IMG/VR virus record: IMGVR_UViG_3300020156_000056
Location: 1-39,952 of that record
Source of the DNA: a virus
Lineage: Duplodnaviria; Caudoviricetes
Direction: 5' to 3' (one strand)
DNA: 39,952 nt
Position numbers and translations under genes: made by a program. The notes beneath the pieces are model-generated. The model saw nothing but the letters and a program-made list of their open reading frames with translations, was not told where the DNA came from and did not search any database. Positions 1 through 39,952 of the stretch are shown here, piece by piece; positions within the stretch are counted from its first letter, which is position 1; each line of letters starts with the position of its first letter.

Positions 1-202
1 ATTCATCAATCCGTGCTTCCCGCTCCACCCGCTTCATCTCGGCTTCAAAGAGAGCTACAGTTTGGTCAACTTCTTCGCTATAATCTGTTCCCTCAAGAAC
101 TTCGCCTGTTTCATCTCTGGTTAATATGTGATCTGGCTCACCGTCCGGACTTTCTTCAAGTCCCCATATTTCAACAAGCTTTTCGCGTAGTTCCTTATTC
201 AT
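1..202 (-). CDS. 5' part of the hypothetical protein also found at 38902-39198 (truncated by window edge)
   Basis: Near-identical to 38997-39198. ATG at 202 with AGGAG RBS upstream. Confidence 0.75.
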   Translation of the reverse strand, partial: MNKELREKLVEIWGLEESPDGEPDHILTRDETGEVLEGTDYSEEVDQTVALFEAEMKRVEREARIDE

Positions 203-241
203 ATAATCTCCTTAACTTGTAGGATTATGTTAATTGGTTAT

Positions 242-344
242 GGTTAAAACACAGGTAAGTGATGGTAAGACCTTAATGCGCAACTCGGGATTTGGTATCC
301 ATGTTTCATCTTCCCTACTTACCATCACAGAGCTATGTTCAACC
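242..344 (-). ncRNA. Hairpin cassette A (putative structured RNA)
   Basis: Inner stem GTGATGGTAAG (259-269)/CTTACCATCAC (318-328) with a 48-nt loop. Outer stem GGTTAAAACACAG/CTATGTTCAACC, whose mismatches become G-U pairs on the minus strand. Confidence 0.6.
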
Positions 345-347
345 GTA

Positions 348-436
348 GTTAAAGACAGGGTGCTGGAAGGTCGTGTGTTTGTCATGCATTGCTGCAAGTG
401 GTCTTTATCGGAACCTTCCAGCGCACTATCCTCAAC
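348..436 (-). ncRNA. Hairpin cassette C (putative structured RNA)
   Basis: Inner stem GTGCTGGAAGGT (360-371)/ACCTTCCAGCGC (413-424) with a 41-nt loop. Outer stem GTTAAAGACAG/CTATCCTCAAC gives 11 bp with 3 G-U pairs on the minus strand. Confidence 0.6.
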
Positions 437-451
437 CGTGAAGGCTATCCA

Positions 452-511
452 AACAAGGCATTGCCGGAGTTGTGACACTCCAGTGCTCGTAAGCACCGTT
501 TATGCCTTATT
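452..511 (-). ncRNA. Three-way-junction structured element D
   Basis: Closing stem AACAAGGCAT/ATGCCTTATT with two internal hairpins. The UNCG-capped stem covaries with the copy at 39731-39790. Confidence 0.55.
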
Positions 512-549
512 GAGTATTCGGCACTCTCCGACAATGTGATCCTTGTTCT

Positions 550-629
550 TGGGAGTGGCAGGACTCGAACCTGCGCTAGGACTACCCTTTCGGGATTCGG
601 TTCCAGCTCCTCATTACGTCAACACTCCC
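550..629 (-). ncRNA. tRNA-like RNA (acceptor stem and T arm, no canonical D or anticodon arm)
   Basis: Minus strand reads GGGAGUG...GCAGG-UUCGAGU-CCUGC-CACUCCC-A: a 7-bp acceptor stem, canonical T arm and internal CCC-GAAA-GGG hairpin. No 5-bp anticodon stem with a 7-nt loop could be found. Confidence 0.65.
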
Positions 630-824
630 GTGGCTGGGCTTCGTTTTACGACTGAAGCCCCAAGCGTCGTCACGGTTACCACTTGGCTGGTTGGCTCCAT
701 TTACTGCAATCGTGTGGGTAAAGACACCATTACACACCAAGGGTCAAATATGGAGGGGTTGGGTTGTTTTCTTTTTTCAAAGTCACCTCCCTTCTGTTTA
801 ACGTATTGCTACTTACCTAAGGGG

Positions 825-1061
825 CTAAAGTTGTACCATCAATTTATCTATGGTTTCGTAGCCTTGTTCTTGCACGATGTTTAAAACTTGTTCTAACGGT
901 AAACTTAGCTCCTTAGCGATTTGAGTTTCGTCGTAGCCGTAGTCAAGCAGTCCCCCTATTTTGAGTTCTAAGGTTTTCCAATAACCAAGAAACTTCCAGA
1001 CTGGCACCTTGGTTGCATCGGGTTCAATATTTGATTTCCAGCTCACACGTTTTCCTTTCAT
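825..1061 (-). CDS. Hypothetical protein, possible small helix-turn-helix
   Basis: 78 aa, co-oriented. The segment YDETQIAKELSLPLEQV resembles an HTH. Confidence 0.55.
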   Translation of the reverse strand: MKGKRVSWKSNIEPDATKVPVWKFLGYWKTLELKIGGLLDYGYDETQIAKELSLPLEQVLNIVQEQGYETIDKLMVQL

Positions 1062-1082
1062 CTTACTGTTATAGGGTGGGGG

Positions 1083-1259
1083 CTACTCAGTTTCAGGTTT
1101 TTGCTTTAATTCATCATCACTGTTATTTTCGGCTTCTAAAAGTTCCAAGTAATATACCGCTAATTTATCCGCTGAACTGCGAGTCAAAAACCCATCCACT
1201 TTAAGCTTGTTACTTTCATTAATTGTGTATTCGATAACAATATTTGCTATTTTGTCCAT
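1083..1259 (-). CDS. Small hypothetical protein (58 aa, MDKIANIVIE...)
   Basis: Read by hand. AGGAG RBS, ATG at 1259, TAG at 1083. Confidence 0.6.
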   Translation of the reverse strand: MDKIANIVIEYTINESNKLKVDGFLTRSSADKLAVYYLELLEAENNSDDELKQKPETE

Positions 1260-1482
1260 ACTTTTCTCCTTTGCGGGCTAGACCGCTTAACTAATTACTT
1301 TCTTACGCTTCTTTGGTTTACCGTTATAGAACTGGTTATGGGCTGGGCTAATCATAAAAAACTCCTTTACGTACTTCATTTGCTAAATATCTGTTGTATT
1401 TACACTCTGACTTATTACAAATGGAGTCTTTCCAGCGGCTACAGTGTAGGGTTTCAAGCCACTGGGCTATTGCTTCGGTCAA

Positions 1483-1638
1483 TTATTTATCCTTGAGTTT
1501 TAGCTCTAGGCCACCGAAAAAAGAGAGGCCGCCAATAACTAAACAAATCATTATTCCTAATGGAGTTTTAGCTTGAGCTGCTATAGCTATAAGATAGATG
1601 CCTTCAATCAATAAAAAGTTAGTTATGAAGTCTTTCAC
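1483..1638 (-). CDS. Small membrane protein (51 aa)
   Basis: GTG start right after the stop of the upstream gene. Two hydrophobic stretches. Confidence 0.5.
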   Translation of the reverse strand: MKDFITNFLLIEGIYLIAIAAQAKTPLGIMICLVIGGLSFFGGLELKLKDK

Positions 1639-1639
1639 A

Positions 1640-1963
1640 CTATTTGCCCCATGACTCCGTTACTACAGGCTCTACAACAGGCGTAACTTCAGGAGTAGGC
1701 GTTGGTAATGGTACGGGCGCTGGGACAGGTTGTGGAGTCTCTGTGACTACTACAGGTGGTGTTACGGGTGTTGGAGTAGGAGTCGGGCTTGGGGCTGGAC
1801 TTGGAACTGGTGGCGTAGGTTGTGGCTGTGATGGTGGTGATGGACGGTTGTGTGATTTGTGGGACTTATGTTTAGTAGTAGCGTAGACTTTAGCCGTTCC
1901 AGTATAGACAGCGGTTACGAGTACTATGGCTGGGATAATGCGGGCTAGGTTTTTAAGTGACAT
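1640..1963 (-). CDS. Secreted or membrane-anchored Pro/Thr-rich protein
   Basis: N-terminal signal-like hydrophobic segment followed by a PT/PV low-complexity stalk. GAAGGA RBS. Confidence 0.75.
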   Translation of the reverse strand: MSLKNLARIIPAIVLVTAVYTGTAKVYATTKHKSHKSHNRPSPPSQPQPTPPVPSPAPSPTPTPTPVTPPVVVTETPQPVPAPVPLPTPTPEVTPVVEPVVTESWGK

Positions 1964-1973
1964 GTTATTTCCT

Positions 1974-2144
1974 TCATTTATTTAATCGTTTAGCTCTTTT
2001 ACACGTGCAGTTGATTCCGGCACAGTCGTATCCTTCTTCTTCGCGCTCACACCGATGCCAACGCTTATAGCCAAAATAGATAATCAGAATTAAAGTCGGG
2101 CAAATACCGAAAGTCAGAATGATAACGGTGCTCAGTAGTTCCAT
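1974..2144 (-). CDS. Small membrane protein (56 aa) with Cys-rich tail
   Basis: Read by hand: MELLSTVIILTFGICPTLILIIYFGYKR... GAGG RBS. Fills the gap between its neighbours. Confidence 0.55.
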   Translation of the reverse strand: MELLSTVIILTFGICPTLILIIYFGYKRWHRCEREEEGYDCAGINCTCKRAKRLNK

Positions 2145-2146
2145 GG

Positions 2147-2413
2147 CTACCTCACTTCTATTTTCTTAACGGTGCGTTTCTTACGTGCTCCTGGGTGGTA
2201 GATGTCTATGACTTTAGGTTTTACTTTGGCAGTACGACCCATTGAAATATCATGTTGACCTCCCTTAGGAACATGTTTGCCATTGCGAGAGCTAGAAGTA
2301 TCACGATCACGCTTGATACGGCGCAACAAGCTAGAGTAAAAATTCTTAAGACTCTTCGCGGATGGAAGCTCCTCGTAATTGAGGCCGTCCTTTTTGTCTT
2401 TTTCATCAGTCAT
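2147..2413 (-). CDS. Basic hypothetical protein
   Basis: 88 aa, GAAGGA RBS, abuts neighbours. Confidence 0.6.
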   Translation of the reverse strand: MTDEKDKKDGLNYEELPSAKSLKNFYSSLLRRIKRDRDTSSSRNGKHVPKGGQHDISMGRTAKVKPKVIDIYHPGARKKRTVKKIEVR

Positions 2414-2433
2414 ATAGTTCCTTCACGGTTTTA

Positions 2434-2691
2434 CTAGTTTGTATTTTCTTTAGCTTCGGCTTCTTTGCGTCGTGCTGAACGGCCGCCTAAAGCTCCAACT
2501 ACGCGCGCCCTTTGGCGGCCTGTTAAGCCGTCGGGGCCAATATTATTTGAAGCGAAGCCTCCGGTAGTCGAGGCAGCGCCGCCTTTTGCACCAATGTTTC
2601 TCAGGTGAGCTTTAAATGCCGCTTCACTACCAAACGTTTCTTTAATCATCTTTTCTCTAGACTTAAAATATCCTTCACGGGTGCCGCTCAT
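2434..2691 (-). CDS. Small protein with KGG/GG-rich motifs
   Basis: Motifs IGAKGG...GGF...GALGGR. GAAGGAG RBS. Confidence 0.7.
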   Translation of the reverse strand: MSGTREGYFKSREKMIKETFGSEAAFKAHLRNIGAKGGAASTTGGFASNNIGPDGLTGRQRARVVGALGGRSARRKEAEAKENTN

Positions 2692-2738
2692 GCTTACTCC
2701 TTCACACGTAAAAACGTGATAGTTTCTTTACTAGTTGT

Positions 2739-3188
2739 TTATTGATACGAATTTCCTTCTGTAGAGCTTTCAGGCTCCTCTGTGTTCGAGCCATACTTAA
2801 TTCGGTACTGTTCAAGTGACATACTTCCTTTCTGTGTATTACAGCTCCAGCAGCAAGGCTGAAGATTCTCATGTTCATATCTAAGTGATGGATTGCCGCT
2901 ACGGGGTTTTACGTGGTCTAAAGTAGTCTCTATGGGTGTTAAGTACTTGCCACATAGATAGCACTCATATGACTCCTGCGCGTGATCTATGAACCATTGG
3001 CGGCGAGTGATGCGCCAGAGCTTGATAGCTTTGCTGCGGCGCTTAGGGACTACTTTTGTATAAGTCTTGTAGTTTAAGCTCCCCTTCCATCCGTACTTTT
3101 TGAGATACGGGTTTTTCCAGCACTGGTATGGGTAGTGATTTGTTCCTTCGCAGTATTTGCATGGTTTTGGTTCTGTACGCATTTGCAA
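2739..3188 (-). CDS. HNH endonuclease with zinc-binding motifs
   Basis: CxxC...TLDHVKPRS...ENLQPCCWSCNTQKG HNH signature. The exact start is uncertain. Confidence 0.88.
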   Translation of the reverse strand: MQMRTEPKPCKYCEGTNHYPYQCWKNPYLKKYGWKGSLNYKTYTKVVPKRRSKAIKLWRITRRQWFIDHAQESYECYLCGKYLTPIETTLDHVKPRSGNPSLRYEHENLQPCCWSCNTQKGSMSLEQYRIKYGSNTEEPESSTEGNSYQ

Positions 3189-3256
3189 TATATTTTCAAT
3201 TTAGATTCGGGCTTAATACGTAGGTGACAAGATAGACAAAGGCGCATTATTGCCAT

Positions 3257-3550
3257 CTAAAAAGTCCATTGCCACAGTATTCGACCTCCGCCGTGGTTCA
3301 TGTATCCCCTTTCAATACCTGCTCGTTTAAACTGGCCTGAACTGAATACGTTTCCAATAAGTGACGGTGGTAGGTAGTAGGGTATCGGATGGGATTGTTT
3401 CACCATGTCCGAAGTGCAGTAGCCATATTCTTTGATGAGCGTTTCAGCTACGGTGCGGGCTTCATCGAGCCATTCTTTTTTAGTGATACGGGTTTCTGTT
3501 TTTTGGGTGTCTTGAAATAAAGACCGTTGACGGCCTTGAATCTTCCACAT
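3257..3550 (-). CDS. Hypothetical protein
   Basis: 97 aa, GAGG RBS, co-oriented. Confidence 0.65.
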   Translation of the reverse strand: MWKIQGRQRSLFQDTQKTETRITKKEWLDEARTVAETLIKEYGYCTSDMVKQSHPIPYYLPPSLIGNVFSSGQFKRAGIERGYMNHGGGRILWQWTF

Positions 3551-3567
3551 TGTTTTCGCCTCTCTAG

Positions 3568-4176
3568 TTAATTTTGATTACCCCATTGCTTGGCCATAGC
3601 GGCTGCAACTTCTTCAAATGTTTGGCTTCGTTTTTTCCATCGGTCTTTGCCGCCTTTGTTAAACCAATTACCTGCGAGCCGTGTGTTTTCCAATGGCACA
3701 ACAATGTTTGTTGGTTTAAGCGGTGGTAGGTTTTTTAACCATAGCCGTGTCCTTTTTTGTAACGGCACCCCATGTTCGTAAGGCTGCATGTATTGCGTGT
3801 GAGGGGGCAAATTAAATATCTTACTTGATATAGGGTTTTCAATAGCAATCATGGGTATGTCCGCTGTCCACAACTTCATAAAGAACTTTTTAGCATCGAG
3901 TCCCTTTTCATATCGTTCTTTATTTAGTGTTCTGCCACGGTATAGGTGTTTTGCTCCGGCATTACTAAGATAGGTACATGGCGGATGGGCGATCATCATA
4001 TCCCATCCATCATCCAAAACTTCCAACACATCACCTTGTATATGGTTGCCTGGTCTTTCGGTGGGCAATATGTCACAGCTCCATGCATCGTGGCCAAGTG
4101 CTGCAAAAGCGTCTCGAACAATGCCTGAGTATTCACAGGCTATTAAAACTCTCACCCTATGTCCCCTCGTGTTCAA
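3568..4176 (-). CDS. Phage DNA cytosine-methyltransferase-like protein
   Basis: N-terminal VLIACEYSG (motif I-like), AHPPCT (PC catalytic motif), IENP (motif VI) and KRTRLW (motif VIII-like). Confidence 0.75.
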   Translation of the reverse strand: MNTRGHRVRVLIACEYSGIVRDAFAALGHDAWSCDILPTERPGNHIQGDVLEVLDDGWDMMIAHPPCTYLSNAGAKHLYRGRTLNKERYEKGLDAKKFFMKLWTADIPMIAIENPISSKIFNLPPHTQYMQPYEHGVPLQKRTRLWLKNLPPLKPTNIVVPLENTRLAGNWFNKGGKDRWKKRSQTFEEVAAAMAKQWGNQN

Positions 4177-4224
4177 CTATCCTTAGCCTCTAAGTAAGGC
4201 CAAAGATAGATGCTGATATTAAAA

Positions 4225-4428
4225 TTACTTTGTTGGAGACCGGCGCGAATAGCCGAACTTCCTTATTTCATACTCGTATCGCCATTGGTTATAGCAAGCT
4301 TTACAGCAGCGTTCTGTCCAGATGTAAGTTTTATCTTTGGATACATAGCGTCTGCGTGCTTTGAGTACTAAGTTATCTCCGGTCATGGCGTGATTGTTTT
4401 TGCAGGTCTCAGCATCATAACTTCCCAT
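4225..4428 (-). CDS. Small Cys/His zinc-binding-like protein
   Basis: CKNNH...CCKAC pattern. AGGAGG RBS. Confidence 0.65.
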   Translation of the reverse strand: MGSYDAETCKNNHAMTGDNLVLKARRRYVSKDKTYIWTERCCKACYNQWRYEYEIRKFGYSRRSPTK

Positions 4429-4445
4429 AGCACCTCCTTACGTAA

Positions 4446-4551
4446 TAACAGCGCTTGAAACGGTAGTAAGTTGGTACAGAATGCCCATATACCGCAATGG
4501 CGTCGCTAAGACTTCTTGAACATTCTCTTACTACCGATTGAGGCGCTGTTA
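4446..4551 (-). ncRNA. Hairpin cassette (second array, unit 1)
   Basis: Outer stem TAACAGCGC/GCGCTGTTA. Inner stem CGGTAGTAAG (4461-4470)/CTTACTACCG (4527-4536). 56-nt loop. Confidence 0.6.
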
Positions 4552-4570
4552 CTGGTTTATGTTTAACTGG

Positions 4571-4747
4571 TTATTCTTTTGGCATGTACTGGATTAAGTC
4601 ATCTAAAGCGACACGAACTCTTGTAGGCATTGCGCTTAATTCTTTTGGGTTTAAGTCACAGTAGCTTTTGAGCATCCGTAGCATATAGAGCGGCACCGGC
4701 ACCAAAGTAGTGTCAGTCGTAGGATAAACAGCCTTTAACTTTGGCAT
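4571..4747 (-). CDS. Small hypothetical protein (58 aa, MPKLKAVYP...)
   Basis: Read by hand. Strong AAAGGAGGAG RBS. Lies between hairpin cassettes. Confidence 0.7.
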   Translation of the reverse strand: MPKLKAVYPTTDTTLVPVPLYMLRMLKSYCDLNPKELSAMPTRVRVALDDLIQYMPKE

Positions 4748-4771
4748 ATACTCCTCCTTTTATTTAACTAT

Positions 4772-5137
4772 GGTTAATAAAGCGCTAGAAAACCAAGCGT
4801 AGGTGTCATTAGTGCCTAGCCTAGCAATGCGTTCTTACGGTTAGCATCGGGCAGTGACTTTAATGCTCTGAGGCCACATGCTGCCTACGCTTGGATATGT
4901 AGCGCTCTATTGTCTTGGTTAATAAGAGACAGCAGCGAAGGTACGCTACTTGATATAAGCTTTCGACGGCTATCTCGAGTTCTCATCTACCGGCCGCACG
5001 TTCACATACCCTCGATGTTGCCTCTTATTATCTTGGTTAATACAGGCCAGGTGAATGACGGTAGGCACACTCTGTTACAGCAAGCCCCTAACGAGTATGG
5101 ATGCTGGCATCCTACCGCCAATAATCTAGCCTGTATT
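4772..5137 (-). ncRNA. Three tandem hairpin cassettes (4772-4911, 4917-5030, 5035-5137)
   Basis: Each starts GGTTAATA on the + strand. Inner stems are CCAAGCGTAGG/CCTACGCTTGG, CGAAGGTA/TACCCTCG and TGACGGTAGG/CCTACCGCCA, with loops of 80, 63 and 45 nt. Most mismatches are G-U on the minus strand. Confidence 0.65.
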
Positions 5138-5289
5138 GTTTGCTTAAAAAGGAGCGCCAGTAGTTTCGTCAACTGGATAATCAGGCTCCTCGGGTTGAAC
5201 GTCGCCGATCATATCCGGTTCCAAAGTTTCGCCTTGTGGTGTGTGATGGCCGTCATACTCTAGGTCTGAACGCCAGTCGTTAGATTGTG

Positions 5290-5886
5290 TCATTTACTTG
5301 TCTCCGTTACCTTCTGGTTTAATTTAGCGATGATCTCTCGGGCTTGTTCTTTCGTCATTTTCAATGGGTCTACGCCGTATTCGAGTAAGATAGTACTCTT
5401 TATAGAGTCAGGGTCGTTATTCGTACCTGTGCGCTTTAGCAGGCTTGTTATGGTGCCTTTTTGCATGGCGCTGGCAGGTTCGTTACCTTGTTCATCTGCG
5501 AGCCGTATTAAGCCTTCTTTGACGGTTTCCTTTGGGGTATTACGCTGATGTATAGCGTTTGCTACCTCATCGGCGCTGGCGTACTCGGTACCACCAATTC
5601 CGAAGGCTGCTAATGCACGTCCAATGGCGCTTGTTTCACAATTTTCCAGGGCTGATGTTTTGTTAATCATGCTGGCTTCGCGCTTTTCTTCAGCGAAGCC
5701 AGTGGCCACGGTCTTGTCGGTATCGAGCAAGATAATTGAGGCTTTCATGACAACCGTTATTTCGTCTCTGTCGATAATCTCGGTAACAATACCGTATTTA
5801 TCCTTGTGTTCTTCACGGAACCTAGCCACGCGGCTAGCAACCGTTTCATAGTCCTTGTTATGGATTCGGACAGTTTCTTTAGTCAT
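5290..5886 (-). CDS. Putative single-strand annealing recombinase (Rad52/Sak-like)
   Basis: KDYETVASRV, ATGFAEE and ENCETSAIGRAL motifs typical of phage SSAP-like proteins. Start moved to ATG 5886 (AAGGAG RBS). Confidence 0.65.
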   Translation of the reverse strand: MTKETVRIHNKDYETVASRVARFREEHKDKYGIVTEIIDRDEITVVMKASIILLDTDKTVATGFAEEKREASMINKTSALENCETSAIGRALAAFGIGGTEYASADEVANAIHQRNTPKETVKEGLIRLADEQGNEPASAMQKGTITSLLKRTGTNNDPDSIKSTILLEYGVDPLKMTKEQAREIIAKLNQKVTETSK

Positions 5887-5902
5887 AGCTAGGCTCCTTT
5901 GA

Positions 5903-6139
5903 TTAGTCCTTATCGTTAAGTGCGCGGAACAGGTCAATCACACCGAAGCCGAATAGCAAGGCTGCTAAAACAGCGCCAGCGATTCGTAGATCATCGTTAG
6001 TGACGTGCTTGACCGTACAGAAACCGATGGCTCCTGCACCGATAATCGCGAGTACAAAGCGGCCGATGTAATATGCATACCAAATCTGTACTGTTGCCTT
6101 ATCTTTCTTAACTTGTGCGTTGTGTTTAAATTGGTTCAT
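5903..6139 (-). CDS. Two-TM membrane protein
   Basis: 78 aa, two hydrophobic segments, GGGAG RBS. Confidence 0.7.
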   Translation of the reverse strand: MNQFKHNAQVKKDKATVQIWYAYYIGRFVLAIIGAGAIGFCTVKHVTNDDLRIAGAVLAALLFGFGVIDLFRALNDKD

Positions 6140-6167
6140 CTTAAAAATCTCCCACCAGATTTACTGG

Positions 6168-6371
6168 TTATTCTTTAGCTTTAATGTCTATTGCTTCACC
6201 GCATTTCTTACAGGTCTTCGTAAGGGTTGTGTAATCCATGCCGTCTTCGTTATCATCTGAGTACTCGAAATAGTCGTAAGACCATTCGTGTTCACAGGAT
6301 TCCTTTTCTTCTTTCTTGCTGCCGTTGAACATAATGTCCAGTCCGGCTAGTACAGGGTTGAACATATACAT
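6168..6371 (-). CDS. Small acidic zinc-ribbon-like protein
   Basis: CEHEW...CKKCG. GAAAGG RBS. Confidence 0.65.
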   Translation of the reverse strand: MYMFNPVLAGLDIMFNGSKKEEKESCEHEWSYDYFEYSDDNEDGMDYTTLTKTCKKCGEAIDIKAKE

Positions 6372-6391
6372 TCCTTTCTAATTTTTTAGGT

Positions 6392-6461
6392 AACTCGCTC
6401 AACTAGAGCGGTATATAAGTGACGATAAGTGTGTCAACTTACCGCCCTAGTAGAGCGAATT
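6392..6461 (-). ncRNA. Isolated hairpin cassette
   Basis: TCGCTC-A-ACTAGAGCGGTA / TACCGCCCTAGT-A-GAGCGA with a 26-nt loop. The A-C mismatch is G-U on the minus strand. Confidence 0.5.
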
Positions 6462-6522
6462 GTGTCTCAGTCATCTTGAGTTGATATAGGCCAGGTTGCC
6501 AGCAATAAATGCTGGACTTTGA

Positions 6523-6711
6523 CTAGTTAAGCGAGACTAGTTCTTTGACTTCGCTTCTAATGGCAATAATCGCATCGGCGTGTTCACGTAATGCTATTGC
6601 CATATTAATTAGTGCTTCTTCTCCGAAGTTATCTAAGAAAAATAGTCTAATATCGTAAGCTGAATGATTCTCGCTCAAGAATTCTTGTATCTCTTGTCTT
6701 GAAGTTGCCAT
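6523..6711 (-). CDS. Small hypothetical protein enclosed by an inverted repeat
   Basis: ATG at 6711 with AAAGGAG RBS, 62 aa. Flanked by a 26-bp imperfect IR at 6483-6508 / 6723-6748. Confidence 0.7.
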   Translation of the reverse strand: MATSRQEIQEFLSENHSAYDIRLFFLDNFGEEALINMAIALREHADAIIAIRSEVKELVSLN

Positions 6712-6781
6712 GATTGTCTCCTTTATTAGTGACAATCTGGCCTATATCGTTTTGAGTAGTTTTAAAGCCTCTACTCACGGG

Positions 6782-7366
6782 CTAATACCAGTTGTTTTGG
6801 TAGTGAAATTGAAGTGCGACTGATGGTTTTCCGTAAACTCCGATGAGATATCCGATGCCCCATTTCATTTGTGTAACAGGGTTCGTTTGCCAATCTGAGC
6901 CAACGGTTGCCATCTTGCTTGCAGGCCATGATTGCGGGATACCACCAGCTCCACTATCAGGATTGATAGCCAAGTGGTTAAATCCAGACTCACATGACCA
7001 AAGCTCTAATAACGCTGTCCATTCACTGCCTGTCCATCCATGTTGTTTGGCTAGCTCTTGCCCTAGATTGGCATTGGCGACATTAATGGTCTTCCAATTG
7101 CCTTGTTTAGGTGAGCCACAAAAAACTCGGGATGGGTTTTCTGGTTCCGGCTTAACCGGTTCTATGGCCACTACAGGATTTACTGTCTGTAATGGCACCT
7201 GCACCGATTCCGCCGCCGTTGATTTTGCTTGCAGTATAAATACTTCCGCGTCAACGCTTTGATGTTGAACCGATGATTTGTCAAGGTTAGCCGGAGTTGC
7301 TTTCACGATGCCTATTGATGCTGCTATGAGTCCAATAAGAGTCGCTGTTGCGAAGATATATTTGAT
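6782..7366 (-). CDS. Secreted lytic-transglycosylase-like protein (aggregation-promoting-factor C-terminal type)
   Basis: LWSCESGFN...AGGIPQ...NPVTQMKWG..Y...YG...NNWY lysozyme-like signature. The frame is open upstream to an ATC at 7366, 7 nt after AGGAG, which adds a signal peptide. Confidence 0.8.
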   Translation of the reverse strand: MKYIFATATLIGLIAASIGIVKATPANLDKSSVQHQSVDAEVFILQAKSTAAESVQVPLQTVNPVVAIEPVKPEPENPSRVFCGSPKQGNWKTINVANANLGQELAKQHGWTGSEWTALLELWSCESGFNHLAINPDSGAGGIPQSWPASKMATVGSDWQTNPVTQMKWGIGYLIGVYGKPSVALQFHYQNNWY

Positions 7367-7511
7367 ATACCTACTCCTTTGTTAATGAGTTGCCTGAGCT
7401 ATTGAGGTACGCATCATTTGTTGCGCTACCGTCGGTTGTCAGGGTTCTCGACCTCAGTTTCATAAGGCTCTCACCTTATTCAGATTTCTGTATCTGACTG
7501 AAGCATCTTTC

Positions 7512-7535
7512 CTTGCGAAGAAAAGCCTGCCTCAG
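7512..7535. repeat. 24-bp perfect inverted repeat, left arm
   Basis: CTTGCGAAGAAAAGCCTGCCTCAG is the exact reverse complement of 9385-9408. Confidence 0.95.
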
Positions 7536-7541
7536 TTGAAT

Positions 7542-7566
7542 AAAAAAAACTGGCCGTTGTGACCAG
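7542..7566 (-). terminator. Rho-independent terminator downstream of the recombinase
   Basis: Minus strand CTGGTC-ACAAC-GGCCAG followed by T8. Confidence 0.7.
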
Positions 7567-7667
7567 GTTTCATGTATTACTAAACGTTAGGAGTTTGATA
7601 AATCTAGTAATTTGTGATTAAACAGTTGACTAATGCAACTCTTTACCCGGTCGATATTTTGTTTTCT

Positions 7668-8570
7668 TTAAGGTTCGTTCCAAAACTCTGAAGGTATCTT
7701 AGCACTAGTGGTATCGTTTGTCAATGGGTTTATTGTTTTAGGCGCATAGATGGCGTGTTGCTGTACCTTATGGGACTTCGACATGTGCAGGTAACGCATG
7801 GCGACGTTCACATTTACATGCCCCATCATCTTCATAATATCGTATATGTTTGCACCACTTTCCGCTAGATAGGTACCAAAGCCATGCCGTAAGGAATGGG
7901 GGTTAACATGTTTAATGCCAGCCTTTCTAGAGGCAAGTTTTAGACAAAGGCTCACAGCGCCGCTATGTATTCTCTGTCCGGTAGTAGAGCGGAATATATA
8001 CCCTGTAGTGATCTGCTCCATCATTAAGTAGAGTTGCAAGTAATCTGCCACTCCCTGGTCTATAACTACATCATCATGCTTACCGCCTTTACGGATAATA
8101 TGGATGGTATTTTCGGTGATGTCTTCAACGGTAATATTAATCAGTTCGTTAATGCGCATACCTGACGTAAACAGCAAAAGGACTATAAGCCGATCCCTTG
8201 AACGGGGTATGACTTCTAATAGTTTATTGACTTCTTCAGGGGTTACGTAGCGTATGACTACCTGTTCACGTTTAGTCTGTACGACATGCTCGCTTAATAC
8301 CTGAGTCCAACCGTTTCTGTTCTGGTAAAAGATAAAGCTGCGGATAGAGGATGAATAACGGGCTAAGGTGTTACGCTTTAACCCTTCCGCCTCAATCTGG
8401 ACAAAGAAAGCGTCTACTTTATCGAGGGTAAGCTCATCTAAAGTCTTAATGTGTGCTGTTTGGAAAAACTGTTCTAAATTAGAGCGATAGGTGGTGATGG
8501 TAGTAGGAGAAAAGCCTTTCACCTTACGGGCAAAAGTCAAATAGTCTTCAACTGCCTTACGTATCTCCAT
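7668..8570 (-). CDS. Tyrosine recombinase/integrase (XerC/D-like)
   Basis: N-terminal SAM-like domain. Catalytic residues R (SGMRINEL), K (RKGGK), HxxR (HSLRH), H (MGH) and Y (MRYLH). Start placed at ATG 8570 (GAGG RBS); the ORF is open to 8624. Confidence 0.93.
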   Translation of the reverse strand: MEIRKAVEDYLTFARKVKGFSPTTITTYRSNLEQFFQTAHIKTLDELTLDKVDAFFVQIEAEGLKRNTLARYSSSIRSFIFYQNRNGWTQVLSEHVVQTKREQVVIRYVTPEEVNKLLEVIPRSRDRLIVLLLFTSGMRINELINITVEDITENTIHIIRKGGKHDDVVIDQGVADYLQLYLMMEQITTGYIFRSTTGQRIHSGAVSLCLKLASRKAGIKHVNPHSLRHGFGTYLAESGANIYDIMKMMGHVNVNVAMRYLHMSKSHKVQQHAIYAPKTINPLTNDTTSAKIPSEFWNEP

Positions 8571-9057
8571 CTGTCCACCTCTTGACCTATCTACAGTAAT
8601 ACCATTTTGTTGTATATCTTGCATATAGCTTATGTGTGATATTCATCAAATCTTCATAAAGATAAATATCAAAGTCCTTCAGTAGTTGGGAATGGTTATG
8701 TTATTAAAAACACAAAGCAATAGCTCCCTGCCGGTATTAAGGAGGCAGGTTGATGAGCTATGACTTGGATACCACAAAGCAACGTCTCTAAGGCGCTTAG
8801 TCTTTTCCTGCCGTATTTGCATTCACAGGTACGCTTTTTTTAAGTCTAACCAAAGTTAAACAGGTGAACATTAAAACACCTCAAGGAGCACTATCGTAGA
8901 GTCTCTAGTCTAAGCTTTTCATGCCCACTACCGTAGTATCACTTCTATCTCATGCATTGAGCAGGTCAGGGGTTATTTTAGATACCCCAAAACTATCAAT
9001 ACACGAAGCAATAAACCCTCCGTAGATGTACCCATGCCTGAATACCAGGCTATGTGG

Positions 9058-9237
9058 TTACTTTGCTAATTTCTCTATTGCAAGGAGTCCTTTTGAAAGA
9101 GCCTCCTTTAACTGTTGTAACTGGAAATCTTTGTCAGTACCGATAGATTCGGGTTCGATTGTCTCATACGATTTATTGGCAATCTTAAGAGCGTTCGTGA
9201 GTGAACGCCGAACTTTTTCTAGGTCTTCTTTTTGCAT
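9058..9237 (-). CDS. Small helical protein enclosed by an inverted repeat
   Basis: GGAGG RBS, ATG 9237, 59 aa. Flanked by an IR at 9022-9046 / 9262-9287. Confidence 0.65.
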   Translation of the reverse strand: MQKEDLEKVRRSLTNALKIANKSYETIEPESIGTDKDFQLQQLKEALSKGLLAIEKLAK

Positions 9238-9348
9238 TGTGCCTCCATTATAAGCCATCTCGGTAATGCAGGCACAGGTACATCTACTGTCTACAGGGCT
9301 GTTATCGTACAGCCGGACGTAGTATCCAAGTTTTTAAGACTCGGGGTA

Positions 9349-9408
9349 TAAAAAAGACCCCAGAGTTATAGCTATCGCTATGCTCTGAGGCAGGCTTTTC
9401 TTCGCAAG
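9349..9408 (-). ncRNA. Putative ~60-nt small RNA or attenuated leader
   Basis: Starts just downstream of a sigma70-type promoter and folds into a stem followed by a T-run. Its first 24 nt (9408-9385) are the IR arm complementary to 7512-7535. Confidence 0.6.
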
Positions 9409-9414
9409 ACCTTC

Positions 9415-9443
9415 ATTGTATCACAACTAGCCGCATAAGGCAA
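9415..9443 (-). promoter_or_regulatory. Sigma70-type promoter
   Basis: TTGCCT, 17 bp spacer, TACAAT, with TG at the extended -10 position. Confidence 0.75.
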
Positions 9444-9566
9444 TATACAAAGGCAAAGGCCACCCGAAGTTTGTTGGAACGAACCTTTGGGGTGGCCTTC
9501 TGGATAGTCCGCCGAAGGGCTTCCTATCGTTAAGCTATTCTAGCATTTTAAGGCTAGTTTGTCGAG

Positions 9567-9719
9567 CTACAACGGGGCTGTATCTACGATCTCATCTTTG
9601 ATGGCTAAGAAGGCTGTAAGTCCTTCTAAGGCGATCTGTGAGGCGATACGCTGCACTTCCGCGTCTTCTAACGCTTCCTGTAACATGATCTCAAATTCTT
9701 GGGCGTTTGGCTTATCCAT
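9567..9719 (-). CDS. Small acidic protein (50 aa, MDKPNAQEFE...)
   Basis: Read by hand. Open frame, co-oriented, weak RBS. Confidence 0.5.
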   Translation of the reverse strand: MDKPNAQEFEIMLQEALEDAEVQRIASQIALEGLTAFLAIKDEIVDTAPL

Positions 9720-9752
9720 AATTAACTCTTAACCGCAGCCGAAGCGGGTTAA

Positions 9753-10124
9753 TTAAATACTTGTTCCATTTGTATCAGGGGTTGTTGATTTGTAAGATGT
9801 TCCGTTAGGGAGATCATGTTTCTTACCATCAGCGATGACCGTGAAGATTGTCGCACCTTCTTTTACGCCAGTCCATTTATCGTAGCCTTTCATATCGTAC
9901 ACTTGGTCAAGCCAGTCGCGACAAGTAAGCTTGATTGTATCTTTAAGTGCCTTCCGCTGTTCCTTGTCTCCTGTTAAATCACACATTTGCATGAGACGTC
10001 CCACGAGGGTATCTAATTCACTATGTGAGATTGGGACACGTAGGCCGATTTCATCACTATATTGGATTAAAACATTGTGGTCTGTGTTTTGGGGATCTTG
10101 GTTTTGGGCTAAACTTTCTTTCAT
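9753..10124 (-). CDS. Hypothetical protein enclosed by a short inverted repeat
   Basis: 123 aa. Flanked by CCGCAGCCGA (9733-9742) / TCGGCTGCGG (10151-10160). Confidence 0.75.
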   Translation of the reverse strand: MKESLAQNQDPQNTDHNVLIQYSDEIGLRVPISHSELDTLVGRLMQMCDLTGDKEQRKALKDTIKLTCRDWLDQVYDMKGYDKWTGVKEGATIFTVIADGKKHDLPNGTSYKSTTPDTNGTSI

Positions 10125-10181
10125 AACTAAACTCTCTTTCTAAACTAAACTCGGCTGCGGATAATAATAAACTGAAATTAT

Positions 10182-10367
10182 TTAACCAATTACGCGCGCA
10201 CCAAAGTTGGCCATAAACACAATAATGCCCACGATAATACCTACCACGATAGCGATCTTACGGTTATTGGGTGCGGGGGCAGTAGTATCACTAATGAAGG
10301 TCAAAGTCAGCCAATAGGCGACACAAAAACCTAATATGCCGAATAGTACGTTAAGTAAGAAAATCAT
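10182..10367 (-). CDS. Two-TM membrane protein of the lysis region
   Basis: 61 aa, two hydrophobic helices, overlaps the holin stop codon. Confidence 0.7.
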   Translation of the reverse strand: MIFLLNVLFGILGFCVAYWLTLTFISDTTAPAPNNRKIAIVVGIIVGIIVFMANFGARVIG

Positions 10368-10603
10368 TATTTAGTCTCCTTGCTGTCTACAGTAAATGAA
10401 GCTGAATTAGTATTACCTGTGCCTGACGCAACCACGCTCATTAATACAGAGATGATTCCTGCGGTGGCTCCTACGGCCGCCATAGCTTTCATGTCGGCGT
10501 TTAAGATTGTTGTACCACTAACTGTCAGCACTGCGAGCCACGCCTGTGATACGGTTCGTATGGCTCTTTCAATAGCATCTTTCCAAAATAGTTTCGTAAA
10601 CAT
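10367..10603 (-). CDS. Holin, phage r1t type
   Basis: FWKDAIERAIRTVSQA...SVLMSVVAS pattern typical of r1t holins. Near the endolysin. Confidence 0.85.
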   Translation of the reverse strand: MFTKLFWKDAIERAIRTVSQAWLAVLTVSGTTILNADMKAMAAVGATAGIISVLMSVVASGTGNTNSASFTVDSKETK

Positions 10604-10845
10604 TATGCTCGCTCGCTTTCTTCCGGTTCGGCCTCAGGCTCGGGTTCCGGTGGTTTAATTTCTTTGACCTCAGATAATTTAATATCGGTGATTTTGTTGT
10701 CTATCTCGTTACCTTCTTTTTCGTTAAGGATTTTACCTTTACCGTGGGTTTCGCGTAATTGCTCGATGGCCTGGTCGTCGTCTTCGGCTTCTATTTGTCC
10801 TGTGACTTGGCCTGCGGTAAGTGTTAATTCGTAGTTGTATAACAT
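10603..10845 (-). CDS. Acidic hypothetical protein
   Basis: 80 aa, AAGGAG RBS, PEPEPE tail. Confidence 0.7.
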   Translation of the reverse strand: MLYNYELTLTAGQVTGQIEAEDDDQAIEQLRETHGKGKILNEKEGNEIDNKITDIKLSEVKEIKPPEPEPEAEPEESERA

Positions 10846-10854
10846 CTGTACTCC

Positions 10855-11568
10855 TTATTTAACTTCGTAAACGCCCGGTTTTAATGACTGGGGTCTGTTA
10901 GTTTGTTCTAAATCTTTTGTGAGGTTAGCGATCTGGAGTCGTAGCTGATCCATCTCTTTAAGTGTTTTTGCCTTGTAGTCTTCCAAAGAATTGAATACGT
11001 CTACGACATTTTGAATCACGACGTTCTGATCTTTGCTGCTGTTAATCGCTGGCCATGACTTTGTTCGCTGGACTGCCAAACCGAGCTTTTTTAAATACTC
11101 GTCTTCGGGCGCTAGTGGCATGTTTTCTCCTTTTGCTTCTTTTACAATCCTTTCAACATCCAACGCACCTGGACAGGCGGTTGGAACATTTGAAACATCC
11201 CTATGGCGTTTAAAATCTGTTATGCCGTATTTCTGGATAAGTTCTCTCGTGAGTTGGATAGAGGTTCTGTACATGGCTTCGGTATACGGGACGGTCGGAA
11301 GTCCTCCGGCGTGTTCGATGGTGATAGAACGGGAGTTAGAATCTGAATTGGCGTCGGTATATGGAGTGTCTTCTTCCCTCACGCATTGATAGAGGGTGCC
11401 GTCCGAACCGATAACATAGGTAGCCGATACTTCTTCACCAGGCTTCTTAAAACGGTTTATTGCCGCCATAGCGTCCCCTACGATATGGTGGTACGTAATT
11501 CTGGTAATAGGGTTTCGGCGACCTGGTTGAAAATTCCCCGTGACGGCGGCTTGCCAGATTGATTTCAT
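10855..11568 (-). CDS. Endolysin, N-acetylmuramoyl-L-alanine amidase (Amidase_2)
   Basis: ITYHH, SATYVIG, SITIEH, HRDV..TACPG zinc-amidase motifs. C-terminal coiled coil. Confidence 0.92.
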   Translation of the reverse strand: MKSIWQAAVTGNFQPGRRNPITRITYHHIVGDAMAAINRFKKPGEEVSATYVIGSDGTLYQCVREEDTPYTDANSDSNSRSITIEHAGGLPTVPYTEAMYRTSIQLTRELIQKYGITDFKRHRDVSNVPTACPGALDVERIVKEAKGENMPLAPEDEYLKKLGLAVQRTKSWPAINSSKDQNVVIQNVVDVFNSLEDYKAKTLKEMDQLRLQIANLTKDLEQTNRPQSLKPGVYEVK

Positions 11569-11903
11569 TTTTTAAATTCCTCCTTCATCTTTGCCAACTG
11601 TCTCTGAAGGGATTCATTAGCAAACTTGGTTTCAGATAATTCACTTCGGAGTGCGTCAATTTGGGTACTAAGTTTCGACATGGCACGTTCCATATGGTCA
11701 ATAAGAAGGGATTTACGGGTAATGTCCTGCTGTTGCTCTTTAATAAGCCTGTCGTAGCCGTCAAGGATAAGATCCATGCGGTCTTTGGGCTGGCGGGATA
11801 GTTTGGTGCTGATCTGGTTTTTGTATTTAACCGAAAGGTACGTGATGGTAATGCCGCCCAGCGTTGAAATGAGCGTAACCCAAATAGTCTGTTCATTTTG
11901 CAT
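11565..11903 (-). CDS. Single-TM coiled-coil protein (lysis accessory)
   Basis: N-terminal TM plus heptad-rich C-terminus, directly before the endolysin. Confidence 0.75.
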   Translation of the reverse strand: MQNEQTIWVTLISTLGGITITYLSVKYKNQISTKLSRQPKDRMDLILDGYDRLIKEQQQDITRKSLLIDHMERAMSKLSTQIDALRSELSETKFANESLQRQLAKMKEEFKK

Positions 11904-12327
11904 TCCGAGTTCCAGTCATGACTGGCAGGAAGTATATATATGTACCAATCTGGACGTAGAGGAAAAAAGCCCACACCATTGTCCAGATAATGGTTGCGGG
12001 GTTATGGGTAGTACGTTGGATAAGCATTCCGAGCCAGAGCGTTTTTATTGTTATACCAGCTAAAAGGGTCTTGCGTAGGAAGTCCCAGTCGTTTAAGATT
12101 TTGCCCACGAACATAGTTATTGAAAGGGCAAGGAATATGCCACCCCACACCGCAAAAGTGAAAATCTTATTGATTAAAAATAAGTTGGTAATCAGTCGTC
12201 CGTGAGGCAATAAGAAAATAAGCCCTAAGCCAATTCCGGCGTTAATAAAGGCATATCCCAAACAAATCCAATTCGTAAGTGGTGAAACAGATTTCAAAGA
12301 TGGTCGGACGTCGTGTAATGTATCCAT
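11893..12327 (-). CDS. Four-TM membrane protein (possible holin or lysis accessory)
   Basis: Four hydrophobic segments, at the start of the lysis cassette. Confidence 0.7.
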   Translation of the reverse strand: MDTLHDVRPSLKSVSPLTNWICLGYAFINAGIGLGLIFLLPHGRLITNLFLINKIFTFAVWGGIFLALSITMFVGKILNDWDFLRKTLLAGITIKTLWLGMLIQRTTHNPATIIWTMVWAFFLYVQIGTYIYFLPVMTGTRNAK

Positions 12328-12328
12328 T

Positions 12329-13180
12329 TTAGATAGCCGTTACCACAATTTCTCCGGGAGCTGTGGCGGACGCCGCGGCAACAGTCGTAAGAGGGCTGTC
12401 GTTTACGGCAGTTAACTTGTAAGTGTGTGATCCGGCACTCGGTGCTGCTACCCGAGCGACTACAGTCGGTACAGCACTATCTACGGTTTGATAGGTACGA
12501 ATGCGTTTGCCGTTTAAGATGGTCGCTCCTTCTTTAATCTGGAACCAAGAGGCAGTATCGCCAGCCCCCGAGCCTGTCATAAACGGTATGGTGGCTTCTA
12601 TGCGTACATCTCGCCCACCAGCTGGAACGGTGACGGTGACGCTTACTATATCAACGGCGGAGTTATTGACGTTTTGGCCTGCGGTGACAGTAGCGGCACC
12701 GAGTTTAATCGCGCTCGTAGATAACTTAGCTGCGGTGATTGCGTTATCTATAACTGTTGCGGTGGCCACTAGGTTAGCCTCAGTGAATGGCTTATGGGTG
12801 CCGTCTTGGTTGTGTCCTGCTGTTGCCCAATCATAAAGGTCTTTAGCCCATGCTGAAGTAGGTGTAATCTCTACTATCGCGCCAGCTGAGTATGCCCTAT
12901 CAGTACCTCCGGTAATATCTAGGTTGCTAATCGTGGTACCTGATAACGTACCAGTCCAGTCTGTTTGGGAACTTGCGTCCTTTACCTGTATACCTCCGAT
13001 GGTGGTAGTCGTATAAATTACGAAGTGTATTTTAGAGGTGATTGTCCAGTTGGTAGCAGCCGCAATCGTAATGCTGGCGGCTCCTATTGATTTTCCGGGA
13101 CTTTGTAAAGTTGTTACCACAGGGCGGCTTGTTGTACTGTCGGTAACTCGATCAAGCTTGTCTGTTGTTGCACCAGCCAT
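12329..13180 (-). CDS. Putative tail fibre/spike structural protein
   Basis: Thr/Ala/Gly-rich and beta-type, with a DNAITAAKL repeat-like motif. Follows the tail nozzle gene. Confidence 0.65.
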   Translation of the reverse strand: MAGATTDKLDRVTDSTTSRPVVTTLQSPGKSIGAASITIAAATNWTITSKIHFVIYTTTTIGGIQVKDASSQTDWTGTLSGTTISNLDITGGTDRAYSAGAIVEITPTSAWAKDLYDWATAGHNQDGTHKPFTEANLVATATVIDNAITAAKLSTSAIKLGAATVTAGQNVNNSAVDIVSVTVTVPAGGRDVRIEATIPFMTGSGAGDTASWFQIKEGATILNGKRIRTYQTVDSAVPTVVARVAAPSAGSHTYKLTAVNDSPLTTVAAASATAPGEIVVTAI

Positions 13181-13181
13181 A

Positions 13182-15191
13182 TTAGTCTTCTATATCCTTT
13201 CTGCCTACGGGTACGTAAGCAACAATTACTTCTGATAGTTCGTAGCTCACGCCAGCGTCTACCGTATTTACTCCAAAGTTCAAATAATTAACTTCTTCAT
13301 CAACATCAATCTTCTTTTCTACACGGGGTTTACTTGATGCTACTGCGCGCATTTCCCCATATGGCAAGTTGCCCCACCCTACCGTTCCAAACCCATACGA
13401 TCCCCAAGCTGAGACAGATTCGGTAGTGGCAGATGTCACTATGTCGGTGAGGGTAATCAGGCCATCTTCTGTGTTCGCAATGACTGAAAGGTTGATAGAG
13501 CCTTGAGGCCGTAAGAAGACAAATGTCACATCGAGGACTGAACCCCATATCATGCCGTCTTCTGAAAACTTAATAGCACCAGAACCGATGTTTGTAAGAA
13601 ACGGCGTCCCGTTGTCGTTTGTTGCTGAGTTGACGTCAAATTCGACAATCTTGTTCGCAACCAGGGCTAACGATTTGGTTTTACCATCTGAGTTGTCGGC
13701 GTATAACGTAAGCCAATCAGCTGCAATGTTAAGCGGACGCATCCAGGCACCTTTTTGTCGTAAGTCAAGCAACCAGATTTGGTTATTAGTAGTGGAAGCG
13801 AACGGCACTGCCCAATAAATGGTTCGGTCATTCGCCATACCGACGCATGAGTCCATATATAAGGAGCTAAGGGAATTAACATCTGGTGCGATATTGTCGC
13901 TAATCCCGGTGGTCGAAAGGATGTTCTGAATTTGTGCGCGGGTTGTGGTGGTCTTGAAGGAAGTTCGGGATGGATACCACAAGGCGTCATCTAATAGAAC
14001 TACGCCGTCCGGTGAGTCGGTTCCGTCTTGACCGTTATCTTCTACCACGTTCATGTAAGAGATAACCGTATCGCCTACTGTCGTGGTCGTGGGTGAGAGT
14101 AAGTAGCGTTTACCCGTACCATTGGTGCCCTTGGATAGAACAGCGGCCATAGGGGTACCTTTACCGTCACGGAACGGCATAGCTTTTACAGGAAAGTCTT
14201 TGCCGCCTTTGTTTGGTTCGACCCAGCCACCACCGTTGTAACTTGAGAAATCAAGGGCTGAAGCGCCAGTACCACCAAACCATATGCGGCCTGGATTATC
14301 GGCGTCACCTACCATGTAAGGTTGACCTTTAATGTTTGTCACTCTGGTAGTCTTTGGTCCCGACGTTGAATCACCAAGCGGGGCAAGTCGGTTAACGTTG
14401 GTAGCTATTGATCCTATATCGTTATAGGTGAATGTCGTTCCTGAACCGGGGTCAGGTACAGAATCTAAGAAGTATTCAAAGCCCGCCTGGTCACCGAGGT
14501 AAATGTTATACCGCGCCGCGCCTGTAACACGCGTAATGGTGATGGCCATAAACTCAGTGGTGCCATTCCACAAGTCACGCACTTTACTAATGCCTACCGA
14601 TGTAGCAGCACTTGCCGCCGTTTCACCTGAATTTGTGGCGGTCACTTTGTAACGTAAGGAATACGTCGTGCCGCCTACACCTGTAGCAGCAAGCGTTGGG
14701 GCGTTAGGGGTGGCGAGGGCGGTCAAAGGCGTAATCGTGAGGGTGGAAATATCCATATAGGATAAGTTGTCTACGCCATTGGTAATCAGTACGACGCCAT
14801 ATACCTGTTCAAAGTGTGCTTTAGCAGTGGAGTCATACGTCTTTCCAGTTACGACGGTATGCGCCCCGCCATTTTTGGAGACTATGACAGTTCCGGTGCC
14901 TGAACGGTCTTCCATCCATATAAGCCAGGTTTCAGGGATTGTCCCGTTAAACTTTACGAACTCGTATATCTGGCCTCTTACCGTCCCGGTAGGTTGGACA
15001 CCATATTCTTTAAGGCCAGGACGGGGTTTAATTGTGCCGTTCTGTGACGAAATCACATTCTCTGTCGTACTTAAGGCGTCATTCGGGATACGGTCATCAT
15101 CGAGGCGGGACATGTAACCTTTCGGCCAGCCTGTAATAGAGACATACTTGATGTCCGGTGATCTTTCAGCTGTTTGTGAAGGCCGAATCAT
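13182..15191 (-). CDS. Tail nozzle / stabilisation protein (P22 gp10-like position)
   Basis: ~669 aa with beta-propeller-like composition and an N-terminal ENV...G.IKPRPG motif. Follows the adaptor. Start moved to ATG 15191. Confidence 0.75.
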   Translation of the reverse strand: MIRPSQTAERSPDIKYVSITGWPKGYMSRLDDDRIPNDALSTTENVISSQNGTIKPRPGLKEYGVQPTGTVRGQIYEFVKFNGTIPETWLIWMEDRSGTGTVIVSKNGGAHTVVTGKTYDSTAKAHFEQVYGVVLITNGVDNLSYMDISTLTITPLTALATPNAPTLAATGVGGTTYSLRYKVTATNSGETAASAATSVGISKVRDLWNGTTEFMAITITRVTGAARYNIYLGDQAGFEYFLDSVPDPGSGTTFTYNDIGSIATNVNRLAPLGDSTSGPKTTRVTNIKGQPYMVGDADNPGRIWFGGTGASALDFSSYNGGGWVEPNKGGKDFPVKAMPFRDGKGTPMAAVLSKGTNGTGKRYLLSPTTTTVGDTVISYMNVVEDNGQDGTDSPDGVVLLDDALWYPSRTSFKTTTTRAQIQNILSTTGISDNIAPDVNSLSSLYMDSCVGMANDRTIYWAVPFASTTNNQIWLLDLRQKGAWMRPLNIAADWLTLYADNSDGKTKSLALVANKIVEFDVNSATNDNGTPFLTNIGSGAIKFSEDGMIWGSVLDVTFVFLRPQGSINLSVIANTEDGLITLTDIVTSATTESVSAWGSYGFGTVGWGNLPYGEMRAVASSKPRVEKKIDVDEEVNYLNFGVNTVDAGVSYELSEVIVAYVPVGRKDIED

Positions 15192-15192
15192 G

Positions 15193-15852
15193 CTAAATCC
15201 ACGATTCCCCGGCTGGTGTCCATGGCGTAGATACGGTGTTATACTGCCCGCCATTCGCTTGCTTCATCTTAATCATGGACTGTTCGGCGTAGGCTAAGAG
15301 GTCGTCTTTGGTGTTGCGTTTAACAAGGTCGTTACGTACAAATTCGTACGCGCTCATGTAGGCAAGCCACATAGGGTCGTCCACTTGCACGACATCGGAA
15401 CCATCTGTAATATCATCGGGGTATAAAATTGCGGGAACGGATAAGCCGTACCCAAAGACACTGGACGAAGCGCTAAATGCGCTCGGAAACTTGAGGTTTC
15501 TACCTACTTGGGCAACTACATCGTTATTCCGGTACGCATATAACTGATTAGGCTTTACAATGGTGTACGTTTTGGAACTTGTACCGTTTGAAGCAATTGC
15601 ATAGTCACCTTCCCGCTTGGACAAGTACTGTATGGTGGTGTCAATTGGGAATGTATCGGTTGCTGAAATTGAACCGACGCTAACCAATGCATAGAGGCTA
15701 TCCCATTCCACACCTGGTTCTGTTGCCCATAGTTTTTGCATTGAATCTACGATACTGAGCAAGGTTTCGTATTTACTCGTTCCCACGGCGGGTGGTATCG
15801 CCTTACGGTTGGCGTGTAAATAAGCCTTTTGGATGATCTCGTCGGCAGTCAT
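15193..15852 (-). CDS. Head-to-tail adaptor protein
   Basis: 219 aa with a helical N-terminus (MTADEIIQKAY). Position before the nozzle. Confidence 0.65.
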   Translation of the reverse strand: MTADEIIQKAYLHANRKAIPPAVGTSKYETLLSIVDSMQKLWATEPGVEWDSLYALVSVGSISATDTFPIDTTIQYLSKREGDYAIASNGTSSKTYTIVKPNQLYAYRNNDVVAQVGRNLKFPSAFSASSSVFGYGLSVPAILYPDDITDGSDVVQVDDPMWLAYMSAYEFVRNDLVKRNTKDDLLAYAEQSMIKMKQANGGQYNTVSTPWTPAGESWI

Positions 15853-15853
15853 G

Positions 15854-18800
15854 TTATACCTTCCTCTGTAGTGTTACGCGGCCAACTTTGGCATTAGCGA
15901 TCTGTTTAGATAAATTACCTCTAGCGCTGATAAGGCTCGAATACGGGCTTGAATAGGTGGAGATCTTAGAACCGCCGCCACCGGATTTTTCCTTAGGGCG
16001 AATGGCTACATTGCCGCGGCTATCCCTGAACTTGTTCTTCGCTACCCCTGCTTTTTCTAAGGTGTCACCATACTTGATAATGTCTTCAGCTATAGACTTC
16101 CCATCAGGGTCGCCACTCAGGAGTTCGTACAGGCTTGATTTGTCTAGTGAGTAGAGGTCACGAGTAGCTTTCTGGAAGTCTGCGCCAGCGCGAAGTTTCA
16201 TCAAATTACTAGCCTTCTTGATTTCATCGACTTTAGATAGGTTGCCGTTCAACTTGTCTTTCTCGAAGTTAGCAAGCGCAAGTTGAAACTCAGCCTTCGG
16301 GTCTATATCCAACTGCTTCTTCTTTTGGGTGCTTGTAAGGCGAGCAAACTTGTTAATCGTTTGTTCTGATTCGGGGGATATGTCTAAGGGTAGAAGTTCG
16401 GGAGCTTTGCGTAAGGCGGCTAACTGTTGCTTCTTGTCCAAGGCTTCACGTAGTTCAGGATCTTCACGGGCTGCTTCCCTCTGTTCGGCGGGCTTGAGTT
16501 TTAAGAACTCCTGTTGTTTCTTGGTGAACAACAAAGCATCTTCTGCGCCAGTGTCAGAATTAGATGTCCCAGTGGCGGCTGAATAACCAGAAGATGTAGG
16601 TGTTTTACTGTCTTTGGGTTTATAGGGAACTAAAGTATTTTGTAACCTTGATCCTATAATCGGTATCTGGCGGAGTCCTAAGCGGCTAAGCTGCGTAGCG
16701 TCGTTATACCCATCTCCTGATTTGATAGCTACTTTCCCATTCATATTGGCTGAGTTTTCTGGAAGCTTCTTCTTTTGGGCGATCTCAGATACCGCGCCTA
16801 CCAATTCAGCTGCACTACCCGCTGTAGGACCACCAAACGTACCGATGGCCATACTTACACGGCGATCAGGGGTAAGGTATTTGTTGTTGAGAGGTACCAT
16901 GCTGCGGTAAACATCCATAATCAGGCCAGCGCCACCGACATTGCCGAAAGCTTCTATTGCCTTTCGTTTTTTGTCTTCTTCTTCGGGACGGTTGTTGAGG
17001 TCGCGTTTAACTTCAGCAAGAACATAACCGACAGGCAAAGCGGCGGCTAATCGGGCGAGTGGTTTAAAGTTACCTTTGGCGGCGGGTTTTAGTACTTCAT
17101 TACTAAAGAATTTACTTTGCGAATAAGAGAACGTACGGAATTGGGCGACCAATTTTCCAAGTGGTGAATCTACCCATCCTGGTAGGTCTTGAGGGTCTAC
17201 TTTAAATTGAGTTTTCTCGACAATCTTACGGGCTGCTTGAATTTGTTGAGCTTCGGTAAGCTTCTTGCCTATCTCACCTTCTACACCTAGTTTCTTGAGT
17301 GTATTTACGTCACCTTTGGCAGCTAGGCTATCGGCATAACGCTTGCCAGCGATAGCCGCCACAGAACGGTTGAAGCCTTCTACCTTGCCGAAACCCGGGG
17401 CGGTGACCTTACCTAAAGTCTTGCCTACAAAACCGGTTTCTGTTTTAAGGTCGTTTAATACCCCGTCTGCAGTGACACCGCTCTTTTGTACAAATGCCCT
17501 GTTCTTGGGGTCTAGTTGTCCGATCATCGAACCAAGTGTTCGCATATGTCCAGTTACGATACCCGTGTTTACACTCTGAGATGAGTTCGTAATAGCACCA
17601 AGTCCAAGTCGGGTGGTTGATAAGTAGCCGCGCATTTTACCTGAGGCATCGAGCGCTGTCTGCGAATACTTACGAGCGCCGGAGGCTACATCATAGGCGT
17701 TCTTCATTGCCTCGGTGTCGTAGCCTTCTTTACCAGCCTGATCTATTAGCTTTAGGGCTACGGAATCATCTTTGCCTAGGTTTTCCGTTTGGGCGATACG
17801 GTGTGATGATCCTTGGATATAACTTACTAATGAATTAGGGGTTTTGTCGTAGAACGGGAGGTCTACTAAACGTGAGGCTTCAAGATTTCCAAACTTCCTA
17901 TTACGTGAAACATCACGGGCATACCCTAAGAGTTTAATTGCTGCAGCAGTATCAGGAGCTTGCCCTGTTTTAACAATATGGTTGATTGCTTCGTTATAAG
18001 TGTTCTTATCTTTAAAAACCTTGTCGTAGTCAATAAAATGAGGGTAATAATTAGGACCAAGATCACCAACTTCAAGCCCGGCATTAACAGCACGCTCGCG
18101 TATAGATGGATGGGTGGTTTGCCATTCTTGTATAGCCTGGGCAACTTTGGGATTCTTTGGTTCCACAAGCCCCTGCGTAGCGTCAACAAAGTTCTCGTAG
18201 TCTTTGCCTTTCAGGCTTCGGACAGTCGGTAACCTACTAGCAAGTTCGCCCTGATACATTTCTTCGGTATCCCGCGTTTTCTGCAATAAGCTACCAAGTT
18301 GTTTGCCGGGTTCACCCTGGCGTTCAATAATACTACGGGTTGAACGGAACATTTTATCTATGTTCTTTACTTGCTTGGTGCCTTGTGTTGGTAAGAAGTC
18401 ATCCGGTGAAGTCGTTTGTTTGCCTGGCGGCGTCATATCAGGTTTGTTGTTCTGGAAGAACTGGTCTTCAGGATGTACCGCGTCAACAGTAGGAGCCTCA
18501 CCTTTACGCATCGATGCGATCATGGCTTGTTTAGCTTCGGGGGACATGGATTGGGCGGCCATAGCTGGATCACCGAGTTTCTGGGCTATCTGCTGTTCTG
18601 CTACTTTGTCACCGGAGTTGTGGGCTTTTTCTAGGGCTGCTTGTAATTCGGCCTGTGGGCGAGCGCCTGTATTGTCCAATGGCTTACCCTTCCTACCTGG
18701 TAAAGCTATGTAACCGCCTTGGGAGCGCTCGCGCATATCCTGGTTCTCTAGCCAGTCTGCGATACGTTCAAAGCGGGCTTTCTGTGAACCGGATGTAATG

Positions 18801-19915
18801 TCGAGTCCTGCACGTTTGGCGGCACTCATGGCTTGTTTAGCAAGCAGGTTGCGTTCTGCACCACTGCCGTAGGTCTTATCCAGTCCCATAACCACATCTG
18901 CGTAATCAGAGATTAGGTAGCGTTCGCGGGGTGGTATGACTGGTTGGTCTTGGAATAATGTTTTGGTATTTTTAGTGACAGTTTTGGCGGCGGCTTTTGC
19001 TTTTGGGCTGTTGGACAACTCGTGTATGCCGCCAAATGCTGCGCCTGTTGCTAGGCCCATAGCTGCGGCCTGTGGTACGCCTTCAATGGTGCTTTGATTT
19101 GGATTGTAACTGTGTTGGGCAGCAAGGTTTTGTAAGAGTTGTGTAGCACCGCCTTGAACAGCATTAGATATACCGGACTCTACTATCCGTCCAGTGCCTT
19201 TACTGAGGATTTTACCGGAAGGGTTTAGCATATTTCTAAATGCGAAGGTAGATAATGCTGCGCCTGGCAAGGCTGAAGCGTTGGCAACTATAGCTGTACG
19301 TCTAGGGTCTACGCCTGCATCTTGGGAATTTTTAAAAGTAGGCGCGGCGAGTTGTGAGTATTGCTGTGCGAATCCTGCTGCTGGATTTACTCCAAAGGCT
19401 GCTATTCCACCTGCTGTATTTGTTGCAAAATCGGCAAGCTTACCAACGCCAGTATTATGTTGTTTGGCTGCTTGAACGGCGGTGTTGTCTAATGTGGAAT
19501 CTGCCGAATTTCCTACTTTGGTAACAGCGCGGCCTACGCCAGAGGTGGGAGTAAAGGCCTGTAAGTTCCCTCCAATTGCTTGAAGGGGCTGTGAAATGAC
19601 GCTGCGGGCAAAAGTTGAGGCACCTGTCCCGATACCTTGTCCAATAGCCTCAAGGGGTGTAGAAGGTGTAAAGACGGCTTTATTGAACTGTTGGTAAGAG
19701 TTGGGGGAAACCTGCTGATTACTCAAAAGGGCACTAATTTTAGCCCTGTTCTGAGCACGTAAGGCAGGGTTCGCTAGAGACTGTTGCTGCAAAGTCCGTA
19801 CAGCATTACCAACTTGGGGGTTTGCCCGCGGTGCTTGCTGCTGTCCAACTAAACTCGTATAGCCCCTGCTAGCCAGGTCTTTCGCTTTTTTGGCCAGGTC
19901 ATCTATAAACGACAT
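15854..19915 (-). CDS. Large internal virion / DNA ejection protein
   Basis: 1353 aa with an Ala/Gly/Gln-rich N-half and a LVAQFRTFSY motif, as seen in large podovirus ejection proteins. Confidence 0.7.
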   Translation of the reverse strand: MSFIDDLAKKAKDLASRGYTSLVGQQQAPRANPQVGNAVRTLQQQSLANPALRAQNRAKISALLSNQQVSPNSYQQFNKAVFTPSTPLEAIGQGIGTGASTFARSVISQPLQAIGGNLQAFTPTSGVGRAVTKVGNSADSTLDNTAVQAAKQHNTGVGKLADFATNTAGGIAAFGVNPAAGFAQQYSQLAAPTFKNSQDAGVDPRRTAIVANASALPGAALSTFAFRNMLNPSGKILSKGTGRIVESGISNAVQGGATQLLQNLAAQHSYNPNQSTIEGVPQAAAMGLATGAAFGGIHELSNSPKAKAAAKTVTKNTKTLFQDQPVIPPRERYLISDYADVVMGLDKTYGSGAERNLLAKQAMSAAKRAGLDITSGSQKARFERIADWLENQDMRERSQGGYIALPGRKGKPLDNTGARPQAELQAALEKAHNSGDKVAEQQIAQKLGDPAMAAQSMSPEAKQAMIASMRKGEAPTVDAVHPEDQFFQNNKPDMTPPGKQTTSPDDFLPTQGTKQVKNIDKMFRSTRSIIERQGEPGKQLGSLLQKTRDTEEMYQGELASRLPTVRSLKGKDYENFVDATQGLVEPKNPKVAQAIQEWQTTHPSIRERAVNAGLEVGDLGPNYYPHFIDYDKVFKDKNTYNEAINHIVKTGQAPDTAAAIKLLGYARDVSRNRKFGNLEASRLVDLPFYDKTPNSLVSYIQGSSHRIAQTENLGKDDSVALKLIDQAGKEGYDTEAMKNAYDVASGARKYSQTALDASGKMRGYLSTTRLGLGAITNSSQSVNTGIVTGHMRTLGSMIGQLDPKNRAFVQKSGVTADGVLNDLKTETGFVGKTLGKVTAPGFGKVEGFNRSVAAIAGKRYADSLAAKGDVNTLKKLGVEGEIGKKLTEAQQIQAARKIVEKTQFKVDPQDLPGWVDSPLGKLVAQFRTFSYSQSKFFSNEVLKPAAKGNFKPLARLAAALPVGYVLAEVKRDLNNRPEEEDKKRKAIEAFGNVGGAGLIMDVYRSMVPLNNKYLTPDRRVSMAIGTFGGPTAGSAAELVGAVSEIAQKKKLPENSANMNGKVAIKSGDGYNDATQLSRLGLRQIPIIGSRLQNTLVPYKPKDSKTPTSSGYSAATGTSNSDTGAEDALLFTKKQQEFLKLKPAEQREAAREDPELREALDKKQQLAALRKAPELLPLDISPESEQTINKFARLTSTQKKKQLDIDPKAEFQLALANFEKDKLNGNLSKVDEIKKASNLMKLRAGADFQKATRDLYSLDKSSLYELLSGDPDGKSIAEDIIKYGDTLEKAGVAKNKFRDSRGNVAIRPKEKSGGGGSKISTYSSPYSSLISARGNLSKQIANAKVGRVTLQRKV

Positions 19916-20436
19916 TAGTTGAGCCTCGCAAATTCACCATATATTTGAGAAGCGGTTTTGTTATAAGCTAGTGAGGCTTCTCTTGCAGTTAAAAAGCAAC
20001 CTAAACAGATGCGTTCTTTGCCATGGCCTATATAAGCGGCATATTTATCGGTGTCTTTTCGATAACTTACACCTTTATATCCACTGGTGTTATTTGTCGG
20101 TGCCCCTCTGTTTCGTAGGTTCTCTTTATGAGTGGCGTATCTTAAGTTCGTGATTCGGTTGTCGCGCTTGTCGCCGTTTATGTGGTCGATAACAAATCCA
20201 GCTTTGCGCGGTAATACATACCATTGCATCTTGACGATTTTGTGGTCATATCTCCTGACTGCGTAGTTTGAGCCGTAGCCCGATTTGAGCGTCCAGTTAT
20301 ATTTATCAAGCCATGCAAACTCTTTATCCACAATTGCGTAACCGTGTTTTGCTTCTTTGCCAATCGGTATCAAAGCAACGTCATCTTTAATAATGGCTGG
20401 TCTGTGTCCGTGTAGTGATCCAATTTTTCCTGCCAT
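19915..20436 (-). CDS. HNH endonuclease with C-terminal AP2 domain (homing-type)
   Basis: IDHINGDKRDNRITNLR (HNH_3) plus NNTSGYKGV...LGCF..AREASLAYN (AP2). Confidence 0.93.
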   Translation of the reverse strand: MAGKIGSLHGHRPAIIKDDVALIPIGKEAKHGYAIVDKEFAWLDKYNWTLKSGYGSNYAVRRYDHKIVKMQWYVLPRKAGFVIDHINGDKRDNRITNLRYATHKENLRNRGAPTNNTSGYKGVSYRKDTDKYAAYIGHGKERICLGCFLTAREASLAYNKTASQIYGEFARLN

Positions 20437-20453
20437 AGAAGATATCCTGAAAA

Positions 20454-21515
20454 TTACTGGATGATATTTCCGAATCGATCTCTTTTTCCTGGAAGCGCGG
20501 GAAGAAGCATTGGGTCAACGTCTGCGGCTTGTGGGTTGGCTGCATCTACGCCACCACCACGGGAAAGGTTGTATTGGTCTAAGGAAGGAGCGGCAAAGCT
20601 AAGGTTGTTCTGGCGCATCACGGGTGAAGCATATTGACTGCCAAGCTTAGTAATTTGTCCTAAGAGGCTATTAATCTGTGCTTCGTATGGTGAGCGTGCT
20701 TGTAAGGCTTGCTGGTAGTTTTGGCCGTTCAGGAGACTCTTGTTTACGCCTACGCCACCGAGTTGGTCTAATAGGCTTGCGCGGGTTTGGGCGATGCCTG
20801 CACGGAGGGAGTTTTCTTGCTGGAACTTCTGGTTGTTTAAGTCCTCAAGGGTCTGCATGTAGTTGCGTTCGGTATCTTGCCATCCGGTGTCAAGCTTGCG
20901 CATGTTACCGCCGTATGTTTGCTGGACACCTTGGAGGTCGTTTGTACCTTCGCGTAAGGCGGCTTGAGGTGCGGCGTCATAGGCTGCAGATGAGTTACCG
21001 GACCCGGCAATACCTAAGAGGCGCTGTAGGGCGTTCATGTTGGAGCGTACTTTGGTGTTCACGTTGTTACGCGAGTTCAGCATGCTTTGAGTGGTACCTT
21101 GGACGCCAGTATCATAGTCACGTTTAGCCAAGCCGCGTTGAGTATCTAAGCGGTTTGCAGATTGGTTATAGCTGTTGGTTACGTTTCCAAGGCCGACGTT
21201 CAGTTGTTCGTCTAAGCCACCAAGCCCTTGGTTGATTTTGGCTTCTTGGTCGGCATATTCGGCAAGTGCTTGGTTTCTGTCCGCGCCACTAAGTCCAGCG
21301 CCTTCGCCGTAAAAGCCACTTGGCTGCACCATTTGACCAGCGTTTTTGGGTGCGTAGGATGGTGCCCACTCAACGGCTTCGATGCCAGTTGAGGGATTAG
21401 CTATTCCGCGTCCAAGCTGAGTAAGGGTGCTTGTTCCTGCACCAGGGGTAAGATAATCATAGGTGCGGCCTACGGCTTGCGCGGCTCGACCTGCAATAGA
21501 GTCTAGTAAACCCAT
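20454..21515 (-). CDS. Putative internal virion / ejection protein
   Basis: 353 aa, Gln/Asn/Gly-rich coiled coil, in the structural module. Confidence 0.6.
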   Translation of the reverse strand: MGLLDSIAGRAAQAVGRTYDYLTPGAGTSTLTQLGRGIANPSTGIEAVEWAPSYAPKNAGQMVQPSGFYGEGAGLSGADRNQALAEYADQEAKINQGLGGLDEQLNVGLGNVTNSYNQSANRLDTQRGLAKRDYDTGVQGTTQSMLNSRNNVNTKVRSNMNALQRLLGIAGSGNSSAAYDAAPQAALREGTNDLQGVQQTYGGNMRKLDTGWQDTERNYMQTLEDLNNQKFQQENSLRAGIAQTRASLLDQLGGVGVNKSLLNGQNYQQALQARSPYEAQINSLLGQITKLGSQYASPVMRQNNLSFAAPSLDQYNLSRGGGVDAANPQAADVDPMLLPALPGKRDRFGNIIQ

Positions 21516-21516
21516 T

Positions 21517-21560
21517 AAAAAAGACCTCGTAATTAGAATTGTTCTAACTTACGTGGTCTT
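21517..21560 (-). terminator. Terminator-like hairpin directly upstream of the ATG at 21515
   Basis: AAGACC..CGTAA..TTAGAA / TTCTAA..TTACG..GGTCTT stem followed by T6 on the minus strand. Confidence 0.55.
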
Positions 21561-21630
21561 CTTCTCTCAAGAAGTGGCGAGCTGCTAGCGTTTCGCTAAC
21601 TGGCTCTCCGTAATTACTCTTATAATACTA

Positions 21631-22149
21631 CTATTGGGCTACCTGTGCAAAGTGTTCAACGGTGAGAGTGACACCACGGTCCTCACATACCGCAAAGCCA
21701 GTGTCTGTATATTTAGGGTCAATAATAGCTCCTTTGTGCTTAGGGCTGCTCATCCAGCTATCTACCACCTCTTGATTATTCATAAAGGTGCCTTTGTTTA
21801 AATTTTCGGACTCGTACACCACTTTCGGTATTAATTCACTAATCTTACTATAATGTTTCTCACCTGTCTTCGGATTGATGTGTTCATAATATTGGTTATC
21901 AACCATATCTTTACACTTTGCTTCAGCAGTTGTATTCAGAGCAGAATTATACCTTAAAGCTGGTACATTATAAGCTTTTCTAACATCGCTAATAGCGCTA
22001 TATAGCAAATCAGGTGATATTGATTCTGTAGCCCTCGCTGTTGCTACACTAGCTGTCTTAGAATCAGACTTCTCTACATATACCGCGACAGCACAGTATA
22101 GACCATATAGGCCTAGTAAGATTCCCAAGATTATTAGCATTTTCTTCAT
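21631..22149 (-). CDS. CAP/SCP-domain membrane-anchored protein (moron)
   Basis: N-terminal TM. R...VPALRYNSALNTTAEAKCKDM...YYEH, SENL, WMSSPKH...TGFAV CAP signature. Confidence 0.9.
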   Translation of the reverse strand: MKKMLIILGILLGLYGLYCAVAVYVEKSDSKTASVATARATESISPDLLYSAISDVRKAYNVPALRYNSALNTTAEAKCKDMVDNQYYEHINPKTGEKHYSKISELIPKVVYESENLNKGTFMNNQEVVDSWMSSPKHKGAIIDPKYTDTGFAVCEDRGVTLTVEHFAQVAQ

Positions 22150-22157
22150 AAATGGTG

Positions 22158-22199
22158 ATTATACCACTAATGCTAACTATTAACAAGCAAGAGTATAAT
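22158..22199. promoter_or_regulatory. Divergent promoters for near-leaderless transcripts
   Basis: Minus strand: TTGTTA, 17 bp, TATAAT (TGG-extended), 8 nt before ATG 22149. Plus strand: TATAAT at 22194-22199, 7 nt before ATG 22207. Confidence 0.65.
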
Positions 22200-22206
22200 G
22201 TACACT

Positions 22207-22353
22207 ATGGAAAAATTCTGGCGTAATCTATGGCGCATTATCTACATACCGATAGTAATAGCTCTAATGGCTGGCGGTATATACCTGCTATTTACAGGTG
22301 GGGGAACTAGCGGGCCAGATGATGACCCGTGGGTTACACGCGGAGATATGTAG
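22207..22353 (+). CDS. Small single-TM protein (48 aa)
   Basis: MEKFWRNLWRIIYIPIVIALMAGGIYLLFTGGG... Has its own -10 box and converges on the stop at 22357. Confidence 0.65.
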   Translation: MEKFWRNLWRIIYIPIVIALMAGGIYLLFTGGGTSGPDDDPWVTRGDM

Positions 22354-22356
22354 CTA

Positions 22357-22701
22357 TCAATCTTGCTTAATCAAAAAGGCAAAGACTCGTTTACGGCTTT
22401 CGTGGTCGTCGTATGCCCGTGCTGAGTTTGCGGCCTTGATAAACCGCTCCTTACCAACCACCTTTAAACGTTTAATGAACCACAGTCTGTACTTATCCAC
22501 AATCAGGTCTGAAGCCCAATCAATTAAACTATCTTGTTCACTAATAGCAATTGCTATTGTTGTTTTAGTTTCTGTTTTTCTATTGCCATAGCTATTGTAA
22601 TTGCTATTGGTCTTCTGGCTTAAGAGGTCGCCTACGCTCTCCATAAACAAATTCCAATCTAGACCCTCGAACATATTGTCGGGGCTTGGTTTCTTTGACA
22701 T
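22357..22701 (-). CDS. Hypothetical protein with internal palindromic repeats (possible replication-origin protein)
   Basis: 114 aa, AAAGGA RBS. Internal GCTATTG repeats and a 16-bp palindrome. Confidence 0.7.
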   Translation of the reverse strand: MSKKPSPDNMFEGLDWNLFMESVGDLLSQKTNSNYNSYGNRKTETKTTIAIAISEQDSLIDWASDLIVDKYRLWFIKRLKVVGKERFIKAANSARAYDDHESRKRVFAFLIKQD

Positions 22702-22764
22702 ATGAGCTAGTTCCTTTAGGCGCCTAATGGCTTAGCTATTTGTATTAACACTTCCCTTCTAAAC

Positions 22765-22808
22765 AAAAAAGCAGCCTATGCCTTCGTTAAAGAAGGGTTA
22801 AGACTGCT
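22765..22808 (-). terminator. Rho-independent terminator
   Basis: AGCAGCCT..CCTTC / GAAGG..AGACTGCT stem with a T6 tail on the minus strand. Confidence 0.65.
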
Positions 22809-22888
22809 ATACGGGTGGTAGCTGGGTGCTTAGTTCAAAGTGTTAATAAGTTAATCGCACTGACTAACTTACCTAGATTATACCATAC

Positions 22889-22930
22889 AAAAAGCCCCTA
22901 GCAATAGTCAGTGCGATGTATGCTAGGGGC
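22889..22930 (-). terminator. Rho-independent terminator
   Basis: GCCCCTAGCA/TGCTAGGGGC 10-bp stem with a T5 tail. Confidence 0.75.
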
Positions 22931-22957
22931 GGTACCTACTTTATTATACCAGAATAC

Positions 22958-22988
22958 AAAAAGAAAATCCCCCGCTTTACACGGGGGA
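22958..22988 (-). terminator. Rho-independent terminator
   Basis: TCCCCCG/CGGGGGA stem with a T-rich tail. Confidence 0.75.
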
Positions 22989-23198
22989 CTCTTGAGGACT
23001 GGTGGTCCTCGTATGTTTACTGCCATTCGTGGCTTTCAACACACCTACAAGTTTCACCAAAGATAATACTATATTGGATCAGGCATTGCAAGTACTGACC
23101 ACGTAAACCTCTCTTAACTTATTGCTAGAGGATGTGGAGTGTCTCTATGGTGTTTTTATTTTTGTTGTTAAGAGAGGCATAGATAGTTAGTAGTTCTA

Positions 23199-26100
23199 CT
23201 ATGACGGTAAGAGTGTGATGTCGTCAAACCAAGCATCCATTATCAAAGTACCGGAGCCAGTATGGCCGTAAATTCTAGGCTCGACATGCCCCCAATATGT
23301 ATCTGATGCAGTCGTGAAGTTTATGGTGTACTGCGTCCAATCGGTGGTGGTTTTAATATAGGTGCCTGAAGTTGATCCTGAGGCAGAACCATTTGCCTTT
23401 TGGTATAGGATAAAGAGATTTGCACCACCTCCTGAGTCGCCACTAACGTAGTTCGTCTTTAGCCAATAGGTAAGCGTGTAAGCGGTGTTAGGCTGTAGTA
23501 AAAATCCTGCTGCTGCGTTGTAAGCGACAGCGCCGTCACTTTTTAGTTCGATCCAAGAACTGGGGGCTGTAGTGCTTAATTTCATTGAGTAAGTTGATGA
23601 ATGCGATACTGAGTTGTCAAAGCGAGCTTCGCCGCTTCCACTTTTATTGAAGTACCATTTGAACAAGTCATTCGTGGTAGAGCCTGTGGCCGTTCCATCA
23701 ATCCATCGGGGTGAAGTGTTCGTAGTTGCGGTAAACGGTGGCGCGTACTCGAAGTCACCATTAAACACTAAGTTCGCGTCTATCTTCTTACGGGGTTTGG
23801 AAGGGACGTCTGAGCTAAAAGTGGCGCCAGTGATGGTACCATGGTTAGCGTTGCCGGATGTATCATTTGCGGTTGTCCCTGCGCCTTCATCAAGTTTCCA
23901 CAGACCAACTAAGTTTGTAGAGGTATACGTACCAGAAGTATATAGTTCTTTAATCTCACTCTGAGAGAGAAGACGTCCGAACAGCATTACTTCATCTAAC
24001 GAACCTATAAATATTTCAGTTATGCCTGCATAACCGCCTAACGTGAGTACTGCGGAAGTGTCTGTATTTCCTACGGTGCTTATGGTACCTGTTTTTACGG
24101 CAAGGCCATTTAAATAGAGAGTTACGACACCAGTTCTATCAAAAGTGGCAGCGACATGTGACCATTCATTGTTATTTACCTTAGTGGTTGAAGTTACAGT
24201 CGTTACAGATCCGTCACCTATAAGGGCAGAAAACAAGTTATTGCCTTCAACTCGCAAAGCGTATAATGTAGCGCCGCCACCTTTTCTTATGAAATACCTA
24301 ATCGTATTGCCAGTAGGCTTAATCCAAGCGGTGATAGTAAAGTTTTGGGCGGCACCAAACCTAAGACTAGATGCGTCTGGTACTTGTATAGGATTACTTG
24401 AAGAATTAAAGGTAAGACTTGTTCCAAAGTCTCTGACTTTAAACCTTGGTTTACTAGGTACGTCATTGGAGAATGTAGCGGTTGTTATTGTGCCAGTGTT
24501 TCCGTTTCCAGATACGTCGGCAGTTGTGGTACCAGTTCCTTCATCGAATGTATATCGGAACTTTAGATTATTAGGGACTACGCCGTTGTAATACAAGGCC
24601 GCAATTTCATTAGTAGCATTTGTTGGTATCCACATCATGGGTTCGTCTATGTAACCATCAAAATATTCTGCTCCCGTATTAAATCCTATAGCCAACTGAC
24701 CTACTGTAGTGTTGGCAGGTGCGGTGCCTGTTACGTAATCTACTTGTACACCGTTTATATAAAAAGTAGCGTCGTTGGCACCATCGAAATAAACAGCGTA
24801 ATGGTACCAGACGCCAGGCACTATTTTTACATCAGATAAGTAATCTTTTACACCTGTAGTGGTGAAGGCTATAGCGTCTTTATTTCTAGAAATTCTGAAT
24901 GTAGGGTTACCAACCATTACATGACGACCTGTACTGATGGAAGTTGCTTTGAACCAAGTTGCAACAACAAAATTATTTTCAAGTGCAGATGATGGGGCAT
25001 TCATACATTGAACTTTATCGGCTACACCATCAAATTTTAGTGATGTCCCAAAATCTCTTACTAGTTGTCTTTGTGTATTAACTGTAGGAGTAAGGGTTAT
25101 ATCGTCGAACCAGGCGTCCATGATTAAAGTGCCCGCACCGTTTGAACCTGTAATTAGGGGTCGGACATTCAAGTAGGCAGTAGTAGAAGCTGTCGTGAAC
25201 ACCATTGTATATTTGGTCCAATCAGTAGTCGTTTTTACTTTGGTTGAGGCTTGATCTACCACCGTACCGCCAGTTGTGCTATTTCTTTCAGTTATAAGGA
25301 GATATGCCCCGTCGTTGGAGTCGCCAGAAACATAGTTTGTTTTTAGCCAGAATGTACATGTGTAGCTGGTATTAGGCGTTGCGGGTATACCGTACTTGAA
25401 TACTTCACTGGCGGGCGATGTAGTTCGGATATTTGAAGTTTGGATACTACTGCCCGTCGCACTAGTAGATAATTTAAGCGAAGACGTGCCGCTATGTGAC
25501 ACAGTATTGTCTATATAGCATGATGAGGTTCCTGCTGTTAGAAATTCTGCCCAGCCGAATAAGTCGTTTGTAGTTGAGCCTGAAGCAGTACCGTCTATCC
25601 ACCTGTTTGCATTAGTTGTGGGCGCCGTGAATGGCGGCGCGTACTCGAAGTCACCATTGTTTATAAGATTATTTCCTACTTGTTTACGTAGTTTAGACGG
25701 GGTGTCATTAGAGAATACAGCGCCAGTGATTGTGCCGTGATTAGCTCCTACGCCTGAGTCAGCGACAGTTGAGCCTGCACCTTCATTGAAGTTCCATTCT
25801 GAATTAGGGGATACGGATGGGTTGCTAGTTGTGTAATCAAGAAGAACATCAGCAGCAGTAAGTCGGCTGTTGAAGATTTTGACTTTGTCCATTAAGCCAT
25901 TGAAGTTTAAAGAATTGGAAATACCGATATTTAAATCACCTGAAGGGGAGTTTGTATCGCCAGTATAGTCTACAGTGTGAGTTGAACCTAATTTATAGCC
26001 ATCTTCGTACTCATCACATTTAGCAGAGCCACTTTCTACATAAATGACATATGCTCGGTGGTGCCAGCGTCCATCACCGTTAGGGTGGTTGAAATTGCGG

Positions 26101-26393
26101 AAACGTAACCTGCGCGGCGTTGCGAAATCATTGGGTGCATTGAGGTAGGCATACAGTTGCACATCGTTTGGCCCCTGCCTGTTGAACTGTAAAGAACCAG
26201 CCTGAAAGAACCAGCCTTCTGCATTACCAAACACCCCAGATGAAAGTCCCAAAGCGCCAAACGTCTTTGTCTTGTACCAAAACGTCACCGTGAATGCATC
26301 TGTTGGGAAGGTATAAGGAGCAACCACCTTATTAGTACTCGACCCTGAAAAGTCGAGGGATGTTCCAAAGTTTCGTACTAAAGATCGTGGCAT
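23199..26393 (-). CDS. LamG/concanavalin-A-like and carbohydrate-binding-module repeat protein (putative receptor-binding or decoration protein)
   Basis: Three LamG-like modules (FGTSL.F ... WxHxA ... F.G..DEV ... W.FDEG.G.T..D.SG..N.GTI.GA) and two CBM-like modules (NGDFE ... TTDWT.YT..FTT ... AWFDDITL). Confidence 0.85.
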   Translation of the reverse strand: MPRSLVRNFGTSLDFSGSSTNKVVAPYTFPTDAFTVTFWYKTKTFGALGLSSGVFGNAEGWFFQAGSLQFNRQGPNDVQLYAYLNAPNDFATPRRLRFRNFNHPNGDGRWHHRAYVIYVESGSAKCDEYEDGYKLGSTHTVDYTGDTNSPSGDLNIGISNSLNFNGLMDKVKIFNSRLTAADVLLDYTTSNPSVSPNSEWNFNEGAGSTVADSGVGANHGTITGAVFSNDTPSKLRKQVGNNLINNGDFEYAPPFTAPTTNANRWIDGTASGSTTNDLFGWAEFLTAGTSSCYIDNTVSHSGTSSLKLSTSATGSSIQTSNIRTTSPASEVFKYGIPATPNTSYTCTFWLKTNYVSGDSNDGAYLLITERNSTTGGTVVDQASTKVKTTTDWTKYTMVFTTASTTAYLNVRPLITGSNGAGTLIMDAWFDDITLTPTVNTQRQLVRDFGTSLKFDGVADKVQCMNAPSSALENNFVVATWFKATSISTGRHVMVGNPTFRISRNKDAIAFTTTGVKDYLSDVKIVPGVWYHYAVYFDGANDATFYINGVQVDYVTGTAPANTTVGQLAIGFNTGAEYFDGYIDEPMMWIPTNATNEIAALYYNGVVPNNLKFRYTFDEGTGTTTADVSGNGNTGTITTATFSNDVPSKPRFKVRDFGTSLTFNSSSNPIQVPDASSLRFGAAQNFTITAWIKPTGNTIRYFIRKGGGATLYALRVEGNNLFSALIGDGSVTTVTSTTKVNNNEWSHVAATFDRTGVVTLYLNGLAVKTGTISTVGNTDTSAVLTLGGYAGITEIFIGSLDEVMLFGRLLSQSEIKELYTSGTYTSTNLVGLWKLDEGAGTTANDTSGNANHGTITGATFSSDVPSKPRKKIDANLVFNGDFEYAPPFTATTNTSPRWIDGTATGSTTNDLFKWYFNKSGSGEARFDNSVSHSSTYSMKLSTTAPSSWIELKSDGAVAYNAAAGFLLQPNTAYTLTYWLKTNYVSGDSGGGANLFILYQKANGSASGSTSGTYIKTTTDWTQYTINFTTASDTYWGHVEPRIYGHTGSGTLIMDAWFDDITLLPS

Positions 26394-26401
26394 ATAAACT
26401 C

Positions 26402-26638
26402 CTAAGTTAGTGACTGAGCCGAATTAATCAATATAGAGGCATCGGCATTGGCTTTTGATTCGGCTTTCTTGCCTTCAATAAACGCTAAGACATGTGCTTT
26501 TAAAGCTTCTTCAAAAGAGTCTTTGCTATCTAAAGGCATATCTGACAATACAAACGTTTTTGTAAGGGTGTTGTAGGTAACTTGAACAGTAACGTCATTA
26601 TTCGCGTTGATGTTTGTTATGGTATAGCTTTTAGCCAT
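26402..26638 (-). CDS. Hypothetical structural-region protein
   Basis: 78 aa, AGGAGG RBS. Confidence 0.7.
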   Translation of the reverse strand: MAKSYTITNINANNDVTVQVTYNTLTKTFVLSDMPLDSKDSFEEALKAHVLAFIEGKKAESKANADASILINSAQSLT

Positions 26639-26647
26639 GCTACCTCC

Positions 26648-27049
26648 TTAGGGTATTGGTCGCCAGATAACAGTGATCTTAGTAGCAGCGCTTGTGATGA
26701 TCGTAAGACCAGTAGCGAAGGCAGCGTTAAAGACGTAGTTTGCTAGCGCGTTAGTCGTATCAAAGTCAGCTATTTTGGTGCCGCTCGCTGCCACGTTATC
26801 GTAAATAACGATGGTTCCGGTGGTTCCGCCAGTAACAATGATCCTATCTAATACGCCAGCGCCAGTACGGATAACCGTGGTTGTTGCGGTACTAATCGCA
26901 GTGTAGCTATGTCCGTATGGATAGGTCGTAATCCCATCATTGATAGGGTCAATTCTCGTTCCCTGTGACACGCTCGACGTATTCGTTACCGGATCAAACG
27001 TAGCGTTGGCAATCGACTGCTCCGAAAATGCGGTGGGTTGTCCAGCCAT
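26648..27049 (-). CDS. Putative virion structural protein
   Basis: 133 aa, beta-rich (G.GVL..I.V ... YDN ... F.TGLTI.T). AAGGAG RBS. Confidence 0.7.
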   Translation of the reverse strand: MAGQPTAFSEQSIANATFDPVTNTSSVSQGTRIDPINDGITTYPYGHSYTAISTATTTVIRTGAGVLDRIIVTGGTTGTIVIYDNVAASGTKIADFDTTNALANYVFNAAFATGLTIITSAATKITVIWRPIP

Positions 27050-27097
27050 ATAATCTCCTTAAATTACTTGGAGGGGGCATATTTCAGCCCCCTATAA

Positions 27098-27556
27098 TTA
27101 CTTTTTGCTCTTTTTTGTCTCGGTGTTAGATGGTTCGCTCTTGGCGTCGCTATCAGTTTTGCTTTGAGAATCAGCGGTTTCCATGTTGTATACACGGGTG
27201 CCGTCTTCTTCTTCGCGGGCAGGCTGAACAGCTACGTCGTTAGAGTTTTCAGCAAAATCTACAGCGGCTTCACGGGCGCGGGCGTCTTCTGCCTGGCGAT
27301 CATCAAGCTCTTTGATTTGCTCTTCACGAACGCGCTTGTCTCGCTTGTCGTTGAGTTCTTTGCTAACACGCGCATAAGCCAATTCGCTTACTTCGCGGCC
27401 GTCAGCATCTACTTTGCCCAGTTCCTTAATTTCATCTGCTGAAATTGAAACTTCGGCGGTGTTGGTGGCGTCTTGGGCGTCGTAAAACTTAAAGCTTGCG
27501 CCCTTGCCGTCTACAGTAACGTCGTACATGAAGTTACCTAGTCCAAATGTGGCCAT
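27098..27556 (-). CDS. Hypothetical protein
   Basis: 152 aa, AAGGAG RBS. Confidence 0.75.
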   Translation of the reverse strand: MATFGLGNFMYDVTVDGKGASFKFYDAQDATNTAEVSISADEIKELGKVDADGREVSELAYARVSKELNDKRDKRVREEQIKELDDRQAEDARAREAAVDFAENSNDVAVQPAREEEDGTRVYNMETADSQSKTDSDAKSEPSNTETKKSKK

Positions 27557-27565
27557 GTGTGCTCC

Positions 27566-27856
27566 TTACTGTGCTCCTGAACCCATGGCAAGCGTACCAG
27601 CGTTGCTAATGATTTCGTGGCGGACGTGGCGTTCTTCCAATTGCTTGGTGTATTCGTAGTCCATACGGGCAAGATCATCTGCCTGGCGCTTAGGAACGGT
27701 TACATTCTGTCCGGCTGGATAGGTGATACCGTTCACGGTGATGTCATGGGAAAGGTTCATTTTAGTTGTCTTTTCTGAAGGGTCGAGCTGTGGCGCTTGA
27801 GGTTGCGCCACAGGCTCGTTTGTCAGTGTTTGGTTTGGTTGTGTCGTGCGGGGCAT
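27566..27856 (-). CDS. Hypothetical protein downstream of the capsid gene
   Basis: 96 aa with a VNGITYPAG..V.VP motif. AAGGAG RBS. Confidence 0.75.
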   Translation of the reverse strand: MPRTTQPNQTLTNEPVAQPQAPQLDPSEKTTKMNLSHDITVNGITYPAGQNVTVPKRQADDLARMDYEYTKQLEERHVRHEIISNAGTLAMGSGAQ

Positions 27857-27894
27857 GGTTACTCCTTTAAGGGGTAGACCTAGCTACTAATCTC

Positions 27895-28797
27895 TTAGTA
27901 AGCTGAAGCACTCTCGATGCGTGTCATGAAGTTGTTGTTTGTGATAACAGCCTTCATGCCAAGCTTCCAACCCAAGGTCATTTTCTGATGCAATGGGTCA
28001 GATACGGAACCGGGACCTTCTTTGTACATCTCAAGGCTTTGCAAGTCGGTGACTGCAAAAGCGTCCTTACCGAACAAGTACGATGTGTGGACAGTCGTAG
28101 TTGATGCAATGGTAGGGATGTTGTTTGAGCGGACAACACGGACACCAGCAAACGTAGTAACTTCACCCTTGTAGAGTTCGTTTTTACCAGTTTGGCGGTA
28201 GACAGTGTTTAGGAAGGTGGTGTCACCCATCAAGTCCATTTCTACAGATGGGTCAACAACAAGTACGAAGTTACCATCATCGAAAGGAGTAGCACCGTTG
28301 TTGCGTAAGAGGGCAACAGCCTTGCGGACTTCTGAGAAGGTCAAGACTTCACCAGCGCCAAGATCAGTACGGGCAGCATTGGTGCCTTGGTAGACAACAG
28401 AAGTACCAGCTACAACAACAGCGTTGATGAGGCGGTCGTAGGAGCGGGCAGCCTGGGTACCTAAGAGTTCCGTAGCCTTTTGGACTACAGGATGCTTCAC
28501 GGTGAGCGTAGCTAGGTCTGTTAAGGTGATGTAAGCGCCAACCTGGTCAATCGTGGCGGTGATTGCCGTAGCAGCCAAAGCGGTGTCAGATGGTGGTGTA
28601 CCTTCTGTCAACGGAGTGGTTGTTGGGGTCAGGTCGGTGTATTGTGTGAACGAAATTGTCTTTGAGCTGTTGCTTGGCAGTTTTTCCTTGTAGGCAAACT
28701 GGTCAAGCACGGTCTTGTACGATGCCTGCTTCAACAGCTTCTTACTAAAATAAGTCTGTAGTTCAGCGGACAAAGTGGTCGTAGTCGTAGCGGCCAT
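27895..28797 (-). CDS. Major capsid protein (N4-gp56 family-like)
   Basis: Motifs LTEGTPP, QVGAYITLTD, YKGEV..FAGVR and DPLHQK..GWK. Follows the scaffold. Confidence 0.92.
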   Translation of the reverse strand: MAATTTTTLSAELQTYFSKKLLKQASYKTVLDQFAYKEKLPSNSSKTISFTQYTDLTPTTTPLTEGTPPSDTALAATAITATIDQVGAYITLTDLATLTVKHPVVQKATELLGTQAARSYDRLINAVVVAGTSVVYQGTNAARTDLGAGEVLTFSEVRKAVALLRNNGATPFDDGNFVLVVDPSVEMDLMGDTTFLNTVYRQTGKNELYKGEVTTFAGVRVVRSNNIPTIASTTTVHTSYLFGKDAFAVTDLQSLEMYKEGPGSVSDPLHQKMTLGWKLGMKAVITNNNFMTRIESASAY

Positions 28798-28815
28798 TTT
28801 AAATCCTTATTTAAA

Positions 28816-29601
28816 TCAGGTCAGTACGACATCCCCCAATCTTTCCTCCAAGTCTTCTAATGAGTCGCCTGTTGGTTTTGATGCACCCCCACCGGGGTTT
28901 TCTGTTCGGGATAACATAGCCATTGTTTCGGCTTGTCCCTGCTTAGAACCTTTTGATGCGCCTGTTTGGTAAATGCCGTACATCTTTTGGTAAAAGTCAT
29001 ACAGTGGAACTTCCGCGTTGATAACAATGCCGTTTTCGTCAGTTTGTAGTCTCGATGCAACCTTATAGGCTTCTTCGACATCTTTGGTGAAGTCGGGGTC
29101 ATAATCCTTACTGTTCTCATCAAAGACGGGAAAATCATGTAAGGCATTGACTGCATCGGCTTGCATTCCGGCGTTCAACTCGGCTACCTCGGCTCGTTGC
29201 TGGGAGTAAAGCATTTCATTTCTGAGTGCTTCAATCTTTGCTTCGGCTGGATCTAAACCTTCCTCAATAAATTGATCTTCGGTTTTCGGACCATAGCTTT
29301 GGTCGAGTTGTTTGGCGACTTGCTGGCGCGTTCTTTGTCGTTCCTGATAGGCGCGGCGGGCGATTTCCTTAGGGTCTTCCTGAGGTTTTTCGTCCGGCTT
29401 TTCTTCGGTCGATTCAGTATCTTTAGAATCTTCTTCAGTTTTAGCCTCACTATCTTTGGCCTCGTCGTTCGCCTTGTCTTCCTGGCTATCCGTCTCTGTT
29501 TGAGTATCTTCGGAATTAGCCTCTGTTGCCTGCTCGGACGGTTCGTCGATGAGGGAAATATCCGCTACATCGTCTTCTGTGACATTTGGATCATTGTCCA
29601 T
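28816..29601 (-). CDS. Capsid scaffolding protein
   Basis: Very acidic N-terminus and coiled coil, directly upstream of the capsid gene. Confidence 0.8.
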   Translation of the reverse strand: MDNDPNVTEDDVADISLIDEPSEQATEANSEDTQTETDSQEDKANDEAKDSEAKTEEDSKDTESTEEKPDEKPQEDPKEIARRAYQERQRTRQQVAKQLDQSYGPKTEDQFIEEGLDPAEAKIEALRNEMLYSQQRAEVAELNAGMQADAVNALHDFPVFDENSKDYDPDFTKDVEEAYKVASRLQTDENGIVINAEVPLYDFYQKMYGIYQTGASKGSKQGQAETMAMLSRTENPGGGASKPTGDSLEDLEERLGDVVLT

Positions 29602-29711
29602 ATGCTCTCCATTCTTCTGCTATTTAATAGGTGGCGACCCATGCAATTACGTTGCTAGCGAGTACCTGGAGGAAAGTACCAGTGAAGCCGTGTGCTGGCA
29701 CGGCCTCGCTG

Positions 29712-29963
29712 CTACCTTGCTTCGTCGATGAGCTTGTATTCTCCTCTCTCACGGATTAACATCTTGCCGGATGGAATAGGGACGCCTTGACGGGGGCATG
29801 AAGGACAGCTATCTATAATTTCGTAACCCTGTTGTATCCAGGTATGGCCTTGGAAATTGAGGCGCGGCGGATTAAAGACTTGCTGGGTCTGGGGGATGTT
29901 TTCTTCTGCGACTGGTTTAGCTTCGGGTGCGTATTTCATGTTTTGTCTTGGAACTCCTGCCAC
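29712..29963 (-). CDS. Hypothetical protein
   Basis: Co-oriented, CPSC motif. The true start may be ATG 29939. Confidence 0.6.
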   Translation of the reverse strand: MAGVPRQNMKYAPEAKPVAEENIPQTQQVFNPPRLNFQGHTWIQQGYEIIDSCPSCPRQGVPIPSGKMLIRERGEYKLIDEAR

Positions 29964-30265
29964 TTGTGGTACTCCTGCTCCAACAGTTGTTTAAGCAACT
30001 GATAGGCAAGAATCTGGGCTTCAACGTGCATGTTTCGGTCATATCCCACGCCATTAACCGTGGTAGTGGTAATCTGGATGTTGTCTATGGTGTCACAGGC
30101 TTTAATGCGGTTCTGGAACCATTCGGCTATTTCAGGTAATACCGGATAGCTGGCGGCCTTTTTGCCCTTTTCGGCCTGCTCGGCTTCCTGTTGCTCTATG
30201 GGCGGTTCTGGATAGTAGGTGTTATCGAATGACTCGCCGTCTCTCGGTAGTAAGTTGCCGTCCAT
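29936..30265 (-). CDS. Hypothetical protein following the portal
   Basis: 109 aa, overlaps the portal stop (TAATG). Confidence 0.75.
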   Translation of the reverse strand: MDGNLLPRDGESFDNTYYPEPPIEQQEAEQAEKGKKAASYPVLPEIAEWFQNRIKACDTIDNIQITTTTVNGVGYDRNMHVEAQILAYQLLKQLLEQEYHKWQEFQDKT

Positions 30266-32421
30266 TACTGGCCTCGCTTTGCTTGTAAGGTTTGTAATAT
30301 TTCTTCTTCAGGGACGCCTTGACGAAGCATGACAATAGCCTGCTCGGCGTCGTTTTCATCAAACCCGGATTGGAGTAAGGCGGTCACTATCTCCTGTTCG
30401 CCAGCTTCTAGCGGACCATCGGGGATAGGTTCTACTTCTTCGGGGGCTTCTTGCTCTGTAGTTTCTATAACAGGGGTCGGAGTTGAAGCATTATGCATAT
30501 CCAATGTCTGTTGGTGGGCAGTCTTTTCAACATCTAGCGCGGTCTTCGTGGCGGTGTGGTCTAAAGCTTGCTGCTTTTGGTCAAAAACTTGGTCTACCGG
30601 GAATGGAGATTGTGACTGTATGCCTAAGCCTTCGAGTATTTGCCTGCGAGCGTCTTCTGGAAGGTCGGCATACTTAATGTTCAAGCTTTCATGTAATGGC
30701 TTCTCTGGTGGTTTCTGGGCTTGCATAGCTTGGCCGACGGCTTCCTGAACCATTTGCATAATCATGTTGGGATCTGGTCCCTGGGGCTGATCTTGCTGCT
30801 CGCCGTTGAGGGTTGGGAAGATTTCTTCGGCGTTCTCTAGGCCAATCTCTTTTACGATGGCATTAAAGATTTTAGGTATGGCTTGTTGGATCTCAGGGTT
30901 TTGAACCTTCATAGCCAGTTCAAGCGCCTGGGATAGTTTCTCTACGTTTTCGCCGTCTTCTTTTACTTCACTCGATGAAGCATCTACTTCAAAGCGGAAC
31001 ACGACGTCGTTAATCTCTTTATATGGGATGGTAACCTTGCCGTTCTTAATGGTGAATTTCTTCTGGGCGGCTTGGTCGAGTTTCTTCATTTGGTCTTGTG
31101 TAAGTTCCAAGTCCTTATTAGTGGACATCTCACTAAACCAAATGTTTAAGGCTGTTTCGCACTCGTCACCAAACCACGTTTCAAATTGTTTCCTAAGGTA
31201 ATTATCTGAAACGCCTAGACGTGCTTCTTGTTGCTTCACTCCGGCCTGGGTCTTGGAGAATGAGGGATTGCCTGCTTCGGCACTGACGGGTTGCTGGGCT
31301 GAATTAAGTTGTAGTACTTGGGATTTTAAGAGTCCGTAGTTATTACCAAAGTTCTGTATTGCGGTATTGTTAGGAGTCCAAAAGTCTATTTTGTTGTTTG
31401 CGTTGGTACCCATGTCAATAAGGGCGTTTGGGCGCAATTTGATGCTTGAACGGTCTACATCTCCCCATACCATGGTTGGTGGTCCCATAAGTAAGGTTGA
31501 GATGAATTGGTACATCTGCATCTGTTGGTCGATGAGGTTCTGCACACCGCCAGAAAGTTCGACTTGTCCCCTACCTATCGGATTAGACAGGTCGATGTTG
31601 CAGTACATGAAGTCGATAGGCATAGCGCCGCGGGGGTCTTTGTTCTTCTTAGAGCGTAGAACCTTGCCGTCTTGTGTCTTAGGTGCAAATGAATAGAATG
31701 ATTCGTCTTTGCCCTTTTGGAAGGCGTGTATGACTTCATAGCCGCCAGTGTCACCGCCTTTTTCACGTTCGGCAGGTGTTTGGAGGTCAGCGTCTTTTGC
31801 GGAAGCTCCGGCTTCTATAAAGTCAGCTAATGCTTGTAAGTCCCATTCGCTCTTGTACTTCTTATTGGCTGCCTGGAATTTCTTTTCGCGGTCAATAATG
31901 GCTTTGAGGTCAGATTTTTGGTACCAGGCTCGCATAAACAGGATATTGGAGTCGGGTCCAAAGACTTTGCCGCGTTCAATAAGCAAGTCTTTTACATACG
32001 GGATAGCGAAGTCCATGTACATGTCGTCGCCGTCGCGGGTAAAGAATGTATAACTAGCGGAACTTCCATATGTGAGGGCTTTGGAGGTCATAGCCCACGA
32101 CTTTTGCAAGATGTTACCCATATGCTTCATACGGGGCAGGAGCTTGTCAGTCAGTACGAAGTTGGCTATCTGGGCGTATTCTGGGTAATCACCGCAATGA
32201 ACTAATCCAGTGGGTATCTGCTGGATAATTCGCTTTGGTTGTTCCTGAACTATCGAGGCTAACGTGCCATCCGTTACCTTCGGCAATTCAGGAGATATAT
32301 TAGGGCTTGGGCGGTTACGTGCTATACGGTCAAATTCCGCAATAGGTTCAAAGAACCTGCGCATGTAGCTGCGGCTTTCTTCAAACGCCGTGCGAACCGT
32401 ATCTTTTTCTAAGAAAGCCAA
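30265..32421 (-). CDS. Portal protein (podovirus/P22-like)
   Basis: 718 aa between terminase and scaffold, with GRGQVE and KTQAGV motifs and a Gln-rich C-terminus. TTG start. Confidence 0.82.
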   Translation of the reverse strand: MAFLEKDTVRTAFEESRSYMRRFFEPIAEFDRIARNRPSPNISPELPKVTDGTLASIVQEQPKRIIQQIPTGLVHCGDYPEYAQIANFVLTDKLLPRMKHMGNILQKSWAMTSKALTYGSSASYTFFTRDGDDMYMDFAIPYVKDLLIERGKVFGPDSNILFMRAWYQKSDLKAIIDREKKFQAANKKYKSEWDLQALADFIEAGASAKDADLQTPAEREKGGDTGGYEVIHAFQKGKDESFYSFAPKTQDGKVLRSKKNKDPRGAMPIDFMYCNIDLSNPIGRGQVELSGGVQNLIDQQMQMYQFISTLLMGPPTMVWGDVDRSSIKLRPNALIDMGTNANNKIDFWTPNNTAIQNFGNNYGLLKSQVLQLNSAQQPVSAEAGNPSFSKTQAGVKQQEARLGVSDNYLRKQFETWFGDECETALNIWFSEMSTNKDLELTQDQMKKLDQAAQKKFTIKNGKVTIPYKEINDVVFRFEVDASSSEVKEDGENVEKLSQALELAMKVQNPEIQQAIPKIFNAIVKEIGLENAEEIFPTLNGEQQDQPQGPDPNMIMQMVQEAVGQAMQAQKPPEKPLHESLNIKYADLPEDARRQILEGLGIQSQSPFPVDQVFDQKQQALDHTATKTALDVEKTAHQQTLDMHNASTPTPVIETTEQEAPEEVEPIPDGPLEAGEQEIVTALLQSGFDENDAEQAIVMLRQGVPEEEILQTLQAKRGQ

Positions 32422-32484
32422 GCTGTAACCCCTATCGTGCTTTTTACAGCTGCGATATGGGTGGTCGCTCGGCTTTTACATCGG

Positions 32485-32515
32485 TATTATATCATCTAAG
32501 AAAATGCAAGTGCAA
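32485..32515 (-). promoter_or_regulatory. Promoter upstream of the portal
   Basis: TTGCAC, 18 bp, TATAAT, with TG extended -10. Confidence 0.55.
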
Positions 32516-32517
32516 TT

Positions 32518-32793
32518 TTATTTATTTGACCACTCCATTACTACGAAATGTGGTTGGTTATTTTTCTCTACTATTCTGAAAACTGGTTCCTTAATAGTGC
32601 CTGTCCGGTAGGTATCCATAAACTTCAGAAATTCAGCGAGTATTTCCTTATCATTGGAGACTTGTTTGCGTTCTTCGTAAGAGACTTTCTGCTGTTGGGG
32701 TGTGTAATCATGTATTGCAACAGTACTGATCTCTGTTACACCGTCTTGGGTGACGGACATGGTTGCTTTGCCATAGCGGATATTAGGCAACAT
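32518..32793 (-). CDS. Hypothetical protein
   Basis: 91 aa, overlaps the upstream gene. Confidence 0.7.
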   Translation of the reverse strand: MLPNIRYGKATMSVTQDGVTEISTVAIHDYTPQQQKVSYEERKQVSNDKEILAEFLKFMDTYRTGTIKEPVFRIVEKNNQPHFVVMEWSNK

Positions 32794-33058
32794 AGTTATC
32801 GTGCATTTTCTTGAGCCGCATACAGGCTTTAACTAAACGTTTAATATCTGATTCTTCGAGCTTCCCATGGTAAAAACACGTAGACTTGAGGCCATATTCT
32901 TCGTCGGTTACAATCATGCGGTTGTCTTTGATTGTGAGTTTAAAATCAAAACCCATGCTGCGCCGGAGTGCTGCCCGTTGTAACGCGTCCATATCAAACT
33001 CTTTGGCCTGGTTAGCTTCGTTTTCATAAAACTGTCGTGCAAACTCTAAACTGTCCAT
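32783..33058 (-). CDS. Hypothetical protein
   Basis: 91 aa, overlaps the end of terL. Confidence 0.7.
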   Translation of the reverse strand: MDSLEFARQFYENEANQAKEFDMDALQRAALRRSMGFDFKLTIKDNRMIVTDEEYGLKSTCFYHGKLEESDIKRLVKACMRLKKMHDNYVA

Positions 33059-34221
33059 AAGCTTGCTGCGTTTCCTGTTGTGTACACTTTAGATTCCTGG
33101 CGGGGCTTAAGCGACTCCATGCCATAGCGGACTGCATCCATGGCGTGGTCAAAGCTGCCGTCTGGTGTATTAATGATTTTGCCGTCTCTATCTGTTTTCC
33201 ACAGGTAGTTGCGATACTCTTTAATGGTATTTAAACTTCGCTTCGTGACACTAATACGTTGGTTCTGTACATACTGGATACCTTGGTTAACACTGCCCTG
33301 TCCTTTTTGGGCGGGAAGCACATTGATTCCATAGCTCAGCAGTTCATCTATACTCTTAGGCTCGGCACTATCTGCTATTACTAAAGCCTTCGGAATGTTA
33401 TTGAGAATATCTGCAATTTGCTTGTTGCTAAGCCCTTTCTGAAAAGTTATTTCGTCTAGGATGTAGCCGCCGTTATAGTAGTAAATAGCCACGATGGCTG
33501 TAGGGTCTACCGAATACCCAAAGTCCAAACCATACCGCTCTAAACGTGCCTCGTGGGGTATATCATCTATGATTATCCAATCTGTATATATCTTGCCCTC
33601 TACTTCACCAAGTTGTCCGAGGCCGTAAACCTTCCACCAATTCTTATTCAGCTTGTGTGATTCAATTTCCGCGACAATGCCGGGGTCTAGGGCTTCATTA
33701 TCTTTGTAGGTGAGGGTAATAAAATCTAGATCTTCGCGTTTGCCTAACACTTCGGTATAAAACCAAAACTCATTGGTGGGGTTGTAATCTAGCCAGGCAT
33801 ATTCTTTGGTACGTACTAACATCTGATCCCATGTGTCATACGGTATGTTATTGCCTTCATTCACGAATAGCCGATCACGGCGAGGACCACGGACTTTGCT
33901 TGATTGGTCGGCGCTGAAGAACTCTATTTTGCTTCCAGTTTCGAACGTGTAAGTATAGTCCGTTTTGTTCCAGCTATTGTCTTTGTAATAATTGTGCGAC
34001 TGCATAATATTAAGGAAATCCCGTATTGCTCCACGTTTCAAGTGAGGGAATGATTCGCTTACGATGCTTGTCAGAGTCGGTTCGCTGTCTGATTGGGCGG
34101 CATCAATAAGGAGCTGCTCTATAGATATGGTTTTGCCAGCGCTTGTACCACCAGCTACCCCACGGATACGCTTTCTAAGCTTCGCTAGCTTCTTCGTCGC
34201 CGTTGTCAGTTGGTAAGACAC
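33046..34221 (-). CDS. terL: Terminase large subunit (PBSX family)
   Basis: Walker A GGTSAGKT, Walker B LFVNE, coupling motif DYNP, and nuclease residues in GLDFGY, ADSAEP and DHAMDAVRY. Confidence 0.96.
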   Translation of the reverse strand: MSYQLTTATKKLAKLRKRIRGVAGGTSAGKTISIEQLLIDAAQSDSEPTLTSIVSESFPHLKRGAIRDFLNIMQSHNYYKDNSWNKTDYTYTFETGSKIEFFSADQSSKVRGPRRDRLFVNEGNNIPYDTWDQMLVRTKEYAWLDYNPTNEFWFYTEVLGKREDLDFITLTYKDNEALDPGIVAEIESHKLNKNWWKVYGLGQLGEVEGKIYTDWIIIDDIPHEARLERYGLDFGYSVDPTAIVAIYYYNGGYILDEITFQKGLSNKQIADILNNIPKALVIADSAEPKSIDELLSYGINVLPAQKGQGSVNQGIQYVQNQRISVTKRSLNTIKEYRNYLWKTDRDGKIINTPDGSFDHAMDAVRYGMESLKPRQESKVYTTGNAASLWTV

Positions 34222-34579
34222 TCATGCCCCCGAGTATTGGTGTTGGTAATTGTTTGCCTTTGGTGGTGTGGTCAACCGATGACTGTTCTACGTACCCGTG
34301 CTTAGACAACAACATCTTTGACATCGGCGCGTTATATCTGCCCATCAAACCATTCTGAATAAGCTTTTCGGCTTGGGTAGCGCGAAGTTCGTCTAAGAAG
34401 TCAGCCCAGTCTGGATCTTCTTTTTCCCACTGGTAGACAGTATCGCGGTGAATTTTGATGTATAAAGCAAGGCCGTCAATTGTGGGTAATAAAGTATTGG
34501 CCGACATGTTTTCAGTATCGCGTAAATACTTTTCAGCTTCTTTGCGGATTTCGTCATTAAGCAACTTGTTTCGTCCCAT
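34175..34579 (-). CDS. terS: Terminase small subunit (P22 gp3-like DNA packaging protein)
   Basis: PTIDGLALYI.IHRDTVYQW HTH and GL.GRYNA..SK..LS.HGY motif, directly upstream of terL. Confidence 0.88.
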   Translation of the reverse strand: MGRNKLLNDEIRKEAEKYLRDTENMSANTLLPTIDGLALYIKIHRDTVYQWEKEDPDWADFLDELRATQAEKLIQNGLMGRYNAPMSKMLLSKHGYVEQSSVDHTTKGKQLPTPILGGMSVLPTDNGDEEASEA

Positions 34580-34689
34580 TACTTACGCTTCCTAACAATG
34601 GCGTATATTGCGCAAGCTACGAGGATACCAAGAACAAACCCCACTGAGAGTGTGGTTTTGAGCACGCCTGAAATGATTCCTGCAAACAT
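34579..34689 (-). CDS. Small membrane peptide (36 aa)
   Basis: MFAGIISGVLKTTLSVGFVLGILVACAIYAIVRKRK. TAATG coupling to terS. Confidence 0.55.
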   Translation of the reverse strand: MFAGIISGVLKTTLSVGFVLGILVACAIYAIVRKRK

Positions 34690-35007
34690 TATTTAACCCC
34701 TTAGTGAGGCATAGAGGGGGTGGGCACCGCTACACCTCACAAAAAGGTTAAAGCTTAGTCCCTAGCGAGACGCACCAACGGGAGGGCGTCCGCAATGAAT
34801 GAGAAGTGTAATATACACAGAGGTGCTAGACACAGCATAAGCTGCGGCTCACAAGAGACTAAGAGTATGTGCGTGTACTACACGACTTCATTGCTTGGAT
34901 ACTAACATATTTCGGGCTATTTTTCCAGGGCTTTGAATGGTTTGGTTTTGTATTCCATGTGATCTCCTTCCGGCAAATACTGCCAGAAGAAGCACGGAAG
35001 TCAAGAA

Positions 35008-35370
35008 CTATATATGTTCTTCTAAGTACTTAATAGGATCGTCATCTATTACCATATGCATAAGATGTGTCTGCCAAGCAGGACGCGTGGTGTAGTATTT
35101 AGTTTCTTCTGGTTGATAGGTAGTTGAAAAAAGCTCATTAGGGATCAACTCTTCGCCAAACAATGCACGGGCAAACTTATGGTTATAGATAATCTCTTCT
35201 ACTGACCATTCTTCATCAAGGTTGTTCTTTATCCTAACGATTCCATTATCTTGTTGCCAGATGGTAAGCTTCCCTAGATATTCTCCATGCCAGCCATTCT
35301 TAATGGCTTTTTCAATCGCCTTCCGTAGTATTGTTTCAGAAGTCATAACCCATACCTCAACTTGCGCCAT
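35008..35370 (-). CDS. Hypothetical phage protein
   Basis: ILRKAIEKAIKNGW...IIYNHKFARALFGE...WQTHL..MV...DPIKYL. The start is probably ATG 35346. Confidence 0.75.
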   Translation of the reverse strand: MAQVEVWVMTSETILRKAIEKAIKNGWHGEYLGKLTIWQQDNGIVRIKNNLDEEWSVEEIIYNHKFARALFGEELIPNELFSTTYQPEETKYYTTRPAWQTHLMHMVIDDDPIKYLEEHI

Positions 35371-35471
35371 AAACTTGTTAATTTAACTCTGAACGGTGAA
35401 TAAGCACCATAGATAGTGATGGCTTTTTCGTGGCCTGGTGGACGCTTGAAGTATTCGAGTTGTTTCATGTA

Positions 35472-35723
35472 CTAAACCTCACCAACCTGCGCGTCTTTAA
35501 TCATTGATTCAACTTCAACACGTGAGCCTGATAGTTCATAGATCATGGAAAGCAAAGCGCCGTACTCGGGTGTCTGTCCATAAAAGTCATGGCCTTTTCC
35601 GTCGTTAAAATGAAAAGCATCACTGGCTGATTGGAATTCAAGCGTGGCAGTATGGCCTGGGCAACCTGACATTAGACAATCATTCCAACAACTGTATTGT
35701 CTTTCTAATTTAGTGGTACTCAT
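35472..35723 (-). CDS. Hypothetical protein
   Basis: 83 aa, ATGA-coupled to the upstream gene. Confidence 0.7.
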   Translation of the reverse strand: MSTTKLERQYSCWNDCLMSGCPGHTATLEFQSASDAFHFNDGKGHDFYGQTPEYGALLSMIYELSGSRVEVESMIKDAQVGEV

Positions 35724-35986
35724 GTTGTACTAGTCCTTTCAGCGTCGTCAATCCGTTTGTAGTAACAAGTCCGATAAGCTGTACCATCAAAGCGAGTGAG
35801 CCCTTTACATTCCGGACATTCCCATATTTCTACTTCACGGTCTGAAGCTATATAGTCACTATCTTCTCCTAATTGTTCTGGATGTTCCCACAAAATTTCA
35901 GAAGGTATTAAACAATAGTATTCATCATTAGGAAGAACAGTATTACTAAATATGTGATCGCCACATTCACATGCAAATTTACCCAT
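35720..35986 (-). CDS. Small zinc-ribbon-like protein
   Basis: CECG...CPECKG. Confidence 0.7.
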   Translation of the reverse strand: MGKFACECGDHIFSNTVLPNDEYYCLIPSEILWEHPEQLGEDSDYIASDREVEIWECPECKGLTRFDGTAYRTCYYKRIDDAERTSTT

Positions 35987-36212
35987 TACTAGCCCTTTCA
36001 GCTGCGGAAATAACTTCTTCCAGCATTACGAATGGTATTTTGTCTTGTACGTTTATTAAGTGAATGCTCTGGCCGTAATGGAGTTGATGCATAAAGCGTT
36101 GGAGCCATACATCGCCTGACATTGACCCATCTGCTGGTATGTCGGGGATATGGTCTACCGGCTGCATAAGTTCGGCAAGTAGCTCTTTTAATTTAGGTGT
36201 TTCAGCGCTCAT
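35979..36212 (-). CDS. Hypothetical protein
   Basis: Start placed at ATG 36212 after GAAAGGG. Ends in AAERASN. Confidence 0.65.
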   Translation of the reverse strand: MSAETPKLKELLAELMQPVDHIPDIPADGSMSGDVWLQRFMHQLHYGQSIHLINVQDKIPFVMLEEVISAAERASNG

Positions 36213-36513
36213 TGTTACTAGCCCTTTCAGCTGCAGCGATAGCATCACAACTACAGCCTTCGCAGTTATTTGAGCCTTCGCCTAGTTCTTGTTTAAAGCG
36301 TTCTAACCAAAACTCGCCACTGCGGGCATACTGCGCCCACTCTAATTTAGCTTTGATGTATTCTTCTGATGTTATCCAGCCTTCTTCTTTAAAAGCAGCT
36401 TTGATCTGCACGATGGCTTCTTCTACCTGTTTAAATTCTTCTGGTGTGTATGTTTTGCGACCGCTTCTAAATAGTTCAAAAGCAATTTCACGCAGTTGTT
36501 TATCTATATTCAT
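36202..36513 (-). CDS. Hypothetical protein
   Basis: 103 aa. Ends in AAERASN. Confidence 0.7.
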   Translation of the reverse strand: MNIDKQLREIAFELFRSGRKTYTPEEFKQVEEAIVQIKAAFKEEGWITSEEYIKAKLEWAQYARSGEFWLERFKQELGEGSNNCEGCSCDAIAAAERASNNER

Positions 36514-36515
36514 AG

Positions 36516-36728
36516 TTAATCCTGGTTAGAAAATTCTTCGTTAGGGTTCTTTTCGGCTTTCTCAATAGCATCTTCCAGTAGCTTAATAAACTCTCTGGCT
36601 TCAGTTGGTGTACCGATGTTCCACTCATCGCAGCTATGACCAAGCATGATTGCCATTCTTTCTTCGTAGTAGCGGGGATCTTTGCCATACATGATTATAG
36701 GCTTGCCATCTTTTGTTCTACCGTTCAC
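36516..36728 (-). CDS. Hypothetical protein
   Basis: 70 aa, GTG start with GGAGG RBS. Confidence 0.65.
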   Translation of the reverse strand: MNGRTKDGKPIIMYGKDPRYYEERMAIMLGHSCDEWNIGTPTEAREFIKLLEDAIEKAEKNPNEEFSNQD

Positions 36729-36731
36729 GAC

Positions 36732-37004
36732 TTAATCCTCCCCAAACCCAGTAATGACCTGCACTTCGTCTTTATGCTTAAGGCCATAATAAACACTAGA
36801 TTTGATAGTTGAACCACCGTCATACGTCATATTTCCATTCTCACGCACTAAATAGTAATCTGCTAGGTTCTTACCTTGAGATAGCAAATATTCTGCTTGT
36901 TGACGTATGTATTCAGATACGGCGCTATCTTCTATTTTGACAGATTGCTGGGCAATTAGTTTCGTTACAGATTCTAGTGTCTTTAATCCGGTTTCCCTTG
37001 TCAT
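36732..37004 (-). CDS. Hypothetical protein
   Basis: 90 aa, GAAAGGG RBS. Confidence 0.7.
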   Translation of the reverse strand: MTRETGLKTLESVTKLIAQQSVKIEDSAVSEYIRQQAEYLLSQGKNLADYYLVRENGNMTYDGGSTIKSSVYYGLKHKDEVQVITGFGED

Positions 37005-37020
37005 ACTACCCTTTCGTTAA

Positions 37021-37254
37021 CTAATAGCGTTCTTTAAGTTCTATTTCGCCGTACTTTTCTATAGCATCAATGAGCTTTTGGGCATCTTTGATACCTGCGT
37101 CTCGTAGGCCACTTAAATAATCTAGCCAACTATCACCGATGGTGCAGTCAAGGTCTTGATTAAACTTATCGCTATTCTTTAAAGCGTATTTTAACTCGTC
37201 ACTTAATGGTTTTTCGCCACTTGTTCGTGGCCTCCAATATAAATTACTGCTCAT
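37021..37254 (-). CDS. Hypothetical protein
   Basis: 77 aa, AAAGGAG RBS. Confidence 0.72.
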   Translation of the reverse strand: MSSNLYWRPRTSGEKPLSDELKYALKNSDKFNQDLDCTIGDSWLDYLSGLRDAGIKDAQKLIDAIEKYGEIELKERY

Positions 37255-37307
37255 GTCACTCCTTTATAATTAATAGTACATGGACATAAAACCCTTACAA
37301 AACTTCG

Positions 37308-37517
37308 TTAATCTGTGGAACCAGTATCCAAGTGATCGGAAGGTTCGGTGTTGTGATAGCCTAGATCTGTATTTGAGGCGGGATCACTTGTAAGTATCAC
37401 AAGCAGCTCATCAAGGATGCTGAATAAGTCTTCGTCGTATGGTGTCAACCCAATATTTGATTCTCTAGCGTTCCAAAGCTTATCCCGTAATTCTAATAAA
37501 CCTTCAAGTTTACTCAT
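37308..37517 (-). CDS. Hypothetical protein
   Basis: 69 aa, AGGAG RBS. Confidence 0.62.
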   Translation of the reverse strand: MSKLEGLLELRDKLWNARESNIGLTPYDEDLFSILDELLVILTSDPASNTDLGYHNTEPSDHLDTGSTD

Positions 37518-37664
37518 TTGATATACGCTCCTACGTCTTCAGGGATAAAGATGGGTTTCATGTTGTACTTCCAATACATACCGCACAGCCATACACCCAA
37601 GACCTGCCATTGTGGTACAAGACAGTCGGGTAGAACTGGTGGTGTTTAAATAGTTTGTGGAGCA

Positions 37665-37955
37665 TTATTTCATACCTAGATTACTTTTAACGATTGCGAG
37701 AGCGTCACTCCAGCCTTCGTTATAACGGTCTACGTTTGGAGTGATGGGGTTGCCTGGTATGGCTGCCTGTACGTCTTTACGGGCTATATAGTGGGTTTGG
37801 ATGAGTTCCATAATATTTGATGCTATGTACTCAGAATTGGCACTGCCATCCATGAAGATTAAGTCTTTTATTGCCTGTTTTAGCTCTTCTTCGCTATTCA
37901 TAATTGCTCGAAGTACGGCTTTCCATCTTATACTAGGCTGTTTATCGCTATTCAT
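37665..37955 (-). CDS. Hypothetical protein
   Basis: Co-oriented, YNEGWSDAL motif. The start may be internal (MNSEEE). Confidence 0.62.
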   Translation of the reverse strand: MNSDKQPSIRWKAVLRAIMNSEEELKQAIKDLIFMDGSANSEYIASNIMELIQTHYIARKDVQAAIPGNPITPNVDRYNEGWSDALAIVKSNLGMK

Positions 37956-38033
37956 GAGTGGCCACCACTAATCCCATACCGCTACATTCAGGGCAAGTTT
38001 CTTGAGTTTCTCTATCGCACCAGGTACAAGGTT

Positions 38034-38483
38034 TCACTTTTCATCCCCCTTAAAAGCTATCTTAAGAGCTTGTTCGTACTCGGTAATAGCTGAATCACGG
38101 CCAAATACAAAAGCTGCATCGTGGCTATTACCTGTTGACTCGCCAATCTCCGGCTTTGGCTTCACTTCCAAGGCTCGTTTTAATGCCCAGGCGTTAAATG
38201 ATGCAATGGCTTGCGGAATCATGTTGGCGTCTTCTTGATTGTCTTTAGCTTCTTTTTGAGCACGGACAATTACTTCATGTAGAATCGTTTCCAGCTCCTC
38301 ACCCCTTGCAAGTTTAGTCGTTGGGCTAAACTCTTGTTTACTTTGGATTGGCTGCATTGTTTTAGGGTCAAGCTCGATACCGTCACCTCTGAAATATCTT
38401 AAACCGGGATCACTCCCTGCTTGTGATGGTTGGTACGGTATCTTTTCACCCCAGTCTGATATTGAGTTATCTACAGTGGTCAT
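38034..38483 (-). CDS. Hypothetical protein
   Basis: 149 aa, AAGGAG RBS. Confidence 0.7.
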   Translation of the reverse strand: MTTVDNSISDWGEKIPYQPSQAGSDPGLRYFRGDGIELDPKTMQPIQSKQEFSPTTKLARGEELETILHEVIVRAQKEAKDNQEDANMIPQAIASFNAWALKRALEVKPKPEIGESTGNSHDAAFVFGRDSAITEYEQALKIAFKGDEK

Positions 38484-38577
38484 GACTTGTCTCCTTGTAT
38501 TTTCTTGCGGCGCTTCTCAAGATACTTAGTAGCGTTATCAAGAAAGTCTGCAATTGCTTTTAGAGCTTCGTTGTTGG

Positions 38578-38784
38578 TCATAACTGCTCCTTAAATCCAA
38601 GTAGTCGTACCTCGGTTTTGTTAGCTAAATTTTCCAGTAAGTACTGCTCCCAAATTCCGGCAGGTACATCTTTATGTTTAATAGAGCCTTGCCATTCTGT
38701 GTAGCCCTCCCGCTCTAATTGGGTACGTGCTACATCACGGAATTTTTCGCTACTTGCCTTGAACACTTTCCAATGTTTGCTCAT
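38578..38784 (-). CDS. Hypothetical protein
   Basis: 68 aa, GAAGGGA RBS. Confidence 0.65.
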   Translation of the reverse strand: MSKHWKVFKASSEKFRDVARTQLEREGYTEWQGSIKHKDVPAGIWEQYLLENLANKTEVRLLGFKEQL

Positions 38785-38901
38785 GACTGCTTCCCTTCAC
38801 TCCGTAGCTTGGAAAGGCGGTCGTCAGAATGCATTGCTGTGATGTGGGTTTTCACGTTCCAATACTTAACGCTACACACCGGACACTTATGTTTTATTCG
38901 G

Positions 38902-39198
38902 CTATTCATGGTTTTCTAACTCCTTTATGCGGCCTCCAACAGAACCGAGAAGCACACCGTCTTTATCACGCCTGGTGGCTACAGATATGTAGCTTAATTC
39001 ATCAATCCGTGCTTCCCGCTCCACCCGCTTCATCTCGGCTTCAAAGAGAGCTACAGTTTGGTCAACTTCTTCGCTATAATCTGTTCCCTCAAGAACTTCG
39101 CCTGTTTCATCTCTGGTTAATATATGATCTGGCTCACCGTCCGGACTTTCTTCAAGTCCCCATATTTCAACAAGCTTTTCGCGTAGTTCCTTATTCAT
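38902..39198 (-). CDS. Hypothetical protein
   Basis: 98 aa, AAGGAG RBS, REARIDEL motif. Confidence 0.75.
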   Translation of the reverse strand: MNKELREKLVEIWGLEESPDGEPDHILTRDETGEVLEGTDYSEEVDQTVALFEAEMKRVEREARIDELSYISVATRRDKDGVLLGSVGGRIKELENHE

Positions 39199-39237
39199 AA
39201 AATCTCCTTAACTTGTAGGATTATGTTAATTGGTTAT

Positions 39238-39349
39238 GGTTAAAACACACGGAGCTGGCAGTGACCTTGCAAGTTATCGAAGTCGCTTAATCATACTGAA
39301 TGTGCACATTATGATTGCTGCTTCGCCCTGCCAGCTCTATATGTTCTAC
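39238..39349 (-). ncRNA. Hairpin cassette B (present only in the right-end copy)
   Basis: GGTTAAAACACA leader. Inner stem GAGCTGGCAG (39252-39261)/CTGCCAGCTC (39328-39337) with a 66-nt loop. TATGTTC trailer. Confidence 0.6.
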
Positions 39350-39352
39350 TGT

Positions 39353-39460
39353 GGTTAAAACACAGGTAAGTGATGGTAAGCCACCAGGCCTTTCACCTGA
39401 TTGACACACGAAGGTTCAGCTCGGTACTTTGACCACACTTACCATCACAGAGCTATGTTC
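39353..39460 (-). ncRNA. Hairpin cassette A' (same stems as cassette A, different loop)
   Basis: GTGATGGTAAG (39370-39380)/CTTACCATCAC (39438-39448) identical to cassette A, with an unrelated 57-nt loop. Confidence 0.65.
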
Positions 39461-39617
39461 TAGCGATTTCATCGCCACATACACAGCGAAGTTTAATGGC
39501 TACCAAGTTATGCCACTTAATTTGTCCTTTTGCGCCATCACCAGCATAGTGTGTGTCTCTATTTGTGAACTTCCATTCAACAACTATCGTGTGTTCGTGA
39601 ACGTGTTTTTTGTGCAT
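39453..39617 (-). CDS. Small protein (54 aa, MHKKHVHEH...RCVCGDEIART) present only in the right-end copy
   Basis: Read by hand. GAAAGGA RBS. The stop codon lies inside the outer stem of cassette A'. Confidence 0.65.
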   Translation of the reverse strand: MHKKHVHEHTIVVEWKFTNRDTHYAGDGAKGQIKWHNLVAIKLRCVCGDEIART

Positions 39618-39828
39618 ACCATTCCTTTCGTTTATCCGTTACACTTCAAAATCTGTTTAACAGAAGTGAATGTTACAGTTGGGCTATTTGTTAATTACAG
39701 TTGTCTATCCTCAACCGTGAAGGCTATCCAAACAAGGCATTGCCGGAGTTGTGGTCACGCAACCCTCGAAAGAGCTGACAATGCCTTATTGAGTATTCGG
39801 CACTCTCCGACAATGTGATCCTTGTTCT

Positions 39829-39908
39829 TGGGAGTGACAGGACTCGAACCTGCGCTAGGACTACCCTTTCGGGATTCGGTTCCAGCTCCTCATTACGTCA
39901 ACACTCCC
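39829..39908 (-). ncRNA. Second copy of the tRNA-like RNA
   Basis: Identical to 550-629 except for one T-stem change (G-C to G-U) that keeps pairing. Confidence 0.62.
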
Positions 39909-39952
39909 GTGGCTGGGCTTCGTTTTACGACTGAAGCCCCAAGCGTCGTCAC

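Follow-up and report, generated by a model that had tools for sequence, protein, structure and literature searches.

The window analysed here, the whole 39,952-nt record of an uncultured soil phage, carries hairpin cassettes whose fixed arms pair on the coding (minus) strand and whose inserts were exchanged between strain alleles (Table 1). An arm pair found in related phages, called S1 in the following, recurs in further viral records around mostly unrelated inserts, shows covariation within its stem and is in most cases preceded by a boxA-like word. As far as sequences can tell, it is quite likely that the cassettes are portable carriers built in the style of an rRNA precursor. We also lean, with more reserve, toward the complete explanation, in which such carriers are released by RNase III, recombine within their arms and present their inserts as shape decoys.

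Table 1. Cassette units and neighbouring features of the window, ordered by position
Feature	Position	Strand	Details
Unit A, left allele	241..345	-	Outer stem ~12 bp, 4x4 internal loop, 11-bp inner stem, 48-nt insert (270-317); z -3.7
Unit C, left allele only	347..437	-	41-nt insert (372-412); z -5.5
Unit D, left allele	441..511	-	10-bp closing stem, two inner hairpins; variable segment 475-501
tRNA-like element upstream of the array	548..631	-	7-bp acceptor-like stem and canonical T arm; z -2.35
Second array	4446..5137	-	Units 4446-4551, 4776-4911, 4920-5030, 5039-5137; inserts 56, 80, ~60, 45 nt; z -3.4 to -5.2
Rad52/Sak-like single-strand annealing protein	5290..5886	-	Directly upstream of the second array; candidate exchange enzyme
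Stem with the arm type of unit 5039-5137	6483..6748	-	Encloses a whole 70-aa ORF (6523-6735) and its ribosome site
Tyrosine recombinase (integrase)	7668-8624		Phage-encoded; from the ORF scan
22-bp stem	9022..9287	-	Encloses a whole 66-aa ORF (9058-9258)
Unit B, right allele only	39238..39348	-	66-nt insert (39262-39327); z -5.8; on the X1 side contig and in X4
Unit A, right allele	39352..39462	-	Arms of the left allele kept; unrelated 57-nt insert (39381-39437)
Right-allele insertion replacing unit C	39453..39704	-	ORF 39453-39617, 54 aa, no Pfam family
Unit D, right allele	39720..39790	-	Variable segment 39754-39780; carried by X4

Two strain alleles of one cassette locus

Read on the minus strand, the units follow a common plan: two stems, the outer one of 10-13 bp and the inner one of 10-11 bp, are separated by a loop of mismatches with about 1-5 nt on either side, and the inner stem closes an insert of 41-80 nt. 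The folding z score on this strand ranges from -3.4 to -5.8 for the eight long-stem units and is -3.1 for unit D, whereas the plus strand gave only -1.3 to -3.1 for the four units that were folded both ways. The isolated non-Watson-Crick pairs of nine units, again on the minus strand, comprise 15 G-U, 5 A-C and 13 others. The excess of G-U over A-C and the lower minus-strand z bear out an earlier note on this DNA, made from the letters alone, which had proposed that folding is favoured on the coding strand. A strict cassette detector reported seven cassettes on the minus and one on the plus strand of the window; 24 of 25 dinucleotide shuffles contained none and the remaining one a single cassette, and as background, 4 were counted in other phage records (673 kb) and none in stretches of host chromosomes (280 kb). 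For cutting, RNase III requires about 11 bp on either side of the site, where loops alter the cutting pattern (PMC3867540). The geometry of the units (10-11 bp, internal loop, 10-13 bp) fits this enzyme, and together with the exchange of alleles described below it agrees with the description of RNA-level cassettes with fixed stems and exchangeable inserts in the earlier note.

The locus had also been described as present twice. Both stretches exist as described, but they are not a genomic duplication: the two copies are one locus, and the overlapping ends of the assembly carry two strain alleles. In run X1, possibly the source of the record, the 38.5-kb flank continues into the left allele at a depth of about 14, and the right allele forms a 515-nt side contig with a depth of 4.4. 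Run X2 contains the left allele only, and left unit A is therefore present on contigs of both runs. In run X4, unit B and the right alleles of A and D occur with different neighbouring DNA, and the insertion of about 244 nt, which takes the place of unit C on the right, is mostly skipped (joint 39460 to 39658). A chimera from an unrelated genome is ruled out by these public contigs, which carry each allele (X1, X2, X4); runs X1-X4 are soil metagenomes of one year and may belong to one campaign.

The flanks of the two copies differ at exactly three positions (128, 204 and 558), in accordance with the three SNPs counted before, and the arms of unit A are identical (241-269 and 39352-39380; 317-340 and 39437-39460). 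The two loops of 48 and 57 nt align no better than shuffled sequences, as 111 of 500 shuffles reach their score, which corroborates the proposed fixed scaffold with unrelated loops. As the inserts are unrelated while the flanks differ at only three sites, we conclude that the insert of unit A was replaced and not gradually changed. The additional unit B and the missing unit C of the right copy were likewise found as described. Unit D behaves differently from unit A: its alleles carry a segment of the same length (27 nt) with differences at 16 positions, and each of them folds into a junction of two hairpins, so that its variation is divergence with the shape kept rather than free exchange.

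The tRNA-like element upstream of the array has a T arm identical over 20 nt to host-class tRNA-Ile, tRNA-Gln and tRNA-Pro; its D and anticodon arms were not recognisable, and it was called neither by ARAGORN nor by Rfam. It is possible that it serves as a processing tag or as a tRNA decoy. The T arm was rejected as an attachment site, the matches falling in several tRNA types. No promoter or terminator site was located in units 241-511 in a scan of positions 1-9800, where such sites were at chance level overall, and a check of positions 1-5200 for RNA holders listed none.

Contigs of runs X1 and X3 also contain the arms of the first unit of the second array (4446-4551), there with a different insert and different flanks (loose ends at 4467, 4530 and 4563). 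We infer that these pieces are one molecule; if so, the arms show a change from an A-T to a C-G pair. The arms of the window are identical between alleles and hence give no covariation signal save this one inferred pair change. Outside the window its own arms were not found in other viral records, and a search for the inner arms of unit A separated by 40-65 nt likewise gave 0 viral records. The arm type of units 5039-5137 and 6483-6748 was tried as a wider family and judged to match by chance (16 matches, 0/16 with the partner arm).

A candidate for the enzyme that exchanges the inserts is encoded directly upstream of the second array. The model of this protein has a pLDDT of 71 and its best PDB fold matches are Mgm101 (E 7.8e-4), RAD52 and 80alpha Sak; because of this E value and a TM of about 0.35 the assignment to a Rad52/Sak-like fold is of moderate strength. 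Proteins of this type reportedly catalyse relaxed recombination. A distant homologue precedes a YqaJ nuclease in locus L323, and the homologue in G415 (C1 7059-7391) contains one in-frame TGA within the match, probably due to a frameshift or a broken gene. The phage also encodes a tyrosine recombinase, and the hairpins might instead be single-stranded DNA sites for this enzyme, similar to attC, all the more since strand-biased wobble pairs are possible in folded DNA too. We regard this as very improbable: the exchanged part lies inside the hairpin and not between hairpins, a comparison of the arm ends by eye revealed no common core across units, S1 loci have no recombinase family in common within the fetched flanks and boxA is read as RNA. 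Integron attC arrays, for comparison, combine shared core sites and cassettes placed between the hairpins with an IntI integrase.

S1 stems and the pre-rRNA of the host class

Relatives of the phage by terminase and capsid mostly lack arrays, and clear cassettes were seen only in G002 and G415, in which the common arm pair S1 surrounds unrelated inserts of 29 and 55 nt. The exact 18-mer of the S1 5' arm matches 25 viral records, 23 of them new, with a G+C content of 32-59%, and the partner arm is present in 25/25, whereas the less specific 16-mer used as control, that of the window arm type of units 5039-5137 and 6483-6748, gave the above 16 matches with the partner arm in 0/16. Across these records, and apparently across two host phyla, the arm pair is constant nearly letter for letter. 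One stem column outside the fixed 18-mer is G-C in 9, A-T in 10 and G-T in 6 records, and the next is T-A in 15, A-T in 8, T-G in one and unpaired in one (n=25, records not fully independent). The pairing of the S1 stem is thus kept by compensatory change, and the stem covariation suggested as a check in the earlier note is seen in this family, the identical window arms being uninformative in this respect.

The S1 inserts comprise 24 unrelated sequences among 25 and range from 29 to 272 nt. Two of them are whole small ORFs, as in the window at 6483-6748 and 9022-9287. Only the inserts of L306 and L312 are related; they are 91% alike within differing flanks and show two compensatory pairs and one change from G-U to G-C. 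Several records carry other arm families in tandem with S1, and many S1 stems sit just before a ribosome site. A comparison of the loop-proximal 10-mers with S1 revealed 9/10 identical positions for unit 4446, 8/10 for units A and B (p ~0.001 each) and 7/10 for units C and 5039; 5/10 window units have no resemblance to S1. The loose motif next to the loop that had been noticed before is real and shared with the S1 stem family of 25 viral records.

These data allow another reading, in which the stems are only signals for mRNA processing and stability and recombination joints for early genes, in the manner of T7-type sites and PeSL-like linkers, with the non-coding inserts as near-neutral filler. 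The bracketing of whole ORFs, the position of many S1 stems directly before a ribosome site and the fact that inserts fold like shuffles are all in line with it, but tandem arrays of 3-4 units contain no ORFs, one insert is still 91% alike between two records whose flanks are different and shows compensatory pairs, and the alleles of unit D keep length and topology. Furthermore, a loop of 30-270 nt is unnecessary for processing alone, and we consider the filler reading unlikely.

Some S1 loci show peculiarities of their own. In L314 (3946-4125) the S1 inner stem is the acceptor stem of a tRNA-shaped insert with a weak match to a tRNA-Sec model (E 1.5). The first 22 nt of the L321 insert resemble a tRNA D arm and also match stretches of three further phage loci. 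The ORF insert of L324 (7751-8023, minus strand) is flanked by a short inner stem that resembles, by eye, the arms of window 6483-6748, which suggests nested cassettes.

To relate the stems to host pre-rRNA, 35 Saccharimonadia 16S loci were inspected, of which 26 were kept (four had no trailer, three no 12-bp helix and one no anchor, and one was a duplicate). In all 26 leaders the base of the leader-trailer helix carries a boxA-like word, which lies 14-16 nt ahead of the conserved core; we take this word to be boxA on account of its position in the 26 host leaders and of the boxA consensus. Upstream of 15/25 S1 stems a matrix derived from these host words scores 6 bits or more (null 1.9%), and upstream of 8/25 it scores 10 bits or more (null 0.26%); the words of S1 are mostly located 12-13 nt ahead of the stem. 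On the host core matrix the S1 inner stem ranks in the top 0.05% of window 12-mers; only two of the 26 host arms agree with S1 at 8/10 positions, and boxA and the helix core are about 19 nt apart in S1 versus 14-16 nt in the hosts. The window units have no boxA-like word, with a best score of 6.2 bits among 14 units versus 9-16 bits for the host words, and because of this the rRNA mimicry seen in S1 is carried over to the window via the partial stem match. The host helix-core matrix does not single out the window units either (unit A is 13th of 18 on the minus strand). The TTAACCA at the window arm ends was tried as boxA and does not score with the matrix.

RNase III and NusB genes are present and adjacent on one strand in 5/5 Saccharimonadia genomes (G208, G243, G113, G357, G294). 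Rho was not found in these five, so that boxA cannot act against Rho in these hosts; RtcB was not found in the five either, which leaves circularisation by RtcB unsupported. A fit to the archaeal bulge-helix-bulge was rejected by eye. In several Saccharimonadia loci (L342-L345, L458-L462) the 23S gene lies kilobases away from the 16S gene, and the boxA-like word is itself part of the 16S helix, at whose base it pairs with the trailer.

Under the carrier reading, an early transcript would be made across the cassettes, and the arms would mimic the leader-trailer helix of host pre-rRNA. Nus factors may help the arms to pair where boxA is present, comparable to the model for pre-rRNA arms in PMC10250234. 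Host RNase III would then presumably cut at the central loop, about 11 bp from the insert, and the product would be the insert closed by a stem of 10-14 bp, that is, a small RNA or a one-gene mRNA with paired and protected ends. The identical arms of 23-28 nt may in addition serve as recombination joints for the phage annealing protein, and inserts are probably swapped there. The RNA inserts themselves would most likely act by their shape as decoys against defence or regulatory proteins of the host, which is the weakest step of the model. No protein family is common to more than 9/26 loci within the fetched flanks, and the reader of the cassette is for this reason probably a host factor.

S1 is not a chromosomal repeat, since its 18-mer, allowing two mismatches, is no more frequent (16/401 Patescibacteria genomes) than its reversed control, and in six matches inspected by eye the partner arm was missing. 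Cultured phages gave no match to the S1 cassette, and plasmids gave matches at chance level. Proteins of three S1 proviruses were named from Rhodococcus, Arthrobacter and Rathayibacter (10 proteins queried, 8 found). Small early-gene families of high-G+C loci, some of them with Actinobacteria names (L300, L301, L309, L310, L319), are shared with low-G+C phages like that of the window, and the gene pool of these small early genes seems to span host phyla. This is in line with phages that are targeted by both Saccharibacteria and Actinobacteria spacers, as mentioned in PMC10746230. It is tempting, yet rather doubtful at present, to assume that phages of Saccharibacteria and Actinobacteria share an RNA socket derived from the pre-rRNA frame of their hosts and trade decoy small RNAs. 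If true, there would be an aptamer-like pool of decoys (24 different among 25 sampled) as RNA counterpart of the microprotein arsenal of early genes, and the boundaries of decoy RNAs could be read directly from the genome.

Insert function and known systems

The inserts of the same carrier could also be antisense guides that pair with RNAs of the host or of rival phages, as the earlier note had proposed, beside decoys, with its programmable loops. Many inserts are weakly folded with even base composition, as would be expected for guides, and 16 nt of the L313 insert (7740-7867) are perfectly complementary to the 16S rRNA of one Saccharimonadia genome; this match is borderline, as 6/200 shuffles reach at least 16 nt as well. 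However, the loops of both alleles matched only 14/201 and 19/201 host-class genomes at E <= 0.1, which is about the number expected by chance, and no target site recurs. The true host is probably not among these 201 genomes, short seeds are not detectable in such a search, and the second array was searched within a 9.4-kb query only. Antisense matches of inserts to 29 16S and 5 23S rRNAs were at the null (mean 10.13 nt versus 10.05 +/- 0.14), and a comparison of 49 inserts with 4.2 Mb of fetched phage and host loci returned only the L306/L312 pair and tRNA-like pieces. Lengths of 29-272 nt, ORFs as inserts and compensatory changes in the only homologous pair fit guides poorly, and no effector gene is common to S1 loci within the fetched flanks. 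The proposal of programmable guides is accordingly not borne out, and we rate it as improbable.

Sense matches of inserts to rRNA were slightly high (10.49 versus 10.15 +/- 0.14), partly due to common tetraloop hairpins. Overall, shuffles are folded as strongly as the inserts, which also contain no excess of tetraloop hairpins (9 versus 5.8 +/- 2.6); both observations weaken the shape-decoy step. In the window and in S1 neighbourhoods Rfam gave nothing above the gathering score, and 12 wider loci gave one ordinary tRNA; by Rfam and the rRNA comparisons the payload is not rRNA. Nevertheless, action by shape is more likely than base pairing, as the L306/L312 inserts and unit D keep their structure, tRNA-like pieces occur, insert length is free and the cassettes sit among variable early genes; this is the least certain step of the explanation.

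Precedents for this arrangement exist piecewise in pre-rRNA helices, T7-type sites and PeSL joints. As in the leader-trailer helix of pre-rRNA with boxA and RNase III (PMC10250234), a helix of at least about 22 bp with a central imperfection is formed from arms that flank the payload. A boxA-like word lies at the base of the S1 helix, and RNase III and NusB occur in the host class. Unlike in pre-rRNA, the cassette payload is unrelated RNA of 29-272 nt or a small gene, and units are tandem and exchangeable; moreover, the window units have no boxA word, and the S1 18-mer is not above the control in 401 Patescibacteria genomes. The RNase III sites of T7-type phages are local hairpins between the genes of early transcripts. 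They share with the cassettes a helix of about 22-28 bp with a central internal loop, the early operon and the host enzyme as reader, but in the cassettes a payload that varies lies within the helix, and many different phages have one arm pair in common. The PeSLs of T4-type phages consist of a promoter and a terminator hairpin between genes and are likewise short repeated elements of variable early regions that act as recombination joints, whereas the cassette joints are the two halves of one RNA helix with the swapped part inside (PMC2839356 for PeSLs).

A fixed frame with a variable insert is also found in CRISPR arrays and TIGR systems, and RNA anti-CRISPRs are reportedly phage small RNAs of the arms race between phage and host. 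The statement that the locus is not a CRISPR array proved correct: identical direct repeats, a fixed insert length, cas genes among the 59 ORFs, an Rfam match and a target of the inserts were all looked for and not found. TIGR-Tas systems combine 36-nt units with a Nop-domain gene; the phage units measure 70-136 nt and no Nop-domain match was obtained in 59 ORFs, which confirms their separation from TIGR. Full-text searches of the open-licence literature gave no report of an arm pair common to phages with interchangeable RNA and gene inserts.

From the arms one can read the exact ends of dozens of putative phage small RNAs that are in no catalogue and that covariation screens would miss because they have no Rfam family and almost no homologues. 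The inserts delimited in this way represent a directly testable library of phage non-coding RNAs against hosts. If the carrier reading is true, phages use the route of ribosome maturation of their host as a general expression vehicle, and a frame this compact, giving stable RNAs whatever their sequence, could serve as an expression scaffold.

Gene content and likely host of the virus

The genes of the virus lie on the minus strand and encode a terminase, a capsid protein, a holin, an amidase, a tyrosine recombinase and many small early ORFs without family (59 ORFs scanned). The capsid protein is 58-59% identical to that of Saccharimonadia prophages (3/4 loci in one search) and 71% identical to a protein on a contig in an Acidobacteria bin, and the transglycosylase gene has DNA matches within Saccharimonadia. 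A Saccharimonadia bacterium is therefore the likely host, as judged from these similarities. One search with the integrase returned 0 related loci and a separate one a single homologue at 36%.

Contigs of run X1 skip or replace the segments 3556-4163, 4220-4434 and 8702-9004, that is, genes were gained or lost at strain level; the first of these segments covers a methyltransferase gene. A perfect 24-bp inverted repeat (7512-7535/9385-9408) brackets the integrase gene and the cassette at 9022-9287. A promoter-like site that ends at 9415 precedes one of its arms by a few bases, and a terminator-like site precedes the other. The repeat may form a long-range RNA stem or delimit an invertible segment; no strand-switch joint is listed among the joints of the X1-X4 contigs. 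Finally, a third hairpin cluster is located at 22733-23260 on the minus strand between structural genes and a small ORF; 56 nt upstream, but inside a coding end, is the boxA-like word with the highest score of the genome (15.2 bits, at 23251).

Follow-up and report, generated by a model that had tools for sequence, protein, structure and literature searches.

We describe a family of phage-encoded, tRNA-like RNAs in which the acceptor stem and T arm of a tRNA enclose an invariant core, for which a kink-turn junction is the best reading. Our literature search returned no earlier description of this core, and it sits inside an RNA of a known broad kind. Our preferred reading, to which we give a probability of about 40%, is that of a tRNA-processed, non-decoding phage RNA acting as a putative decoy for a host protein that reads the top half of tRNA.

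The element was examined in a 39,952-base virus record (the window: the whole stretch analysed), which is scored as complete and carries its genes on the minus strand. These include a terminase, a capsid protein, an amidase and a tyrosine integrase (7668-8624, about 7 kb from the tRNA-like element), and the amidase suggests that the host is a bacterium. Searching with the integrase protein returned 14 matches, none naming a host, and no integrase relatives were found in viral contigs. Two soil metagenome runs contain the window (0.96 and 0.89 of sampled words); no RNA run stood among the runs listed as containing it, which is uninformative on expression, and no sigma-70 promoter match was found in window positions 1-1400.

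The two contig ends repeat each other, and the hairpin cassettes adjoining the element differ between them. A second copy at the other end (39829-39908, minus strand, 71.7 bits with covariance model R1) differs by a single base, so that G.U replaces G-C as the first T-stem pair. The sequence-only reading had already seen this change in what it called a second copy; the copies are two alleles of one locus. Depth on the run X1 contig halves over 224-455 (7.1, versus 13.7-14.8 either side), run X2 holds the first allele on a single contig (131-1294), and run X4 carries the letters of the second allele at 475-501 and 558, this read-based evidence covering the first contig end. The parts of the first allele are as follows.

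550..629, minus strand: whole tRNA-like RNA gene, 80 nt including the discriminator; 73.4 bits with R1
623..629, minus strand: 5′ arm of the acceptor stem, forming 7 of 7 pairs with 551-557
618..620, minus strand: 5′ strand of stem I (GAC), pairing with 580-582
616..617, minus strand: 5′ strand of the predicted kink-turn C helix (-2b, -1b), pairing with 595-596; putative assignment
611..615, minus strand: predicted kink-turn bulge AAU (615-613), then G1b and A2b (612-611), assigned from the pattern
599..610, minus strand: D-like hairpin with NC helix GG/CC; loop with invariant GG (604-603) and purine 15 (607)
595..598, minus strand: non-bulged strand of the predicted kink-turn, G2n and A1n (598-597), -1n and -2n (596-595)
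585..594, minus strand: CC..GG hairpin at the anticodon-arm position, with a GAAA loop in the window
575..584, minus strand: 2-nt junction (584-583), 3′ strand of stem I (582-580), variable-loop-like linker (579-575)
558..574, minus strand: T arm with canonical T loop
550..557, minus strand: 3′ arm of the acceptor (551-557) and discriminator A550; CCA not encoded, trailer AAGA

Two features of canonical tRNA (RF00005), a 7-bp acceptor and a T arm with canonical T loop, are present, and the 5-bp anticodon stem with its 7-nt loop is missing. The acceptor (629-623/557-551), discriminator A (A550) and T arm (574-558) are as first described, and the GAAA-capped hairpin is likewise found on the minus strand. 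ARAGORN called 0 genes in the window, and Rfam gave no match to the element at E ≤ 1, the tRNA, tmRNA, Y RNA and hammerhead models included; both checks had been proposed beforehand, and neither tool scored the element as an ordinary tRNA with an anticodon. The core pattern occurs twice in the window against 0.02 expected occurrences and is not due to chance. As an isolated 88-nt stretch the fold is modestly stable (z -2.05), with 7 of 200 shuffles equally good.

A first pattern returned a homologue in a 285-kb phage, with the same layout of the 48-nt middle and a wholly different, fully paired acceptor. Scanning for GTAATGAG plus a T loop gave 118 loci, 99 of them family members, and a second scan in which GTAATGAG was not required gave 110; among its 38 distinct sequences with acceptor and T arm, 34 carried GTAATGAG, 1 carried GTAATAAG and 3 carried neither. 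A third scan, with no T-loop term, drew 120 loci from 13 of the 64 parts of the collection (about 620 estimated overall), from which we extrapolate that roughly 270 stored stretches carry the family. The strict core occurred at 52 of these loci: 48 have the full shell of acceptor and T arm, 2 combine a T arm with a decayed acceptor, and the remaining 2 lack a shell. Because nearly all strict-core loci have the full shell, the core needs the shell.

The family comprises at least 102 distinct sequences, whose covarying acceptor and T arm strengthen the initial description of a tRNA mimic lacking an anticodon arm; two further members come from metagenome contigs (L320, L321). R1, built from 67 sequences, scored members at 55.6-86.4 bits and every other match, ordinary tRNAs included, at 34 bits or below. 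Five members were counted from the model alignment and not from pattern parsing, and L002, an allele of L001, was left out of the junction-parsing and 15/48 counts. On 10 member loci among the 118-locus scan ARAGORN forced inconsistent calls, and Rfam searches of 15 member loci gave no match to the element except a below-threshold beta_tmRNA match overlapping that of L163; standard annotators thus miss the family or assign it false anticodons. Four loci (L086, L106, L177 and L190) show a second type of tRNA shell, in which GTAATGAG stands with a different middle. They score 21.8 bits (L086) or are unscored, are left out of all counts, and are possibly a distant variant of the family.

Across 101 aligned members, 93.4% of 2221 cells pair, 455 of them changed on both sides; with partners slid out of register, 27-49% pair. 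The alignment behind these values was fitted to the model, and kinship is not accounted for in the shuffle control. All 13 of the strongest mutual-information pairs are model pairs. The acceptor is 97.9% paired, with compensatory changes at all 7 pairs, and its pairs 1-72 to 6-67 vary freely across the family. Stem I is 97.0% paired, with compensatory changes at both modelled pairs; the GG-loop hairpin is 95.0% paired (first two pairs 101/101), the CC..GG hairpin 89.1% (first two pairs 101/101 and 100/101) and the T stem 84.8%, its first pair often being open. The alignment thereby establishes five helices and the invariant core.

This architecture departs from the first description in the lower half. 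An unpaired D-like loop had been described where the GG-loop hairpin pairs in 95% of cells over the 101 members, and a helix GCUGGA/UCC(U)AGC had been proposed around the GAAA hairpin. Folded by itself, the window sequence has this helix in its minimum-energy structure (-30.1 kcal/mol, with the family fold at -23.6), and the nearest relatives can form it too; its first pair is the candidate 15/48 contact. Over the whole alignment of 101 members, the helix pairs in only 55% of cells, a lower share than that of the GG-loop hairpin (95%) or stem I (97%). These two structures exclude it, and their support across the family argues against it.

The CC..GG arm measures 9-14 nt in 95 of 100 parsed members, and long inserts of up to about 45 nt occur in L333, L364, L374, L394, L396 and L439; an extra hairpin stands in the linker before the T arm in L357, L361, L381 and L441. 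Because the hairpin varies in length and has no 7-nt anticodon loop, it is a non-decoding arm: it cannot decode.

The core strand after stem I reads G U, A A U, G A, G, and the opposite strand C, G A, a purine and a pyrimidine. A kink-turn is reported to consist of a 3-nt bulge followed by G.A and A.G pairs (PMC4382518; PMC5061560), and the arrangement of a 3-nt bulge, then G1b.A1n and A2b.G2n, is found in the window and in 80 of 101 members. The letters of the non-bulged strand are GA in 80, AA in 17, TC in 3 and TT in 1 of the 101, and the four T-variants form Watson-Crick or wobble pairs with the opposite GA, which supports the register of the core. The C helix, made of 2 weak base pairs, is 99.5% paired and shows one-sided changes only (G.U/G-C and U.G/U-A); the NC helix covaries.

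The 3b.3n pair is G-C in 99 of 101 members, and a kink-turn with G-C at this position, the U4 type, is reported not to fold in ions alone (PMC4382518). None of the 50 carrier records holds an L7Ae-family gene, so that folding must rest on tertiary contacts or on an unknown protein. Folding through a tertiary contact is reported for the SAM-I kink-turn (PMC3651934), and by analogy the core would fold in the same way. The U4 snRNA kink-turn shares with the family a 3-nt bulge, the G.A and A.G pairs and G-C at 3b.3n (PMC4382518), SAM-I a kinked, capped helix whose loop makes a long-range contact (PMC3651934), and the k-junction of the TPP riboswitch a kink-turn set in a three-way junction (PMC4005666). 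Unlike all three, the family has a tRNA shell, a C helix of 2 bp and a third helix that leaves after -2n and not opposite the loop; its fold is a prediction from sequence, and the 50 carriers have no L7Ae gene.

Several positions point to a tRNA-type elbow. The GG loop letters occur in 74 of 75 distinct shell-positive sequences, unfiltered, the T loop is invariant, and position 15 is a purine in 97 of 100. The window itself has C575 in the linker as the candidate 48 partner of G607. Among 15/48 combinations (n = 100), A15/U48 occurs 55 times, G15/A48 14 times and G15/C48 9 times, and C48 stands beside G15 in 9 of 10 cases (Fisher p 2e-4, a statistic that ignores kinship; position 14 tracks C48 equally, in 9 of 10). 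In a kink-turn geometry the lower helices would run back beside the D-like helix, and stem I would have its open end close to positions 8 and 48, the attachment points of the two linkers.

The same junction could be taken for a type I hammerhead-like, self-cleaving three-way junction inside a tRNA shell, a reading that we consider very unlikely. Type I hammerheads have junction strands of 7, 4 and 2 nt and the invariant core letters C3, G5, G12, A14 and A15.1, and tRNA-linked ribozymes occur in phages as theta ribozymes. The element has junction strands of these lengths, G.A pairs in tandem and an invariant U, after which a non-G usually stands. Against this, no member has the hammerhead core letters at positions 3, 5 and 15.1, 59 of 100 have G at position 14, and Rfam gave no hammerhead match in the window or in 15 member loci. 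G12, reported as the general base of the hammerhead (PMC2553840), is missing from 21 of 100. Comparison by eye with twister, HDV-like and box C/D motifs showed misfits in strand order or register, and these readings were dropped.

Among known RNAs, the closest in kind are RNA1, RNA2 and RNA3 of phage T5 and the species 1 RNA (rnaC) of T4, annotated as 'tRNA-like stable RNA with unknown functions'. They too are phage-encoded, lie in tRNA clusters and have an acceptor and T arm without a normal anticodon arm. In contrast to the family, they lack the GUAAUGAG core and a predicted kink-turn, and their middles are unrelated, in lengths of 139, 144, 125 and 73 nt overall. None exceeds 21.3 bits with R1, which is below ordinary tRNAs. 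T4 RNAC is described as a late RNA of unknown function (PMC9697503). With a tRNA top half, no decoding arm and a place in tRNA clusters, the family belongs, judged by its sequence, to the broad kind of phage tRNA-like stable RNAs.

YrlA Y RNAs of bacteria and phages are another tRNA mimic without an anticodon loop. The family differs from them in having no Rfam match, an ordinary tRNA strand order, an open acceptor end and no Ro60/TROVE gene in any of 50 carrier records (0 of 8 near-complete). Fremin et al. 2023 list non-canonical tRNA-like candidates derived from IMG/VR, some only partly overlapping ARAGORN calls (PMC10690425); supplementary files 3-6 of that paper do not contain the core motif, and the family may be among its 10,006 uncharacterised candidates. 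Our literature search, with subscription papers mostly outside its coverage, returned no description of the family or of a kink-turn in a phage tRNA-like RNA.

The tRNA-like domain of tmRNA also combines an acceptor and T arm with no anticodon arm, and a free domain of this type could bind SmpB and interfere with ribosome rescue. The missing anticodon arm fits such a role, and the L163 member stands 20 nt before a separate, permuted tmRNA gene (1288-1508, plus strand), with SmpB genes in 2 of 48 carriers. Yet the family lacks an encoded CCA and a tag frame, G3.U70 occurs in 3 of 102 members and not in the window, and ARAGORN and Rfam found no tmRNA match on the element itself. The early observation that G3.U70 and a tag ORF are missing was correct. 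The tmRNA-like layout proposed beside it is not supported in detail: the family has a paired D-like hairpin and a kink-turn-type core where tmRNA has an open D loop and a P2-like helix. We consider an SmpB sponge highly improbable.

The element is a phage-restricted accessory gene spread among unrelated phages. Relatives of the window's terminase lack it in all 29 whole records (0 of 6 near-complete) and in 80 relative loci, and the window's capsid protein was not found in any of 47 other carriers, 7 of them near-complete. Most records in both sets are fragments; together the two results point to accessory spread. Among 185,579 cellular genomes we found 5 pattern matches, of which 3 are members, all on short MAG contigs: L312 adjoins phage-family genes, L315 shares flanking proteins with the phage locus L102, and the third is L314. 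Each of 49 other carrier records has a single copy above 55 bits.

A decayed tRNA or tRNA-derived attP, which the tyrosine integrase of the window phage might suggest, is already largely refuted, and we regard it as the least probable of the readings considered. Structure is conserved over the whole length, the two acceptor arms change in a compensatory manner, and 7 kb separate the element from the integrase gene. Conservation of the 3′ half alone, which an attP would predict, was not seen: the 5′ half is as conserved as the 3′ half. BLAST of window positions 420-720 against 50,697 annotated phages matched only 22-34 nt on the T-arm side, and two other members searched against the same phages likewise gave T-arm fragments only. 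Separately, a perfect 24-bp inverted repeat (7512-7535/9385-9408) flanks the integrase gene and a 66-aa ORF; it is a candidate site for recombination or for a repressor, and an attP is better sought there than at the tRNA-like element.

The surroundings of the element bear on its maturation. ARAGORN placed tRNAs in the flanks of 30 of 61 long-flank loci and none in the other 31; all 86 flanking tRNAs lie on the strand of the element, some 4-8 nt away. C74 opens the trailer of 84 of 102 elements versus 92 of 96 neighbouring tRNAs (background 19%; one subgroup was re-registered by one base for this count), the window's own trailer lacking it. An encoded CCA was seen in 1 of 108 elements, compared with 9 of 98 tRNAs. 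PolyA_pol, the CCA-adding family, was matched in 11 of 48 phage records (10 above cut-off), with the gene at most 1.3 kb from the element in five records that are possibly close kin. The largest protein family shared among the flanks reaches 8 of 61 loci, and no recurring partner or target gene was found in them. The same flanks hold 55 distinct tRNA shells not called by ARAGORN, with unrelated middles of 25-159 nt; many share the acceptor AGTCAGG/CCTGACT and a tRNA-like D arm, which in many of them we take to be tRNA-Leu-like, and a few long ones are possibly mis-paired. Examples are:

L111 1276..1396, minus strand: tRNA shell in the flank
L099 1655..1776, plus strand: tRNA shell in the flank
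L138 946..1114, minus strand: tRNA shell in the flank
L169 410..465, minus strand: tRNA shell in the flank

These neighbours invite the view of the element as an aminoacyl carrier, charged by a synthetase that does not read the anticodon and serving as a non-ribosomal amino-acid donor or in EF-Tu sequestration. LeuRS, chosen on its identity rules, is the candidate: A73 is the discriminator in 65 of 102 members, A15/U48 is the commonest combination, and many neighbouring shells have the Leu-like D arm noted above. The free variation of acceptor pairs 1-72 to 6-67, another discriminator in 37 of 102 members and the lack of a recurring transferase gene nearby all speak against it, and we hold charging to be improbable.

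The main rival to the decoy is a cis-acting role, in which the element would be a processing or stabilising handle whose end cuts by RNase P and 3′ nucleases release neighbours or protect cargo, the kink-turn core being one way to a stable elbow. Such a role agrees with the shared strand and tight spacing with tRNAs, the tRNA-type trailer, the 55 variable-insert shells of these flanks (many sharing one acceptor), the inserts at two positions in some members, and the first hairpin cassette of the window, which begins 2-3 nt after A550. But each record has one copy although arrays offer many junctions, most members are free of cargo, ARAGORN placed no tRNA beside 31 of 61 loci, and the core letters are invariant across unrelated phages beyond what cutting needs. 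RNase P is reported to measure from the elbow without needing the D loop (PMC4919913), so a mere handle would not need the invariant core; the arrays also contain shells of simpler build (L169, L182). Because the core is conserved beyond cutting needs and stands once in many-junction arrays, we favour a trans-acting decoy over a handle, which we treat as a possible but doubtful alternative.

We infer the steps of the decoy pathway, from transcription through maturation and folding to the final role, as follows. The RNA would be co-transcribed with neighbouring tRNAs or cassettes, cut by RNase P 5′ of the acceptor, trimmed at its 3′ end and given CCA by host tRNA enzymes. Its core would then fold as a kink-turn, turning the lower domain back along the D-like helix, so that the GG loop could dock on the T loop and position 15 meet 48, as in the tRNA elbow. 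Having no 7-nt anticodon loop, the RNA would not decode; mature and probably uncharged, it may titrate in trans a host factor that reads the elbow or acceptor. Hosts encode tRNA-targeting defence, and the likeliest target would be an enzyme of that kind or a sensor of uncharged tRNA. Anticodon nucleases, by comparison, are unlikely targets because there is no anticodon loop. A bolder reading, which we put forward as speculative, is that the family represents a natural RNA fold not described before, a tRNA top half on a kink-turn three-way junction, which has spread sideways among unrelated phages as an RNA-only counter-defence, soaking up an acceptor- or elbow-reading enzyme or sensor and carrying swappable cargo at the anticodon position.

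The function of T4 species 1 and T5 RNA1-3 has been a puzzle for decades, and the family offers a short, strongly conserved example of the kind. Its structural prediction is specific enough that single-base tests could separate a decoy from a processing handle. If the kink-turn is real, it would be a new means of forming a tRNA elbow where no anticodon arm exists, and the RNA would offer a natural, compact scaffold open to inserts at two positions.

In the window phage, the element is also a possible processing signal for the hairpin array that follows it. Cassettes of this type occur at five places:

241..549, minus strand: array of three long hairpin cassettes with variable loops, downstream of the element; differs between alleles
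4440..4556, minus strand: hairpin cassettes
4771..5137, minus strand: hairpin cassettes
39237..39465, minus strand: hairpin cassettes
39705..39828, minus strand: hairpin cassettes

Each cassette has an outer helix of about 12 bp, an internal loop of 4-6 nt and an inner helix of 10-12 bp, a shape that suggests RNase III sites. The loops are 37-80 nt long and unrelated, and most cassettes end in TTAACCA or TTAACTA; between the two alleles the loops are swapped and the stems identical. A role in processing the array is countered by the geometry, in that the RNase P cut falls upstream (5′ of 629) and only the 3′ cut after A550 opens the array, and by the absence of a hairpin array beside other members in the fetched loci, where no cassette homologues were found. 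A conserved 23-mer of the downstream cassette had 0 viral matches, and no antisense target of the loops was found in the window or the fetched loci. Elsewhere in the window, inverted repeats at 6483-6748 and 9022-9287 enclose whole ORFs of 70 aa (6523-6735) and 66 aa (9058-9258), as if the cargo of a cassette could be a gene. In the second allele, a 54-aa ORF (39453-39617) is inserted into the cassette array.

Other structured sequences accompany members of the family. At 11 loci (L093, L100, L101, L135, L136, L173, L213, L259, L266, L281 and L288) a short hairpin lies upstream of the element and stops just short of the acceptor, by a few bases; its loop is of the GGAAAGAC or GAGAGAC type and is preceded by TGAC. 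Relatives of the window subtype have inverted repeats of 17-25 bp around or beside the element, or else an acceptor lengthened to about 13 bp:

L149 1170..1186 and 1553..1569; L321 2929..2953 and 3135..3159; L320 940..1035: inverted repeats or extended acceptor

Just downstream of the L321 member, at 1518-1919 on the minus strand, we noted a 370-aa ORF in which a 9-nt unit, coding for three residues, recurs about 30 times or more.

Follow-up and report, generated by a model that had tools for sequence, protein, structure and literature searches.

The stretch of DNA analysed here (the window, 39,952 nt) holds a phage genome of ~39 kb with overlapping ends, on which every recognised gene lies on the minus strand. 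Gene matches are to a terminase, a major head protein, a holin, an endolysin and an integrase, and the genome is circularly permuted. The overlapping ends (1-673 and 38997-39952) differ in their middle, where conserved end blocks (1-253, 426-474 and 486-673) flank differing inserts with a 29-bp repeat and its partial complement; they look like two alleles of a variable non-coding region. Imperfect inverted repeats of 22-39 bp enclosing 45-222 nt occur at 4446-5137, 6483-6748, 9022-9287 and 23090-23195, two of them enclosing a whole small ORF (6523-6735 and 9058-9237), and are possibly RNase III processing stems of the early transcript; a similar stem was seen by eye after the first gene in L060. 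Cultured phages gave no DNA match to the window.

The region around the integrase, read in the direction of transcription, contains the following features.

9537..9565, minus strand: predicted promoter P1, TCGACA-17-TAGAAT with a TG extension (pattern only)
9445..9530, minus strand: predicted accessory RNA1, with a GC stem (9499-9456) and a loop region (9487-9474) complementary to 7683-7670 (fold z -3.6)
9415..9443, minus strand: predicted promoter P2 of RNA2, TTGCCT-17-TACAAT with a TG extension
9349..9408, minus strand: predicted small antisense RNA2 of ~60 nt, with a 7-nt free 5' end, a terminator stem and a U run (fold z -3.8)
9385..9408, minus strand: the 24-nt pairing stretch (seed, right arm) at the 5' end of RNA2 (sequence)
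9058..9237, minus strand: 59-aa ORF between RNA2 and integrase, of no family in PHROGs or Pfam
7668..8570, minus strand: tyrosine integrase of 300 aa (PHROGs/Pfam match)
7696..7724, minus strand: predicted promoter P3, TTGACA-17-TAAGAT with a TG extension, the putative source of the leader RNA in free phage (pattern)
7670..7683, minus strand: predicted target site (14 nt) for the RNA1 loop, close to the start of the P3 transcript (duplex of -28.5 kcal/mol with flanks)
7567..7669, no strand: probable attP region, placed from relatives
7541..7566, minus strand: intrinsic terminator T1, stem 7566-7550, U8 (sequence and fold)
7497..7536, minus strand: target hairpin H1, whose 5' side and loop (7535-7512) are the left arm (fold)
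7367..7496, minus strand: remaining structured leader, including a ribosome-binding site (fold)
6782..7366, minus strand: first gene of the operon, a secreted transglycosylase-like protein of 194 aa with an apparent ATC start (signal-peptide-like start, by eye)

The perfect 24-bp inverted repeat described in an earlier note on this DNA (7512-7535 and 9385-9408) is present in the window, and it does flank a tyrosine recombinase, the integrase on the minus strand at 8570-7668 (PF00589, E 4.7e-32). Those two copies of the arm are the only ones in the window when up to three mismatches are allowed. None of 100 shuffled sequences contains a 24-bp repeat, and the longest perfect inverted repeat in each of 30 simulated genomes was 14-20 bp, none reaching 24 bp. 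No exact 18-mer of the arm occurs in IMG/VR, and a single-protein scan found no close relative of the integrase.

The right arm begins a segment, 9408-9349, that folds as anticipated into a 5' toehold of seven unpaired bases followed by a terminator hairpin and a run of U (z -3.8). The toehold is complementary to the loop of H1. The pattern TTGCCT-17-TACAAT at 9443-9415 is likewise present, and has a TG extension besides, but its description as a strong promoter is not backed by its score; promoter-like matches in the region are no commoner than chance (9 found versus 13.1 expected). P2 is called a promoter because its position is conserved, relatives having an equivalent in the same place 4-10 nt ahead of the pairing stretch, and not because of the match score. 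The 59-aa ORF that follows RNA2 has a best Atlas score of 0.83, a lead only. An ORF right behind the small RNA is homologous between the relatives G004 and G207 (37%, E 5e-16; L036 12422-12727 and L055 3606-4007); it has no Pfam family and could encode another protein of the switch or of replication. The window ORF at 22357-22701 was considered as its counterpart and set aside, the likeness being unsupported.

The left arm lies, as had been claimed, directly past a terminator (7566-7550) and within a structured leader: the fold of 7570-7460 on the minus strand (z -4.7) comprises T1, H1 and two further stems. H1 starts 9 nt past the terminator that opens the lytic operon and has no U run after it. 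The apparent ATC start of the first gene, at 7364-7366 and 7 nt past AAAGGAG, yields a signal-peptide-like N-terminus, and relatives use ATG. From 7600 round the circle to 23200 the minus strand has no promoter match of at least 10/12. Since the genome is circularly permuted, the operon guarded by H1 is therefore probably longer than 7.5 kb, and T1 and H1 would likely gate the early, packaging and head genes.

Two elements of the region had been overlooked. One is the third promoter, P3 (7724-7696), which would produce the target RNA; relatives likewise carry a TTGACA promoter at the end of the integrase. The other is a second complementary pair, 14 bp long, between 7670-7683 and 9474-9487, which would join RNA1 to the P3 transcript. 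Pairing of RNA1 exceeds chance in 3 of 12 cases (14, 17 and 15 nt in G000, G004 and G436, respectively), the partner being the P3 transcript in the window and the integrase start in G004 and G436. In the other nine cases the pairing is at chance level (at most 11 nt) and so is not general; for this reason RNA1 is rated an accessory element.

The arrangement recurs in relatives that share little sequence with the window. In G004, whose portal protein is about 40% and integrase 25% identical, the order is the same and the sequence unrelated: lysis genes, hairpin, promoter, small RNA, ORF, integrase, promoter, half tRNA, terminator and complementary hairpin. G230 and G207 have the order of G004. 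Alignment of a tail gene gave 80 viral loci, or 84 with four known cases, of which 39 have an integrase, 13 of those without enough flank. Among the 26 integrase loci with flank, 11 contain a duplex of 23-38 nt scoring 40-54, against shuffled maxima of at most 30. Whole records were then scanned by testing each promoter-like site for a compact duplex with a target starting just past a terminator. Under strict criteria, which were fixed only after positives were known, this layout of RNA and target was found in 15 of the 32 records of the integrase set and in 0 of 11 complete integrase-less relatives, with a background of one match in four shuffles of all 43 records. The strict scan missed G004 and G436, which a looser scan recovered; with three records found by motif (G415, G427 and G428) and one by eye (G447) they make six further positives. 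In total 21 of 32 records are positive, each with its own, self-matching sequence, although several are near-duplicates and the distinct seeds number ~15. The 11 records without a pair are nine in which the leader end is missing from the record, L147 (a partial locus followed by apparent host DNA) and G423, which is without an integrase. The layout thus goes with integrase-bearing genomes.

Ten host genomes were examined over the stretches retrieved from them. There, G242, G325, G340 and G207 are positive, G329 and G256 have an integrase and no pair, and the other four have no or only a partial integrase. The first genome-wide duplex scans were noisy, giving 386 duplexes, 56 with a terminator, against 193 and 15 in shuffled sequence. 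The 29 loci with relatives of the transglycosylase were mostly other contexts with no comparable repeat. No leader motif common to all families emerged, the alignments being poor (48% and 60% mean identity) and only subfamily motifs being visible. The 11 integrase-less records, in G433-G450, are complete relatives by tail gene, with no integrase and no RNA/target pair found, and are probably lytic members of the family. At G207:C1, about 495000-545000 (L054, L055 and L258), there are two copies of the tail, lysis, small RNA and integrase genes at a distance of 22.4 kb, through partial tandem duplication or as an assembly effect. A weak tmRNA match lies near the G436 switch (L195 1276-1399, E 0.04). 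In L066 (G124:C13), a 287-bp repeat pair at 4940-5226 and 7348-7632 is 88% alike, with differences mostly at A in one copy, and looks like the TR/VR of a diversity-generating retroelement.

The attachment site could be located in relatives. G405 is the integrated form of G004, and the two sequences diverge right past the half tRNA; G242 has a 78-bp tRNA-Gly att duplication, with the terminators and the target downstream of the host tRNA. In both cases (G004/G405 and G242) att lies between P3 and the terminator. The att core of the G418/G426/G207 type is not a tRNA. A search for attB in 401 genomes of the host class gave only short matches in unrelated contexts.

The earlier note had proposed a trans-acting antisense RNA of ~60 nt acting on the leader, and this proposal is now well supported, since arm complementarity is kept with compensatory change in relatives. 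Such changes in both arms were found as follows. The G207 and G451 alleles differ by three compensated pairs and keep two G·U pairs in both, and in the G415, G424 and G242 alleles RNA and target change together. When every RNA was paired with every target, the cognate pairing was strongest in 13 of 13 rows, at -29.5 to -48.6, whereas the non-cognate ones in this matrix reached -28.2 at most. Discrimination between targets is not predicted for every allele, because in one additional modelled pairing the G415 RNA binds the G424 target (-34.4) as well as its own (-34.0). Taken together, the sequence evidence points to a real, conserved, family-wide RNA switch.

A second allele was met in run X1. 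It has five changes inside the 24-nt seed, at positions that are unpaired, at bulge edges or tolerant of wobble in the RNA2 fold, while 9004-9390 is unchanged, the -10 box is retained and both partners of the RNA1 stem pair 9463/9492 are changed. Its target was not recovered and is absent at 85% likeness. Over window positions 8650-9567, runs X1 and X2 contain a second element that matches exactly at 9004-9390 and departs from the window at 8702-9004, within the RNA2 seed and past 9567; it would be a co-occurring relative with a different predicted specificity.

The host is likely a member of the Saccharibacteria, because relatives of two phage proteins sit there. The best relatives of the transglycosylase in genomes are in three Saccharibacteria MAGs (3 of 6 loci), and of 401 genomes of the class that contains Saccharibacteria, 10 have a match to the portal protein, seven of them with E < 1e-95. 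In these genomes, some of them incomplete MAGs, Rho passed the cut-off in 0 of 61 from the host class and in 0 of 5 bearing prophages, and Hfq in 0 of the same 5. RNase III, the RNase J family and RNase Y are each present in 5 of 5 prophage-bearing genomes.

As the earlier note had stated, no CI-like repressor is recognisable in the genome: no repressor family was found among 58 ORFs searched with PHROGs or 38 window ORFs searched with Pfam. The same holds for the switch in 21 records, in which no CI-like repressor of the known families lies at the switch, although one of unknown fold could have escaped the search. HTH_3 occurs in 1 of the 21, about 8 kb from that phage's switch, and peptidase S24 in none.

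RNA2 is probably a trans-acting antisense repressor of the lytic operon, standing in for a repressor protein. It would be made constitutively beside the integrase, pair in trans with H1 and silence the operon; that the regulation is repression, and that RNase III is its effector, we infer. P2 would make RNA2 in lysogens. Any polymerase reading through T1 would make H1, starting at P3 in the free phage and, once the phage is integrated, at a promoter of the host, which in several relatives is that of a tRNA. RNA2 would then contact the loop of H1 with its unpaired 5' end and unzip the hairpin into a 24-bp duplex with no need of Hfq. RNase III may cut this duplex, with decay by RNase J and RNase Y next, or the loss of H1 may end the support that the leader gives to elongation. 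When the target arm was blocked in silico, no new terminator formed, and the ribosome-binding site, which in eight plausible calls lies 146-497 nt downstream, was not consistently occluded. Each pair of seed and target would constitute one immunity type. Integration would sever P3 from the operon, so that integration and RNA would act jointly, and RNA1 would be an accessory damper, aimed at the P3 transcript here and at the integrase start in two relatives. A bolder form of this proposal is advanced only tentatively, as falling somewhat short of probable: that a family of temperate Saccharibacteria phages does without a repressor protein, a single small RNA with a re-programmable 5' address of 20-29 bases being the sole repressor of lysogeny and superinfection immunity, acting on a leader hairpin by toehold strand displacement, independently of Hfq and Rho, and coupled to an integration that unplugs the lytic promoter.

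The opposite sign of regulation is unlikely, but it is the best placed of the alternatives. Here RNA2 would open H1, freeing a processing or antitermination element, and so activate the operon, and lysogeny would come about through the removal of P3 by integration. The geometry of toehold and hairpin fits activation by strand displacement, and att does part P3 from the operon. H1 extends back over at least 10 bases of U tract and linker in 10 of 14 folds, and such a long stem could be inhibitory, although in most single cases the extension is not significant against shuffled flanks. H1 is without a U run, however, and hence offers no terminator to open. In a prophage that lies behind a host tRNA promoter, an activator made constitutively would be a hazard, and no other repressor was found.

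More doubtful still is the converse arrangement, in which the leader is the regulator: it would bind nascent RNA2 and block its terminator, and transcription would continue into the small ORF and the integrase. The seed does overlap the 5' side of the RNA2 terminator stem in the window, G207, G452 and G448, where feedback of this sort could be real. In G004, G436, G407 and G430, however, and nearly so in G406, a separate terminator hairpin lies past the seed and the pairing is still conserved, which disposes of the earlier suggestion that the leader RNA anti-terminates towards the recombinase as a general function.

It is very improbable that the arms are DNA operators for a protein, or that RNA2 forms an R-loop on the DNA just past T1. 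One copy at a start of transcription and the other at the entrance of an operon are positions at which operators occur, but the pairings in relatives, like RNA helices in general, contain G·U pairs, bulges and mismatches, the orientation of the DNA tracks the sense of transcription, and no co-varying DNA-binding protein was found.

The remaining alternative of the earlier note, that the arms are the recombination sites of an invertible 1.9-kb segment, draws on the fact that in this single genome a tyrosine recombinase is flanked by a perfect 24-bp inverted repeat, and is rejected, with hardly any probability left to it: in G406, G407 and G430 the DNA arms are direct repeats, the small RNA and its target lying on opposite strands with a divergent integrase and the RNAs remaining complementary, and integration has placed the arms at opposite ends of the chromosomal prophages G242, G325 and G340, 31-32 kb from each other. 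The arms are imperfect in many relatives, and the two share no internal dyad. Both arms are covered, in reference orientation, by contigs of runs X1 and X2, and contigs of X1-X3 contain no strand-change joint, weak evidence on orientation given that contigs drop rare variants and X1 may be the source sample. RNA pairing is preferred to inversion because of the direct-repeat relatives, the split prophage arms, the paired allele changes, the cognate matrix, the contigs and the X1 allele.

One study reports 120 Saccharibacteria prophages, and the word 'repressor' is absent from its main text (PMC10746230). The literature searched, whose coverage leaves out most subscription journals, contained no account of how lysogeny is maintained in phages of CPR bacteria. 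The pairs described above offer a concrete, family-wide candidate for a lysogeny switch, with ~15 natural pairs of RNA and target, most of them orthogonal by prediction, that span soil, aquatic-type and oral/gut-type phages; they could serve as natural orthogonal RNA switches. RNA-only immunity has a precedent in the satellite P4, and in P1 an RNA provides a second layer of immunity. If the present reading is true, a whole family of phages relies on RNA immunity in hosts without detected Rho or Hfq, and a different effector step is needed.

The likeness to the CI RNA of P4 and the C4 RNA of P1, pointed out in the earlier note, stands as regards the proposed mode of action, but RNA2 is not a member of either group, having no Rfam match, a stand-alone gene and a different target. 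No Rfam model, those of C4 included, reached its gathering score in the window, and nothing meaningful appeared at E<=10 in 7300-9600 or at E<=1 in nine loci. In P4 termination involves Rho, whereas Rho was detected in none of the 61 host-class genomes here. CI maintains lysogeny by antisense pairing to the untranslated leader of the lytic operon. It arises by processing of the very leader transcript that it controls, in which it lies between the targets seqA and seqC (PMC4825925). The systems would be alike in that an RNA rather than a protein acts on the leader of a lytic operon, and both have two target sites in one leader, here one for each of two predicted RNAs. They differ in that RNA2 is predicted to be a stand-alone primary transcript equipped with a promoter and a terminator, 1.9 kb away from the leader and more than 30 kb once integrated, in that it has a single 5' pairing stretch of 20-29 nt, and in that its target follows an intrinsic terminator and att.

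The c4 RNA of P1 works alongside a protein repressor, C1. According to PMC12197685, c4 of P1 and P7 is a phage antisense RNA whose sequence variants give heteroimmunity through matched changes of RNA and target, and it blocks translation of the antirepressor message near its ribosome-binding site. Matched variants of RNA and target occur between the relatives here as well, with two families of compensated alleles and a cognate-specific matrix. The target differs, being a hairpin (7536-7497) about 130-150 nt or more before the first start; the first gene is transglycosylase-like, and no antirepressor was matched among the 58 ORFs of the window. The genes for lambda OOP and P22 sar lie opposite those of their targets, which makes complementarity automatic, whereas RNA2 and its target are separate loci on the same strand and must co-evolve. 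Lambda OOP and P22 sar are described in PMC12197685 as short phage antisense RNAs in the decision between lysis and lysogeny, OOP acting via RNase III. A parallel to the position of att is the integration-dependent immunity of mycobacteriophages, in which attP lies inside the control region and integration rewires the switch (PMC3694055). Integration would rewire the switch here as well; in the mycobacteriophages the components are an integrase, a protein repressor and Cro, whereas here att parts a promoter from its operon and the repressor-like part would be an RNA.
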